The notes under the pieces were generated by a model. It did no database searches. It worked only from the letters and a program-made list of their open reading frames with translations, and was not told the origin of the DNA. A DNA stretch of 61,594 nucleotides from a virus. Lineage: Duplodnaviria; Caudoviricetes. Position numbers and translations under genes: made by a program. Where the stretch lies: positions 1 through 61,594 of the IMG/VR virus record IMGVR_UViG_3300023440_000006; one strand, given 5' to 3'. Positions 1 to 61,594 of this stretch are shown piece after piece; position 1 is the first letter of the stretch; every line of letters begins with the position of its first letter.

Positions 1-2
1 AT

Positions 3-728
3 TATGTTTCAATAGGGGAGTTTTATTTTGATTTTAACCATAAAGCAACTCAGCTGACTGATGATATTCAGATTATAAATTTCTTAAATAGATTAAATGC
101 TGGAAGTATTATAAATAATATCATTAATTCAAGATATATTGGCCATAATTATAAGATTAGTCTTATCAACTTGAACATGAGCGCTCGACAGTGGAGAGAT
201 AGTTCTAGTATCTTATTTCTCACTAAAGAGGAAAAAGAGGCTTTGGAGACTGTACTTAAACTAACGCTAAAGATTACTACTTCTCTACCTCGATTTTCTT
301 GGAAGAAAGAAATAGATGAAGTTTTAAATTCTGGAAAAGTAGAAATTTCTAACCTTTACACCTCTGAATCTCCACAGGGCCAGCGTTACCGCTATATGTG
401 TGATGAGTGGGCCAATAGGTTTTCTCAAGATTTTGAGTTCTTGAAGCTTGTTTACAATGGTCGTAAAAAGATCACTCGCAGCCGCCGTGTAACTTACAAG
501 ATTCTTGAAGATGTTGCTGAACAAATGTTAAACAATGAAGTGCCTAAGCTTGATGCTTATCAAGAGTTCAGAGCGGTAAAAACTCAAGTAGATAATGCGC
601 TTACACGTATTACTCGTATCCTGATTGATCAAGAACCACTTCAGTCACAAACTCAAGATTTGGATATTTTTATTTCTAAAACATCTAGTCTTAATGAAGA
701 TCTTGTAAACCCATTAAATCTTGATTGA
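3..728 (+). CDS. hypothetical protein, 5'-truncated by the window edge
   Basis: The frame of ORF 171..728 stays open back to base 3, so the true start lies upstream. No motif recognised. Confidence 0.7.
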   Translation, partial: YVSIGEFYFDFNHKATQLTDDIQIINFLNRLNAGSIINNIINSRYIGHNYKISLINLNMSARQWRDSSSILFLTKEEKEALETVLKLTLKITTSLPRFSWKKEIDEVLNSGKVEISNLYTSESPQGQRYRYMCDEWANRFSQDFEFLKLVYNGRKKITRSRRVTYKILEDVAEQMLNNEVPKLDAYQEFRAVKTQVDNALTRITRILIDQEPLQSQTQDLDIFISKTSSLNEDLVNPLNLD

Positions 729-754
729 CCTTCTCCAGAGATAAGTGGTATCCT
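725..754 (+). promoter_or_regulatory. possible sigma70-type promoter for clpP
   Basis: TTGACC-18 nt-TATCCT with TG just upstream of the -10; GGAGG SD at about 774-778. Confidence 0.3.
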
Positions 755-782
755 TAATATGCTATAAGACTCTGGAGGATAT

Positions 783-1490
783 ATGAGTGACGAAATTGTT
801 ATGGAAACTAACACTGGAGATGATGAAGAGTCTACCAGCTATCAAGAAGAACGGGCAATTTTGTTCCTCAGTGGTGATATTGAGCGAAGCCATTTAGAAA
901 TCTGTGGAGCACTTTTAAATTGGCACTACACAGATGGATTTAATGAACCAATTTATCTCATTATTAACAGTAACGGTGGGGACTGTAGTATTGGATGGTC
1001 CATCATTGATATGATGAACTATGTTAGATTACCAATTTATACAATAGCAATTGGTATTGTAGCGTCTATGGCAGCTGATATTTTTGCCAATGGTGACCAT
1101 CGAACCATTGGAGAGCATGCTAGTCTTATGATCCATCCTCACTCTGCTGTTCGTTTTGGATCTCACTCCCAGCTTGTTGCACATGCTAGAGCAGATGATC
1201 TTGAACATAATAGGCGTCTTGCTCATTACGCAAACAACTCTAAATATAACACAGTTAAAGATGTTCAAGAGAACCTCTTTAATACCATGGGTGATGATCT
1301 ATGGCTCTCTCCTGATGAGGCATTAGAGCATGGGATTTGTGATGAAATTGCAAGAACCGACAAATCTAAACGACGCAAAGCGTTTGGATTCGTACCTAAG
1401 GGGCATGGAGAGATTAGTAAACATCCTGCAAGACGTAGAAGTAGTACCGGAAGAGGGGTTAAGCGAAAATCCATTCATAAGAGAACCTGA
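783..1490 (+). CDS. clpP: ClpP-family serine protease
   Basis: INSNGG, catalytic Ser in VASMAA, His in LMIHPH, Asp in GDDLWLSPDEALEHGICDEI. Confidence 0.88.
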   Translation: MSDEIVMETNTGDDEESTSYQEERAILFLSGDIERSHLEICGALLNWHYTDGFNEPIYLIINSNGGDCSIGWSIIDMMNYVRLPIYTIAIGIVASMAADIFANGDHRTIGEHASLMIHPHSAVRFGSHSQLVAHARADDLEHNRRLAHYANNSKYNTVKDVQENLFNTMGDDLWLSPDEALEHGICDEIARTDKSKRRKAFGFVPKGHGEISKHPARRRSSTGRGVKRKSIHKRT

Positions 1491-1773
1491 TCTCTTATCA
1501 CTACTATTGGCTACAATACAACATATGCCTGAATGGGAGTTAAAACAATTAGATACTAATGGTGATTCATGGCATGCGGTGAAGAAGCCAAGCACTGATG
1601 ATTTAGAAGTTAAAGCTTCTAATCAAAAAGCTGTAAACGGCGTGACGCTTATAGACTTGCTTTATTGGTTACTCTCGCACAACTTCATTGAGTCTCTGCA
1701 GTCAAATATTGATATAATAGAGGAAGAATTTCCCAATCTTGGTATTTCTTTATCATTGTATCTTGAGCCATAA
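1405..1773 (+). CDS. hypothetical protein
   Basis: ATG at 1405 preceded by TAAGGGG; overlaps the 3' end of clpP. Confidence 0.6.
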   Translation: MERLVNILQDVEVVPEEGLSENPFIREPDLLSLLLATIQHMPEWELKQLDTNGDSWHAVKKPSTDDLEVKASNQKAVNGVTLIDLLYWLLSHNFIESLQSNIDIIEEEFPNLGISLSLYLEP

Positions 1774-2020
1774 AATCTAAAATTGCTGTGAGCTTATATA
1801 GCTTAGTCTTTATATGAGAATACAGAAGACAAATAAATCAAACATTTAAATTGTTAATATAATACAGTTAAATGATATAAATATTTTGTAATTTTATCTT
1901 AGTTATTTTTTTATTGCATTTTATAAATTGGAATTAAGATTACGTATTACAAATAGCAATTCTTAGCAAGAAGATTAGGACTAGATATTTTTTTCTTAGC
2001 GAAGATTGCATAGGTTAGAA

Positions 2021-2365
2021 ATGGAAGAAGAAACCATAGAGCCATCTCCAGTCTGTGAAGATGAAGAACGGGAGAAGGCAAATGAAACGCTTCAAGAATT
2101 GATTGAAGTTTTTAATAGACGAAAACTACGTGTCCAAGATATCGTTGTTGTTTATGGTAATTTGGGTTATGCACTCGGCGCCTCAATCGAAGGTGTTAAA
2201 GACGGTCAAGGACCAACTATCGATGAGTTACAACAACGCTACTACTCAGAGCCAACATTGGGCGTTAGTCTAATGTTACAAGGATATCTTGTCACATCTT
2301 GGCATGATCAGGTTAGTAAAGGTTTAACGATAGACTCATTAAAGGAGACCAAAAAAGATGTCTAA
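2021..2365 (+). CDS. hypothetical protein
   Basis: ORF track 2006..2365; ATG at 2021 more likely; overlaps the start of the next gene. Confidence 0.7.
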   Translation: MEEETIEPSPVCEDEEREKANETLQELIEVFNRRKLRVQDIVVVYGNLGYALGASIEGVKDGQGPTIDELQQRYYSEPTLGVSLMLQGYLVTSWHDQVSKGLTIDSLKETKKDV

Positions 2366-2891
2366 TAAGAGACCATTACAATATGCAATTTATAAGGGTA
2401 TAGGTGGCAAGTTCGGTGCATTGCAATTTAACTTCCAGAGCCCTCATTACTATAGAGACAAGGAAAAGGATTTTACTGGCCATACTGCCCTTGATGAAAG
2501 GGGTAAGTTGCGTGATGGCTGGCGCCAAAGAGAGGGCGCAGTTTTTATTGAAGCTGCCTCTGCTATTGGAAAGAATCTATATGATTGGGAGAATAAGATC
2601 ACTTTTGCCTGTTCTGTAAGTGATATGGGCAAATTGATACACTCCCTAACTACCGGCACAGAGTTAGATATTATGCATGATCCAGGTGCCAAGACAGATA
2701 GAGAAGGTGCTACCCGTAAGCACGTGAAGCTCTATACCAAGGATGGTATTGCTAAAGCTGGCTGTATGCTTACTGTTACAGAGCAGACTCGTGAAGATAA
2801 GAAGGAGCATAAGGTTCCTGTGTCTCCAGATGAATGCATTGTCCTCCGACAGCTATTACTTCATGCCGTATCTAGGGCATTAGCTTGGTGA
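2358..2891 (+). CDS. Whirly-family ssDNA-binding protein
   Basis: IYKG..GAL, EG.VFIEAA.A.G...YDW.NK.TF..SV.DMG, HDP....EG..RK, VPVS.DE..VL and a terminal W, in the order seen in plant Whirly proteins. Confidence 0.78.
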   Translation: MSNKRPLQYAIYKGIGGKFGALQFNFQSPHYYRDKEKDFTGHTALDERGKLRDGWRQREGAVFIEAASAIGKNLYDWENKITFACSVSDMGKLIHSLTTGTELDIMHDPGAKTDREGATRKHVKLYTKDGIAKAGCMLTVTEQTREDKKEHKVPVSPDECIVLRQLLLHAVSRALAW

Positions 2892-2894
2892 ATT

Positions 2895-3566
2895 ATGACT
2901 CATGAAGCTTCCAATAAGGAAACCTGTGGGCTTAATGAGACTATTGAAGAAACCCAAGAGCGTCTGCGACTAGCTTATGGCTTAGTTGCAGACTTAATTG
3001 CTACAAGGAGAGAGGATCTTCCAGTATCAGTTCTGAAAGGCCTTAAAACTATTAGAGATGTTTTAGATATAGAACAATATATGTTAGATGAGGTGAGAGA
3101 GATTCTTAAGCCAGTTAGCTCTGAAGATCAAGATAAGATCATCATTTCCTGTGATGCATCTATTACTAGGAACCCAGGAGGGAGAGTGGCTGTGGGCGTC
3201 GTTATTCGATTTCCTCCTGAAGATAAACTTGATCCTATCAAACTAGCTAGGTGTACTCCATCTTCGACAAACAATGAAGGAGAGTATGATGCTGTATACG
3301 AAGGATTGGTACACCTATTCAATACACATAATCGACCAAAACATGAAGTCGTTATAAGGTCAGATAGTAAGCTGGTAGTTAATCAGCTACTTGGAGAATG
3401 GAACATCAACAATGATACGCTACAAAGGAAGTGTGATTCAATTCACGAACTTGTAGCTAATGGACCCGTTCCGGTTCAGATTGAGTGGAAGCCACGAAAC
3501 TCAACCCCCGACCTCACTGAAGCCAACTTCCTAGCACAGGATGAGCTAGGAGTGAGAAGACATTAA
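2895..3566 (+). CDS. rnhA: ribonuclease HI with N-terminal helical extension
   Basis: CDAS..RNPG, TNNEGEY, RSDSKLVVNQ..GEW, W.PR..., the RNase HI catalytic motifs. Confidence 0.85.
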   Translation: MTHEASNKETCGLNETIEETQERLRLAYGLVADLIATRREDLPVSVLKGLKTIRDVLDIEQYMLDEVREILKPVSSEDQDKIIISCDASITRNPGGRVAVGVVIRFPPEDKLDPIKLARCTPSSTNNEGEYDAVYEGLVHLFNTHNRPKHEVVIRSDSKLVVNQLLGEWNINNDTLQRKCDSIHELVANGPVPVQIEWKPRNSTPDLTEANFLAQDELGVRRH

Positions 3567-3571
3567 GATTA

Positions 3572-3616
3572 AAATATCTGCGATTATAGTTTCAGCATTC
3601 ATTATCGCAGGTATTT
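3572..3616 (+). promoter_or_regulatory. intergenic inverted repeat (terminator or translational operator)
   Basis: AAATATCTGCGAT ... ATCGCAGGTATTT, a 13-bp stem with one G-U pair, between rnhA and the ssb-like gene. Confidence 0.5.
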
Positions 3617-3640
3617 ATTCATTTATCTTTAGGAGACAAT

Positions 3641-3985
3641 ATGTGGGCAATTCATGGAATGATGGCCATTCCTGGCGATCCTCAGGTGCAGGTATCCTCA
3701 CCTACCGGAACCAATAAGGGTAAATTTATCAACTTTAAAGCTGTCACTGAAGGTAGAAAGCAGGGCCAAGACGCTACATACCAATACTGGCATTGTGCCA
3801 TGTGGGTACCTGAAGATAAGGTAGATTATTGGGTAGACCAACTTAAACCAGGCCATGTATTCATCATTGAACATGCATATTGCACTAGTTATCCTGTGCA
3901 AGATGGCAAATACCACAACACTCTTGTTCGTCTCGAGCATCAAAAGGTTAAAAGATTACAAAAAGCTATGTGGGCAAAGGAATAG
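3641..3985 (+). CDS. ssb: SSB-like OB-fold protein lacking an acidic tail
   Basis: G..DP...G..FINF.AV......TYQYWHC.MW....LKPG..F.IE pattern typical of SSB; AGGAG SD. Confidence 0.6.
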   Translation: MWAIHGMMAIPGDPQVQVSSPTGTNKGKFINFKAVTEGRKQGQDATYQYWHCAMWVPEDKVDYWVDQLKPGHVFIIEHAYCTSYPVQDGKYHNTLVRLEHQKVKRLQKAMWAKE

Positions 3986-3987
3986 AT

Positions 3988-4506
3988 ATGTCATTCGAGA
4001 AAGACTTTGAGAATTATATTACTGAAGAAGATGAGCTAGCACCTGAAGATGTATTTCAGATGGTCACTATCATGCCGAAACGCAAGATCAAGATGACTGC
4101 ACATCTGGAAGATAAAGATGGTCAAAAGATTACATTGGCTACTATTGCCACTAATCTTAAGAACTACATTGATGGACACATGGAGAATGTTGAAGATACT
4201 CCAGTTAACACTCAGCTATTCCCCCTTATCAATCAGATGATGGTATCCGCTATCCCACGCCATGTGGGGTTGCAACTTTCTAGCTTCTTGTTCGCTGCTC
4301 GAGGCAGTAGGCAGGCTATCTCAGTTTTCGGACTTCAGATCGCATTGCTAATGCGTTATATTCAGCAACATGAACTAAAAATTGTTACTGAACAAGTCAA
4401 GATCTCAGATAAGGAACTTGAGGATTATCTCTCTAAAGAAGCTGAAGCTAATTCTAGACTACGGAATGCAATTATGGGAGAAGATGATGACCCATCAGGG
4501 TTATAA
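3988..4506 (+). CDS. hypothetical protein
   Basis: Open ORF with AAGGA SD; tightly packed. Confidence 0.7.
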   Translation: MSFEKDFENYITEEDELAPEDVFQMVTIMPKRKIKMTAHLEDKDGQKITLATIATNLKNYIDGHMENVEDTPVNTQLFPLINQMMVSAIPRHVGLQLSSFLFAARGSRQAISVFGLQIALLMRYIQQHELKIVTEQVKISDKELEDYLSKEAEANSRLRNAIMGEDDDPSGL

Positions 4507-5152
4507 CCGAGAAGATATTGAAAGGGAACTTGAGAAATATAAAATTCCTAATCGTGGAATACATGCTCGTATTCCTGAGATGGTCATTCAGATTATTCCA
4601 ACAGATTTTAATGGAACTTATTGGGATATTGGATCAGATATTAGTGAAGTACGAAGGCAGGACGTCTACCGGTTTCTATATTACGCATCCCAGGCTTATA
4701 AAAAAACAGATCCATTAGCTAGCTATGCTCTACCATTAACTTTTCATGAGGTTGAATTAGAGCTAAGTGAAAGGGGTAAGCCTCAACAGCTTGAGATTTT
4801 TATTCAGCTCAATCTGCATAAATGCAAAGCAAGTCCCTTTCTTGTTCAATTAATTAATAAATACAAAACCACTAAGTTTAGCTTAGGGTTTGTACCCTAT
4901 CATGCTGATGAATTAAGAATACTTAAAAATCTATCTATATTTAGAAAAGGTGCATTAAGTACTATTTTTTTTAATAAAAAGAAACTCCTTAGACTTAAGG
5001 TAGATATTCCATATCTAAAAAAACTTGCAGATGATGAGATGGCGTTGTTTCTTGATCAGGATATAGACTCAAAGAGTAAGCATCTTGATAGTGATGAGCA
5101 AAATATTATAAAGCATACAACTAATGCTGAATTATTGGAGCTGGAACTATGA
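4484..5152 (+). CDS. hypothetical protein
   Basis: ORF track 4382..5152; ATG 4484 has a GGGAG SD. Confidence 0.65.
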   Translation: MMTHQGYNREDIERELEKYKIPNRGIHARIPEMVIQIIPTDFNGTYWDIGSDISEVRRQDVYRFLYYASQAYKKTDPLASYALPLTFHEVELELSERGKPQQLEIFIQLNLHKCKASPFLVQLINKYKTTKFSLGFVPYHADELRILKNLSIFRKGALSTIFFNKKKLLRLKVDIPYLKKLADDEMALFLDQDIDSKSKHLDSDEQNIIKHTTNAELLELEL

Positions 5153-5733
5153 TTCAAGCGTTTGTCTGGAAAGCAGATACAGAAGATATCTCTCTCGTGA
5201 GAAATCTAATTAAGGCTTCTTTCGATCCAGACTCCTCTTTAAATGATCCGATTTGTGATATTCAAGATTTATCCCTGAATAAGCCAGAGATTCAAGACGA
5301 AGCTACATTGCTCGCATTTGGTATTCGCTGTTTCAATATAGTTTCATCATCTACTAATCAAAAAGTACACCAACTAACTACTCCTAAAAAACTAAAGAAC
5401 ACACCTGCTAATAAAAAGAATAGATTAGAAGCTTTTCAATTCCTTAAAAAAATCCATGAAAATAAGATTGAAATTAAAGATCTTACATTAACAGATAAGG
5501 ATCTTGAAAAGATATTGATACAACAACTTAAATCCTTGCAAGATACTTTGATTAAGAAGGGTCAGGAAGTTTGGAGAGGTACAACAGCGACCGGAAGAAC
5601 TATTGCAATTACACTTAAACCTGACACACAAATTAATAACTGTGAAATTGTTATGACTTTCGAAGAAGTCTTCGCTGCTAAATATGCCGTTGAGGCCCTG
5701 GGCGTTGACTCACTCACTATAGTAGGAAAATAA
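5149..5733 (+). CDS. hypothetical protein
   Basis: ATGA overlap with the previous gene. Confidence 0.7.
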   Translation: MIQAFVWKADTEDISLVRNLIKASFDPDSSLNDPICDIQDLSLNKPEIQDEATLLAFGIRCFNIVSSSTNQKVHQLTTPKKLKNTPANKKNRLEAFQFLKKIHENKIEIKDLTLTDKDLEKILIQQLKSLQDTLIKKGQEVWRGTTATGRTIAITLKPDTQINNCEIVMTFEEVFAAKYAVEALGVDSLTIVGK

Positions 5734-5734
5734 G

Positions 5735-7471
5735 ATGTCAAATTATAATAATTCAATGGAAGAGATTGAGGTAGCAGTGAAGTCGCTTAGCCCATTTGTT
5801 TGGGTTAGGACTCATGAAGAACAACGATTCATTCTAGACTTCTCAGCAAAGATGAAAGAAAGTGGGCGAGATGTATTCATCTGGTCCATCTATCAGGGTA
5901 TTGTTAGTCAGACGAATGTTATGACTGGTGAGCGCGCCACTGGTGCAATGCAGGATACTCTGCAAGTAGATAAAGCTCTTAATAAGATCATTAACATGCA
6001 GCCTGCTGAGAATCAGCGCGGTGTCGTTGTTATTATGCGTGACCCAATGATGATCCTTCAGGGTCCTGTTGTGCGTCAGCTTCGTGATTGCTACGTTCGA
6101 CTGAAGAAGTTTAGGGTTACAATTCTATTTCTTTCTGCACAGTTAGGTCATGGCCCAGGAGGAAAGAACTCGGGCCTTCCACCTACAATGGACAAGCAAA
6201 TTGTTGTTTGCGATTACGATTTGCCTAATATCAATCAGATCAACAAAATGATTCGTGAACTTATTCGGCAGACTGCACGGATAAATAATCCGAGTCCAAA
6301 AATCTCTAAGACTGAGCAAGAGCGCCTTGAAAAGCAATTAGAGAAACTAAAGTTTTCTAAAGAAGAGTATCATGAGTTTTCCAGAGCTCTTCAAGGTCTA
6401 ACTCATACTGAGGTAGATGTCGCTGTTTCTAGCTGTCTTCATCATATGAAAACTCTAGATATCAACTTCCTGCTTAATGCTAAGAAGCAGATTATCTCGA
6501 AGTCTGATATTCTTGAGTACCTCGACCATACTAAAACAATATCTGATATTGGTGGTATGGATCTAGCTAAGGATTTCTTTGAAGACTACACTGAGAATAA
6601 TACAGCTGAAGCTAAGGCATTTGGTGCTGAGCCACTTAAGGCTGTGCTTCTCGTTGGTATTCCTGGCTGTGGTAAGTCTCAGATGTGTAAAGCCGTAGCA
6701 TCTATGTGGAAGAATCCACTTCTACGCATGGATGTGGGCAAGGTTATGACCGGTCTTGTTGGTGGTTCCGAGTCTCGTATGCGTGAAGCCATCAAGCAAG
6801 TTGAAGCAGTTGCACCTTGTGTGCTTTGGATCGATGAGGTTGAAAAGGCTTTGTCTGGCACTAAGTCATCGAACTTTAGCGATGGTGGTACTATGGCTCG
6901 CGTATTTGGTACTCTGTTAACTGCCATGGAAGAAGGTCTTAAAGATGTAACTATTCTAGCTACAGCCAACGACCTGAGTGCTATGCCACCTGAGTTCCTC
7001 CGTCGTTTTGATGAGATCTTCTTTGTAGATCTTCCTGGTCCTGCAGAGCGTGAAGAGATTTTTAAGATTCATCTTCGCCTTAAGGGTTTCGAAGATTCTG
7101 AACTAGACATGGAGTCTCTTGTTAAAAAGTCAGAGAATTACACTGGTCACGAGATCGAAAAGGCAATTAAGAGGGGTATCACTAAGGCGTTTAGAACTGA
7201 TGATAAAAAGCTCACCACTGAGCTGATCGAAATGGCTCTAGATGATACAAAGCCCATCTATGATACAGCACATGAGAAGCTAATTAAGATGCGTGAAAAG
7301 GCGCAAAACAGATTCCGTTATGCCTCTTCCTGGGCAAGAGATCAGGGCAAGGAGTATGCCGCCAAGCAGAAGAAGATGGATGTAAAAGACATCGACCTTC
7401 CTGATATGACAACTAACAAACTATCCGCACCTGCTAAAACAGATTTGGATGGAGATCTAGAGCTAAATTAA
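5735..7471 (+). CDS. Ycf46-like AAA+ ATPase
   Basis: Walker A GIPGCGKS, Walker B VLWIDEVEK, ATAN...PPEFLRRFDEIFFVDLP, degenerate N-terminal AAA-like domain. Confidence 0.88.
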   Translation: MSNYNNSMEEIEVAVKSLSPFVWVRTHEEQRFILDFSAKMKESGRDVFIWSIYQGIVSQTNVMTGERATGAMQDTLQVDKALNKIINMQPAENQRGVVVIMRDPMMILQGPVVRQLRDCYVRLKKFRVTILFLSAQLGHGPGGKNSGLPPTMDKQIVVCDYDLPNINQINKMIRELIRQTARINNPSPKISKTEQERLEKQLEKLKFSKEEYHEFSRALQGLTHTEVDVAVSSCLHHMKTLDINFLLNAKKQIISKSDILEYLDHTKTISDIGGMDLAKDFFEDYTENNTAEAKAFGAEPLKAVLLVGIPGCGKSQMCKAVASMWKNPLLRMDVGKVMTGLVGGSESRMREAIKQVEAVAPCVLWIDEVEKALSGTKSSNFSDGGTMARVFGTLLTAMEEGLKDVTILATANDLSAMPPEFLRRFDEIFFVDLPGPAEREEIFKIHLRLKGFEDSELDMESLVKKSENYTGHEIEKAIKRGITKAFRTDDKKLTTELIEMALDDTKPIYDTAHEKLIKMREKAQNRFRYASSWARDQGKEYAAKQKKMDVKDIDLPDMTTNKLSAPAKTDLDGDLELN

Positions 7472-7488
7472 TTTTAAAGGAGATAAAT

Positions 7489-7902
7489 ATGAGCCATTGG
7501 ACCAAGGTAAAGTTAAAGATTACCAGCGAAGATGTTCTCGTAAAAGCCCTAAAGCGAATGGGCTGCGAGAATGTTCAAACTGGCGAACATCCTATTAACC
7601 AATACGGTGTTTCGGATACTGCCAACGTTTGGATTGATAATGCTGTTGGGTTTAAGAAAGAGAAAGATGGAAGTTATTCCATGATTGGAGACTTCTATCA
7701 CTCTAAAACCACTATGAGAAAGTATTATGGAAAAAATAATGAGTTTGAAGAGGACTTGAACGCAGCCTACGGTATCGAAGACGCTATTACCAAAATTGAT
7801 AGTCTTGGACTTGGTTTCTCACTTACTGGTAATGCTGAGTGTGAAGAGGATGAAGAAGGTATTATCCGACTTGAATTTACTACCTACAACGACATTGCGT
7901 AA
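7489..7902 (+). CDS. DUF1257/Ycf35-family protein
   Basis: MSHWTKVKLKI...LVKALKRMG N-terminus, VGF......Y..IGDF; expected position after a Ycf46 ATPase. Confidence 0.75.
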   Translation: MSHWTKVKLKITSEDVLVKALKRMGCENVQTGEHPINQYGVSDTANVWIDNAVGFKKEKDGSYSMIGDFYHSKTTMRKYYGKNNEFEEDLNAAYGIEDAITKIDSLGLGFSLTGNAECEEDEEGIIRLEFTTYNDIA

Positions 7903-7912
7903 GGAATAAAAG

Positions 7913-8101
7913 ATGATAAAAGTGCATGCAATTATTAACAAAAAGACTGGTCAGGTCGAATTCGAGGTAGAGGGTGTTGTCGGTGGACGTTGTACCGATA
8001 TCACTAAGGTTCTCCAACAGGGGCATGAGGTGCAGGAAGAGCAGTACACGGAGGAGTATTACACTCCAAGCGAACAGCCTGCCTATATCGAAGATCTCTA
8101 G
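7913..8101 (+). CDS. DUF2997-family protein
   Basis: I...G.V..EVEGVVG..C..IT......T.EYY, 62 aa. Confidence 0.75.
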   Translation: MIKVHAIINKKTGQVEFEVEGVVGGRCTDITKVLQQGHEVQEEQYTEEYYTPSEQPAYIEDL

Positions 8102-8124
8102 GTTATTCTAATTACCAAGACACG

Positions 8125-8166
8125 AGAGCCCAGTCTGTTGTTACACAGAATTGGGCTCTTTTTTTT
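8125..8166 (+). terminator. rho-independent terminator
   Basis: AGAGCCCAGTCTGT-loop-ACAGAATTGGGCTCT followed by a T run. Confidence 0.85.
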
Positions 8167-8181
8167 GAAACGAAAGATAGC

Positions 8182-9240
8182 ATGAGAAATTTTACAAGAA
8201 TCAATAGAGACTATATTCAAATCAACGCATTATTTCTTCAACCAACAAATATGTGTGCCCTAAACTGTAAGGGGTGCTATGTAAAAGAATGGGGCAAGAA
8301 TACTGAGATTATATCTATGTCTGCTCATCTCCCATCTTTTATCTGGGAGCGCTTCATTTATAAAATGTCAGGCATGATTACTGAGAATTTTCAAGCTAAC
8401 CAGATTACTTTTGCCCTAGATACACTGCCAAGCGACTTAGCAATCAAAACCTATATGAAAGACCTAGCTTATATTTATATGGATGTAGCTAAAGGAGCTA
8501 AGTACCAAGGACTTGATACTGAATTTCATATCACTACTCAATCTTTAAACAATATCTTTAATCAAACCTCTTATCATTGTCTCGATAATTTAGGGTCTAT
8601 TGATATGTTGAGTATCAGTAATCTTAATCAAAAAGATATTGTTAACTTAATTAACTTAAAGGATAGGTATCCAGATCTACATATTAATTGGAACCTCCAT
8701 CCTATCGAAATTCGGGATGAAAGTACCTATAAACAAATAGTTAGTGAAATTGCAGTTATCGCTAAATTTGTTGACAGTATCTATTTTGTAATGCATAAAC
8801 CAGATCTCGGTAGAATGCTAGATCAAGATATAGTTAGACAATACTTTAAATTATTTAAGATTATTAAAGAAACATTGCAGAATGATACTAAAATAAAAGA
8901 TCCAAACATGATTCAGATTGATGGTTGCGTCAAAGATTCTAAAATGTTTGCAGATGAAGTGAACGGTGGATGTAGTAGTAATATTTCTCGGTTTCAGGTC
9001 TGGCCTGATGGATCCGTAAGTGGTTGCCCATACGCTCATAGACCAATTACTAAGTCTTGTTGGGATGATGATCCGATCTTGGAGCTTGGTGACGATATTG
9101 TTGAGAATATGCTAAATAATATCAGAGCTGCTGCTAAAATATATCAATTTGATCAATGTAAGATTCCTAACAGTTTATATCCAGATTCAACACCTGTTCT
9201 GCGTCGAGAGCACCGAGCATTACAGATCTTTGAGGATTAA
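8182..9240 (+). CDS. radical SAM protein with SPASM/twitch-like C-terminus
   Basis: CALNCKGC (CxxxCxxC) near the N-terminus; GC......V.PDGSVSGCP near the C-terminus. Confidence 0.75.
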   Translation: MRNFTRINRDYIQINALFLQPTNMCALNCKGCYVKEWGKNTEIISMSAHLPSFIWERFIYKMSGMITENFQANQITFALDTLPSDLAIKTYMKDLAYIYMDVAKGAKYQGLDTEFHITTQSLNNIFNQTSYHCLDNLGSIDMLSISNLNQKDIVNLINLKDRYPDLHINWNLHPIEIRDESTYKQIVSEIAVIAKFVDSIYFVMHKPDLGRMLDQDIVRQYFKLFKIIKETLQNDTKIKDPNMIQIDGCVKDSKMFADEVNGGCSSNISRFQVWPDGSVSGCPYAHRPITKSCWDDDPILELGDDIVENMLNNIRAAAKIYQFDQCKIPNSLYPDSTPVLRREHRALQIFED

Positions 9241-9801
9241 ATGACAGAGACAACTGATAAACAGAAGCTTGCCAAACAAACTGTTGATGAAATGATTGCA
9301 GGTCTTCGTAAGGGCAAAGACATTCATGAGCAATTTGCAAAAGCTGTGCAAGATCGCATGATGATCCAGGGTAAAACCATGGAGCAGTGGCGACAACATT
9401 TTGCAATTAAGATTCCAAATAATCCAGACATTACAGCCTGTAAACAGACAGATATGAAACTTATGGAACTATATCAAGAAGCTAGCTTTATGAAGGCTAT
9501 GGCTGATGCTTCTCATCTTCTGCAGAAAAAGGGATATGATACTCAATACCGTGAGAAGTTTCAGGCTAAAGTTTCAGAATATAAAACAGCAGGTATGAAA
9601 TTACCTGCCAAAGACACACTTGAAACATTGGCTAGGAACAGTGTAGATGATATCGAAACTGGGGTCGTGTATTCAGACCTGGCAGTAAAATTTTGGAAAG
9701 AGATTCTTGAGAACTTAAACTATTTACGCAAGATCATCGAAAATGCTACTATTAACAACTCAGTAGAAGCAAAGATGACTGAAAAACAGTATGGTCTATA
9801 A
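9241..9801 (+). CDS. helical hypothetical protein (weak UvsY-like appearance)
   Basis: All-helical, charged sequence about 2 kb upstream of recA; the functional guess is tentative. Confidence 0.55.
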   Translation: MTETTDKQKLAKQTVDEMIAGLRKGKDIHEQFAKAVQDRMMIQGKTMEQWRQHFAIKIPNNPDITACKQTDMKLMELYQEASFMKAMADASHLLQKKGYDTQYREKFQAKVSEYKTAGMKLPAKDTLETLARNSVDDIETGVVYSDLAVKFWKEILENLNYLRKIIENATINNSVEAKMTEKQYGL

Positions 9802-9821
9802 CCTGCTGTAAGGAAGTATAA

Positions 9822-10232
9822 ATGACTGATACTAAAACGCTTGATGAAATTGTGCGTCGTTCAGAAGAACGTCATCACAAGGTAGAAGTAAGTATCCAAG
9901 GAGAAGATCTAATGGGAGAAACACCAGATCCAGTAGATATGGGTGATCAGCTAGAGGCAGCTGAGCCGCCTGTAGCCTCAGGTTATACAATCGGAGTGAA
10001 AGAGGATGGTAAGTTATTCTTTCAAATCCATGGAGAAAAGAAGGGGAGTATTGAGCTCCTTGGACTTAATGCCTTAGCATTTAAGCAGATTCAAACGCTC
10101 GTAGATGCTAATTTGAATCAGGGTAACCCACAGCTTGTCCAAGGTATGAATGCTCTATTCCAGAAACTCTTAGAGATTGAGCAACATTTGTCTCAAGCCG
10201 AGGGTCCCAGTAACGACTTGAAGTTAAGCTAA
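9822..10232 (+). CDS. hypothetical protein
   Basis: ORF with AAGGA SD. Confidence 0.7.
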   Translation: MTDTKTLDEIVRRSEERHHKVEVSIQGEDLMGETPDPVDMGDQLEAAEPPVASGYTIGVKEDGKLFFQIHGEKKGSIELLGLNALAFKQIQTLVDANLNQGNPQLVQGMNALFQKLLEIEQHLSQAEGPSNDLKLS

Positions 10233-10573
10233 TGGATAATAAGAAAAGACAAGATCCTATTAAAATAAACAGGACTGAACCTGATTTACAAGAATGTAAG
10301 ATTGTTATTCTTCACGTTATTAATCAGGCTATAAAAGATTACCAACATTTTAGAGAGAAGGATAAACTCGAAGATATAGAAATTTATGAATCTGCTAAAG
10401 GCTTCCTATTCGATGATGAGTATGTTTTTGCATGGGGTGAAGAAGATATAAATCTACGAAGATTATGTGATGCCATAGAACTGGATTTAGATTGGTTAAG
10501 AAATCAGGTTGTAAAAAGATTTGATCTTAAATTCAATTTAGATGGAACTATTATACCCGACAGGAGATATTAA
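10232..10573 (+). CDS. hypothetical protein
   Basis: TAATG coupling at both ends. Confidence 0.7.
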   Translation: MDNKKRQDPIKINRTEPDLQECKIVILHVINQAIKDYQHFREKDKLEDIEIYESAKGFLFDDEYVFAWGEEDINLRRLCDAIELDLDWLRNQVVKRFDLKFNLDGTIIPDRRY

Positions 10574-11168
10574 TGGCTCGTTTCTTAATTGATGTAGACG
10601 GTGTCATAGCTGATTGTATAACGCTCATGATTAAAGAAATCAATGAGCGATTTCGTACAACTACTGATGGTGTTCTTATAGATCCACTAAAAAAGAGCAA
10701 ATTACTGAATTTTTTTCTTTGATCCCGAGTTAGGTATCTTGAACAAGGGAGAATGTAAATTCGCCTTAGAAAATTTTGCTCGTCCACAGTTTGCTTATGA
10801 TATACCACCACTTCCTGGTGCCATTGAAAGCATTAAAAAGATTAGGACCTTAGGTCACGATATAGTGTTTGTTACTGCACAGTGGGGTGAATCAGTTGAC
10901 TGGTGTCATTGGCGCTGTAAATAGCTTGAACAATTTTTTTGATGCAGAATTAAAGGATATTATCTATGCACACCGTAAAGAGCTAGTTGTAGGTGATGTA
11001 TTCATTGATGATAGAGATAAAACTTGTGAAACCTATGCTGCTCAGCATCCAGGCTCTCTTGTCTTAATGATAGAACAACCTTGGAATTCTAGATATAAGA
11101 TTACACAACCCAATATGCATAGATTTCAATGGGATAATCTTGATTCAATTCTTAAGGACTTAGCATAA
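10573..11168 (+). pseudogene. disrupted 5'(3')-deoxyribonucleotidase (NT5C/HAD family)
   Basis: MARFLIDVDGVIAD (HAD motif I), PLPGAIE...IVFVTA and GDVFIDD..QPWN lie in different ORF fragments; breaks at about 10690-10722 and 10934-10940 plus an in-frame TAG at 10922. Confidence 0.75.
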
Positions 11169-11776
11169 TGAGCATATTGATAGGCGTAGGCCATAAAAAT
11201 GGTCGTGGGAAAGACACTGTAGCTAATAGGTTAGTAGATAAGCATGGATTCATACGTGTATCTTGGGCTGATAGCCTTAAGGAAGCATGTAGAGTTATCT
11301 TCCTATTTAACGATGATCAGTTATATGGAGATAAAAAAGAAAAGATTGATCCGAGATGGGGGCGTACACCTCGCTGGATTCTCCAAAGATTTGGTGTAGA
11401 GGCATGTCGAAATAATATCGATCAGGACATATGGATAAAATCTGCATGGCTACGCATTCAGGCTATTTGGAAAGATAATCCTAATAAAAATATCGTAATT
11501 CCCGATATACGCTTTCCAAACGAAGCTAGCTTTATTAAGAAAAATGGTGGTATTCTCTGGCGTGTAGATAGAGATATCCCTGAGAATGAAAGCTCGAGTC
11601 ATACAAGTGAAACCTCTCTTGATACATACAAGGGATGGGATCAGGTATTAATAAACAATAGAGATATTACACATTTATATGCGTTAGTAGATGGATGCTT
11701 AGAGTCAGCTATAGCTCCCAAGCCACGGAGGAATGCGCGTGTCGTCATTAACACCAGAAATAATCAAGCAAATTGA
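11168..11776 (+). CDS. deoxynucleoside monophosphate kinase
   Basis: [12 protein letters not shown]-loop variant, [28 protein letters not shown]. Confidence 0.88.
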
Positions 11777-12794
11777 AATCCTCAAACAGGGGATTGACAA
11801 AAAGTATGGAGAAAATTCTCTTCGCATTCTCGGTGGGGATGAAGTCTCTAGTATTCCAAGACTTCCAACAGGAGCAGCATCTCTTGACCAGGCCAGTGGT
11901 GGAGGCTGGCCCTGGGGTCGTATTATTGAAATAATAGGACCAGAGTCTTCAGGTAAAACTACTCTAACACTAGAAGCTATTGCACAAGCCCAGAAGCAGG
12001 GAAAGGTCTGTGCCTTTATTGACGCAGAACATGCTCTCGATGTGGTCTATGCTAAAAACCTAGGTGTCATTGTAGAGGATCTATTAATTTCTCAGCCAGA
12101 TACAGCTGAGGAGGCATTAGATGTAGTAGATATGTTATCTAGCTCGGGCACTGTTAATCTTATTGTTGTAGATTCAGTTGCTGCTCTTGTCCCTAAAAAG
12201 GAGCTCGAGGGAGAGATGGGCGACAGTTCCATTGGTGTTCAGGCACGATTAATGAGCCAGGCTATGCGTAAGCTAACTGGCCAAGTATCTAGAAATAATG
12301 TACTTTTGTTCTTTATTAATCAGATTCGTTATAAGATTGGTGTGATGTTTGGTAATCCAGAAACTACATCTGGTGGAAATGCATTAAAATTCTATGCATC
12401 AATCCGCTGTGATGTGCGTAGAACTGGTACACAGAAAGACGGCGAGGACGCTGTTGCAAACGAGACTAGAGTTAAGTTCATTAAAAATAAAGTAGCTCCA
12501 CCATATAAGCAGGCTGAATTTATAATTAGGTTTGGTACTGGTATTGATAAGTTCGTAGATTTGCTTAGAGTTGCAGTTAAGTCTAAGATCGTACAAAGGT
12601 CTGGTGCATGGTATAGTTATAAAGATACCAGGCTTGGGCAAGGCGAAAGAAATGCTGCTTTGTTCCTGGAAGAGAACGAAGATATTGCTGAAGAAATCAG
12701 AGCTGGCCTGAGACCAAAGACTGTGGAGGACCCAGAGGATGTTTCTACGCGGAACAATGACTTACGAGCAATTGACAGGAATAGGACAGCCTAA
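11733..12794 (+). CDS. recA: RecA recombinase
   Basis: [47 protein letters not shown]. Confidence 0.97.
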
Positions 12795-13677
12795 TGGCTC
12801 TAAGCTACTGCAGCTCCTAGCTGGCGAAATAGCAGATGACTTTGGTAATACAGCTCCTTCAGGAGAAGCCTGGGAACGAGTCACAACTACAAGACTCGTC
12901 TCACCAGGCACTACAATTAACGCTCCAACAAATATTAATTCAATTAATATGTATTTAGATTTCTTGGGGGAAACTGATCCCCAAGAGTCTGTGTCATTTA
13001 CTATTACGTGTACGGATACAAGTACATTTCCCACTACAGGGCCTGCTAGTCAACCACTTAGGTTGCAAGCATTTGAAAATGGTGCGTTAGTAAACGATAC
13101 TGACTTGGTAGCGTATTGGGTTTCAGTTACCGAAGACAGAATTATTATGGCAGTACAGGGTGATACTGCTCACTCTGGTAACATGAACCTATTGTATTTT
13201 GGTACCTATACTAGGCTTTATACAGCTGTTCAGGATCCATATCCAGTCGTAGGAATTGTATCCCATGTACATACAGGTGAATACTTTCTCAATGCTAAAG
13301 AGCGTGGACAGCTGGCTCGAACCGATAATGCTGTTGACTGGTTAGATGACAGGAATAGCGCAGAGTGGAGACTTTATACTACGCAATCTATTATCAACAG
13401 TAATCCCAATGTTTGGGATAATAAATGGTATCTCTACACTCTCTATATTGTTGGAAATAGAACAGGGAATTCGAGCGCTGAACTTGGTTATCGTGGGAAA
13501 CTCCTAGACCTCTATCAGCTAGATGATAACGGCTGGACTAACAGAGATATCCTAACTGATGGTGTAGATAGCTGGAGACTTATCTTTCCATTTCGATCTA
13601 ACGATACAGCTAGTGCTCAAAACATACAGAATTTAGGAAACTCAGGTAAGATCTATTTTGCATTCAAGCAGGTGTAA
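12739..13677 (+). CDS. hypothetical protein, virion-like composition
   Basis: T/G/N/D-rich and beta-strand-like; GGAGGA SD. Confidence 0.65.
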
Positions 13678-13705
13678 CCTAGCTTAGACTAGGGAGGCGC
13701 TTGTA

Positions 13706-15709
13706 GTGGCAAAAGGTGCATTAAGTAGATTCTCTGCATACCTCAAAAGCGTTGCACTTAAGATTTTCGGACAAGCGGAGTCCGAAGCAAGAGAATCTGT
13801 TGGCCATTCAGTCAATGTAGATGCACAGCCTGCTGGGTCTGTTACTCACCAGTTTGCATTTGGATCTGATGCTGAAGATCAACTTAGTTACGCAGTAAAT
13901 GTTAGTCAGATTGACGTAACTAGTGGTCTTAATCATCAGCTCAATGTCAGCGAAATTAATGATTTTGAGCAAGATCTTAATCATCAATTCAATGTTCATC
14001 AGATTAATGATTTTGAGCAGGATGTAGGTCATCAGCTTAATTTACTAGGCGATGCCTCTGGCTTTCTGGTCCATCAACTTGGAGTAGTATTTAGGGCCTC
14101 TAGCGGGCTGTCACATGAATTCACAGTAAGTGGTATTCATACAACTGCAAATATCAATCATCAATTCAACATGAACATAGACAGAGATAATCTGTCTCAT
14201 CAGTTCAGTGCTATTGGTGTAGGCATAGATGAAACAAGTCTAAGCCATCAGCTTGATGTAACAGTTAATCTTCCAAGCTATGTCCTCACACATCAGTTCT
14301 ATGTAGAACAATTTCTAGACATTGAAGGGGTCACTATCAGTGGTGACTACCGTATTGTTCCAGAAGGGGGGACGCAGACTGTCTCTGGTGTTTCAGAGTC
14401 ACTCCTTGGCATCGACGGTACAAGATATAGCTACGCAGATCCTGCTGTAAACAATATAACGAGTACAGGTACTTGGTTTGGTATAGACTCTAGTCAAGTC
14501 AATCCAACTGTTGCTAGCGGACTGTCAGAGGCTGACTTTCTTTTTGGTTCGTTTGTATTTGAGAACGAGCCAGAAAACTTAATTGCAGGCTCTGGCTTAT
14601 GGTCAACAGCTCAGGGCTTTTTAACATTACCCGAGCATAACTTTGATGTTCTGGTAGATAACCAAGCTTGGCAGTTACCTGTTATTAAGACAGGTGTAAG
14701 TGGGTGGAGAGGGCTTAACGACTTTAATGCCTCTCTGCCCAATATGTTGGTAGAGCCAGGAGAGAATCCTTTCGATGCCTTCTTTGGCAGGCAAGAAACA
14801 ATAAGCGGTGTTCTGCAGGAAATTGTAGGTTTCTTTGGAGTCTTTGAAACTACAGTATTTCCTGGTAATCAAGACCCAGCTGCTTTAATCGGTCCTACTC
14901 CAACGCTTATAGAAGTAAACGATCCACTTGAGTTTTCTGAAGGCAATATTTTAGGTCAAGTCTTTTTCCCCCTAGATAGAGACTTTTTAATTTCAGGTAT
15001 CTATATAACTAATACCAGTGGTGGAGGCCTTTCTGTATCAGACAATACTGTACGTCTTGGTTTTACACTTGGTGAGGCTAATCCACAGCCATCCTTGCTC
15101 GAATTTAATCTTGGTGTAAATACACCATCAGGAGTATATGATCAAACACAAGATACAAATCAATGGCTGGCTGGTGGTTTATTCAGAGACTTTAATACTG
15201 CGCCGTTACAACCTGGAGATAATGTAAGAGGACAAATTAGGGTTTTTGAACCTAAAAACTCCACTGACTTTACGCCACCCGTTCCATCTGGACTGGCACA
15301 GATGGCATCTGACGATGGGGTCAACCTATTAACTGCAGGCAACTTGATCTGGCCAGATTTTGAAGATACTGAAGTTACTCTTGATCTTCTAGTAGAGATT
15401 CTTGCTTCTCTTAACAGAAGTACACTACCTCATGGAATAAGCTTGCAGGCTATGGCCAAAAACAGAAGAGGTCAAATTATAAAGCTTTATGTAGATGGAA
15501 CTACTAATGAAATTAGAGCTACTCTTGAGAATATCCCAGGAGTCTTTGCCGATGGAGCTACTCAGGGTACACTGATTCTAAAAAGAGACGCAACTATAAG
15601 TCCAGTGGTCACTGCGACTAATCTATCTAATAGATCAATAGTCGTAGTAAATCAGGAAGAAAAGAACCAACCTGGACGGTATGTGATTATTGACGAGGAG
15701 GGTAGCTAA
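13706..15709 (+). CDS. putative virion or fibre protein with N-terminal LxHQ repeats
   Basis: About 12 imperfect 13-16 aa repeats, then a G/S/V/F-rich region; GGGAGG SD. Confidence 0.65.
   Translation: MAKGALSRFSAYLKSVALKIFGQAESEARESVGHSVNVDAQPAGSVTHQFAFGSDAEDQLSYAVNVSQIDVTSGLNHQLNVSEINDFEQDLNHQFNVHQINDFEQDVGHQLNLLGDASGFLVHQLGVVFRASSGLSHEFTVSGIHTTANINHQFNMNIDRDNLSHQFSAIGVGIDETSLSHQLDVTVNLPSYVLTHQFYVEQFLDIEGVTISGDYRIVPEGGTQTVSGVSESLLGIDGTRYSYADPAVNNITSTGTWFGIDSSQVNPTVASGLSEADFLFGSFVFENEPENLIAGSGLWSTAQGFLTLPEHNFDVLVDNQAWQLPVIKTGVSGWRGLNDFNASLPNMLVEPGENPFDAFFGRQETISGVLQEIVGFFGVFETTVFPGNQDPAALIGPTPTLIEVNDPLEFSEGNILGQVFFPLDRDFLISGIYITNTSGGGLSVSDNTVRLGFTLGEANPQPSLLEFNLGVNTPSGVYDQTQDTNQWLAGGLFRDFNTAPLQPGDNVRGQIRVFEPKNSTDFTPPVPSGLAQMASDDGVNLLTAGNLIWPDFEDTEVTLDLLVEILASLNRSTLPHGISLQAMAKNRRGQIIKLYVDGTTNEIRATLENIPGVFADGATQGTLILKRDATISPVVTATNLSNRSIVVVNQEEKNQPGRYVIIDEEGS
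13931..14040 (+). repeat. 48-bp in-frame tandem repeat (about 2.3 copies)
   Basis: AATCATCAGCTCAATG...ATTAATGATTTTGAGCA repeated, encoding NHQxNVxxINDFEQD. Confidence 0.8.
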
Positions 15710-15882
15710 TGGCAGTTACAGCAGCAGTAATTGAGGTCGATGTAGATGATATTGAGAACTCTATTAATACACAGTTAGCAACATTAGCTATCAACGCCAC
15801 TGACTTTGTTCAGGCTATTGTCTTATCTGAACAAGATAAGAATCGAAGAGCTAAGGTTGTAATTTTTTACGAGATTCCATAA
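15709..15882 (+). CDS. small hypothetical protein (57 aa), not in the ORF track
   Basis: MAVTAAVIEVDVDD...VIFYEIP; TAATG coupling, GAGGAGG SD, fills the gap exactly. Confidence 0.75.
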   Translation: MAVTAAVIEVDVDDIENSINTQLATLAINATDFVQAIVLSEQDKNRRAKVVIFYEIP

Positions 15883-16248
15883 ATGTCACTAAAAGCTATA
15901 AAGCCTATCCCGCAGCTCTTGCGGGAGGCTAAATCTATTCCTAAAAAGAAAACAAATATTGACCTAGCTGTTTGTACATCAGCAGGAATTATTCTTGATG
16001 TAAAAATCACTTCTGATATTGAAGAAGCCCTAAAGAATAGGGAGCATGTTCCTATATATTTTCTAGCTGGTATTAAGATATTGAATTACATGGTAGCGCC
16101 CTCTTATCAATCAGAGTTACGATCACGATATGGGGACCTCAAATCGGAAGATATGATTAATCAATTAATTAATTATCTTGAAAGCAAGAAGGGAAGACCT
16201 GTTGTACAAAGAGAGGCACAAGAGGCTAACGCTCTCCTACTGGAATAA
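15883..16248 (+). CDS. hypothetical protein
   Basis: Packed ORF. Confidence 0.65.
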   Translation: MSLKAIKPIPQLLREAKSIPKKKTNIDLAVCTSAGIILDVKITSDIEEALKNREHVPIYFLAGIKILNYMVAPSYQSELRSRYGDLKSEDMINQLINYLESKKGRPVVQREAQEANALLLE

Positions 16249-16251
16249 ATA

Positions 16252-17217
16252 ATGAATCTAAATGATTTCTGCCATCTACACACCCACAGTGTATACAGCA
16301 TTCTTGATGGCGAGAACCAAATTAATGCACTGGTCAAAAGAGTAAAAGAATTAGGAATGAATCAGATTGCGCTCACTGATCATGGCACAATGATGGGCAT
16401 TCTTGAGTTCTATAAAACCTGCCTAAAGAACAATGTAAAACCAGTCCTCGGCGTAGAGGCGTACATTACAAATGATGAAGATGGAATCCCAAAAGAGCAA
16501 AGAAATAGAGACAATAACCATCTTGTTATGGTGGCAGAGACTGAAGAAGGTCTTCGTAACCTTTTCTGGCTTACCTCTAAGGCACAAACAGAGAATTTCT
16601 ATTTCAAACCAAGAATATCAAAGAAAAATCTTACTTCAGAACGAGTCAGAGGGATAATCGCTACAAGTGCATGTCTAGGAAACGAGGTCAATCGAGTAGG
16701 CACATTCGATCCTGATACTAGGCTATATTCTAATCGGGAAAAGATGGAAGAAGCTGCGTGTTGGTATCATAAGGCCTTTGAAGGCAATTACTTCCTCGAG
16801 ATTCAAGACAATGATGATGAGGCAGGACAGCAGCTTGCTTATAACAATGTCATCAAAGATATCGCACAAAAGAGTAATATTCCACTTGTAATCACAGCAG
16901 ATGCTCACTACACACAGATAGAAAGCAGTGAAACGCATACCCTTATTATGGCCATGCAATTAAAGAAAGCGCTAAAGGATTACGAGGAAAACAGCAACAT
17001 GAAGTATGGTCCCTGGTTCTTCGTTAGAAGTCCAGAACAAATGCTTGAGGCTGCACGTAAGTATGATGCTGAAGAAGCATTTTGGAATGCATGTGACATT
17101 GGGAAAAGATGCAATGTTAGCATAGAGATTGGTAATTATAAAAATCCAATATTCGATATACAGTCACAACCAGATTACGAAGACTTTAAAAAGTTTGAAG
17201 GAGTAGATAATGAGTAA
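16252..17217 (+). CDS. dnaE: DNA polymerase III alpha, stand-alone PHP domain (N-terminal part)
   Basis: HLHTHSVYSILDG, ALTDHG, KPVLGVEAY, HL, SACL, TADAHY; ends just before the palm region. Confidence 0.92.
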   Translation: MNLNDFCHLHTHSVYSILDGENQINALVKRVKELGMNQIALTDHGTMMGILEFYKTCLKNNVKPVLGVEAYITNDEDGIPKEQRNRDNNHLVMVAETEEGLRNLFWLTSKAQTENFYFKPRISKKNLTSERVRGIIATSACLGNEVNRVGTFDPDTRLYSNREKMEEAACWYHKAFEGNYFLEIQDNDDEAGQQLAYNNVIKDIAQKSNIPLVITADAHYTQIESSETHTLIMAMQLKKALKDYEENSNMKYGPWFFVRSPEQMLEAARKYDAEEAFWNACDIGKRCNVSIEIGNYKNPIFDIQSQPDYEDFKKFEGVDNE

Positions 17218-17476
17218 TCTAGAAGATTCCATTCTTACATTGCAAGAAGAAATCGTTGTTCGTGTTGAGGCCATTCAGGCTCAAAAAGAAGATAAGAAAA
17301 CAATTATGAAGTCCTATAATGAGAACATTAAGGGACTAGAGGCAGAGCGAGATGCCTTGATCCAAGAGCTGAATGCAGTCAAGGAACAAATTAAACAAAA
17401 TCACCTAGTTGCTAGTGCTGATAAGATTATTGAGGAAAATGCACGACCAGGTGATGAAGACTTAAGCCTCATTTGA
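17210..17476 (+). CDS. small coiled-coil protein
   Basis: Heptad pattern; AAGGAG SD. Confidence 0.7.
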   Translation: MSNLEDSILTLQEEIVVRVEAIQAQKEDKKTIMKSYNENIKGLEAERDALIQELNAVKEQIKQNHLVASADKIIEENARPGDEDLSLI

Positions 17477-17486
17477 GAGGTGAGAT

Positions 17487-17864
17487 GTGATTGGCAAAAA
17501 GAAAAGATCCAAAAGAAAGCGGGGACCAGATGGGAACCTTTATACTGCAGAAGAGCTTGCATCTAGATTTTCAGATGAAAGTCATCCAGAGCAAGCTAAG
17601 AGTACAATAATTAAAACACCTGAACAACAAACTAGAGAGTCACAGGACAAACCTGCTATCCAAGAGAAGTCAACCAAAAGAGAAAGAGACTCCGCACCAA
17701 CAATAATCATCAGCTACATCGGTAGTAATGGTCAGAGAAATACAAAGTCATTTCAATGTGCGAATATAAAGCTTGATGAATATAAAGTCACTGAGATGAT
17801 GAGATCGGGCCCTAAGACAACTCTACATATTTCAGTAGAGGCCGATGTCGTTGAGGTAATGTAG
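17487..17864 (+). CDS. hypothetical protein with basic N-terminus
   Basis: GAGGTG SD; stop overlaps the start of the next gene. Confidence 0.65.
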   Translation: MIGKKKRSKRKRGPDGNLYTAEELASRFSDESHPEQAKSTIIKTPEQQTRESQDKPAIQEKSTKRERDSAPTIIISYIGSNGQRNTKSFQCANIKLDEYKVTEMMRSGPKTTLHISVEADVVEVM

Positions 17865-20509
17865 TGGATGAGTTAGCTAGATACTACATGTATAAAGCCA
17901 AGAAAGGCTTGGCTGAAAGAATTCCAAAATTACCCTATAAGGTTAATGAGAAGGAATATCAGGATAGACTAGATTATGAAAATAAGATCATCATACAAAT
18001 GGGCTATCCTGGCTACTTCTTAGTTGTTCAAGACTTTATTAACTGGGCTAAAAATCAAGGAATTTTAGTAGGTCCAGGACGGGGCTCTGGGGCTGGTGCA
18101 TTGGCTTGTTTTGCACTCGGGATCACCAATATTGATCCAATTCCATATGGACTTATCTTTGAGCGATTTTTAAATCCTGCTCGTGTCAGCATGCCTGACC
18201 TTGACATTGACTTTCCTAAGGCAAAACGAGATCTTGTCATTCAATATGTTCAAGACAAGTACGGACATGATAAGGTCGCACAGATTGGTACGTTTGGAAC
18301 ATTCAAGGCAAAAGCAGCAATTAAAGCAGTAGCTCGAACTCTCGGACATAAAATCATTGTGGCTGAAAAGCTTACAAAGCTTTGGCCAAAACCAAAACAT
18401 GGCAGGGAGATTAAATTCGAAGAGGCACTTGAAGACGTATCTAAGCTTAGAGAATGGTATGATTCTTCTACTCCAGAAGGAGAGATCCTTCGATGGGCGC
18501 ATAAGTGTGAAGGACGAGTTGCATCGTTTGGAATCCACGCATCAGGTGTAGTTATTAGCAATGAGCCGCTATATGAGACAGTTCCGCTAGCTATAGGTAG
18601 GCATGGTGAGACAGTCACTCAGTGGGACATGAATTGTATAGAAGATGTAGGTCTAATCAAATTTGATTTCTTAGGTCTAAAGAATCTTGATACAATTCAA
18701 CTCACAATGAACCATATCAAGAGACGATATGGTTTAGATATTGATATTGAAAACCTTCCACTTGATGATAGCAAGGTTTATTCAAATCTGAGAAAGGGAG
18801 ATAATATTGGTGTCTTTCAGCTTGAATCATCTTCAGGCATGAAAGACCTGCTTGTTAAAATTCGTCCAGAGAATATAGAAGATATCACTGCTCTAGTGGC
18901 CATGTACAGACCAGGCCCGCTCAATAGTAATAAAATGCCAGACTATCTTGCCTGGAGAGCTGGTCTAACTGAACCTACATATCATCATCCAAGCTTAGAA
19001 CCTATTCTTGCCTCTACTGGTGGTTGGATTGTATATCAAGAGCAGGTCTTACAGATTGCTAGAGACCTGGCAGGTTATGATCTCGCAGGAGCTGACCTAT
19101 TGCGTCGTGCAGTAGGTAAGAAAAAAGAAAAAGAAATGGCTGAGCATCTTGGTAGATTTACTAAGGGCATGGTAGATAATGGCTATACCAAGGATTTGGC
19201 CAATACGCTATGGAGCGAGATTAAAGCGTTCGCAGATTATGGCTTTAATAAAAGTCATGCATTTTCGTATGCCATGATTGCGTATTGGTGTGCCTATCTT
19301 AAAACCTATTACCCAACAGAGTTTATGGCTGCTGCGCTGACATGTGACAGTGGAAATATGGACCAGATGATAGTCTACCTACAGGAATGTAAGAGGCTAG
19401 GCATCGACGTATTGCCACCTGATATTAATGACTCAGAGCTTGAATTCACTCCATTGGACGGTCAAATACGATTTGGACTTACGGCAATTAAAAACCTTCG
19501 AGAAGGGCCAGGACGACATATTTTAGATGTCCGTAGTGAAGGTGGTAAATTTCAGAGTATTTTTGATTTTGCAAGAAGGATTGACCTAGGACTCGTCAAC
19601 CGGAAGAAGCTCGATTCCTTAGTATTGTCTGGCGCATTTGATTTTACTGAACAAAATCGTAGTACCCTACTACAGGCTATTGAAGATATTCTTGAATACA
19701 AGAAAGAGCAGAAGAGATACGAAAAGAAACTAGAAACTTTTGAAAAGAAGTCTGAAGCTTACCTTGGACGCCTTGCAGCAATTGAGCGAGGTGATAGGTC
19801 AGCTAATGGTGAGAAATTAAAATCTTTAAAGAAACCTGTACAGCCAAAAGCTCCTGAGTTCCCAACATATATGCCAGAGGCAGAGTTGGCTAAACAGCTT
19901 ATCCTCCATAAGGAAAAAGAGCTTACTGGCTTCTTTATGTCAGGTCATCCATTAGATGGATTTAAAGATAAGATCTGTAGAACAATTTCATCCCTAAAAG
20001 ATGATAAACCTGAACAAATCATTATGATTTGTCTACTTTCAGAACTGCAAATAAAAGAGTCCAAGAAGAAGCAGAGATATGCATTTGCTCGTTTCGAAGA
20101 CTTAACAGGAAATGTAGAAGGTGTAATATGGCCTTGGCTCTATAAGCAATGTAGTGATCAGCTTCTTTTAAATGTACCAATACGAATTGGAGCAAAGGTT
20201 ACCTACACAGACGCAGAGGTAGATGAAGACTCTAAGCAAGATGAAGTTATTCCTTATCTAGAGATCAAGTCAGTAGAGCTACTAGAGAGACCAACAGAAG
20301 ATAGTCAGAACATTACGATCGAAGTACCATTAAAGCTAAGCAGCGTTAAAGAAGTTAAAAAATCTTTAAACAAGCATGCCGGTAAAGCTGGTGTTGCTTC
20401 TGTAAGATTTAGGCTGCAGTCAGATGGTATACTAGCGGTTCCTAGGGTATTTGGTATTAATCAAAATGGAAGAGCAATCAAAACAGAAATACTCAGAAGA
20501 GGTAAATAG
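17864..20509 (+). CDS. dnaE: DNA polymerase III alpha, catalytic part (palm, thumb, fingers, HhH, OB)
   Basis: GPGRGSGAG, FERFLNPARVSMPDLDIDF, KFDFLGL, YGFNKSH, SGHPL, FEDLTG. Confidence 0.95.
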   Translation: MDELARYYMYKAKKGLAERIPKLPYKVNEKEYQDRLDYENKIIIQMGYPGYFLVVQDFINWAKNQGILVGPGRGSGAGALACFALGITNIDPIPYGLIFERFLNPARVSMPDLDIDFPKAKRDLVIQYVQDKYGHDKVAQIGTFGTFKAKAAIKAVARTLGHKIIVAEKLTKLWPKPKHGREIKFEEALEDVSKLREWYDSSTPEGEILRWAHKCEGRVASFGIHASGVVISNEPLYETVPLAIGRHGETVTQWDMNCIEDVGLIKFDFLGLKNLDTIQLTMNHIKRRYGLDIDIENLPLDDSKVYSNLRKGDNIGVFQLESSSGMKDLLVKIRPENIEDITALVAMYRPGPLNSNKMPDYLAWRAGLTEPTYHHPSLEPILASTGGWIVYQEQVLQIARDLAGYDLAGADLLRRAVGKKKEKEMAEHLGRFTKGMVDNGYTKDLANTLWSEIKAFADYGFNKSHAFSYAMIAYWCAYLKTYYPTEFMAAALTCDSGNMDQMIVYLQECKRLGIDVLPPDINDSELEFTPLDGQIRFGLTAIKNLREGPGRHILDVRSEGGKFQSIFDFARRIDLGLVNRKKLDSLVLSGAFDFTEQNRSTLLQAIEDILEYKKEQKRYEKKLETFEKKSEAYLGRLAAIERGDRSANGEKLKSLKKPVQPKAPEFPTYMPEAELAKQLILHKEKELTGFFMSGHPLDGFKDKICRTISSLKDDKPEQIIMICLLSELQIKESKKKQRYAFARFEDLTGNVEGVIWPWLYKQCSDQLLLNVPIRIGAKVTYTDAEVDEDSKQDEVIPYLEIKSVELLERPTEDSQNITIEVPLKLSSVKEVKKSLNKHAGKAGVASVRFRLQSDGILAVPRVFGINQNGRAIKTEILRRGK

Positions 20510-20669
20510 TAAGGATGAAAACCCTAATAATATAGGGACCTTAGGTGGAATGATATTGCTTAGTTTACCAATAGTGGGTATAGCTGCTATCATAGGCCTA
20601 TTTAAGGGGCTCGAGTTATTCAGTGAACTTACTGAAGATTCTGAGCAAAAAGAGGTTAACAAAACATGA
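20466..20669 (+). CDS. small membrane protein
   Basis: One hydrophobic segment, LGGMILLSLPIVGIAAIIGLF. Confidence 0.55.
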   Translation: MEEQSKQKYSEEVNSKDENPNNIGTLGGMILLSLPIVGIAAIIGLFKGLELFSELTEDSEQKEVNKT

Positions 20670-22114
20670 GATGGACTAACGATGAGCTAGAGTTTCTAGC
20701 CACCTATGGACCACATGATAGAGCTATAGACGTATTTCAGGATTACAGAGTAAGGTTCGGAGATAATCGTTCTTATCACTCAGTTCAAAAAAAGCTTAGA
20801 TCATTATTCGAAGATCCAATTGAAGATGATGAAGATGATAATGAAGAAGGACTAGATACCTGGGAAGACGCCCTTGATAGTGAAGGTATTAAGCTTAAAA
20901 ACTATTCATACGATAAGGAAGCGGATGAGTATATTATTCCAACCCGTAGAGGCCTCCTTCATGTCTCAGGTGGACGAATTCGTCAGCTTCTAAGCGAGTA
21001 TTCTAACTATGGCGCCAAGAAAACCATCAATATGGTTGCGAACGAATTTGGTTGGGCTAGACATTGTATTATTGAAGTACTTCGCCGGCTAGGCAAAACC
21101 CATGATTCTTCTCCATTTACAGATGAACAGATCCTTGAAGAGCCTGTTGAAGAACTCGTCAAGGATATGGCCCGTAAAAAGGAGAATCGCATCATCGCTA
21201 ACGCTATCAAACAGGAACAGCGTAAGATTCAAGAAGATGCGAATAAGTGGCGTAACATAGAGCATGCCATCTCTGAAGTATTTGAACTCAGAGATTATGA
21301 AACTACCAAACCACTAAAATCTTTTAACCTTAAAGCACCAAAAAAGAAGTTCGATGCACTTCTCTATCACACTGATGCTCATGTTGGTAAGCTTGCACAG
21401 GGATGGGAATATGAAGAGTGTCGAAGACTTATTCTTGAGACCGCTGAACGCGCATTATCGCATGTTGTTCGATATGGAAAACCAAACCGTATTATTACAG
21501 GCATTGGTGGAGACTGGTCTAATATTGACAACCCAGCCAATGGGACTACTCGAGGCACTCTTCAGAGAAGTAATGGAGAATGGTTTGAGATCATGGAACA
21601 GGCTAATCAAATACAACTTGATCTTCTCCGACTCTATGGACAGGTAGCTCCTACTGAAGCTTATTGTGTACCGGGTAATCACGATAGAATGTGGTCTGTA
21701 ATGGCAGGTTCTTGGTTGGCTAAACTATTTGAAAATCATCCTAGCGTGAAGGTTCATACCTTTAAACCAAGACACTATATTGAGTCTGGTAAGAACATGA
21801 TTATGCTTACCCATGGCGACGGAGCTAAACCTAAAGACTACCCATCCATTATGGCAGCAGAAGCTGCAGAGATGTGGGGCAGAACTAAGTATCGCTATGC
21901 ATATCATGGTCACTTGCATCATGAGCTTATTAGAGAGTTTAGGGGAGTAAGCGTTAATCAGATGCCTAGTGTGAGTCCAGAAGATGAGTGGCATGTCCAT
22001 GAAGGTTATGTTGGGAACCGTCGTGCTCTTGCTGCCCATATACATGATTGGAATGCTGGTCGTGTTGCAATCTTTAACGTAGCTATTGATGAAAACAATA
22101 ATGTCGTAGGTTAG
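20666..22114 (+). CDS. calcineurin-like metallophosphoesterase with N-terminal extension
   Basis: DAHVG, GGD, PGNHD, THGD and GHLHH motifs; N-terminal WTNDE (Myb/HTH-like) and an acidic tract. Confidence 0.8.
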   Translation: MRWTNDELEFLATYGPHDRAIDVFQDYRVRFGDNRSYHSVQKKLRSLFEDPIEDDEDDNEEGLDTWEDALDSEGIKLKNYSYDKEADEYIIPTRRGLLHVSGGRIRQLLSEYSNYGAKKTINMVANEFGWARHCIIEVLRRLGKTHDSSPFTDEQILEEPVEELVKDMARKKENRIIANAIKQEQRKIQEDANKWRNIEHAISEVFELRDYETTKPLKSFNLKAPKKKFDALLYHTDAHVGKLAQGWEYEECRRLILETAERALSHVVRYGKPNRIITGIGGDWSNIDNPANGTTRGTLQRSNGEWFEIMEQANQIQLDLLRLYGQVAPTEAYCVPGNHDRMWSVMAGSWLAKLFENHPSVKVHTFKPRHYIESGKNMIMLTHGDGAKPKDYPSIMAAEAAEMWGRTKYRYAYHGHLHHELIREFRGVSVNQMPSVSPEDEWHVHEGYVGNRRALAAHIHDWNAGRVAIFNVAIDENNNVVG

Positions 22115-22191
22115 CTTGTATAAAAGTTAACAATAAGAATTTTTAGATATGATGATGCCAACCCAATCCATCATCATAGAGGCAACTATTT

Positions 22192-22359
22192 ATGCACATC
22201 ATAGACGTAATCGATGAAATTGCAGATAAGCTAACAGAGCTTCAAGATGATCAGATTGCTGATATCTATAATCAGTTAGCAGAATGGGGAGTTGTTAACT
22301 ATACACTTGAATCAGCTGGTGAAGGACAGTTTAATGTTCAAGGAGATGAGGATGAGTGA
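22192..22359 (+). CDS. small acidic hypothetical protein (55 aa), not in the ORF track
   Basis: MHIIDVIDEIADKL...QGDEDE; GAGG SD; overlaps the thyX start. Confidence 0.6.
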   Translation: MHIIDVIDEIADKLTELQDDQIADIYNQLAEWGVVNYTLESAGEGQFNVQGDEDE

Positions 22360-23224
22360 TTATCCTGAGATTTTAGTTTTAGATCATGGCTTCGTACGTC
22401 TTATTGATCATATGGGTGATGATCAACGTATCGTAGATGCAGCCCGAGTCTCGTATCAAAAGGGAACAAAGAAGGTTTCTACTGATAAAGGTCTTATACG
22501 CTATTTACTTAGAAACTTACACACGACACCCTTTGAAAAGGTTCGTTTTGAATTTCATGTTAAACTGCCGATCTTTGTAGCGCGACAATGGATGCGACAC
22601 AGGACAGGAAGTTTTAATGAAGTTTCTGGCAGATATAGTAAGCTTCCACAAGAGTTTTATGTACCTGAGCCACTTAGAAAACAATCTAAAACTAACCGGC
22701 AAGGATCATCTTCTGAAATTGTTTCTACTATATATCTAGCAGATGGCGAAGATGACCCCGGCCATTTTATTAGATCGAGTTTTAATAATTCTTATGCAGA
22801 CTACCAGCATCTTCTTGAGGCCGGTGCAGCTAGGGAATTAGCTCGTGGGGTGCTACCACTAAACATCTACACAGAGTTCTACTGGACAGTAGATCTGTGG
22901 AACTTAATGCATTTTTTGAGACTACGGCTAGATGCACACGCACAGCTAGAAACAAGGCTCTATGCTGAAGCTATCTTCACGCTTTTAAATAAGCATTGTG
23001 ACCTAGAGCTCTCATTAGGCGCATTCCAAGACTATATCCTTGATCGACCAGATATATCTAAGTTTGAGATGAATATCATTAAAGAAACTCTAAAAGAGCT
23101 ACAAGCAAGTTCTATTACATCGATGTCACTAGATGAAATCCTCAAAGAGAAGATTCAAGATAATCTTGAGATGAGTGATCGTGAAAAGCGAGAGAGTAAG
23201 CTGTTAGCACTACTGGCGGAGTAA
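22352..23224 (+). CDS. thyX: flavin-dependent thymidylate synthase
   Basis: AARVSY, HTTPFE, RQWMRHRTGSFNEVSGRY, HAQLETR; ATG 22352 has an AGGAG SD. Confidence 0.95.
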   Translation: MSDYPEILVLDHGFVRLIDHMGDDQRIVDAARVSYQKGTKKVSTDKGLIRYLLRNLHTTPFEKVRFEFHVKLPIFVARQWMRHRTGSFNEVSGRYSKLPQEFYVPEPLRKQSKTNRQGSSSEIVSTIYLADGEDDPGHFIRSSFNNSYADYQHLLEAGAARELARGVLPLNIYTEFYWTVDLWNLMHFLRLRLDAHAQLETRLYAEAIFTLLNKHCDLELSLGAFQDYILDRPDISKFEMNIIKETLKELQASSITSMSLDEILKEKIQDNLEMSDREKRESKLLALLAE

Positions 23225-23226
23225 GC

Positions 23227-24270
23227 ATGTGGAATCTTGTTGACGAGACTGAAGGTCTAACATTTGATGACGTATTAATTAAGCCTAATCAGAGTAGCAT
23301 TGTTAGCAGAAAATCTATCGATATTTCATGGAAGTTAGGGGATTTTAAATTCGATATTCCTGTCATCTCTTCTAACATGACTACCGTCACTGAAATAGAT
23401 ATGGCATTGCAGATGGCTGATCTTGGTGGACTGGGCATTATCCATCGATTCATGCCAGCTGAACTACAATTAGAACAAACAGAATTTTTTAAATCCTTAA
23501 ACCATAGCGCTCCAGTTTGTCATTCAGTTGGATCAATGTTGAATGATAAAAAGAGAATCCGCTTCCTAATTGATAACAAGGCAGCAGACATCCTCTGTGT
23601 AGATATTGCTCATGGCAATAATACAGCACATATGGAACCTACTTTGAAGTTCATTAGAGATTTGGGATTTGAAGGACCAATCATTGCAGGCAATACTGCT
23701 GGTGTGGCATCTGCCAATAATCTTATTAACTGGGGTGCCGATATGGTAAAGATTGGCATTGGACCTGGTTCTGTATGCACTACTAGAATTAAGACAGGTG
23801 TTGGTATACCGCAGCTCACAGCTATTGGACAGAATAGTTATAATTCTCACATTCCAGAAGGTCTTAGTATACCTACTATTGCAGATGGAGGTATCAGATA
23901 TCCAGGAGACGCCGCAAAAGCATTGGGAGCTGGTGCAACAGCTGTTATGATAGGAGGTATGTTGGCAGGAACTGATTGTGTACCAGGCTGGTCAGACAAC
24001 CATCAAGACTTGCTACATGCAGGTAACGCAAGTGAACTAGTTAAACATCAATTTCAACAACATAATTTTAATGCCGAAGGCGTTGCAAAACACGTTGAGC
24101 GTAAACCTATTGGCAGTACAGCTCAGGTTATTAGAGACATCTGTGAGGGGATTCGCTCTGCGATGTCTTATGTCGGTGCCCATACATTAAAAGAATTTTA
24201 TGAGAAATGTACGTTCATTCGTGTAACCTCAAATACAGTTCTTGAAAATCATCCCCATTTGAAGGGATGA
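23227..24270 (+). CDS. IMP dehydrogenase / GMP reductase family enzyme without CBS domains
   Basis: [41 protein letters not shown]. Confidence 0.88.
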
Positions 24271-24286
24271 ACTGAGGTGGCTTACT

Positions 24287-25174
24287 TTGACCCAGAAATG
24301 CACTGGAGCACAATATACTGGAGTCTGTGTAACAGAAGTAGACAGACAGATTATAGATGAAGTTTACAAAGAGAAAAAAGTTGAGTTATGGGATAAGCGA
24401 CGCTTTTATCCCAATATATTTGTTTATTTAAGACCTAATGATGGACAAGGTAATGGTGCTATCACTATTGCTCGAGATAAAAAGGGGGAGAAATATCTAG
24501 AGCTGCTCCCATCTAAGGGTCTATCTGCTTTTGGCATTACACCAAAAAATAAAGAACAGATTATGGCTATGTCAGCCTTACTAGACCCCACGATTCCCCT
24601 TTCTATCATGACAGGTAGGGCAGGTACAGGTAAAACATTGCTAGCCATTGCTGCAGCATTACAGACTGTAGAAGATGGTGTTTATGATAGGATTCTCATC
24701 ACTAGGCCAATGAGTCAGGTAGGAAAATATAACCTTGGAGCGTTGCCTGGAGATATAGATGAAAAATTTGGTCCCTATCTAGAGAACTATCTTACAAACA
24801 TTCAGCAACTTGTTGGAGATGACAAAACAACTATTGATGTTTTAATCAATAAAATGAACATCACCGCCATGCCCTTGCAATTGATACGCGGCGCCTCTTG
24901 GACAAAAACCTTTATCATTGCAGATGAAGTGCAGGTATTAGATCATGACGAAATGCTTACACTAGGAACCCGTATTGGTGAGGGGTCTAAGCTCGTTATA
25001 CTTGGCGATCTAAGACAGCGTGATGAAAAAATTGCACGAACAAAGACTGGTCTCTATAAGTTAATGAATGACATGAGAGCTAAGCAATCATCCCTTATTT
25101 CAGCAATTGAATTACTGAAATGTGAGAGAAGCGAACTTGCCGCCCTCATTGCTGATATTTTTGAGGATGACTAA
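24287..25174 (+). CDS. phoH: PhoH-family ATPase
   Basis: GRAGTGKT, LGALPG...EK, RG.S, DEVQ, TRIGEGSK...GD..Q.D. Confidence 0.9.
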   Translation: MTQKCTGAQYTGVCVTEVDRQIIDEVYKEKKVELWDKRRFYPNIFVYLRPNDGQGNGAITIARDKKGEKYLELLPSKGLSAFGITPKNKEQIMAMSALLDPTIPLSIMTGRAGTGKTLLAIAAALQTVEDGVYDRILITRPMSQVGKYNLGALPGDIDEKFGPYLENYLTNIQQLVGDDKTTIDVLINKMNITAMPLQLIRGASWTKTFIIADEVQVLDHDEMLTLGTRIGEGSKLVILGDLRQRDEKIARTKTGLYKLMNDMRAKQSSLISAIELLKCERSELAALIADIFEDD

Positions 25175-25466
25175 TGTTAATTTAAATCGTCCATTAAATC
25201 TTGAACCTCCTCATTCACCAGAGGATGGCGATGTTTACTTAGATATTAATGAAAACACTATAATGATCTTCTTAGGCAATAGGTGGGTGCATATTACTTC
25301 ACCTTCTCTTCAGGGGGATGACACAGATAATACTAATTATAGAGATGCTGAAGAATCTCTTGACCCTCTCGGATTAATAGCAGAAGCTCTCGAAGAGAGA
25401 ACAAGCGTAGAGAAGATCGAAAAAGAACTTCAAGAACGTAGAAGAAATCCATTATTTCTATTCTGA
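25167..25466 (+). CDS. hypothetical protein
   Basis: Starts within the 3' end of phoH. Confidence 0.55.
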   Translation: MTNVNLNRPLNLEPPHSPEDGDVYLDINENTIMIFLGNRWVHITSPSLQGDDTDNTNYRDAEESLDPLGLIAEALEERTSVEKIEKELQERRRNPLFLF

Positions 25467-25573
25467 TAATAAATATTTGATTATTTCTGAAAAGATATCA
25501 AAACGCTTTAATGAGCAACAGAATGGGGCAAAATTACCTGTAGAAACAGACCATTTGTTCCCAGGAGATTACT

Positions 25574-26017
25574 ATGACAGTAACTGTTAAGTTTAAGAAA
25601 CTAGATCCTCGAGCCCAGATGCCTAAACAGGCTACTCCAGGATCTTCAGGTTTCGATTTGGTTTTTGTAGGAGATGGTCCTAAGTTAATCATGCCTCAGA
25701 AGGTAGTTTTATGCGGTACTGGATTAGCAGTTGAGGTCCCGAAAGGGTATGAACTACAGGTTCGACCTCGTTCAGGCTTAGCCTTGAAGGAAGCTATTAC
25801 CATACCTAATGCACCAGGCACTGTAGACAGTGATTACAGAGGGCCTCTGGGCGTCATCCTGGCCAATCTAGGGAGTGAGCCTTATCAGGTTAAGCCAGGC
25901 GATAGAATCGCTCAGGCGGTCATCTGCGCAGTCCCAGAGGTATCCCTAGAGCTAGTTGATGAACTCTCAGATACCGAGCGCGGAGAGGGCGGATTCGGAT
26001 CTACAGGAAAGAACTAA
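25574..26017 (+). CDS. dut: trimeric dUTPase
   Basis: GFDL, RPRSGLA, GTVDSDYRG, GDRIAQ, RGEGGFGSTG. Confidence 0.97.
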   Translation: MTVTVKFKKLDPRAQMPKQATPGSSGFDLVFVGDGPKLIMPQKVVLCGTGLAVEVPKGYELQVRPRSGLALKEAITIPNAPGTVDSDYRGPLGVILANLGSEPYQVKPGDRIAQAVICAVPEVSLELVDELSDTERGEGGFGSTGKN

Positions 26018-26580
26018 TGAGTGAAGAGAATCTTATAGACCTAGAACAGTGGTCTAAGCAGCGTGAAAATGTACGGGATCTAGCTAAGTCTGTTGCTAAT
26101 GGTAATGGAAGTACAGATAGTTTAATAGTACAGACAGCTAAGTTACAAGAGATGACAGCTGGTGTTGTAGATGCCTTGCTTAACGACATGAGCTTTTTGC
26201 ATAATCTGCTTAAAATGTCACAGATGCAAATGAGCAATATTGCTCAACAATCTTTTCTTACTCTTGAGATTGTAAAACGCAAGGGAATCACCACCTCTGA
26301 AGAGGTGCATGAACTTTATCAAGAAATACTTCAGCATCAGGCAGAGCAGCAAGCTGCTGCAGAAAAAGCAGCTCAACAGGCCGTAGAGAATGCACTACAT
26401 GATGAGAATAATCCTGAACGTATTGCTGAGTTTAAATCACTAATAGAGCAAGGATTTAGTGAACAAGAGGCCAGGGCTACTGTGTGGCCTGAACAGCTAC
26501 TTGAAACCGCGCAAGATGAACAAAATAAAAACACCAGAGCGGAAATAATTCCTTTCTCTGGCGCTTCTAAAAAAGAATGA
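26017..26580 (+). CDS. hypothetical helical protein
   Basis: TAATG coupled to dut; last gene of the + strand block. Confidence 0.7.
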   Translation: MSEENLIDLEQWSKQRENVRDLAKSVANGNGSTDSLIVQTAKLQEMTAGVVDALLNDMSFLHNLLKMSQMQMSNIAQQSFLTLEIVKRKGITTSEEVHELYQEILQHQAEQQAAAEKAAQQAVENALHDENNPERIAEFKSLIEQGFSEQEARATVWPEQLLETAQDEQNKNTRAEIIPFSGASKKE

Positions 26581-26598
26581 TAATAATCGATTGATTAT

Positions 26599-26856
26599 TT
26601 AGTCACGAAGTTGTCCATATGGATTGCTATCGTATGTGATTTCGATGTTTTCACCGATGTTATATACGATGCTCACAATACCTGAGCGTGATTTAATTAC
26701 GTTTGCGAGCACTTGAGCAATCTCATCAGTGGATCTTGTGTGGAGATCCTTAATCCCAGGTAGGCTAAGGGTCTCTGTTCGTCTGTTATTTTGTGTAGCT
26801 AGCTCACCAAGCATCTTCTCTTGTTGATTTTTAGCTGACATTCCGGGAATTGACAT
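26599..26856 (-). CDS. hypothetical protein
   Basis: AGGAGG SD; converges with the + strand block. Confidence 0.7.
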   Translation of the reverse strand: MSIPGMSAKNQQEKMLGELATQNNRRTETLSLPGIKDLHTRSTDEIAQVLANVIKSRSGIVSIVYNIGENIEITYDSNPYGQLRD

Positions 26857-27538
26857 AGTGTCCTCCTATACCGAGTATATTATTAATACCAGAAAAATCC
26901 TTTTCAATCAAAGCCCTGTGTCGGTTAGTGAGAGCAGCAATATCTTTGATCTTCATGCCTTTTGCATAACGCAAATAGACTAGATATTTCTGACGAGTAT
27001 TGAGTTCAGATAATACGCCTTCTTTTGACTTCAGCATTACCCAGCCTATAGACAGGTCTAGGTCATCTGGCTCTTCTATATATGTAATATCTGGTAAAGA
27101 TGGGGCAAGGAAATCTCCTGTTTTCATTAGTATCTGATGTGACACCCAAGAGGCAACTGACTTAATCAGATTAAAGCGGACATAGTCATAAAAGACGAAA
27201 CGAGTCTTCTTTCCGGGCTTGATTTTTGCTTTATAGAAATTCCATAGCTCAAAAAGATGGAGAATAGCTTGTTGCCTAATATCTTCTTCACAAAGGTTGG
27301 GTAAAGAGTCAATGCGTTCTCGTATAAGAGTGTTCGTATGCGGCGTCCAGGTTCTTTTTTGTCCGAGGACCTGAAAGCTAACAGTCTTGTAGAACCAGAA
27401 ATGGATATACGAAGAACTAATCTTTCGTCCAAGGACGACGTTTACAACAGAATTGAGAAGATTAGAATACCTATGCAGCAATTCATCAGCACTAGGTAGT
27501 TCTTGAGTTACTAAGTTTTTCCGCCAACCTTTAGCCAT
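26831..27538 (-). CDS. divergent sigma70-like factor
   Basis: Region-2-like EEDIRQQAILHLFELW and region-4 LSELNTRQKYLVYLRY..GM.IKDIA. Confidence 0.6.
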   Translation of the reverse strand: MAKGWRKNLVTQELPSADELLHRYSNLLNSVVNVVLGRKISSSYIHFWFYKTVSFQVLGQKRTWTPHTNTLIRERIDSLPNLCEEDIRQQAILHLFELWNFYKAKIKPGKKTRFVFYDYVRFNLIKSVASWVSHQILMKTGDFLAPSLPDITYIEEPDDLDLSIGWVMLKSKEGVLSELNTRQKYLVYLRYAKGMKIKDIAALTNRHRALIEKDFSGINNILGIGGHYVNSRNVS

Positions 27539-27543
27539 CTAAA

Positions 27544-28170
27544 TCAGGCCTCCCAATGCGGAACTTTATCTTTAAACTCTTTCTTGAGTTGATTATATTC
27601 TAAAATATGACCATCAGGCAGCCCAAGTTCTAAAAAGAACTGGGCTGTTTTTGTGCTCTTACTACTCACGACTGCAATCAGCTTAGCGAAGTCAGCAGGA
27701 TAATGCTTCTTCATTCGACGGAGCTTTGTCTTATCGTGAGGACGCAACCAATTCCCTTTTACTTCTACCCAATATTCATCACCAGATTGTTTGTGTTTAA
27801 CTTTAAAGTCTGGTGTATATGAAAGAGCTTGTCCTTTAGGCTTTTCCAACTCAACGTAGGAGAAGATTTTTGGTTCGTAGGCTAGAAAAGTAAAATCGAT
27901 TAATCCAGACTTGAATAATCTCATCATATTGGCTTCCCAACCAGAGCGGACAAAGATACCTAGATCTTTGCGCTTACCCACTCGTGATTGTCTTCCTTTC
28001 GCAAGAGCAGGCTTAGCCCTGCTTTTTCCAGCAAGCCCAAGCTCTCTCATCTTTTTATCTAACGCAGATCTAGACTTTGCCAGCGCAATACATAGCTGGT
28101 CCTTAGCGTCTTTCTTATGTCGCTTTAGATACTCGACCTCAACGGGTGACCATACAACTTTTCTTCTCAT
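27544..28170 (-). CDS. PD-(D/E)xK endonuclease with N-terminal HTH-like segment
   Basis: RSGWEAN, YEP, YTPDF, WVEVKG. Confidence 0.75.
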   Translation of the reverse strand: MRRKVVWSPVEVEYLKRHKKDAKDQLCIALAKSRSALDKKMRELGLAGKSRAKPALAKGRQSRVGKRKDLGIFVRSGWEANMMRLFKSGLIDFTFLAYEPKIFSYVELEKPKGQALSYTPDFKVKHKQSGDEYWVEVKGNWLRPHDKTKLRRMKKHYPADFAKLIAVVSSKSTKTAQFFLELGLPDGHILEYNQLKKEFKDKVPHWEA

Positions 28171-28182
28171 AGGAGGAGTATA

Positions 28183-28590
28183 TCACATTCTAGTTAATGT
28201 ACTCCAATCAAAGTACACAGCAAAAACGTCTACTTGCCGCCATGGTCTTTGAAGCAGCTCCAGAAGAGTGTGGTAGGGTGCCGACCAAAAATTCCATATA
28301 ATTAGATTGGTTTGTGAAGGAATAGAAAGGGAGCCGTACTTCATTTCTACGGCTGATTCTATGTTCAGCATATCTACCTGTAGTATTTTTGATGCCAATC
28401 GGCTAGCGTCAACACCACTGGTCATAACGACGAATGACCTATCCTTGAACTGAAGGATAAGGTCACGCACCTTGATATCAGTCTGAATTTGTGAATCACT
28501 TAGATGAATAGTTAATGGTGCGTTAGCTTCAAGTGTCAGAAGCCGATGCCTGGACTTACCAGTCATGAGTGTAAACCATTCTTCAGGCAA
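28183..28590 (-). CDS. hypothetical protein
   Basis: Packed ORF. Confidence 0.55.
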   Translation of the reverse strand: MPEEWFTLMTGKSRHRLLTLEANAPLTIHLSDSQIQTDIKVRDLILQFKDRSFVVMTSGVDASRLASKILQVDMLNIESAVEMKYGSLSIPSQTNLIIWNFWSAPYHTLLELLQRPWRQVDVFAVYFDWSTLTRM

Positions 28591-28595
28591 TCATA

Positions 28596-29324
28596 TCAAC
28601 TCTCTGCAAATACCTTAAAAGCTTTTTTAGATTTTTTGCCCCAGTAACCATCGATTCTTCCACCATACAAACCTTCTGATTTTAGAGTTTGTTGTACTCG
28701 CTTGGTAACGCTGTCTCTTATATAGTCAAGATCAACAGCCATTCCGGGGCAGGTCTTTCTTAGTCTTTTGGAACCCTTCTGCAATGTCCAACCAGTCCCC
28801 TTGAGCTCTCTGTGCCCAAAGATTTGTACAGGTGATACTAGTTCTGCAAGGCAAAGCTTATGGAGAAGATCCAGTAGGCGCTCAATAGCTGTGCTTGTTG
28901 GTCTGTTTGCACTATTCGGTGGTAAATCAGTACCTACACCTTGGGACCTAGCTTTCTCCCACTTGTTATCACCCTTATAGTTGAGAGCTAGTGCGAGACT
29001 TTTACGGTTGTGGTTACCCGCGTGCCACGTAACAATTGAGTGATTAACGCATTTATCAACATCTCCAGACTGATGGATAAGGTAGTGGTAAGTAATTGTT
29101 GGGCAACCTGTTTTAGAAATATGATTAGGACCGATGTCATATTTTGCGAGACCCCTTGCGGTAACTACACCGTCTGTCATGTGAACTACAAGCTTATTGA
29201 TTTTAGTTTGTTTTGTAGGCTTTTTTGTAGGATGAACTGGTAGAGTATCACTCAGGTCAGTAACATCCTCTGCATCAAGAATTTCTTGATTGTAGTCTCT
29301 TTTTGTAATCTCGTTGCTGTTCAT
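28596..29324 (-). CDS. N-acetylmuramoyl-L-alanine amidase (endolysin) with C-terminal peptidoglycan-binding domain
   Basis: LVVHMT, YHYLI, WHAG..N, GHRE, KTCPG, then VQQTL...GLY.G.IDGYWG; ATG 29324 has an AGGAGG SD. Confidence 0.88.
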   Translation of the reverse strand: MNSNEITKRDYNQEILDAEDVTDLSDTLPVHPTKKPTKQTKINKLVVHMTDGVVTARGLAKYDIGPNHISKTGCPTITYHYLIHQSGDVDKCVNHSIVTWHAGNHNRKSLALALNYKGDNKWEKARSQGVGTDLPPNSANRPTSTAIERLLDLLHKLCLAELVSPVQIFGHRELKGTGWTLQKGSKRLRKTCPGMAVDLDYIRDSVTKRVQQTLKSEGLYGGRIDGYWGKKSKKAFKVFAES

Positions 29325-29826
29325 AACATTTCCTCCTATATTCTCTGGCTTTAATGAGCTGTTGTTGCCTGTAGGTCTCTTCTTTGGTCCTTGAGGGGGT
29401 AATAGCTTTGGGCTGAATAGGTTGTTTAGATACTTTGTTAGCATTATATAGCTCCTGCAAAAAAATGGCATCTAGTTTTTTCTCATCTGTATATGGAATT
29501 ATTATGTACGTCCAATTGTGTAAATCTGCTATTTCTTCTTTTTTGCTATCTCGTGACTGTTGAGCCTGAAAAGCAAGTAGGGCCTCACCAGCCTCCTCTC
29601 CAAAGCTTTGCACTTTATAATGCTGAATGCCATGGCATTCGATAATTACTGCGAGATCATAAATAACCCAATCATATCTCTCTGTGCCATATGCCCATGA
29701 AGGGAATAGGGTAGAAACGGGGACCTCTTGCTCTGATCTAAATCCCTTCCAGGGCGAGTGAGAGGTAAGGATCTCTCCTATCTTTTTGTGAAGTCTTGAT
29801 GCATTCTTTGCATATTCTGTTTTCAT
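29275..29826 (-). CDS. DUF559/Vsr-like endonuclease
   Basis: RYDW.I....VIIECHGIQHY...RD..K.......IIPY. Confidence 0.7.
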   Translation of the reverse strand: MKTEYAKNASRLHKKIGEILTSHSPWKGFRSEQEVPVSTLFPSWAYGTERYDWVIYDLAVIIECHGIQHYKVQSFGEEAGEALLAFQAQQSRDSKKEEIADLHNWTYIIIPYTDEKKLDAIFLQELYNANKVSKQPIQPKAITPSRTKEETYRQQQLIKAREYRRKCYEQQRDYKKRLQSRNS

Positions 29827-29904
29827 ATCTAATCGATTCCATTCTTATTAATTCTGTATATAAGTGTTCAATCTGTATTAATAAGTCTTCATTCTTACCC
29901 TGTT

Positions 29905-30237
29905 CTACCGGGTCATTCCAGGTGGTTGTGTCCATTCAGATCTTCCCATATCAATTAGTTTTTCTGCAATCTTTTTAATATCTCTTAATCCCTCTTTATC
30001 ACAGAACTCAGATAGATCATTTGCAAGCGCATCATCTTGGATAAATTTAAGGTTTGCCCAAACATCCTTATCAAAGTCCTTTGTTTCGAGTACAACTTCT
30101 TCGATATACATTTTTGCAGTCGATCGATCCACCATTAAGATGAATTCTCTTAAACCATATCCAATTGTTGCTACATGCAACATATGTTGATTGCCTGGCA
30201 ATAGAAATAAATTTGTGTTTTTCAATATGAAACGCAT
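29905..30237 (-). CDS. hypothetical protein
   Basis: Packed ORF. Confidence 0.65.
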   Translation of the reverse strand: MRFILKNTNLFLLPGNQHMLHVATIGYGLREFILMVDRSTAKMYIEEVVLETKDFDKDVWANLKFIQDDALANDLSEFCDKEGLRDIKKIAEKLIDMGRSEWTQPPGMTR

Positions 30238-30333
30238 AATTTAATCCATTCGTTATATCATCTATAGCTGTTAGGCTTTATATCATTAAAGAATTACAAA
30301 TCTGCTATTTGTAACTAAGGTGCGATATGCTTG

Positions 30334-30729
30334 TTATGAATCACTTTTTACTTCATCACTTGTCTTATCGCGATCATCTACCTTACGTCGACCGCCCCAT
30401 TTCTCTTCTGGTTCCTCAAGGGTATCTAAAAGCTCATCATACTTCTTCGCTTCTGGATGATTAAATGTACGATTGACAGGAGGTTCGTGCAGCTCTCCAC
30501 ATCGAATACATCTCAAAATTGAGTAAGAGACTTCCATAAGTGGATTTTGGCCGATTGTGCCAATTTTATTTGCATCGAATTGTGCTACCTGAACAGTCTC
30601 AAACCATTTAGATCCACATTCCGCACATATGATAAGCTCTTGCTTAGGGCCTCTCATAGCAGCTATTTGCTGCCTTTCGAAATCACTAAACTGCATCATT
30701 CCCCTTTTAAAACCATTCCTCTGCATCAT
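30334..30729 (-). CDS. Zn-ribbon protein
   Basis: CAECGS ... CIRCG; alternative start at 30699. Confidence 0.65.
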   Translation of the reverse strand: MMQRNGFKRGMMQFSDFERQQIAAMRGPKQELIICAECGSKWFETVQVAQFDANKIGTIGQNPLMEVSYSILRCIRCGELHEPPVNRTFNHPEAKKYDELLDTLEEPEEKWGGRRKVDDRDKTSDEVKSDS

Positions 30730-30892
30730 TTTTAGTCTCCTGCTCGGCCTCTTCCTGAGACTCCGCTATTTTTGTGTTATGGGTCTGAACCTCGCTAGGC
30801 TAGCGAGCGAGCATAATGACAGTGACTCTCAAGAGCACCGACATCCACGGCGACGGGCGGCTTTTTGACGACAGCCCTGGTCTCCAACTTGG

Positions 30893-31105
30893 TCACTCCT
30901 CGTTCCAAAACAGCTCGAGCTGTTTGGCCTCCTGCTGCGCCGAATCTGCTATGTCGCGTCCAGCCCACTGCCAGTCGCGACTGATTAGGTATTGGTCCAA
31001 GGCAACGCTCCGAAGACGGGGAGTAGAGCCTGGAAAGTCCATCGCCCGCGAGATGCCACTGGTGAACCCTGCCTTCTGAGTCTTCTTCTTAGTGCCGTGC
31101 ATCAT
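30893..31105 (-). CDS. small hypothetical protein in the GC-rich island
   Basis: MMHGTKKK...LFWNEE; GGGGTG SD; overlaps the upstream ORF. Confidence 0.4.
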   Translation of the reverse strand: MMHGTKKKTQKAGFTSGISRAMDFPGSTPRLRSVALDQYLISRDWQWAGRDIADSAQQEAKQLELFWNEE

Positions 31106-31295
31106 GCTCACCCCGTGTCGAGCCTTCCTCAATCGGATGTGGAGGGATACATGGTTGCACGTCAGGGTCGGCGCATGGCTGCACGCTAGGGTCAGGGTCC
31201 TTATCATCGTTAAACTCGAAGATATCTCCCTCGGGTTCGGAGGAACTATCTTTCAGTACACCTACGATTTTCCCATTCTTTTTAAATTTCAACAT
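31089..31295 (-). CDS. small protein with DPxVQPC repeat
   Basis: MLKFKKNG...DPSVQPCADPDVQPC; starts 5 nt after the upstream stop. Confidence 0.55.
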   Translation of the reverse strand: MLKFKKNGKIVGVLKDSSSEPEGDIFEFNDDKDPDPSVQPCADPDVQPCIPPHPIEEGSTRGEHDARH

Positions 31296-31299
31296 AATA

Positions 31300-32052
31300 T
31301 CACCAACTACAAATTTGTTTATATGGACATGAGCCACACATACTGGTTATAGATGGGTGATAGATCTGGTGCTTAATGCTGCCAGTAGCCCATTGTATAG
31401 CGCGCTCTGTCTTATATATGAAGTCATTATAGTCTTGAATGATCAATGTGTCAGTAAACACTGATATACTAGATGAGGTGCGTTTTAGGATACGAACGAA
31501 TTGTATCTGATCAACCTTAACGCCTTCTTGCTTTAGCATCCAAACCTTAGATTTAATAGATAAGGCATTAACAGCTTCACGGACATCCTTGAATTTATCA
31601 GTAATCTCTATTACTTTAATCTGATTAGGCGCGATGGTGATTGCATCAATTCCCCCTGTGATGTTTACTCCAGTCCCTGGCACACGAGATTCAAGCCACA
31701 GATTATGTATGCATGCTGTGGATCCTCCTCTAAAGTTTCTTAGGTACCAGTTTCTTATCTGTCCGAGACAAGATAGTGCGACTGATCTATAGTCGCTAAC
31801 TGGAATATCTTTATCCAGTAGAGGGGCGAGGCTTTCATGCACACGTCCACGCACTGTCTTCCAGGCTATTTCTTTTTCTAGGTTTGATAAGTCTCTATAG
31901 CAGCTAAGAATTACAGAGCGTAATGGATTGTATAAATAATGACTTTTTCGAATCTCATGATTCGTCCAGTTATACTTTGCATAGTTTGGACACTTAATAT
32001 AGTCATCTAAGTGCCTTACTCTTACAGGTTTTTCATTGAGTTTCAATTTCAT
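31300..32052 (-). CDS. Cas4/AddB-like PD-(D/E)xK-fold protein, possibly inactive
   Basis: N-terminal YIKCP plus C-terminal CGSCPYKQIC (4-Cys staple); G.IDAI...VIEIT lacks the catalytic Lys. Confidence 0.65.
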   Translation of the reverse strand: MKLKLNEKPVRVRHLDDYIKCPNYAKYNWTNHEIRKSHYLYNPLRSVILSCYRDLSNLEKEIAWKTVRGRVHESLAPLLDKDIPVSDYRSVALSCLGQIRNWYLRNFRGGSTACIHNLWLESRVPGTGVNITGGIDAITIAPNQIKVIEITDKFKDVREAVNALSIKSKVWMLKQEGVKVDQIQFVRILKRTSSSISVFTDTLIIQDYNDFIYKTERAIQWATGSIKHQIYHPSITSMCGSCPYKQICSW

Positions 32053-32518
32053 CTACATGAATTGTTTTGAACTGAATTACATTCTTTGTAAGTAATGCTT
32101 TCAGCTTCCTTTGGTCGGGTGTTAAACGTGAATACTTCCCGGTTTTAATATCGATGAAATGGACGCAGCCTTCTAGGTCATCTTTTGGAAATTTAATAGC
32201 CATGAAGTCTACGATTGTTCCAAGTGGTATGATCTTATCATACTCTGCTTTCATTGATATATAGCCTATAAGTTCTCCTAGCTTACCCTTATGTGTATTA
32301 ACAGTGCCAGTAATAGAGTTAACTATTATATCTGGTAGCCCACCTAATTTTTTAGCCAAGCGAGCTTCAGTACCAGATAAGTCAACCTTAATCTCAGGAG
32401 CTCTTTCTTCTAGTTTTTTTAGCATCTTGAGTTCTTCAAGGATCTTAACACCCAGAATGACTAAACAGATAAAAGCAAGTAGAAGAAAGAATAAAACTCC
32501 GAATAAAGCTGCTTCCAT
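32033..32518 (-). CDS. membrane-anchored Holliday-junction-resolvase-related endonuclease (Endonuc_Holl type)
   Basis: N-terminal transmembrane helix; KG..GE, LG..VDF, FIDIKTG...LT..Q. Confidence 0.7.
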   Translation of the reverse strand: MEAALFGVLFFLLLAFICLVILGVKILEELKMLKKLEERAPEIKVDLSGTEARLAKKLGGLPDIIVNSITGTVNTHKGKLGELIGYISMKAEYDKIIPLGTIVDFMAIKFPKDDLEGCVHFIDIKTGKYSRLTPDQRKLKALLTKNVIQFKTIHVDEIETQ

Positions 32519-32856
32519 TAAATCCTCTCAAGCTGGGAAAGAAGAACAGTATATCCTTCTCGGAATTTTGGATGAATACGTTTTGGGCTAGCTGCGAAAA
32601 TCATTTCGTGCTGTTTAAACTTAGCAATATTTATAGTCCCATCTTTGTTGAGATAACCTAGCTCACCTAGTTGCCAAGTTCCTACAACAGTTCCCTTCTT
32701 TCTCGTGACAATCTGCTTGTCAACTCTTGTAACCTGCCCTTCTCGAGTAGCGATAAATAGTGGATTTTTTGCCTTTCCACTAAAAAAGCTTTCAGGTAAG
32801 TCTTTAATATTGCTGATGTTGCTGTAATCCGATGTTACGCTTTCAACCTGCATCAT
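32518..32856 (-). CDS. hypothetical protein
   Basis: ATG 32856 with TAGGAG SD (track ORF extends to 32997). Confidence 0.6.
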   Translation of the reverse strand: MMQVESVTSDYSNISNIKDLPESFFSGKAKNPLFIATREGQVTRVDKQIVTRKKGTVVGTWQLGELGYLNKDGTINIAKFKQHEMIFAASPKRIHPKFREGYTVLLSQLERI

Positions 32857-32866
32857 TTCTCCTACT

Positions 32867-33058
32867 CTACTGCTGGGCTCTCCATTTAGACCAAGATACA
32901 TGCCCACCCTTTCCTGTTCCTGCAGACAGGATTTTATTAAGTTTATCAGAACCACACTTCTCACACTTAATCTCTTGATTTTCATCTCTGCTATCAAGTA
33001 GGATTTCAGTTACATGTTTACACTCCGTACATTTGAAATCTTGTATCCTAAAGCTCAT
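32867..33058 (-). CDS. FmdB-type zinc-ribbon protein
   Basis: DFKCTECKH..E...CEKCGS..L.KILS. Confidence 0.8.
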   Translation of the reverse strand: MSFRIQDFKCTECKHVTEILLDSRDENQEIKCEKCGSDKLNKILSAGTGKGGHVSWSKWRAQQ

Positions 33059-35526
33059 GAAGTGAACCCTCCAGTTGGCAATACGTTACGCCGATTATTA
33101 GAGTTATTGTTAATCACCGCTTCTCTTTCAGCCAATGCAACATCAAGAGGATGTGGCTTAAAGTCTGAACTAGGCGGATGGAATTTGAAGTAGATACTGC
33201 TTTTAAATGAGCTGATCTTGTTCTTCCCGACAATCATTTCAATAATAGGACGCCGAGTAGCTCCATTTCTCTGGGGCGCCATGTGATATGTATGCTCTTC
33301 AGCCCTATCACCCTTTTCGTGCATCTCATTATATAGGTGACAGATAAGGTTAGCATCATATTCCATCTGTACAGTCTCAGAAATATTGTCGTTAGTAGGA
33401 CGTGTACCAGCAGGTAGCTTAGTATATTCCATAGTACAGAACACAGGGATATGGAATCTAGTAGCCATGTTTTTAACTACTGTTGACATGATTTTAAATC
33501 TAGTTCTTTCATCTCCCATGCTCTCGAAGTCACGCAGTTTGTGAAAGTTGTCTAGAATATAGACAATCTGCCGATCTGGATATTTGTCCTGATAGTATTT
33601 AATCAGAGACTCCGCATAACCAAGAGACATGCCGTCATTAGCATCCTTAATCACTAGACGGCCTTTTCTTGTAAGATCTATAAGTCCTGAATAACCAGCT
33701 TCGCGGCGATATTTGATATCGTCTCCAACGATGTCTCCCTCGTGGCGCCTATAGAATTCTGGGTTTTTAACTTCATTAATCTGCAGCTCTGTGCTGCCCT
33801 CTGAGATACAGACAAATTTTGGGAGTACCTGTTCCTTAGTGTCGTCAATAGTGTGATAGATAACGCAAGCATTATTTTCCTTTTCGTGCACTGCAATTGA
33901 GTGTGCAATCTTGCACATTAAAGAAGTTTTGCCAGTATTAGCCTTTCCACCTACAACCAGCATTACATCCTTGCGACAGTCACCAGCTAGAACAATCTCT
34001 TGTAGCTCGTGTAAATCTTCGCCAAGTACAAAGCCCTGAAATTCACCAGTCCTCTCTTCCTCCTGACACTTCAGGTCTTGAATAAATCTTAGTGTACCTT
34101 CCTCAGAGAAGTTATCCTGATCATAGGCAGCTGAAAGGCTGTATAGTTTGCCTCCGGTCTCATTTAGAATTGTTTCTGCCTCAGACGGTGTCTTCTGTAA
34201 TTCACGAATAGCTTTATCAATAACAGACTGCCGCTCTCTATCTTTTTGACGTTCCTTGTCATTTACTAGACGGTTAAGCTCAGCCTGTAGCGTCTTAATA
34301 GAAAAGCCGGTATGCCGTGCCAAATCCTGGAGCATTTTTTCTTGAGAGATATGGGACGGCTCACTGACGACATGTGGAATCATCAGCTTACACATCTGCT
34401 CAGGATCTGCCTCTTCTTCAAACCGATTTAGTCTCCACTGAAAGGCTGTCCAAGGTACAAGCTCTTGGAAAGCCTCTACTCCAAAATGTCTAACATATTC
34501 GTCGGGATCATCTCCACCAGGGATGACAACAACCTTAACCGTAAGATCTTTATGTTGAGCAAAGCGCGTATCTAGAAGTGCTTCTGTTCTAGATTGTCCT
34601 GCTTCATCTCCATCCAAACAAAGTACTACATCGTAAATGCCGTGTTCTTTTAGAAGGAAAAGATGGTCATCAGTAAGGGCTGTACCACAAGCAGCAACAA
34701 CACGATTAAACCCATTTATCTGGCAGCTGACGACATCTGAATACCCCTCCATAATATAAAGAGGCCCCTCGTGTCGCTCTCTAAGGGCGTTATCAAGCCC
34801 ATAGAGTCGCTTACCCTTTTGATAGATGTTACACTTGACACCTGTGGTTTTCTGATTGACGTATTTAGGTCCTTCTTTGCCTAGATTGCGAGCAGCAAAA
34901 CCAACTGGACGACCAAATTCGTCTTTAATTGTGAAGATAAGGTGTCCAGGAGCGAAGATATCCTTGCGCCCAAGGTCTACATCATCTAGAAACTTAGCAG
35001 CAAATCCTAGTCCCTTAAGGTGTTCACGAAAGGTAGAGCTATCAGTTACAAAGCCGATGCCAAGCTTACGAAGGCTATCGTCAACCTCAAGCCATCCTCT
35101 GCGATCAAATTCTGCGCTGATATCATCAGGCTTATTTTTCCAGCCAGTGATGAATTCGTAGGCATATTTGTATGCTCGATAGGTGTCAAGCTCATACAGC
35201 TCTTCTTCGCTAAGCTCAGTATGCTCAATTTCAATGCCAAATTTTTCAGCCAGATACTGAAGTGTTTCAGTTATGTAGCCATTACCAGAAAGAGGCTTAC
35301 CTTCAAATAAATTAACTGCATCAAAAATGTCACCGGTTGCACCACACCCGTGACAGAAGAATCGCAGCTCATTAGGCCTAACGATGGACATGGATGGGCT
35401 TGAATCATTGTGATTTGGATGGATACACTTGAAGTTCTTATCAGTATCAATCCCCTGTTCTTGTAAATATTCAATTAGGTGCTTTTGAATCTTTTTAGTA
35501 GTTTCATCGAAATTCTTGATTTTCAT
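33055..35526 (-). CDS. dnaG: DnaG primase - DnaB-like helicase fusion
   Basis: CHC2 zinc finger (CIHPNH..SPS..CHGC), PKYVN, Toprim EGYSDV and CLDGDEAG; C-terminal GGKANTGKTS, ILDNF, EYDAN, KNK. Confidence 0.9.
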   Translation of the reverse strand: MKIKNFDETTKKIQKHLIEYLQEQGIDTDKNFKCIHPNHNDSSPSMSIVRPNELRFFCHGCGATGDIFDAVNLFEGKPLSGNGYITETLQYLAEKFGIEIEHTELSEEELYELDTYRAYKYAYEFITGWKNKPDDISAEFDRRGWLEVDDSLRKLGIGFVTDSSTFREHLKGLGFAAKFLDDVDLGRKDIFAPGHLIFTIKDEFGRPVGFAARNLGKEGPKYVNQKTTGVKCNIYQKGKRLYGLDNALRERHEGPLYIMEGYSDVVSCQINGFNRVVAACGTALTDDHLFLLKEHGIYDVVLCLDGDEAGQSRTEALLDTRFAQHKDLTVKVVVIPGGDDPDEYVRHFGVEAFQELVPWTAFQWRLNRFEEEADPEQMCKLMIPHVVSEPSHISQEKMLQDLARHTGFSIKTLQAELNRLVNDKERQKDRERQSVIDKAIRELQKTPSEAETILNETGGKLYSLSAAYDQDNFSEEGTLRFIQDLKCQEEERTGEFQGFVLGEDLHELQEIVLAGDCRKDVMLVVGGKANTGKTSLMCKIAHSIAVHEKENNACVIYHTIDDTKEQVLPKFVCISEGSTELQINEVKNPEFYRRHEGDIVGDDIKYRREAGYSGLIDLTRKGRLVIKDANDGMSLGYAESLIKYYQDKYPDRQIVYILDNFHKLRDFESMGDERTRFKIMSTVVKNMATRFHIPVFCTMEYTKLPAGTRPTNDNISETVQMEYDANLICHLYNEMHEKGDRAEEHTYHMAPQRNGATRRPIIEMIVGKNKISSFKSSIYFKFHPPSSDFKPHPLDVALAEREAVINNNSNNRRNVLPTGGFTS

Positions 35527-35543
35527 AACTCATCTTCTTTAGG

Positions 35544-36449
35544 TTAGAGTTGTAGAAGCCCCGCTTTCTCGAGGCTTTTTGCTTGATTACAGAAAGGAAG
35601 CGCTGAACAATAGCCGCACCGCTTTACTTTTCCGGGTCTATGCTGAACATACCCGTTTATATTTTTTTCTGATTTATAAGCGTAAGCGGCATCTTCACTA
35701 TCACATACCTTAGTGGCACGCTTGTTGCCGTTTTTATAAACCGCCCAAGTATCATCAGTTTGCCAAAGTTCCTCGGGGGTGCAGAATGGCAAATCATCGT
35801 CTGGAGTGTTCTCGTGCTCCTGCAGAACCTCCAGCTTCTTAATAATTCTATCCTCTGTAGCTTCTGGCTCAAGTAGCTTTACTCCATATCCAGGAAAAAT
35901 TCTTTGTTTTGGATAGTCGTCATCTTGGCGAGCTTTGCTCTTCTGCCAGTCAGTGAAGAAGAAGTCGATATAGCCAGTGCTTTTTATCTCCTGATAAGTT
36001 TCAGATAATAACCATCTATAGATGGACATTTGCTTTATGTAATCGTCATCTTTTCCACCATATATATAAGCCCAGGTAGAAGTAGTCTTTATATCTCGTA
36101 TAGTTACCGAACCATCCTCATTCTCTTGAAGTAGGTCATACTTGCCTGTAATGGTATATTCGGTTCCATTTACAACCAGATTTCTTCTAACTCTTTGTTC
36201 TTTTGAGAAACCAGGTGTATTGATGCGTTCAATGGAGTCATGAATTGCATTCCCAAATCGAGATGCAATCAGATCTGATACGTCCATTTGCAACTTGCTT
36301 GAATGTCTAAGAGTCAGAAGTCTAACTCGTACAGGCTTAAGCAAAGAGGTTGCAGATACAGTGTTGGGATTATCGTCGTAATCATAGTCATCATTCTCCA
36401 ACCAGTCTACGATATACTGGGGGAGATCTAATTTATTTGTAAAGATCAT
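35544..36449 (-). CDS. PD-(D/E)xK exonuclease (Cas4/RecB-like)
   Basis: SATSL, GNAIH, TGKYD, DIKTT, Q.SIY, C-terminal CGYC...FC. Confidence 0.8.
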   Translation of the reverse strand: MIFTNKLDLPQYIVDWLENDDYDYDDNPNTVSATSLLKPVRVRLLTLRHSSKLQMDVSDLIASRFGNAIHDSIERINTPGFSKEQRVRRNLVVNGTEYTITGKYDLLQENEDGSVTIRDIKTTSTWAYIYGGKDDDYIKQMSIYRWLLSETYQEIKSTGYIDFFFTDWQKSKARQDDDYPKQRIFPGYGVKLLEPEATEDRIIKKLEVLQEHENTPDDDLPFCTPEELWQTDDTWAVYKNGNKRATKVCDSEDAAYAYKSEKNINGYVQHRPGKVKRCGYCSALPFCNQAKSLEKAGLLQL

Positions 36450-36457
36450 CTATCGTC

Positions 36458-36652
36458 CTATTGCTTGATAGCGTTTAGCTGTGCTTGAAGGGACGCAACT
36501 TCTTTTTCTAGGGCATCGAGCTTCTTCTGGAATAGGCCTGAGATATGAGAAAGTTGACGCTTGGCTGCAAGGTTTTTGATTGCCTTGTTTATATCAGCTA
36601 ATCCATTTTCGATTCTTTGAATCCTTTGCTCTTCACTCTCGGTCAGTGCCAT
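36458..36652 (-). CDS. small coiled-coil protein
   Basis: Heptad pattern; GAGGA SD. Confidence 0.65.
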   Translation of the reverse strand: MALTESEEQRIQRIENGLADINKAIKNLAAKRQLSHISGLFQKKLDALEKEVASLQAQLNAIKQ

Positions 36653-36884
36653 TATTATCCTCTTTCTTCTGGGCCTTAGTGATAACGTATTTATTTCCTA
36701 CGTTACCCCCTAAATATAGTGTTAGGATGCCTAATACGCCAGCTACATATTGCGCATAGACGGCCTCCAGTCCCTCTAGCCCTTCTCTAGCAAAGAAACC
36801 AGCTGTAATCAAGGCTAAGCAAAGCAGGGCTAGTCGAAGCTTGCGTGATTTCCATTTGTTTGGATCGTTTGAATCTTCCAACAT
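36633..36884 (-). CDS. holin-like protein, 2 transmembrane helices
   Basis: W.SRK followed by two hydrophobic helices and Y.GGNV..K. Confidence 0.6.
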   Translation of the reverse strand: MLEDSNDPNKWKSRKLRLALLCLALITAGFFAREGLEGLEAVYAQYVAGVLGILTLYLGGNVGNKYVITKAQKKEDNNGTDRE

Positions 36885-37273
36885 TAGCCACCCCCATTAA
36901 GCACTGGAGAAAAGAACATAATTTTGACCGCTACGCCAATCATTGTAGTGCCAATAACACCTAAAATTCCTAAAACGATCTTGAATTTGGCTGAGACTTC
37001 ACTATGAGCCAGCTGTAGCTTATCTACTGAATCAACTAGCTTTTCATCAGCTTTGTCATGATGCTCGAGCCTGTTATTTAAGTGCTCAAGCGAAGTCTCC
37101 ATTTTTTGAAGAACTAAAAGACTTTGGTTTTGTGTATGTTTTACATCCCTAACATCAGATTGAATCTCTCCAACCCAGGAGCGGACGTTCTCTATGTCAT
37201 CGGCGTTTTTATCAGATCTTTCTTGTAGACGTACAATTTCAACAGCTGTAATTGTGCCATTGTCCACGGGCAT
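36884..37273 (-). CDS. coiled-coil protein with C-terminal transmembrane helix (XhlA/holin-associated type)
   Basis: Long coiled coil then IVLGILGVIGTTMIGVAV. Confidence 0.6.
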   Translation of the reverse strand: MPVDNGTITAVEIVRLQERSDKNADDIENVRSWVGEIQSDVRDVKHTQNQSLLVLQKMETSLEHLNNRLEHHDKADEKLVDSVDKLQLAHSEVSAKFKIVLGILGVIGTTMIGVAVKIMFFSPVLNGGG

Positions 37274-37302
37274 AAGGCATCACCATCGTCAATTATAGAC
37301 CT

Positions 37303-38349
37303 TTATAATAATCTGTCGAAAAACTCTTTTAAGCGTTGATGTTCTGCATCAAAATCTACATTTTTACTGAAGTTTTCATGAATAGCTTTTTGCCATGCGG
37401 AGTAGTCTATTGATTTCATTATCTCTGCCGCACCCTCCAGACCATGTACGTCTATATCTATGCATGTTACACCATCGATTAGTAGTTTGTCGCCTGTCAT
37501 GCCTCGGAAGTAGCTCTTCTTTGTGAGGATTGGTGTGCCAGTTGCTGCTGCGTGGTGGATATTATAACCGTAACCGTCTCCTCCTCGCTTTACATGCCAC
37601 AGCCAGCCATAGTTATGAAATTCAGTTGCAATCTCATCCATTGCTGGACCAGGGCAGCCAGCACCATTCTGGGCACCAAATGCAGTAAATTTCCAGTCCG
37701 GGAGTAAGGTTCCTAGTTTATCAAATAACCCTCTATGCGACATTATATGTTGCATATTGCATACGCTATGAGGATTTTTAGATGTTTGAAAACAAAAGGT
37801 GTTAAGGTCAAATTCTTGATGATAGAAAACACAATTCTTCCCTGCTGGATGTGACGTCATGGCTGAAGATGTGAGAATATTCTTAACTCCAGAGGGTGCT
37901 TGCCAGTTGTTACCAATCTGAAAGACGTGTTTAGCATCAGGCTGGAATTCAGTAATTAGCCTATTAAATGGTGCTACATGCTGAGGCATAGAGCTGATTA
38001 TGATATCAAACTTTCTATCTTTAAAACCCTGGAGAGTGATTCCTCTATGATAGGCATCACTATATAGGTTACTCGCTACGTTGATGACTCCATCAGCTGA
38101 GCTGATTATGTTTTTATTAAGTTTACGAAAATTATCCTCTGCATCCATGCGAGATACAGTTTCAGGATCTAGTTCAGATACCTGTAAATACTGCTCTGCT
38201 GTTGTGATATGTGGATGAACATTCCAGAAGCCCTCGTGGTACCAGTCCATACCAACGGGGCGATAAAGATGCCATCCCATACGCTTTTCAATAAGGAAGC
38301 GTAGAGATTCATATAGTTCTTCGTGATGGAAGTCTGCTAATACTTTCAT
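37303..38349 (-). CDS. GT-B glycosyltransferase (divergent)
   Basis: GDGYGYNIHHAAATGTPIL, LLIDGVT; within the glycosylation cluster. Confidence 0.65.
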   Translation of the reverse strand: MKVLADFHHEELYESLRFLIEKRMGWHLYRPVGMDWYHEGFWNVHPHITTAEQYLQVSELDPETVSRMDAEDNFRKLNKNIISSADGVINVASNLYSDAYHRGITLQGFKDRKFDIIISSMPQHVAPFNRLITEFQPDAKHVFQIGNNWQAPSGVKNILTSSAMTSHPAGKNCVFYHQEFDLNTFCFQTSKNPHSVCNMQHIMSHRGLFDKLGTLLPDWKFTAFGAQNGAGCPGPAMDEIATEFHNYGWLWHVKRGGDGYGYNIHHAAATGTPILTKKSYFRGMTGDKLLIDGVTCIDIDVHGLEGAAEIMKSIDYSAWQKAIHENFSKNVDFDAEHQRLKEFFDRLL

Positions 38350-39038
38350 TTTCTTTTTAATATGAAATTAGAAACATGATTTGCCATAGGTGGCATATCG
38401 AATTTTGCTGATACATCTTCAAACTTGTCATGAAGTAGTGTTAGTAGGTCATTCTTAGTTCTTTGTGAGTAGGGACCGATATAATGAACTTCTCCAAGAA
38501 TATATTCAATTTTATCTAAATTTTTAGGTGAAATACCTTCGAGCGCTGGCCACTCTGCACCTTCACAGTCTAATTTCAGGATATAACAACTATCCCTTTC
38601 GTCTAGAAGCTCGTTAAGACTTATAGTCTCTACGTCTATAGAGACTGCATGAGTATCACAGATAGTATTGCCAACAAACTCATGATGATTTCCACTATCG
38701 GTCTTAGTGTCCATATAATAGGCTTTAATAATTTTTCCAGATGTTTTATCGATAGCTCTATGCAATACAGTTCCATTCAAATCATTCTGTTCAAGATTTT
38801 TAATAGTTAGTTGAATGTTCTCTGGAAGAATGTCAACAGCTGTAACTTCCATACCTAAACTGGCAGCGAGTACAGTGAAAGCCCCAAGGTGTGCCCCTAC
38901 GTCAATAACAAAGGCACCTGGTTTAGCTAACTTCTTTAGTCTATATTCATCTTCTAAAATAATGCTTAAGGCAGTGTTATAATCATTTTTGCCATCACGG
39001 CATTCGACATTTAATCCATTAAAATTATGTTTACTCAT
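38346..39038 (-). CDS. FkbM-family SAM methyltransferase
   Basis: VIDVGAHLG.F, LKLDCEGAE, GEVH. Confidence 0.88.
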   Translation of the reverse strand: MSKHNFNGLNVECRDGKNDYNTALSIILEDEYRLKKLAKPGAFVIDVGAHLGAFTVLAASLGMEVTAVDILPENIQLTIKNLEQNDLNGTVLHRAIDKTSGKIIKAYYMDTKTDSGNHHEFVGNTICDTHAVSIDVETISLNELLDERDSCYILKLDCEGAEWPALEGISPKNLDKIEYILGEVHYIGPYSQRTKNDLLTLLHDKFEDVSAKFDMPPMANHVSNFILKRK

Positions 39039-40069
39039 TGTTGAATCTCCTTAAGAAATGCTTTCCATTGCTCTTTGATTGTAGCTTTGCCAAAGTATTT
39101 AACTGCTGACTCTCTGCCTTTTTCTGAAATTTCTTTTGCTAACTTTTTATCATTCAAGAGCATTTTGATATTAGCTTGTAGCTCATTTATATCATCTGAT
39201 ATAAAACCGTTGACACCATTTTCAATAAACTCTGGAATCTCATAGAGATTATGGTCAGGGAAATAACTAGCATTCCCATTCTTAGGTCCGATAGCAACAA
39301 TGGGTATACCGGTCATCCAAGCTTCCATAAAGTTTAGAGTATAAGAAGCAGGATGCGTTCCAGTATAGAAGTAGCATCGGGCTTCTCTCATTAAGCGTTT
39401 AAGTTCAGAGAATTCTTGCTTACCATGAGCAAAGTCTCCGCTATTCTCATTTCCAGGGCCATACAGGCCTCGAGGAAATGGGCGAGTTGCTTCTTCAAAT
39501 AAAGTGAAATTGCATGCCTGGTTTCGAGCCTGCATATGCTGAGCGAAAGTAATAACTCTCTCATCATCGCCAGTCCAACCTTTGAATTCTTCTGGATCCT
39601 TATAGAATCTAATTAAGGCATCAGCACCAATATAGCCAGGTATGGTTTGCTCCATGGGGGAATAACGTACAACCTTGAGCCCCTCTTTTCGGAAAGGTGC
39701 GAGGTAGCGTTCCTGCGGAGAAATAGATTGACCAATTGTACGCCAAACAGTTGGTACCTCTTTTAGAGCATTCCAGTTCATGCCAATCCACTTAGGGATA
39801 TGCATTACGATAACAGCATCAAATCTTTTAATGAACTCTCGTGTTAGACATTCTTTATTATCGCGTCCTGGTTTGCCAAGGCTATGCCAAGCATCAATAT
39901 CATCCTGATCATATTTAATATTTAGGAGTCCTGGTCGAAGTGAATTATCTCCAGGATTCCTTGGTTCTACGTAAGCGCCAGGTGAGAAAACATAGTGCCC
40001 AAGATCATTGAACATGGAAACTTCGTCATATTCAAGGATAGAGTGACAAGATAGATATAAAATTCGCAT
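39035..40069 (-). CDS. GT4-like glycosyltransferase
   Basis: FMEAWMTGIPIV, EFIENGVNGFI, GRE.A...F. Confidence 0.82.
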   Translation of the reverse strand: MRILYLSCHSILEYDEVSMFNDLGHYVFSPGAYVEPRNPGDNSLRPGLLNIKYDQDDIDAWHSLGKPGRDNKECLTREFIKRFDAVIVMHIPKWIGMNWNALKEVPTVWRTIGQSISPQERYLAPFRKEGLKVVRYSPMEQTIPGYIGADALIRFYKDPEEFKGWTGDDERVITFAQHMQARNQACNFTLFEEATRPFPRGLYGPGNENSGDFAHGKQEFSELKRLMREARCYFYTGTHPASYTLNFMEAWMTGIPIVAIGPKNGNASYFPDHNLYEIPEFIENGVNGFISDDINELQANIKMLLNDKKLAKEISEKGRESAVKYFGKATIKEQWKAFLKEIQQ

Positions 40070-41049
40070 TATGACTCCAGTTCTAGATCATTGAAGTACA
40101 TCTCCTCTAGGAGACTCTGCCATGTATATTCAGGCTTCCAGCCTAGTTTTGTTGTAATCTTAGTAGGATTGCCAACAAGAATAGGTACATCTGATGGACG
40201 CATGAATCTTTCATCTTTCTCATAGCAGTCTTCAAGCGTTAAGCCGGCTAATTGAGCTACATATCTAAACATATCTTCAATAGAAGTTGTAACACCTGTC
40301 GCTACACAGAAATCATCTGGCTTGTCTTGCTGTAGCATCATATGCATTGCTCTTACATAGTCCTTAGCATGCCCTTCATCTCTGCAGGCAGCTAGATTCC
40401 CCATTTTAAGTGTCTCTTGCTTTCCAAGCTTGATGCGAGCAATCCCACGAGTGATTTTACGAGTTGCAAAATCATGGCCCCTACGAGGAGAGCTATGATT
40501 GAAGAGGATGCCGTTAACAGCATAGATACTACCTTTCCTGTCTCTATAGTTACGAACAGCATAGAAAGAGGCCGCCTTTGCTACTGCATATGGCGAGCGT
40601 GGATTAATTGTAGAAGATTCGTCAAAACCAGTATCTGGACAGCCAAGGCCACCAAATAGCTCTGAAGTTGATGCCTGATAGAATTTAGTATCAGGAGAAA
40701 ATCTACTAATTGCGTGCAACTGTGCAATAACGCTTTCTGCATCTACTCGAAAAGTTTCGACGGGGATTTCAAAAGAGTGACCTACATGTGACATGGCAGC
40801 AAGGTTATAGAATTCATGAGGCTGAAGATCCTTGATCATATTCGTCATGCTAACATGGTCACAAATGTCACTAGCAAGTAGATGAAAATTATTTCTATCA
40901 CTTTCTAAGATATTTAGGATGTTTTCCATGTTCTCGCCAGTTGAGATACGACGGTAAACTCCATAAACTTCATATCCCTGATCTAGCAAATATTCAGCTA
41001 GATAAGAACCATCCTGCCCTAGGATTCCTGTAATAATGGCTCGCTTCAT
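40069..41049 (-). CDS. gmd: GDP-mannose 4,6-dehydratase
   Basis: ITGILGQDGSYLAE.LL, YNLAAMSHV..SF, YQASTSELFG, PRSPYAVAK, GILFNH.SPRRG..F.TRKI. Confidence 0.95.
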   Translation of the reverse strand: MKRAIITGILGQDGSYLAEYLLDQGYEVYGVYRRISTGENMENILNILESDRNNFHLLASDICDHVSMTNMIKDLQPHEFYNLAAMSHVGHSFEIPVETFRVDAESVIAQLHAISRFSPDTKFYQASTSELFGGLGCPDTGFDESSTINPRSPYAVAKAASFYAVRNYRDRKGSIYAVNGILFNHSSPRRGHDFATRKITRGIARIKLGKQETLKMGNLAACRDEGHAKDYVRAMHMMLQQDKPDDFCVATGVTTSIEDMFRYVAQLAGLTLEDCYEKDERFMRPSDVPILVGNPTKITTKLGWKPEYTWQSLLEEMYFNDLELES

Positions 41050-42170
41050 AGTCCTAGCTCCCTGGCCATAAGTTGACCTACATTTTCCCAACTAAATTTT
41101 TCTACTACTAATGCTGGGTTTTCCTTTAGCAGATCTGAACGACCAGATTCTTTAGCATTCAGATATGAGTTGTAGCATATTCTCATTTTTTTACCAAGGT
41201 CATCAATATGGGGTTCACCCCACATCATCTTTCCGTTATAAGTAGGGCGATCCATACTAAAGCATGGTGTTTCATTACAGTTTACAAGTATAGAATTGTT
41301 ATCATTCATGAATTCTAGGTTTCCAGAGTAATGAGTAGATATGCAACAGTTGCCCATGGCCATAGCTTCAAAGTGAGGAATGCCCCATCCCTCGGCTCTA
41401 TGTGGTAGAACAAAACAGTTGCACTGCTTGTGCAGCTCAAGAATCTCATCTCGAGATAACGCATCATGAATAAGAACAACGGGTGGTGTTTCCCTTAGCC
41501 ATAACCTTTTCTTAATTTCTTGTATATGTTGTTTAATTCTCTCTTTGTCTGGTAAGCCATTGTCATGGAAGAATGTCTTTAATACTAGACATACTTGTTC
41601 ATCTACGCCAAATTCATTCCAGTAGGCCTGGAGTAACGCATCGGGATTTTTTCGTGCTGACCATTGAAAGATAGAATAGAAATTAAACCTATCTGTAGGT
41701 ATCGCGAAGCTCCTTTCTACTTGTTTAGATTGTTTAAAAGATAAATGTGAAAAGGTGTGTGGGACCTTTTTTACTGGAACAGTTACACCAGACCTTTTAA
41801 AGGCAACAACATTCCAATCACATGGAACCCATATTTCATCCATTTGGTTACACATAGCAACCCATTGCCCGGGAAGCTTTGTAGTTTCCCAAACTGTGTA
41901 GCCAATGTTTTTAATACCAGAGATTTTATGCCGTGCGAAATTCTCAGGTGTTAAATGAATAATTTGCACATCAGGCTTTGAACAGACATTAGGAATCTTA
42001 TCTAGAATTTCTTTGTATTCTCTTCCTAGATCTGTTTTCCAGTGCTCAAAAGAAACATGTCGAGCACTTAAATTAATTCCAGGTACCTTAGATAATGCGC
42101 AAATATAATTTCTTGAAGCTTCTGCATATCCTGATGAGTCCAATGCTGCTGATGTGAAAAGGACATTCAT
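41046..42170 (-). CDS. GT4 glycosyltransferase
   Basis: SGYAEA.R, WETT, RKN, HRAEGWGIPHFEAMAMG. Confidence 0.88.
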   Translation of the reverse strand: MNVLFTSAALDSSGYAEASRNYICALSKVPGINLSARHVSFEHWKTDLGREYKEILDKIPNVCSKPDVQIIHLTPENFARHKISGIKNIGYTVWETTKLPGQWVAMCNQMDEIWVPCDWNVVAFKRSGVTVPVKKVPHTFSHLSFKQSKQVERSFAIPTDRFNFYSIFQWSARKNPDALLQAYWNEFGVDEQVCLVLKTFFHDNGLPDKERIKQHIQEIKKRLWLRETPPVVLIHDALSRDEILELHKQCNCFVLPHRAEGWGIPHFEAMAMGNCCISTHYSGNLEFMNDNNSILVNCNETPCFSMDRPTYNGKMMWGEPHIDDLGKKMRICYNSYLNAKESGRSDLLKENPALVVEKFSWENVGQLMARELGL

Positions 42171-43423
42171 AGCACCTCTCCGACTGGTAATGAGGATTGA
42201 GTTTTAGCAATCCCACCAGAATCAATTCCCTTAAATAAATCTACCCATTGTTTACCAATCTTCCACCACTGGATGCTATCAATGTACTCGCTACACTTGG
42301 CAACTTTTTCTTTTGCCTTACCAGATTGCACATCTCTGTAGCAATCTTCCATGGTATTGACAATATCATCAATGAGAGCAAATGGACGGTAACCTGAATT
42401 ATCAATCCAGGTCATTTCTCTACACTTATAAAGATAACCTCTTTCACCTTCATTCAGTTGTTCTGGAAAGCAAGTATTGTATGGGCATACCAATGGTAAA
42501 CCTGCACTTGCAGCTTCAAGGTGCGTAAGACCCCAGCCTTCACCGAGCGTTGTGGTAAGGAAGGCGTCACCAGTATTATAGAACAAGTTTAAAATCTCTA
42601 CGGGGAATGGCTTACTAGCTGCATAGCCCTTAGGGAAGATAACGTCCCTTGCTGGGTCTAAACCTAAGTCAGCTACAGCTGCAAACAGATCAATCGTTGT
42701 ATCCCGAGCTGCAGCGTGAAGGTATAGTTTGCTATTAGGGTGTCGCTCTTGGAATCTCTTAAATGCTAAGATGGTTCTTGGAATGTCCTTTCGTGGACTG
42801 TTTCTATTTACCTGCATCCATACGAAGGTTTCATCATTTTGAACATTAAAGAACTTCTTTCTAAACTCTCGACGTTGATTTCTATCAATAGGGTAAAAAT
42901 CCTTAGTATCTACGCCATGATTAATGATGGATAGCTTATTGAGAACTTCAGGTGTAGTTTTTGCAGTCTCTTCTTTACCAAATTTGCAGTAGGCAACTAT
43001 ATGGTCTGCTACCTGGAGCATTGTTTTGGCTGCAGATAGAACATGGCAATCTACTGGATAGTAGTAAACGATAGTTGGTACCCTTTTTCCTTGTGCTCGC
43101 ATCTGTTGAAATAGCTGTGGAATTTTCTTTGCAGTCTCTTCAACAACAAATGTGTCGTTCATGATCCATACATAATCATATATGCCTCTTGCTAGAGACT
43201 CTAGAAACATCTTATTTCCATATGGATCTCTTGGGTCATTAAGACGAGCTGGAACAATCTGATAAGGGAACTGATTTTGATCAATAAATTCTCCACCATA
43301 GTTAATAGCTAATTGATCAATGTTGAAAATTTCATTTAGTGCCTTAAGTACATGTTTAGATACGACTCCGAACCCTGTGCCTGCAGTTACAGAGTCAGAC
43401 CAAACCAATAGTTTTTTCTTCAT
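42167..43423 (-). CDS. GT4 glycosyltransferase
   Basis: TGFG.V, HGVD, NRN.PRK, GEGWGL..LEA...G.P. Confidence 0.88.
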   Translation of the reverse strand: MKKKLLVWSDSVTAGTGFGVVSKHVLKALNEIFNIDQLAINYGGEFIDQNQFPYQIVPARLNDPRDPYGNKMFLESLARGIYDYVWIMNDTFVVEETAKKIPQLFQQMRAQGKRVPTIVYYYPVDCHVLSAAKTMLQVADHIVAYCKFGKEETAKTTPEVLNKLSIINHGVDTKDFYPIDRNQRREFRKKFFNVQNDETFVWMQVNRNSPRKDIPRTILAFKRFQERHPNSKLYLHAAARDTTIDLFAAVADLGLDPARDVIFPKGYAASKPFPVEILNLFYNTGDAFLTTTLGEGWGLTHLEAASAGLPLVCPYNTCFPEQLNEGERGYLYKCREMTWIDNSGYRPFALIDDIVNTMEDCYRDVQSGKAKEKVAKCSEYIDSIQWWKIGKQWVDLFKGIDSGGIAKTQSSLPVGEVL

Positions 43424-43431
43424 GAGAACTC

Positions 43432-45579
43432 CTAGAAGTTAATCTCGCAGACATCACCATCACAAAATTTTGAACCTGCGATCTGTTTTTCTTTCTGACC
43501 TGATAAATCTAACTTACCAAGTGATTCCTTGTAAGCCAGAATATCAGTAACACTTGCTGCCTGATATGGCATTTGATCGTAGGTTGTATTGTCAAGTGGT
43601 AAGAAGGATAGTGTTTTTACAAATGGAGCTACTGTTTCAATAGCAGGGAGAATATCATCCCCCTCTTCTGGCTTTACTGTCACTGTGCAACTAACTGCAT
43701 TGTCAGACCAGAAATATTGCATTTCTCGGACAGTAGCTAGTTGTTCCCAAATGGTGACATCTGCTTTACCCTTGTTAAAGCTTTCTTCAACTACTGGGAA
43801 ATATACTACAATGGAGCCTCCAAGTTTTCCAAAACGCTCTCTAACGGTTTCATTATGCATACCTTCTGTAGAAATATTTTGTAGAGGTTTTGAGCACAGT
43901 GCCTGAACTTCTTTCTTATTCCATTTCTGTTCTGGATAGATTACCTTAAGAGCAAGCTGTAGTTTTTCCCAGTCAGTTACAGAATATTCAATACGGAAGT
44001 TAGCGTTAAGAAGTTTTTCTACATATGGTGAACTAGCAGCTACACGGACAGTTCTCCAGTATGCTTCACTATGAGTAAAGTGTACACCAGGCCAAGCCCC
44101 AGCAAGAATAGATACAGTACCAGAAGGCTTTACGGTAGTAATACGATTGCTTTCTGGAACACCAAGCCAACGAGAATAAGAGATATCCCAACTCTTTACA
44201 ACTTGGTATCCTTCATCACAAAATTTGTTCATGAAGACTTGGCGGCCGTACTTATTGATTGCCTGCTGAATACCAGACATAGAACAACCAATACGACGAT
44301 TGCGTAGCATAACACTATTTGTTCTTTCATCATGTGTTGGAATGAGTGTAACAGATTTAGCATAGAGATAAGCAAATTTAAGCGTACGCATATAGTCTTC
44401 TACATCTTCATGATTAGCAGGGAATGTTTCAACTAAACAACATAACTCATAGCTTTCAAGTTGCTGTTCACCACATGGGTTAAATCCCATAACATGGTCA
44501 TACCGACGATCAGTTTCAGGTAACCAACCATCTTTTACTCGCCCGTAGTGGCGAGCGTTATCTAAGAAAATAAGCCCTGGCTCACCATTGTGAACAAAGC
44601 CATTAGCTACTTTGCTGAAGTCTGAAAACCTATCTACAAATACAGAATTATTAGATGCCCAGCGACGATCTAATAATTCATCTTTATGAAGGTCATAGCT
44701 CTTCATATTAACATAGTCAGTATCTTCTAACTCACCGATAGCAATTTCTGCACTACGCCGTACATTCCCGGCTACTACACACTTTCCAATAAAATTAAAT
44801 ATATCAACGATAGCTACAGAGGTAATCTCCTTTCCATCAAGTTTTTCTAAGATATTGCGGATACTGTCATGACAATCTTTAAGTGGAGCAGGTCCAGAAG
44901 AGGACCCGCCAAAACCTTGGATGGGTAGACCAGCTGGACGAATTTTGCTGTAGTCGAATCTCAGCACATGATTGCCTTTGTGATAGCTATTGATTAAGTC
45001 ACGTACAGATGTTATCCAGCCTTCTCTAGAGTCGGGAACTGTAAATATTGTCTCGTTACCATTTGGCTTATGAAGCTTAACATTACCGGCCCCTTTAGTA
45101 TCAAATCCTATGCCTACGCCAAGCATGAGCATATCCATAGCCCACGCAAATGGAGAACCTAGCTCTACGTTAATATCTTCTGTAGAAATAAAGCCACAGT
45201 TATTTAAAGCAGCAGAGCCAATACGATTTACGTGGTCAGTTCCCATCATCCATAATCCACGTCCAGGAGGAAGGAACTTAAAGTTCCACATACGGCGGAA
45301 CATCTCTTGAGCACTGCGCTGGGCTTTATGTCCATTCCACGTAAGGCCCTGTGATTTACAATGCTTCTCCTGAGCTTTGTAGCATCCATTAACTACACGC
45401 TCAAGGGTATCTACAAACTCTTCTTGAGTACCATCATCTTTTATACGAGCGTAAGTGCGCTTGTAAGTAAAATAAGAGAGATCATCATATCCCCAGTTGG
45501 GTTGCTGGCCTCTATACTCATTTAGAAAATTTTCAGATAGTTTAAATGTTGGTTTTATAGATGAGTTAAACATTACCAC
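43432..45579 (-). CDS. nrdJ: class II (B12-dependent) ribonucleotide reductase, monomeric RTPR type
   Basis: PPGRGLW, ALNNC, VVAGNVRRSA, NPCGEQ, TTVKPSGTVS, C-terminal FCDGDVC. Confidence 0.93.
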   Translation of the reverse strand: MVMFNSSIKPTFKLSENFLNEYRGQQPNWGYDDLSYFTYKRTYARIKDDGTQEEFVDTLERVVNGCYKAQEKHCKSQGLTWNGHKAQRSAQEMFRRMWNFKFLPPGRGLWMMGTDHVNRIGSAALNNCGFISTEDINVELGSPFAWAMDMLMLGVGIGFDTKGAGNVKLHKPNGNETIFTVPDSREGWITSVRDLINSYHKGNHVLRFDYSKIRPAGLPIQGFGGSSSGPAPLKDCHDSIRNILEKLDGKEITSVAIVDIFNFIGKCVVAGNVRRSAEIAIGELEDTDYVNMKSYDLHKDELLDRRWASNNSVFVDRFSDFSKVANGFVHNGEPGLIFLDNARHYGRVKDGWLPETDRRYDHVMGFNPCGEQQLESYELCCLVETFPANHEDVEDYMRTLKFAYLYAKSVTLIPTHDERTNSVMLRNRRIGCSMSGIQQAINKYGRQVFMNKFCDEGYQVVKSWDISYSRWLGVPESNRITTVKPSGTVSILAGAWPGVHFTHSEAYWRTVRVAASSPYVEKLLNANFRIEYSVTDWEKLQLALKVIYPEQKWNKKEVQALCSKPLQNISTEGMHNETVRERFGKLGGSIVVYFPVVEESFNKGKADVTIWEQLATVREMQYFWSDNAVSCTVTVKPEEGDDILPAIETVAPFVKTLSFLPLDNTTYDQMPYQAASVTDILAYKESLGKLDLSGQKEKQIAGSKFCDGDVCEINF

Positions 45580-45604
45580 GTTCGCCTCCAGGGTAAACTA
45601 CTCC

Positions 45605-45627
45605 CTGCAAGTGTTATACACCTGCAG
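45605..45627 (-). promoter_or_regulatory. hairpin upstream of nrdJ
   Basis: CTGCAGGTGT-ATA-ACACTTGCAG on the - strand, about 25 nt before the start codon. Confidence 0.35.
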
Positions 45628-45650
45628 ATATTAATATTCTTTATTTCCTC

Positions 45651-46658
45651 TTAGAGAGAAGCAGCAATCATACAGCCACGAGAGACTGCACGCAGAGGGT
45701 CGTGCGCATGTCTTACGTCTTTTACCTCAATAGGCAGTTTCTCTTCCTCTAGCTTCTTTCTAAACATCTCGACAAATCCATTGGCACGACTAGTGCCACC
45801 AGCAATAACAATTACTAATGGATCCTTAAATTTAGGTAGTTGATTCGAACTTTCAAGAGCGACTTTTAAGTTTTTAATTGTATAAGTGATTAGTCTTTCG
45901 TAATAGGCTGAGCATGCATTTAGAACCTGACTATCAGATGCCTCACCAATAGTGAAGCCACCGCCTTCCTTCTCTGCCTGTACAACAGAGTCCGGGAGCC
46001 CAGTAGCTACTGCTACCATACGATCAATCCAATCTCCAGATTTAGTTGTAGCGAAACGAGCAATAGCTTCGCCATTAGACATCACACAGACGTTAACCAT
46101 GCCAGCACCATGACTGAGAGCAATACCTGTATAATCTTCGTCTTCTAGTTCTGAATAACAGATAGCTTCTGCCTCATTGATCGGATGTGCGTCATATCCA
46201 ACTTCAGCTAGATCCTGACGTAAAATATCTTCATGATAACCAACATCAAAATCTTCTAGGGCCTGGTCTACAGGCTGGCCTGGAACAGAATAAATAAGTT
46301 TTTCACCAGGTGTTTCAGACTTACCAACTACCTCATGAAGAATAAATTTAAGAATTCTTCTTGCGTCTTTCTCTTGCGGAGCAAGAACACCGCGTACCAT
46401 TGGTCGCGAAGCGGAGTCATGTCGTTCAACAGCCTTTTCGATAGCATCGGCACCAATTACAATAAAAGATCCATCTTCATCTTTAAGAAATGTTTTTCCA
46501 GATAGACCTTTTTCAATCATTCGAGTAGCAATAGGTGTTGATGGTTTAATCCGATAGAACGCATCTCTAAATTCTTTATATTTTACTTCTCCATCTTCTC
46601 CTGCTCGAGAAGCAATAACAAATGATGTACCAACATCAAGTCCAACAGGCATAATCAA
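45651..46658 (-). CDS. actin-fold ATPase, volactin-like
   Basis: GLDVGT, RPM.RG.L, PINEAEA, SHGAGMVNVC, GDWID, IAGGTS...GF, AVSRG. Confidence 0.85.
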   Translation of the reverse strand: MIMPVGLDVGTSFVIASRAGEDGEVKYKEFRDAFYRIKPSTPIATRMIEKGLSGKTFLKDEDGSFIVIGADAIEKAVERHDSASRPMVRGVLAPQEKDARRILKFILHEVVGKSETPGEKLIYSVPGQPVDQALEDFDVGYHEDILRQDLAEVGYDAHPINEAEAICYSELEDEDYTGIALSHGAGMVNVCVMSNGEAIARFATTKSGDWIDRMVAVATGLPDSVVQAEKEGGGFTIGEASDSQVLNACSAYYERLITYTIKNLKVALESSNQLPKFKDPLVIVIAGGTSRANGFVEMFRKKLEEEKLPIEVKDVRHAHDPLRAVSRGCMIAASL

Positions 46659-47146
46659 TCTCCCTTCTTAAGCGCACGCAGTTTAGATAGATTACTCTTA
46701 AGTTTTGAGTCTTTTTCAGATTTTATTTCGGCTAACTCATCAAAGCCTTTTTTAATGCCAGAAGTATCTACCTCTGTTACAAAAACAGATTCATCCATTT
46801 CGACGCCTATTGGAGCATTTAGATTGGCTGAGCTAGCATGTTGACCTCGACGAGGTTCATTCATTATAACTGGAGACCCATGAATGACAAGACCAGATTC
46901 AGCCAGCTTTTGAAGAGCTGCAAGCACTTCTTTTTGAAGAGCCATTTGCTCCTCATGCATCTCTCTCATTTCTCGAACTAATTCTTTCTGATTCACAGTT
47001 TCAGATTCCCCTGGCTCGAAAGGTATGGATACTTTGATTTCTACTCCAGGCAATGAAAAAAGACGGCGTGGTGTTAACACACCGTCCTTATTCTGGAGTG
47101 GAGACGTTCTTATGAGACGACGATAGTCCAGTTTCCTATGGTCCAT
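46655..47146 (-). CDS. hypothetical protein, candidate actin partner
   Basis: ATGA-coupled to the actin gene; central coiled coil; basic C-terminal helix. Confidence 0.6.
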   Translation of the reverse strand: MDHRKLDYRRLIRTSPLQNKDGVLTPRRLFSLPGVEIKVSIPFEPGESETVNQKELVREMREMHEEQMALQKEVLAALQKLAESGLVIHGSPVIMNEPRRGQHASSANLNAPIGVEMDESVFVTEVDTSGIKKGFDELAEIKSEKDSKLKSNLSKLRALKKGD

Positions 47147-47496
47147 GTAACTTCCAAATCATTGACAGGTCCAGTTATTATTTCATCTGTACCTACAGGT
47201 TGTGCCTCCATGGAATTATCAATCTTTTCAACCCCTTGTGCGAGGTTAAGATTTTGACCATGGAGAGGACCATCGAAGACACCATCCCCTCGTACTGGAT
47301 AAATTTTGCGAACTACATTTCTACGAACCTTGAGATCAGAGCCACCAGAAGTTTCAATAACAACTTTATTAGCTGGCCCCCCTAGTGTTTTAAGAATATC
47401 TAAGATATCTCCACTAGAGACATCAGCATCAGTAAAGACCTGCGCTCTTTCACTTGAAGGAACGAGACGGTCGACGGGCTTAGCAAACTTAGCCAT
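47110..47496 (-). CDS. hypothetical protein
   Basis: AGGTGA SD; beta-rich. Confidence 0.65.
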   Translation of the reverse strand: MAKFAKPVDRLVPSSERAQVFTDADVSSGDILDILKTLGGPANKVVIETSGGSDLKVRRNVVRKIYPVRGDGVFDGPLHGQNLNLAQGVEKIDNSMEAQPVGTDEIITGPVNDLEVTWTIGNWTIVVS

Positions 47497-47505
47497 AAAA
47501 TCACC

Positions 47506-49362
47506 TTACCAGTTAATTATGATGATACCACTGGTCAGGGTGTCATCAAGTTTGTTTGTCAGAATGACGTGGTTTATGCCACTATGTTCGATCAAAACAC
47601 CTGGATTATTTCCATTAGCTGTTGTATGGATTGGAAGAATAGCTCCTTCATTATATCCGGCTACTGCTAGTGTACTGAAGGTTACAACCTGAACCTGTGG
47701 ATACATTCCAGCTGAATGAGCAATCGTAATACTAGAATCATTCAATAGTCCAGAAATAGTCTCCTCATATCTACGGAAAGATGCGCTTGTATTAATAGCG
47801 CTAATATCTTGTTCGTTAGTACTTATTCGAACATCAAGGCCACTTACATCTAATACAAGATTATTAATATCTGAATCATTAGAGTTAATCTGTCCCTGTA
47901 AAGTACCAGAGATGAGAGTGTCTGCTGCGATTCTGGCTGCTTCTTCAGAATCAATTTGAGACTGCAATGTTCCAGATACAGTAGTTAAATAGGAATCTAG
48001 GTTTAAGATCTGACTGTTAAGTAATCCTGACTGAGTTATAAGGTCTGTTGCTACTTCTTGAAGAGCACCTTCAACAAAGGGGGATCCATAAAGAGAGCCG
48101 GAGTCTACAATGGTGACTTGTCCGGCTGGGGCAAACCCACCGACAGTAGCTACTTCAGTAAGATCTGTACTATGAGGGTTATTGGTATCATTAATGTGGC
48201 CACTAGTTAGTGCTGATAATCCAAAAGTATCATTGCTACCAAGCGCGGCTGCGCTTGCTAGTCCGCCAATAGCTGTAGTAAGGTCGTCACCCTGAGAGAA
48301 TCCAAAGACATTAGAGTAGTTTGGGGTATTGTCAGTTAGCGATGAGCGACCTGTATAGTCACGCTCAGCGTTAAGTCTAACTTCTAGGTTTTCAACATCT
48401 GTATAGTCGTAACCCCATGGATTTGTATTAGAACGTGTAGCCGAACCCTTAAGTTCAGTAAGTTTTTGTAGATCAGTAGGTACTACTGTCAGAGGATTCC
48501 AGTTTGAATTTAAAGTAAGAGCTGTGGCCCAGCCAGAAGAGGAATCTTTGAGCAATCTAATCTGTGCTCGAATTTCGTTAAGATCTTCTACAAGATTACT
48601 AGGTGTGCCAGCAAAAAGATCATTTATACCAGTACCAGTGGCAGAAGTAGGACCTACACGTTCTTGGCTTAAGGTACCACCGGTGATATCGTCAGCAGAA
48701 AAAGTGTGCTGCAGGCTAATATCATTATCCCAGTTGCCACCATGGAGTTCTAATAGAACATCCACCATAGAACGAACAGAATTAGCTAAGATTTCAGAAC
48801 CGTCAACACTGAAGGTAGCGAAAGCTGGACCATACAAATCTTTAGCCAATTGTAGAATGTTGATCTGGTTTTGCTGTGAACGTCCATCAATGGAAGTGGG
48901 TGATGACTGAAGAGATGAGTTAAAGATGTTAATGCCAATAGCAGCTTGCTGGTCTGAGGTTAGGCCACCTGCACCACCAGTATCAGAAATCTGATTTTCT
49001 AAGTTTGCTACAGCTACATCAAGAGCGTTATAAACATCAAGAAACTGCTCATAGATAGTTGTAGGCCTATTAAGGGCGTTAATAAAGAACTGGCCATTAC
49101 CAGTGTTAATATTTGCATCGCTGTTGGCGAATATGGTCCGTCCATCAAGACCATTTTTAAAGGCATCAACAGTTTCGTCTAGAGTACCATCAGGTAGGCG
49201 AGATCCGAGAGGGACAATGAAGTTGTTCCATTGCTCTTGGATCCGAGTTACGTCTCTAATCACCTCGGCCTGAAAATCGTTCTGCTGAGCAGAACTGGTT
49301 GGTCCTCTAAATCTTTGATTTCTAAGGACAGTAGAGATGAGAATATTGGATGGACGTGTCAT
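47506..49362 (-). CDS. putative tail-fibre or virion protein
   Basis: G/S/T/N-rich; H...T.NPH motif; coiled coil QIDSEEAARIAAD. Confidence 0.65.
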   Translation of the reverse strand: MTRPSNILISTVLRNQRFRGPTSSAQQNDFQAEVIRDVTRIQEQWNNFIVPLGSRLPDGTLDETVDAFKNGLDGRTIFANSDANINTGNGQFFINALNRPTTIYEQFLDVYNALDVAVANLENQISDTGGAGGLTSDQQAAIGINIFNSSLQSSPTSIDGRSQQNQINILQLAKDLYGPAFATFSVDGSEILANSVRSMVDVLLELHGGNWDNDISLQHTFSADDITGGTLSQERVGPTSATGTGINDLFAGTPSNLVEDLNEIRAQIRLLKDSSSGWATALTLNSNWNPLTVVPTDLQKLTELKGSATRSNTNPWGYDYTDVENLEVRLNAERDYTGRSSLTDNTPNYSNVFGFSQGDDLTTAIGGLASAAALGSNDTFGLSALTSGHINDTNNPHSTDLTEVATVGGFAPAGQVTIVDSGSLYGSPFVEGALQEVATDLITQSGLLNSQILNLDSYLTTVSGTLQSQIDSEEAARIAADTLISGTLQGQINSNDSDINNLVLDVSGLDVRISTNEQDISAINTSASFRRYEETISGLLNDSSITIAHSAGMYPQVQVVTFSTLAVAGYNEGAILPIHTTANGNNPGVLIEHSGINHVILTNKLDDTLTSGIIIINW

Positions 49363-49376
49363 CTACTTATTGCCTC

Positions 49377-51674
49377 CTATACGGCCAATTTGATCCTATA
49401 TTCATCAAATACAGGGCTGATTTCACCATTACTAGTTCTTAACTCAGCTTTTAGGGCTGCAAAACTAAATAGCTCATCAGTTAAGTTGAATTCTAACACG
49501 AACTGCTCGTTCATGAAGTCAGCTATATCATTTCTTGTATTTACAACAAAGACATAAGAGAGCGGAGCATTAGCTGAGCTAGCAATAATCCTAGATGTAC
49601 CTGGAGCATCAGTATCTACCGCAAATTTATTGAAATCATTATTGGCTATATTATTGACAATATCGAATACACCAACTCGAGTCGCGATAATTCCAGCAAA
49701 TCGATCTACACCTACATAGACTTGCTCCGCATCATCAGGATATAAGGAGCCGTACTGATAGCCCTCAATAAGCATTTTTTGATTATAGGGATATAGAATA
49801 TCTACACTTTTTAACTCTTGCAGAGTATTCAGACCTGGAGGAAGTGCTCTCCAGTAGTCTTTATGAACTCGAACTGTATGAACTCCCTGAGATAAGACAT
49901 CTGGGCCGATGGTGCCTGTATAAGAAACTTGGTCGATACTAATTGGATATTCTCCAACATCAATACTCATGCCCTGAGATGCCTCAATCTTGATATTGGT
50001 ACTATAGTAGGGTTCTTTATATTCCCATCCAATTTGTATACCGCGGACAAGTTTAGTTGCATCATTGAGAGCAATACCCTTCTCACCTACGTTTCTCCAT
50101 AAGGTTGCATTATCAATATCTATATTGGTAGATTTATCTATCTGAACATCTAAGATTTTATGTCCTGCTTTAGCAAGGAAATATCTTTTATCATTCTGAT
50201 TAAATGGAACTGGGTTTTTATTTTCACAAGGAGTCTCAATGATTGCGCCAGTGCTATCTTGTTGTAGTAATGTGTAGTTACGGGCTGGAGATTCAAAGTT
50301 ACTGCCACCAGTAGCATCATATGAGATACCAATACCAGTCTTTTCCAGAACAGAAATAGTAGCAAAATTAAGTACTTGTGGGTGTACGACCTCATTTCTG
50401 TTCAGAGGGGTAATGGGGGTCCACAAGCGGGTATCTTTGTTGTCGACAATATGTCCTGGTTCAGTCACAAACCCATTGCTTGTAAGCCACTGAGGAGTGC
50501 CGTTATCATTACGAGCTACTGCTATGAGGTAATCAATAAAAGTATTACTGCTGGTTACTTCACAAACTTCAAGCGTTAGCTTGTTGAAGAGGGTTAATGT
50601 ATTGTCTGGTTTTGTGATAGATAACGGCTTGCTAACAACGACCCCCTTAAAGGAAGGGTTATTATTAAAGGCCTCTTTATAAAGCCCAATTTCTCGAGCT
50701 CCAAATTCATATCCAAAAAGATTATCAGAAGTAATGAAATCATGACCATTTTTTTCGATGATCAATTTTAGCTTTAGAGCTTCTATCTCTGGAAATGTAA
50801 ATTCCATCTTATCCAAAGACTCTAAAACAGTATTAACTGATGGAACTCTATTAAAATTAACTCCATCAACTGAATACAGTAGAGTAATTTTGGTACTAGA
50901 ATTTTGTTCTGAAGTGTGGAGTAAAATTTGAATTTTAGAAATAGCTTTAGGCTGAACAAAAGATAAGGTCAGATCAGCGATTAGCGGAGCTACTCGACTA
51001 CTGGTTAATACATGTGTTTTCCAATAACGATTCTCATCTCTAAAGGCAAATCGTGGTTCGGTATTATCTACATTGCTTACACTTACAACATTATTTTGAT
51101 CTAAGATATTAAAGCTAGCCTGGTTACTGGTTAAATCATTAAGGAATAGTCTATCTACGAAGGCGTTAATGCCTGTAGATTTAGCCATAGTTATCAAGTT
51201 TTGCTTTAGGTTGATACTGATATTTTTAGATAGATCTTGATCAATTAGTTTGGTGTCAGTAAAAGTATCACCGACAATATCGAAGAAGCCTTCTGTATCT
51301 GCAGCAAGGGCGAGTAGACGTGCAATACGACCTTCAAGATCTGAAATTCTATTTTCAAGACGGTCAGCTTTAGATTCCCATCTATCAAAAAGCTTTACAG
51401 CTTTATCCGTGCTTACAAATAAGGCTCGGAAGACTGTGTCTAGATCTTCTTTAATGGTGTTGGTTGTATTATTAAATTTAGTAGCGCTTGATTCTTCATT
51501 CCTAGTGACAGCATAAGTATTAAAGTCAAAACGAGGCAGATTCAGATCATTCGTATTTATGAACGTGTTGAACTGGGCAGAAATCTCTTCAATTGTAGGT
51601 ACTTGACCAGTTTCAAGATACGAACGAATGATCTTTTCTAGGACCTCATCTGCTCTAATCTCAGCAATTGTCAT
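49377..51674 (-). CDS. putative baseplate or virion protein, paralog 3
   Basis: N-terminal coiled coil, discoidin-like beta domain, C-terminal SPVFDEY. Confidence 0.65.
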   Translation of the reverse strand: MTIAEIRADEVLEKIIRSYLETGQVPTIEEISAQFNTFINTNDLNLPRFDFNTYAVTRNEESSATKFNNTTNTIKEDLDTVFRALFVSTDKAVKLFDRWESKADRLENRISDLEGRIARLLALAADTEGFFDIVGDTFTDTKLIDQDLSKNISINLKQNLITMAKSTGINAFVDRLFLNDLTSNQASFNILDQNNVVSVSNVDNTEPRFAFRDENRYWKTHVLTSSRVAPLIADLTLSFVQPKAISKIQILLHTSEQNSSTKITLLYSVDGVNFNRVPSVNTVLESLDKMEFTFPEIEALKLKLIIEKNGHDFITSDNLFGYEFGAREIGLYKEAFNNNPSFKGVVVSKPLSITKPDNTLTLFNKLTLEVCEVTSSNTFIDYLIAVARNDNGTPQWLTSNGFVTEPGHIVDNKDTRLWTPITPLNRNEVVHPQVLNFATISVLEKTGIGISYDATGGSNFESPARNYTLLQQDSTGAIIETPCENKNPVPFNQNDKRYFLAKAGHKILDVQIDKSTNIDIDNATLWRNVGEKGIALNDATKLVRGIQIGWEYKEPYYSTNIKIEASQGMSIDVGEYPISIDQVSYTGTIGPDVLSQGVHTVRVHKDYWRALPPGLNTLQELKSVDILYPYNQKMLIEGYQYGSLYPDDAEQVYVGVDRFAGIIATRVGVFDIVNNIANNDFNKFAVDTDAPGTSRIIASSANAPLSYVFVVNTRNDIADFMNEQFVLEFNLTDELFSFAALKAELRTSNGEISPVFDEYRIKLAV

Positions 51675-51675
51675 C

Positions 51676-54600
51676 TTATAGGAACCCCTTTGTTATTACC
51701 TGTAGTGCGTAGTCCTTAAGTACTGGACTAAAATATGGTGCCAGGTCTGCGATATCTTGTCTAACGCTACCAATATACTTATAGTTAATTTGATATACAG
51801 TTAGGCGATGTATATCGCCACCTTGCGCACTTGGTGTTCTAGCTTTGCGCAGGACCTCATTTGGAAGAATACTAATCGTAGCCTTCTGGGTTAATGAGCT
51901 ACCTTCAATTTGGAAGGTACCTGCAGTAGCATCTAATTCCCAATCTTCCTCTGGTACTAGTCTAGCTAAATTATAGCGGATAATATAATCTGCATATTCA
52001 AAATCAATTATATAGTCAGCTGATGGAATACTTCGCTGACAAAATATATTACCTCTAACATAGTCTATGGAGTAGGCACCATCTGGAACAGAGGTAGGAT
52101 CATCACTCCAGTAGATTACTTTTCCAGGGGCACTCACTGATGCTCCACCTGTATATACAGTAATAGTATTACTACTGCGATCGACATAGTATTCACCTGT
52201 TGCGTTTACTGCACCAAGACTACTTACTTCAGTAGCAAATAAAACAGTATTATCGAAGGCAATAGCAAAGTTTGTATCTAGAGTAATTGGAGCGTTCGTT
52301 ACAAAAGAGGCTACAGTTGCTGGACCAACAGGGGTTAAGGATGGGATTTCCTGTTCTCTTTTAACCACCTGATGAAGCTCTGTTCTTCCGTCAAGAAATG
52401 GAACCTCTTCAACAAATGGATCAAGTTCTGGACTGATACCATCAGGAGCATTTATATTGACTGTTCCTTCTACTACAGATAGCTTTGAGAGAGTAATTGT
52501 ATTTATTCCAGAAGCGACTGTGTATCCAACAACTGAATTGGTAACCCAAGCATCATCTTTGATGGTAATGCTTTGATGAAGAGGCTTATCGTCGCCCCAG
52601 TCCCATTGTTCAGTCGTTAAAATTTCTTCTGATTGGTACTTATAGGAGATTGTGATCGTTTCGTCGATGCCTACTCTATTGTACGAATAAATGATTCCTC
52701 TATCTGTATCTATGGACCAGTCACCAGCTGTAGTCAATTCACCTTCAGGCGATCTAAGGCCATTCTGAAATTCTACGCGGTTAGTGAAAATGCTTTGCCC
52801 TGAAGGAGAAAACATAATGTTGTCGATGTCTACAATATTGCGATGATCTAATCTATGAATTTGTGCATCTCTTCTAGCCTCTACGATAGATGTGAGAACT
52901 AGACCACGTCGAGCAATTTCAACTGTATTTTTATCAATAGAAGTAGGGAACTGAATAGAAGTTGTATGGTCATTTTTAGTGACTGGATATAGGCGTTCTT
53001 CTGTAAAAGCGATTTCAATATTCGCGTTTACTTCAGGAGATTTACCGTTGATACCATCGCCAAAGATAAGGCGATTATCAGCAGTGAGCATGTAGTGTTC
53101 ATCGTCAGGTTGTGAACCTCCAGGTCCAGCGAGGTTGATAAAATTGCTTACTCGAGTCCATTCTTTTCCATCAACAAAAACAGATTGGATAAAGTTTTCA
53201 TCTACTTCATAAAGATTACCTGCGACCTGTCTTTTGGATAGGTCTGTACGCAGGTTGTCAAATGGTAGTTGAAATGCTCGAGCAGTACCTGTACCCTTTC
53301 CAACTGAATATCTTACTCCTGGCTTATCTCTACTACCAAATCCTGGGTCAATAACACTTATACTACCTGCCAGTGGTTTTTTATCTAGCTCTACAAACCA
53401 TGGCTGTTGTTGTGGTACTGTTTTGAGTTCTGTCTTTTCTAAAACTTGCTCTACAAAAGAAGTACTTGAATCTGAAAAACCATCATCATTACGAGATAAT
53501 AGTGCCTTGTAGCGAATACTGAAAACTGGGTTTTCAGTATTAATACTGTTTATGTCTTCAGTATTTATATTCACAATTTCAGGTACGATAGTATCCGTAT
53601 TTATGAAGCCACTGTCTTTAATGGGAGATATATCGTTCCACGTGTTTCCATCATCAAAGGAGACCTGGTGTGTTATAGTCGCCAGTTCAGATGCCTGTAT
53701 TGGTGTCTGATTAGTTTGGAGGGCAACCTTTTTAATCTCATCTGTAGTTAGAAATGGTGCAGAGACAGCCTCGCCCGCTGCTTCATAAGCAATGCGTTGA
53801 GCCTCAAAATCTCTAATACCAATAGCATATCTAAATTGTTGTCCCTGTACCGTGTTAATAAAATATGGAGTAGTCTGACGCAGTACTACTCTTATATATT
53901 TCGCATAGCGAGGGGTAAATGTGTAGAGTCCTTGACCTGCAAATTTAGATGTAGAAGGAGCTAATTTAAAAACGTTTTCTTCATCTTCTACAAGAAAACC
54001 TGTAATAGGGATATCATCCTTAATGGAGACATAGAGCTGGCCATCATTGGATGTGCTAATATCTACAATCTCTACCTCAGTTCTACTTCCAAAATTATTT
54101 GGATTAATACGAATAAAATTAAGGATCTGAGAATCACCTAGATTAACTGTAAAGTCCAGAACGAGAGGGACCCCATCGTCCTCCTGGATCACACGCTCAT
54201 ATTCAAACCAGGTATCTGGATTATTATCAAACATTGCTGAGGGATTGTTATTAAGAGCCCCTGCCCTGATCTCTTCGTTATTACCCTCTCTTCCATTAGA
54301 GTTAGAATTAATAAGTGGTGATTCTGTAATCTGTAGAATCTGTGTACCTGCTCGATCGACTGGAAGAGTGAGAATGCCCTCAACCTGATTAACTTCACAC
54401 TCAGTAGCATTTAACAGGTTGCTACCAGGCGATAGTTTAGATAAATCTGAGAAAGTGTCAGAAAAGAAGATAGAGTTTTTGAGAGGCAGGCGGCTAAACA
54501 GAGCAAAGTCTGTTACACGCGAACCTAGTCTCTTAATACGTGAACTTAGTCTATTTGAGTGAGCTGCGAATAGGTTAAAGTTCTCAATGACCACACCCTC

Positions 54601-54891
54601 TACATTCTCTAATTCTAGAAAAAGTATTTCTAGATCATCCTTAATCTGCTGGAGATTGTTATTATAATTCTCAGCTAATGGACTGGTACCTGTCCTAACT
54701 TCAACAGGTAGGAAGTTAGACTGATCAACAGTTCTATAAAAAGCAGCTAGAAGCTTAACAGCTTCTAGTGTGTAAGCTTCTTTAGTCTGAAGATCTTTAG
54801 TTCCTCTAGCTCGCTGAATATTCTCAAGAATCTTAGACAGTTTATTCTTAAAGAGAGTGCTTTTTTGTGGAATGAGATGTTTATTTGCCAT
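51676..54891 (-). CDS. putative baseplate or virion protein, paralog 2
   Basis: Same layout; contains LIFGDGING.SP, a motif typical of baseplate wedge proteins; C-terminal SPVLKDY. Confidence 0.7.
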   Translation of the reverse strand: MANKHLIPQKSTLFKNKLSKILENIQRARGTKDLQTKEAYTLEAVKLLAAFYRTVDQSNFLPVEVRTGTSPLAENYNNNLQQIKDDLEILFLELENVEGVVIENFNLFAAHSNRLSSRIKRLGSRVTDFALFSRLPLKNSIFFSDTFSDLSKLSPGSNLLNATECEVNQVEGILTLPVDRAGTQILQITESPLINSNSNGREGNNEEIRAGALNNNPSAMFDNNPDTWFEYERVIQEDDGVPLVLDFTVNLGDSQILNFIRINPNNFGSRTEVEIVDISTSNDGQLYVSIKDDIPITGFLVEDEENVFKLAPSTSKFAGQGLYTFTPRYAKYIRVVLRQTTPYFINTVQGQQFRYAIGIRDFEAQRIAYEAAGEAVSAPFLTTDEIKKVALQTNQTPIQASELATITHQVSFDDGNTWNDISPIKDSGFINTDTIVPEIVNINTEDINSINTENPVFSIRYKALLSRNDDGFSDSSTSFVEQVLEKTELKTVPQQQPWFVELDKKPLAGSISVIDPGFGSRDKPGVRYSVGKGTGTARAFQLPFDNLRTDLSKRQVAGNLYEVDENFIQSVFVDGKEWTRVSNFINLAGPGGSQPDDEHYMLTADNRLIFGDGINGKSPEVNANIEIAFTEERLYPVTKNDHTTSIQFPTSIDKNTVEIARRGLVLTSIVEARRDAQIHRLDHRNIVDIDNIMFSPSGQSIFTNRVEFQNGLRSPEGELTTAGDWSIDTDRGIIYSYNRVGIDETITISYKYQSEEILTTEQWDWGDDKPLHQSITIKDDAWVTNSVVGYTVASGINTITLSKLSVVEGTVNINAPDGISPELDPFVEEVPFLDGRTELHQVVKREQEIPSLTPVGPATVASFVTNAPITLDTNFAIAFDNTVLFATEVSSLGAVNATGEYYVDRSSNTITVYTGGASVSAPGKVIYWSDDPTSVPDGAYSIDYVRGNIFCQRSIPSADYIIDFEYADYIIRYNLARLVPEEDWELDATAGTFQIEGSSLTQKATISILPNEVLRKARTPSAQGGDIHRLTVYQINYKYIGSVRQDIADLAPYFSPVLKDYALQVITKGFL

Positions 54892-54894
54892 TGG

Positions 54895-56979
54895 TTAACC
54901 ACCAAACTTAGAGGGATCACGGCTGCCAGTTGCGATCAGATAATCCTCGAGAATCGGAGTTAAATTCACATTGGCTGAGTTCCTTCTCAATACAACAACC
55001 AGGTTAATAGTAGAATAGGCAATAGATGTCCCAGATTGATTCTCTTTAAAGTATACGATGTTGTCTTTACCCAGCCAAGCTTTCAAGCCTCCAGTAAGAT
55101 CAACAATCTGCAGGCCTTGCTCTTGTATATAAGCAGAAAGATTAGATGTAGTTGGAATTACGTTTGTAGTACTAGCTGCTGGAGTATATGACACAGTATA
55201 AATATTATTAGGATTTGGATTTTGAATCTGGATAGCAAAGCTCATTTTAGCTGGCTGACCAGGAACATCTTGACTTAAATTATAATTTTTAAACCAGCCA
55301 TCAGTTTCAAGTGCAGAATTCGGACCAATATTTGAATCGCTAACAGGAAGTAATTGTCCATTCCGAAAAACACGCAATGTCCCTGTAGGGTTATCTACAG
55401 GATGGTATCCATCATACAGTGTAAAGAACTGTAAGAACCCAATATTTGGAGTCGCACCTACAGCAGTACTTCTAGCTGTGAGCTGTAATCTCTCATGGCG
55501 TATGCGCTGAACACCTAATGGTGGGATACTAAAAACTACTGCATCTTGAAGAGCACCTGAAGAACTAAAGTCTCGCTTTACCATGTAGTATTCAAGTGAT
55601 CCATGAAAATAATCATCAAAACCTGCTGGATATGTATCCTTTGTATATTCGATAGAATTAGAATCAATTGCACCAATGGGGCGTTTTTCGTTTACACGAA
55701 TTGCTGTCTGTCCTAAACCATTTACTAGCTCAGTCTTGCTTACAAAGATAGATACATCAGAAAACTGTCCTAGTCCAAGTCTGATATTATCAAAGCCAAT
55801 AAGATATTCGTAGTAACTTTTCTTTTCACCTGGAAAATCAGGCACGTTAAGAGCAGCTGTTAGTAGTGGGCTAGAGACTAATTCAGCTAACTCCTCTGAT
55901 ACATTTTGAATAGTATTATCTACATTTGTAAGATCTCGAGTTAGTTCAGGGATCGGAGATCCAGCTTTTGTAGTGAACTGAACCTGACTATAATTACGAT
56001 TCCTAATCTTTAAGATGATTTTCTTGGCAGAAGCAGTGTTGAAAAAGAACCTATTATTTGAATTGGCTTCTACTGGCTGTGTAAGGATTGGGATAGATTG
56101 ATTATTTGGGTCAATAATCGTAATTCCTATGATTTCAATAGGATATAAAGTTAGTGGTTCAATTTGAATAAAGTTAACAGACTTTACACCACCAAGATCA
56201 ATCTCAAGCTTAGTAATTACACCAGTCTCGTTTCTTGGCTGAGAAAGCATCACGCTTTGTACCCAGAAGGTGCCAGCTGTGTTGTCGATAATATTATTAA
56301 TATTGGAGTCTTCAAATTCTACATTCAGCTCGGACCCAATCGCCTCAAAATCAAAAACTTGACGGACAGACGCAGCTAATAGCTCATTATCAATACTTGT
56401 AGTAAGAAGTAGTTTTTCACCGATGGTATCTACATTGGCTCGAAATGCTGGGGTTGAACTAGATACACCTGTTTTAGGATCAAGAAAAACTACTATCTGG
56501 TCATTCGCAGTACGATTATTTTGTGTACCTCTGAATGTATTAAAGATAGTGTTATCGAAGCCATCTCTGTTTTTATTGAGAAATTCAAATGATTCAATCT
56601 TAGACTCAAGATCATTCACAGCAAGTTCGAGGTTTGTTAAAACTACATTATTGATGATATTCTCATGAGCTGCTAACACCTCATCGATATCGTTCATTTC
56701 TTGGTAAGCTGCACGAAGATCGTCTTGGATACGCTCCATCATAAAGTTGAAGCTTTCAGAGTCGATAAGCTCAGTGAACTCAGCAAGGAATAACTTAAGT
56801 GTAGGCTGAATAGTTTCAGCCTGTAGCTCAGCAGTTAGCTCCTCGAGCCGAGTACGAAACTCTTCTACAGTTGTGATATTGCCTTTGTCTTTTTCCTGAG
56901 ACAGAAGTGAAAGGATCTGCTGGCTCTGAACCTCTCTAAGCCCGCTTCTGAATTGGTCAAGATAACTTGATAATGCCAA
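54895..56979 (-). CDS. putative baseplate or virion protein, paralog 1
   Basis: Same layout; NIIDN...TFW; C-terminal TPILEDY. Confidence 0.65.
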   Translation of the reverse strand: MALSSYLDQFRSGLREVQSQQILSLLSQEKDKGNITTVEEFRTRLEELTAELQAETIQPTLKLFLAEFTELIDSESFNFMMERIQDDLRAAYQEMNDIDEVLAAHENIINNVVLTNLELAVNDLESKIESFEFLNKNRDGFDNTIFNTFRGTQNNRTANDQIVVFLDPKTGVSSSTPAFRANVDTIGEKLLLTTSIDNELLAASVRQVFDFEAIGSELNVEFEDSNINNIIDNTAGTFWVQSVMLSQPRNETGVITKLEIDLGGVKSVNFIQIEPLTLYPIEIIGITIIDPNNQSIPILTQPVEANSNNRFFFNTASAKKIILKIRNRNYSQVQFTTKAGSPIPELTRDLTNVDNTIQNVSEELAELVSSPLLTAALNVPDFPGEKKSYYEYLIGFDNIRLGLGQFSDVSIFVSKTELVNGLGQTAIRVNEKRPIGAIDSNSIEYTKDTYPAGFDDYFHGSLEYYMVKRDFSSSGALQDAVVFSIPPLGVQRIRHERLQLTARSTAVGATPNIGFLQFFTLYDGYHPVDNPTGTLRVFRNGQLLPVSDSNIGPNSALETDGWFKNYNLSQDVPGQPAKMSFAIQIQNPNPNNIYTVSYTPAASTTNVIPTTSNLSAYIQEQGLQIVDLTGGLKAWLGKDNIVYFKENQSGTSIAYSTINLVVVLRRNSANVNLTPILEDYLIATGSRDPSKFGG

Positions 56980-57465
56980 CTAGATCTTCTCCTTAGACAG
57001 GAACCACTTCTTGGTTAGGCCGTCTACCTCAACCTCAGCGACTAGCCACTGTCCGATTTCTTCTTCCTTAAACATGAGGATATCTTCTATATTGTCTAGA
57101 TTTTCTATTGGATTAGAAGCTCTTACCTCAAGAAGCATATGATGTTTTGTAGGTTTTCGCACTACGAGAAACCTGTCTTTAGGAAGTATCTTTTTTTGGA
57201 TCCTACGTGTATCCCATTGAGGACGAACAGTTTGTTCTAGCTTCATAATCACAGTAAGTGTATCAGACTGGTGGTATTCACCTGCCCCCTGGATTTCTAT
57301 TGTAACCCCATCATGTAATAGACGACAACCCACCATCGAATGCAACTGGCTATGTGACCAACTGCACCTTTTGGAGGGTATGTCTCTATCTAGACCCTGT
57401 AATTTGCCACCATCGGCAAAGAACTTAATCCAGCCGTTATCCCTAGAGCGGGCAAAGCGTGGCAT
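56980..57465 (-). CDS. hypothetical protein
   Basis: AAGGAG SD; packed. Confidence 0.65.
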   Translation of the reverse strand: MPRFARSRDNGWIKFFADGGKLQGLDRDIPSKRCSWSHSQLHSMVGCRLLHDGVTIEIQGAGEYHQSDTLTVIMKLEQTVRPQWDTRRIQKKILPKDRFLVVRKPTKHHMLLEVRASNPIENLDNIEDILMFKEEEIGQWLVAEVEVDGLTKKWFLSKEKI

Positions 57466-57474
57466 ATTAGCTCC

Positions 57475-58029
57475 TTAACTAGTGAAAGTATATTTCAATA
57501 CTTGATCGATCTGACGAACACCCGCAGTATTCTCATCAGTGGGGATCTGGAACCTAGCAAGGAACCTGGCCTCTACACCTGATGGAATTTCTCCATCTAC
57601 TGTCATGCCAGTAGCCATTTCTGAGTCTAGTGTAACAGCATTACTTGAAGAATCGGCTACTCCGGTGTTCATTGTAAATGCAACACCAGTCTGCTTAACA
57701 GACTCAGACAGATTCCATGTTGTAGCATTATAGCCACTATTATTCGTTGGATCCATGTTAATTTGCACGCCTCCATGACCAGGAACAGTGCTATTATCAC
57801 CCCAACCCTTAATTTCTGTAAAGTCTGCAACTGCAGAGAATGAACCACTGTATCCAGTAGCTTTTTGTTGAAAATAAAAGGCCGCATTCGTGATGGGATT
57901 TACACCATCATGATTGATATACACATTCTGATTTGGAGAAGTATATTCTCCGTTTGCAGCGTTACCGTGGTCCACGAGGGTTACCCCAGGACCTGCTGAA
58001 ATGAGCGACCAAGTAATAGAAACTGGCAT
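57475..58029 (-). CDS. putative virion protein (beta-sandwich-like)
   Basis: GAGGTG SD; G/T/S/N-rich. Confidence 0.65.
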   Translation of the reverse strand: MPVSITWSLISAGPGVTLVDHGNAANGEYTSPNQNVYINHDGVNPITNAAFYFQQKATGYSGSFSAVADFTEIKGWGDNSTVPGHGGVQINMDPTNNSGYNATTWNLSESVKQTGVAFTMNTGVADSSSNAVTLDSEMATGMTVDGEIPSGVEARFLARFQIPTDENTAGVRQIDQVLKYTFTS

Positions 58030-58221
58030 AATTAAGTCACCTCAAAGGTAGTTTAGCCTACTAGGGGATTAAGGTCCAACCAAAGTATTCTAGAACAGTT
58101 TGTATTTCTGTAGCTTGAGAATAAATCTACTTATAGTGCATCTCTCACTATTTTTACTATTGCAGTCAACTCGACCCCTGTATTAAGAGCGTCTACAAAA
58201 ACACCAGACATCTCACCAGTG

Positions 58222-58383
58222 TTAAACATTTACTTCAGTCTGGTGTCCTAGTTCTGACTCAGCATTTTGAGATATAGGAACATAGTTTACCTGATGAGTA
58301 AGCGGATCTGAAAAAGATCTAGGTGCAGGTGGTCCTTTGACAAGGATAATTTTTCTAGAGTTACTTAAATCAAATTCTGTCAT
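58222..58383 (-). CDS. small protein (53 aa) with two LxHQ motifs, not in the ORF track
   Basis: MTEFDLS...PLTHQVNY...LGHQTEVNV; GAGGTG SD. Confidence 0.7.
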   Translation of the reverse strand: MTEFDLSNSRKIILVKGPPAPRSFSDPLTHQVNYVPISQNAESELGHQTEVNV

Positions 58384-58395
58384 AATAGTCACCTC

Positions 58396-60696
58396 TTATA
58401 AATTATAGTCAACTTGATGAGTTAGTGGACCAGATGGAAAACCAGATATAGTGCTAGGAGGCACCGCGTTGCCAGGGTCAGCTATATCAACAGGTCCACT
58501 AAAACATACAGGGCCATCGCTACTCTTTCGGCCAGTTACAATGATATATCTGTTTACCCCAGCTGGAAGATTAAGGAAAGTTGAGTTTTCATCAAATCGC
58601 TGTTCAAGTCCAGATACCGTAAGCACCCATGGACCAGTTTGAAGCGCTGATAGATATACATCAAAAACTGCATCCTTGGGATGTTTAGTCCATTCAAGAT
58701 AGGTGCTGCTACTTGTTATGTTTACAGTTGTAATGGTTGGCTCATAGTCATTGTATTTGTGAATAACTGGCCAGATACCATAGCCCGTGTGACGTTGTAC
58801 GATGCCTCGTACAGATCCAGGAGAGATGAGACCCCCACAGCTTTCTAAAATATTGGCGGGGATCTCTATAAAATAACTTGCAGCTCCTGGGTATGGATAT
58901 CCATCCCACATGCCAATGTCCCAGTTCCATGCAACTTCGGGCTGGATAGTGTCGAGTTCTGTTTCTTTATTATCTCCAATGCCACCCCCACGTAGGCGAA
59001 TATCATTTAGAACAAGACTATTAGGCTGAATTGCTTCACGAATATATATTTCACCTAGAATAAGGAATGCTTGTGGGTTGGGGTTTCCTTGTACTGTGTA
59101 GTTAGCAACAAAGTCCACAGAGTTAGCTGGAGCCCAGGAAACTGTAGAGGGGTCACGGTCATACCATAGTTGACCATTTTCAATAGCAGTTTGAACTTCA
59201 ACCCCATCGAATAGGGAAGCCTCAACCCCATCAATATTATAATTAGACTCAACAACAACACCGTCTTCATTAACGATAAGATAGAAGAGGGTTTGGGTAA
59301 GTGTGCTGCCTAACGGTTCTGGACGCACAAATACTACAACGCGCTGCTTAACTAGTTCAGTATTAGCTAGCGGATTGAGGTTGATAAACGAGATTTCATA
59401 TTTATCTTCCTCGTAGTAATAGGAAGATCTAATAATATCGGTGCTTTCTATTTCAAATCCAGCAGGTAAAACGATGAAGCCATTAAGACCATCAATAGAT
59501 GACCCAGCTACTGGATTAGTTCCATCATTCAGGTCTACGCCTGCTACAGATGAGTTACCTAGTTGTACATTTGCATAATTAATACCAGCTATAGGAGATG
59601 GCTGACCAACCTTAGCCGGGTCAGAGGTTATAGCAAAACGTAGGTTTTCATTTTTATCATATACAAAAATGTCTACATATAGATCTTCATCTGTATTTTG
59701 GACAATTCTATTTTTGATTGTTTTAATAGTGCGTCGATTAACTCGAGATGAAGATTCAGTTGAGAGCTTAAACGGAAAGAAGGGAGCAAAGTTCTGAACT
59801 CCAAACTCAGCAATTCTATACTTAAAAACAGAATCAGCACTAAGACCAACATTGACAGAAGAGATAAAGTTACTGTTCTGAACACTTACAAACCATGGAT
59901 CATCTGCAGTGCTAGAAGGCGGCACGACTAAGCGTAAGCGTTGTTCTTGTATACGACGAATTCCATAGTTGGCTGTAAGAGGTAGACGAACTGTAAAATT
60001 AGCTCCGATATCCTCCTGGATGATGTAGACTTTTGCATTAGGTAAAAAGTTGCCAAAACTATCTAGATCAGCAAACGTAGCTATTCGATAAACAGGCTCA
60101 TTGCTAATAAGTTCAGTAAAGCGAGTTAATAGACCAGTGCCAGTATTGCGCACTAGATAAGTGATATAAAAAAGATCATATAGTCCAGTAATTTCACTAA
60201 AAGAGTTAATAAGATTGTTGTATACAACACCTTCATTAGTATCAATTTTTAACTCAATTAGAGTTACAGGCTGAAAATTTGTATCTAGAACTTGAATGTC
60301 GGCAAATACTTCATTCGCAGCAAGGGGCCTGTTAATAACATGCTGATAAAAAAGAGGTAACTCAGGTTGATTACCAATTGGATCAGTAAAGACATCAGTA
60401 ACAAGAAATTGTTCTGTTTCGATATTAAAGCCATCGACGGACTTAAGGACTTGATCAGTGTTGCGACTTATGGCTCTATTCTCAGGCAGTACTGTAGACC
60501 GGTCTCGGATCGAAAGATTCTCATCACTATGAAGTGCCTGGCCATGAATAAAAGCAAGATTAAGATTGTTAGAACTGCTTGTGGTCTTAAACTGCACGGA
60601 TTCCCTACGCTTCTGGATATTCAGAAATACGTCAGAGATCCAAGTTTTAGACAGCTTATTGGCTGTAAACTGATGTCCTGCAGTTGATATCGTCAT
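58396..60696 (-). CDS. putative virion structural protein
   Basis: DIR.RGGG, WDIG.WDGYPYP; ends in PLTHQVDYNL; within the structural block. Confidence 0.7.
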   Translation of the reverse strand: MTISTAGHQFTANKLSKTWISDVFLNIQKRRESVQFKTTSSSNNLNLAFIHGQALHSDENLSIRDRSTVLPENRAISRNTDQVLKSVDGFNIETEQFLVTDVFTDPIGNQPELPLFYQHVINRPLAANEVFADIQVLDTNFQPVTLIELKIDTNEGVVYNNLINSFSEITGLYDLFYITYLVRNTGTGLLTRFTELISNEPVYRIATFADLDSFGNFLPNAKVYIIQEDIGANFTVRLPLTANYGIRRIQEQRLRLVVPPSSTADDPWFVSVQNSNFISSVNVGLSADSVFKYRIAEFGVQNFAPFFPFKLSTESSSRVNRRTIKTIKNRIVQNTDEDLYVDIFVYDKNENLRFAITSDPAKVGQPSPIAGINYANVQLGNSSVAGVDLNDGTNPVAGSSIDGLNGFIVLPAGFEIESTDIIRSSYYYEEDKYEISFINLNPLANTELVKQRVVVFVRPEPLGSTLTQTLFYLIVNEDGVVVESNYNIDGVEASLFDGVEVQTAIENGQLWYDRDPSTVSWAPANSVDFVANYTVQGNPNPQAFLILGEIYIREAIQPNSLVLNDIRLRGGGIGDNKETELDTIQPEVAWNWDIGMWDGYPYPGAASYFIEIPANILESCGGLISPGSVRGIVQRHTGYGIWPVIHKYNDYEPTITTVNITSSSTYLEWTKHPKDAVFDVYLSALQTGPWVLTVSGLEQRFDENSTFLNLPAGVNRYIIVTGRKSSDGPVCFSGPVDIADPGNAVPPSTISGFPSGPLTHQVDYNL

Positions 60697-60707
60697 ACAT
60701 ACCTAGC

Positions 60708-61594
60708 TTATTGTGGAGTCAGGTTAAGAGCATCTTCTAGGCTATCATAGATGATATCTACCCATAACTCTCGAACATTCAGAGTTGTTAAGCCATTAGC
60801 TACTTGTACAAGTACATAGTACTGGTAATCACCCGCAGTAACACTAGTGCTTAGTGTTACTGCTCCAGCTGTTCCATAGTCTATCACTATGCCGTTATGA
60901 AATGTAGCCCCACTTGAACCTCCACTACTAAAGAGGTTCGGTGAGTTTACTGGAAAATCTCCACCACCTGCAAGTGTTTTTCTTTGTCTAACCTGGAGAA
61001 AAAAAGGATCTGAACTTGATGAACGAATAAACGATCCTCCAACAGCTTTCAGTCTGCCGCCATAGCCTCTTGGCATTGCCCAGTAGCCATAGTCATCGTT
61101 TCCACCACCGGATGGACCAGCCCCATCAATATGTCTGTCATCAACAAAGAGAAGTTCACTAGCAGGGTCACTATTTACATTTGGCAGTATGATACCACCA
61201 GTGATATCAATTCGATGCCTCATGATAAAGCCACTGCCACTGTAGCTTTTAATGCTGTCAGTTCTTATGTTTTTAGATCTTAGAATACCTGTTCCTGCAG
61301 AGTCAAAGGTAAATATCTGATTCCCAGAATCATAGCTTAGCGTTCCCTCGAAGTCTGCGATATTATCTCTCTCAAAATTGATAGAGTGCTGTGAGAGCCT
61401 TAGGCTTGCTGCACGAATTGGTTCATCGTTATCAACAGTATTTGTCTGAGAGGTAAACATGAACCAACGATCATCAGGACTATATGTAATACGACCCTGA
61501 CGTGCATGCCCTAGCCCTCCAGGCGAATTTTTTGTAGAAGCAATTTGGATTTCACTTGCACGAAGCGGGGCAGTTGTTGTTTCATCGTTTTCAA
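60708..61594 (-). CDS. putative tail-fibre or virion protein, 5'-truncated by the window edge
   Basis: The frame stays open beyond 61460 to the window end; internal repeat P.RA.....G..Y....F.F. Confidence 0.65.
   Translation of the reverse strand, partial: ENDETTTAPLRASEIQIASTKNSPGGLGHARQGRITYSPDDRWFMFTSQTNTVDNDEPIRAASLRLSQHSINFERDNIADFEGTLSYDSGNQIFTFDSAGTGILRSKNIRTDSIKSYSGSGFIMRHRIDITGGIILPNVNSDPASELLFVDDRHIDGAGPSGGGNDDYGYWAMPRGYGGRLKAVGGSFIRSSSSDPFFLQVRQRKTLAGGGDFPVNSPNLFSSGGSSGATFHNGIVIDYGTAGAVTLSTSVTAGDYQYYVLVQVANGLTTLNVRELWVDIIYDSLEDALNLTPQ

Follow-up and report, generated by a model that had tools for sequence, protein, structure and literature searches.

Introduction

Whirly proteins bind single-stranded DNA (ssDNA) in plants, and plant reviews up to 2022-2024 call the family plant-specific (e.g., PMC9070903). 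In Arabidopsis, WHY1/3, RNase H1C, and RecA1 are described as sharing sites of action in chloroplast homologous recombination repair (PMC8266629). Strand exchange by RecA1 is reported to be stimulated by purified WHY1/WHY3, and not by canonical mtSSBs (bioRxiv 10.64898/2026.10.24.761589). Higher-order assembly has also been described; for example, the KGKAAL motif's second lysine drives the formation of 24-mers by StWhy2 (PMC3245945). In nucleus-forming jumbo phages, ChmC (PhiPA3 gp61, PhiKZ gp67, and Goslar gp176) is described as a Whirly-fold homotetramer that binds single-stranded nucleic acid (PMC11077065).

Here we describe P0001, a protein encoded in viral DNA that resembles the plant proteins in sequence as well as in fold. 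P0001 is practically certain to be a genuine Whirly-family member in minimal form, from a large, uncultured tailed phage. Among the papers listed by full-text literature searches, none describes a phage-encoded PF08536 protein.

The phage and its Whirly gene

The window, that is, the whole stretch of DNA analysed here, is an entire IMG/VR virus record of 61,594 b, the completeness of which was judged to be about 32%. By its gene content (Table 1), the window is a piece of a large uncultured tailed phage genome. It has a G+C content of about 40% and no tRNA genes, and a sigma-factor family is weakly matched (E 9.7e-5). The phage is far from cultured ones, since its polymerase is less than 40% identical to every one of 1,415 matching records, and the only matches to a virion protein of 1,071 aa are in three Bacillus jumbo phages, with 24-26% identity across roughly one quarter of the protein. 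No Rfam family reached its gathering score anywhere in the window, and repeats between positions 1500 and 4200 are short two-copy matches only.

Table 1. Features of the Whirly locus and other genes of the window
Feature	Position	Strand	Details
AT-rich intergenic stretch	1774..2020	.	Upstream of helical ORF
Small all-helical protein, family unassigned	2006..2365	+	119 aa from TTG 2006; likelier 114 aa from ATG 2021
Whirly-family protein P0001, 177 aa	2358..2891	+	PF08536, AF2 model, Foldseek, tetramer model
RNase H1-type protein	2895..3566	+	RNase H domain ~81-223, N-terminal extension
OB-like protein, 114 aa, without acidic tail	3641..3985	+	ESM Atlas, hhalign
Bacterial-type RecA	11733..12794	+	Pfam RecA E 6.7e-116, RecA_C E 4.4e-19
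ClpP-like protease, AAA ATPase	window genes		
dNMP kinase, PHP domain	window genes		
DnaE-type polymerase, SbcD-like exonuclease, primase-helicase, ribonucleotide reductase, large virion proteins	window genes		
Thymidylate synthase, PhoH, amidase endolysin, glycosyltransferase	window genes		

The Whirly gene is a single open frame of 177 codons that ends in a W codon followed by the stop, and an AAGGAG Shine-Dalgarno sequence lies ahead of its ATG. The opposite strand across the gene is full of stops and holds no open frame. P0001 scores 74.5 bits (E 9.5e-21) with the Pfam Whirly family PF08536, whose curated gathering threshold is 23, its residues 57-165 being aligned to positions 28-135 of the 136-position profile, and a six-frame Pfam search of the record reproduces the same result. 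When P0001 was compared with the PDB by phmmer, the chains of StWhy2, AtWHY2, PBF-2 p24, WHY3, and WHY1 were found at E values from 8.8e-9 (StWhy2, 3n1h) to 1.7e-5; a profile built from 52 relatives found the same plant chains at 7.1e-18 (StWhy2) to 8.1e-14. With the family profile, phmmer, and the relatives' profile all matching, the resemblance to Whirly is far beyond chance.

P0001 is a single domain that starts at about residue 7 and ends at W177 (...RALAW). It has no acidic C-terminal tip, the SSB profile PF00436 is unmatched in the Pfam scan at E up to 10, and the sole match in a PHROG search is insignificant (phrog_12078, E 0.22). The original prediction, which named a series of Whirly-like motifs, agrees with the protein throughout: YAIYKG (9-14), EGAVFIEAASAIGKNLYDWENKITF..SVSDMG (59-91), HDPGAKTDREGATRK (107-121), VPVSPDECIVL (153-163), and W177 are all present in that order. 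Its recognition of a Whirly is confirmed by the PF08536 profile score, and its description of a full-length viral Whirly is borne out by profile, fold, and predicted tetramer together.

Fold and predicted tetramer

The AlphaFold2 model made with the 52-sequence alignment A1 (pLDDT 95.4, pTM 0.88) consists of two beta-sheet-plus-helix repeats. The first is composed of strands 9-12, 21-33, 61-71, and 81-85 with helix 87-99, and the second of strands 103-107, 119-126, 136-144, and 147-155 with helix 157-174; an additional hairpin is formed by residues 36-38 and 56-58. In a Foldseek search of the PDB, the 12 best matches listed are all plant Whirlies (E 9e-12 to 1.8e-9, TM 0.70-0.85). Full-length agreement was obtained with 1l3a, 4koq, 4koo, and 3n1h, at TM 0.77-0.85, rmsd 2.3-2.5 A, and 21-28% identity.

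Prediction with four copies gave an ipSAE of 0.93 in all three runs, whereas the best of three controls scored 0.00; contacts agreed to at least 89% among the runs, and partner pLDDT was at least 88. In the modelled tetramer, the subunits meet through helices 87-99 and 157-177, residues 3-9 at the N-terminus, and a portion of an insert that is specific to the lineage. Among proteins solved as same-chain pairs, 20 of 30 pass the mark used for such scores; among those solved as single chains, 1 of 23 does. Since this calibration was made with two copies, and a pass may echo the model's memory of solved Whirly tetramers, the result points to a resemblance to the Whirly tetramer without proving it. 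P0001 most likely assembles as a homotetramer, judging from these models. Both the beta-beta-beta-beta-alpha repeats and the tetramer expected from the plant structures were thus recovered in silico.

Relatives and sequence conservation

Of 125 candidates from a word-indexed search, 96 (P0001 itself among them) had E values of 0.001 or lower, and every one of the 96 carries PF08536. The 95 relatives are 149-214 aa long, share 40-71% identity with P0001, and lie on contigs of up to 205,849 b. In alignment A1, 24 columns are invariant (e.g., Y12, K13, G14, R58, G60, Y75, W77, K80, H107, D108, P109, K121, P154, and W177), and K18 in the hairpin is conserved in at least 90% of sequences. Conservation extends to plants: in a phage-to-plant alignment of 18 sequences, G60, D76, H107, D108, G117, K121, and P154 are invariant, and K13, A21, Y75, W77, K80, P109, and E159 are kept in at least 90%. 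The subfamily is uniform at its C-terminus, where 94 of the 96 proteins stop 0-2 residues past the last W; the other two have no C-terminal W and look cut short. By crude patterns, a hairpin of the YKG-IGG-KFGAL type occurs in 92 of the 96 close relatives, and 149 wider representatives divide into 81 of the IGG-KFGAL type, 16 of the plant type, and 52 of neither.

The wider family is large. A profile search of a library of 1.84 billion proteins gave 823 representatives at E up to 0.001, including 331 at or below 1e-10 and 73 at or below 1e-30; the best 150 of the 823 are mostly short proteins without a transit peptide. Look-alike clusters in the ESM Atlas are labelled mostly Viruses/Uroviricota, and one was auto-named 'Whirly transcription factor domain-containing protein'. 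The best match in BFVD is UniProt A0A6J5NR37, 'Whirly transcription factor [uncultured Caudovirales phage]', and two matches were likewise automatically called Whirly transcription factor in JGI naming.

Viral loci with short relatives that carry a plant-type hairpin were sought with two alignments. Alignment A6 led to locus L013 (Whirly protein P0258), and A7 found none in 103 candidate stretches. Neither P0001 (E 1e-3) nor P0258 has a tblastn match among 50,697 GenBank phage records, a set from which the window's record or its close kin may have been withheld. A scan of 185,579 cellular species genomes, with patterns specific to the window's Whirly subfamily, found one locus, which is the 61,922-b phage contig of L003 filed in a Pacearchaeota MAG. 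No fused Whirly form of 311-2000 aa was seen among 388 candidates at E up to 1e-5, which is weak evidence. The window protein is another member of a phage Whirly radiation; the family is known, and its viral setting is unpublished.

Gene neighbourhood

The genes around Whirly were compared in eight related viral loci, taken from 51 pattern matches, by tblastn and ORF inspection. In the window, the helical ORF, Whirly, RNase H, the OB-like ORF, RecA, the PHP domain and DnaE polymerase, and the exonuclease form a block on the same strand. ClpP and an AAA ATPase are present near Whirly in all eight related loci.

The small ORF upstream overlaps the Whirly start by 8 nt with its stop (ATGTCTAA), and in all eight related loci a homologous small ORF stops no more than a few bases away from where Whirly begins; Whirly is translationally coupled to this protein, which is a candidate partner. 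Its AlphaFold2 model has five helices (pLDDT 81.9), with no fold match in the PDB (best E 2.7) and no Pfam, PHROG, or other profile match. A Rad52-like annealase was considered as the partner and is ruled out for this lineage, the upstream ORF being all-helical with no PDB fold match; Rad52-type PF04098 was found in none of four records (G000, G001, G002, and G005).

The AT-rich stretch ahead of the helical ORF contains no + strand ORF of 40 aa or more. A transcription unit that runs from the helical ORF through Whirly and RNase H to the OB-like ORF probably starts here. Its promoter is a presumed one, since a sigma-70 consensus scan placed no site in this stretch and its regional count was below that of shuffled sequences (18 vs 27.2). 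In a terminator scan, the count was not above shuffles.

Downstream, the RNase H gene starts 4 nt past the Whirly stop, and its product is recognized by Pfam RVT_3 (E 1.2e-7), Pfam RNase_H (E 2.8e-6), and phrog_531 RNase H (E 1.9e-12). An RNase H homologue directly follows Whirly in four of the eight related loci (L002, L004, L005, and L006). This proximity is what might be expected if Whirly acted mainly on RNA or RNA:DNA hybrids, either in R-loop or primer handling together with RNase H or as a ChmC-like mRNA-binding protein. The Whirly-fold tetramer ChmC is reported to prefer ssRNA (Kd 58 nM vs 184 nM for ssDNA; PMC11077065), and WHIRLY proteins are described as DNA/RNA-binding in a plant review (PMC9070903). 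We nevertheless consider a mainly RNA-directed role unlikely. RNase H is absent beside Whirly in the other four loci. For ChmC, no sequence similarity to known proteins could be detected, as its authors state (PMC11077065), whereas P0001 is a clear PF08536 member that was unmatched by tblastn in the 50,697 GenBank phage records. In Foldseek, moreover, P0001 is far nearer to the plant ssDNA-binding Whirlies (TM 0.77-0.85) than to MRP1/2 (0.49-0.54).

The same neighbourhood bears on whether Whirly might be a DNA-compacting or regulatory protein, acting in nucleoid architecture, as a PBF-2-like transcription regulator, or as an ssDNA decoy in host takeover or anti-defence. Plant WHIRLY1 compacts nucleoids and was initially described as a transcription factor (PMC9070903), WHY2 makes 24-mers on long ssDNA (PMC3245945), and hairpin residue K18 is conserved in at least 90% of relatives. 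Against this, the flanks hold no regulatory or defence genes, the conserved neighbours belong to DNA metabolism, and the insert in the hairpin makes it uncertain that K18 corresponds to the plant 24-mer lysine. A function of this kind appears very improbable to us.

Additional ssDNA binder or main SSB

The original prediction suggested that this protein could point to a non-OB-fold SSB in the phage group. Taken to its full extent, this would make Whirly the principal replicative SSB, coating the lagging strand at the DnaE/primase-helicase replisome, and two observations are in its favour: Whirly sits within the replication gene block, and the window has no match to PF00436, gp32, or Enc34/gp2.5-type profiles. 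However, the window holds only some 32% of a genome. PF00436 was not found in the window or in seven other fragments that are 14-61% complete, and it is found in two of the ten Whirly-bearing records, namely G001 (two copies) and G005 (one copy). G001 is 188,653 b long with terminal repeats and is 100% complete, and G005 is 72% complete. The two canonical SSBs of G001 end in the acidic tips ...DESDMPF and ...NEDLPF. The gp32 (PF08804) and Enc34/gp2.5-type (PF10991) profiles matched none of four records; as control genomes were also silent, these negatives are uninformative and carry no weight.

A probable OB-fold protein is also encoded two genes downstream of Whirly. The ESM Atlas model of this 114-aa ORF has PF00436 SSB as its nearest structural cluster (TM 0.72 over 107 residues). 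Its hhalign alignment to a canonical G001 SSB is collinear and weak (E 0.0017, probability 15%), its profile finds weak matches only in the PDB (Rim1, E 0.56), and no Pfam or PHROG family matches it. Homologues occur in five of the eight related loci. The ORF probably encodes a divergent OB-fold SSB-like protein. In addition, 94 of the 96 members of the Whirly subfamily have no tail with which to recruit partners.

The tail-less subfamily, the OB-like neighbour, and the SSBs of G001 and G005 argue for Whirly as an additional ssDNA binder and not as a replisome hub, and Whirly is probably not the sole SSB of the phage. A role as the principal SSB is distinctly unlikely. The idea of a non-OB-fold SSB thus stands insofar as it denotes an additional ssDNA binder, and is unlikely to hold as a replacement for OB-fold proteins, given the PF00436 SSBs in G001 and G005 and the OB-like ORF nearby.

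RecA and the proposed role

A RecA-family gene is present in all ten Whirly-bearing records (the window, G001-G005, and G006-G009). Eight of these are close relatives that form one lineage with conserved gene order, so their co-occurrence counts as about one observation, and L013 provides the second. L013 (record G005) belongs to an independent lineage with a different polymerase family; its Whirly is 151 aa long, has a YKGKAAM hairpin, and is separated by 3.4 kb from a UvsX/RecA-like gene. It is important to note that RecA or UvsX is common in large phages anyway, and that in the window RecA is about 9 kb from Whirly and not adjacent.

With the RNA-directed, compacting, and principal-SSB roles weighed above, the reading that we prefer, by a narrow degree of belief, is that Whirly is a tetrameric ssDNA-binding helper of RecA-dependent recombination in the phage. 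We infer this mechanism because the phage block of Whirly, RNase H, and, further on, RecA mirrors the chloroplast group. It draws on the family, fold, gene order, and RecA co-occurrence as observed, on the tetramer as predicted, and, for ssDNA binding and RecA stimulation, on plant biochemistry. As in plants, the homotetramer would bind ssDNA with no sequence preference, on the sides of its beta-sheets that face outward. It would cover ends left by resection, or strands that have been displaced, make spurious annealing at microhomologies less likely, and pass the ssDNA to the bacterial-type RecA that the phage itself encodes. RNA:DNA hybrids would be removed by the RNase H encoded immediately downstream, and Whirly would act beside OB-fold SSBs without replacing them. 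Because no known fold matches the coupled upstream protein, a different partner or pathway may be the real one.

Origin of the family and significance

Two unrooted trees were built from a sample that is biased toward the phage query. The FastTree tree contains 170 rows. Starting from 243 proteins of at least 140 aa, a greedy filter took out 73 near-duplicates (identity of 62% or more), and 14 proteins below the length limit were also left out. Thirteen of its rows are eukaryote-like: seven are named plant or algal by NCBI, and the other six were so called because they cluster with plant proteins and, all but one short row, have N-terminal extensions. These 13 fall in a clan of 25 rows (support 85), and the window falls in a clan of 145 rows. 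In the IQ-TREE 'quick' tree of 56 hand-picked rows, 11 eukaryote-like rows and two short unnamed rows form a clade (SH-aLRT 97). The sister group of this clade (support 85, not starred) consists of five short proteins, the phage Whirly of L013 being one of them. The window is placed in a separate clan of 32 rows (support 89). The window's clan is large, consists of short metagenomic proteins, and is distinct from the eukaryote-like one. On these sequence trees, the window Whirly is not the nearest phage relative of the plant Whirlies.

The original prediction had suggested a phage or bacterial origin of the family. The trees recover one eukaryote-like clan, and the direction of transfer cannot be read from them, since in an unrooted tree the clan of one group implies that of the other. 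Phage origin is accepted for the T7-like organellar RNA polymerase and for Twinkle. That the phage Whirly radiation was the source of the plant family, with an ancestor of green plants having taken Whirly from a phage, is a tentative proposal that we regard as possible yet doubtful. If it were true, a phage set of Whirly, RNase H, and bacterial-type RecA would be ancestral to the chloroplast WHY1/3-RNH1C-RecA1 repair group, and, among present-day phages, lineages like L013, in which the hairpin is the plant-like YKGKAAM, would stand closest to the donor.

The phage proteins make the origin of a supposedly plant-specific family testable. If they bind ssDNA and stimulate RecA, they would also offer a tractable model of a mechanism that is hard to dissect in organelles. 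Their appeal lies in being small and expressible in E. coli, each from a genome that also encodes its cognate RecA, RNase H, and SSB.

Comparison with known systems

Several groups of proteins for single-stranded nucleic acids share features with P0001 to different degrees. Canonical OB-fold SSBs (PF00436) are tetrameric and coat ssDNA, as is presumed for P0001, but their fold is unrelated; they coexist with Whirly in the most complete related records, and P0001 is without their acidic tip. The PC4-like, PUR-alpha, and MRP1-MRP2 proteins have the same general sheet-plus-helix repeats for single-stranded nucleic acids (PMC7549692). Compared with P0001, Pur-alpha has a TM of 0.38-0.40 and MRP1/2 of 0.49-0.54, at 7-10% identity and with no sequence match. 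The sensor domains of Shedu and Menshen are likewise sPC4/Whirly at the level of the fold.

ChmC is the nearest published case, and it is related to P0001 by fold only. Its repeats are beta-beta-beta-alpha, with an rmsd of 4.7 A to MRP1 (PMC11077065). It has a disordered N/G-rich C-terminal tail, a preference for RNA, and a role in mRNA export from the phage nucleus (PMC11077065), whereas P0001 is tail-less. Sequence homology between the two was not found by tblastn in the 50,697 GenBank phage records, a collection from which the ChmC genomes may be missing.

The plant and green-algal Whirlies (StWhy1, i.e., PBF-2 p24, StWhy2, and Arabidopsis WHY1/2/3; 1l3a, 3n1h, 4koo, 4kop, and 4koq) belong to the same family, PF08536, as P0001. 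They differ from it in several respects. Higher-plant WHY1/2/3 have a transit peptide and a C-terminal extension after GW, and P0001 has neither. In place of the plant KGKAAL, P0001 has Y12-K-G-I-G-G-K18-F-G-A-L22, in which MAFFT places an IGGK insert, so that the literal motif is not present. Green-algal Whirlies are also described as being without KGKAAL (PMC9070903), and the motif therefore marks a subgroup and not the family. Between strands 2 and 3, P0001 has a further insert, lineage-specific and about 24 residues long (31-56), in which G41 and W55 are nearly invariant. This insert is modelled with pLDDT block means of 96-97 and contacts the neighbouring subunit in the tetramer model. 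In contrast to the plant proteins, P0001 is encoded by a phage and is coupled to a small helical protein without a known fold.

Other features are common to both. P0001 and the plant Whirlies share the two-repeat beta-beta-beta-beta-alpha fold over the full length, the residues YDW..K, HDP, G..xK, and VP.S..E..L...W, and, as predicted for P0001, the same helix-mediated tetramer. At the level of the gene set, the chloroplast WHY1/3-RNH1C-RecA1 group is matched in the phage by Whirly together with genes for a bacterial-type RecA and RNase H.

Gene organization around the phage Whirly gene

Some of the genes accompanying Whirly in the window are listed in the table. The ClpP-family protease gene is kept in all eight related viral loci that bear Whirly. 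The AAA ATPase gene and the two small ORFs that follow it are retained as a trio in five of them (L002-L006). In two further loci (L008 and L009), the match to the AAA gene is broken into two or three pieces lying 0.7-1.2 kb apart, and this separation suggests that an element, such as an intein, an intron or a homing endonuclease, has been inserted in the gene. The coding sequence for the DnaE-type polymerase is divided, being distributed among three ORFs within window positions 16252-20509. As listed, two window ORFs (3970-4506 and 4382-5152) share 125 nt. The second ORF probably begins at some point downstream of the TTG now assigned as its start at 4382.

Features of the window and of an independent Whirly-bearing phage locus (L013)
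Feature	Record	Position	E value	Remark
ClpP-family protease	Window	783-1490	3.4e-25	Upstream of Whirly block
AAA ATPase	Window	5735-7471		
137-aa ORF	Window	7489-7902		phrog_20456
62-aa ORF	Window	7913-8101		phrog_23133
PHP-domain ORF	Window	16252-17217		Part of DnaE-type polymerase
125-aa ORF	Window	17487-17864		Part of DnaE-type polymerase
DnaE-type polymerase core	Window	17864-20509		
Whirly, 151 aa	L013	6001-6456		Plant-like YKGKAAM hairpin; IMG/VR contig of 136,294 b

A split match is likewise seen for RecA in G002, the record of L006, where two pieces (34475-35829; profile positions 3-203 and 200-262) are about 570 b apart and differ in open frame, which may reflect an intervening element or a frameshift.

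Whirly in a cellular genome bin

Among 185,579 species genomes scanned with subfamily-specific Whirly patterns, the sole match was a contig of 61,922 b filed under a 'Candidatus Pacearchaeota' MAG, and it is the same phage contig as L003. Because its gene content equals that of the bacterial-phage-like loci, the contig is probably mis-binned and provides no evidence for an archaeal host.

Whirly and possible Whirly-like proteins in other phages

L013 represents a phage lineage distinct from that of the window. Near its Whirly gene lie a UvsX/RecA-like gene and a polymerase gene that belongs to a different PHROG family, phrog_17. In a quick unrooted tree of 56 hand-picked rows, the L013 group was a weakly supported sister to the eukaryote-like clade. 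A cultured phage, Acinetobacter phage vB_AbaM_ME3, encodes an uncharacterised protein of 121 aa (A0A172Q074, from BFVD). Its alignment to the model of the window's Whirly protein spans 127 columns, with a TM of 0.80 by target, an rmsd of 2.0 A and 22% identity. This isolate may thus encode a Whirly-like protein of reduced length.
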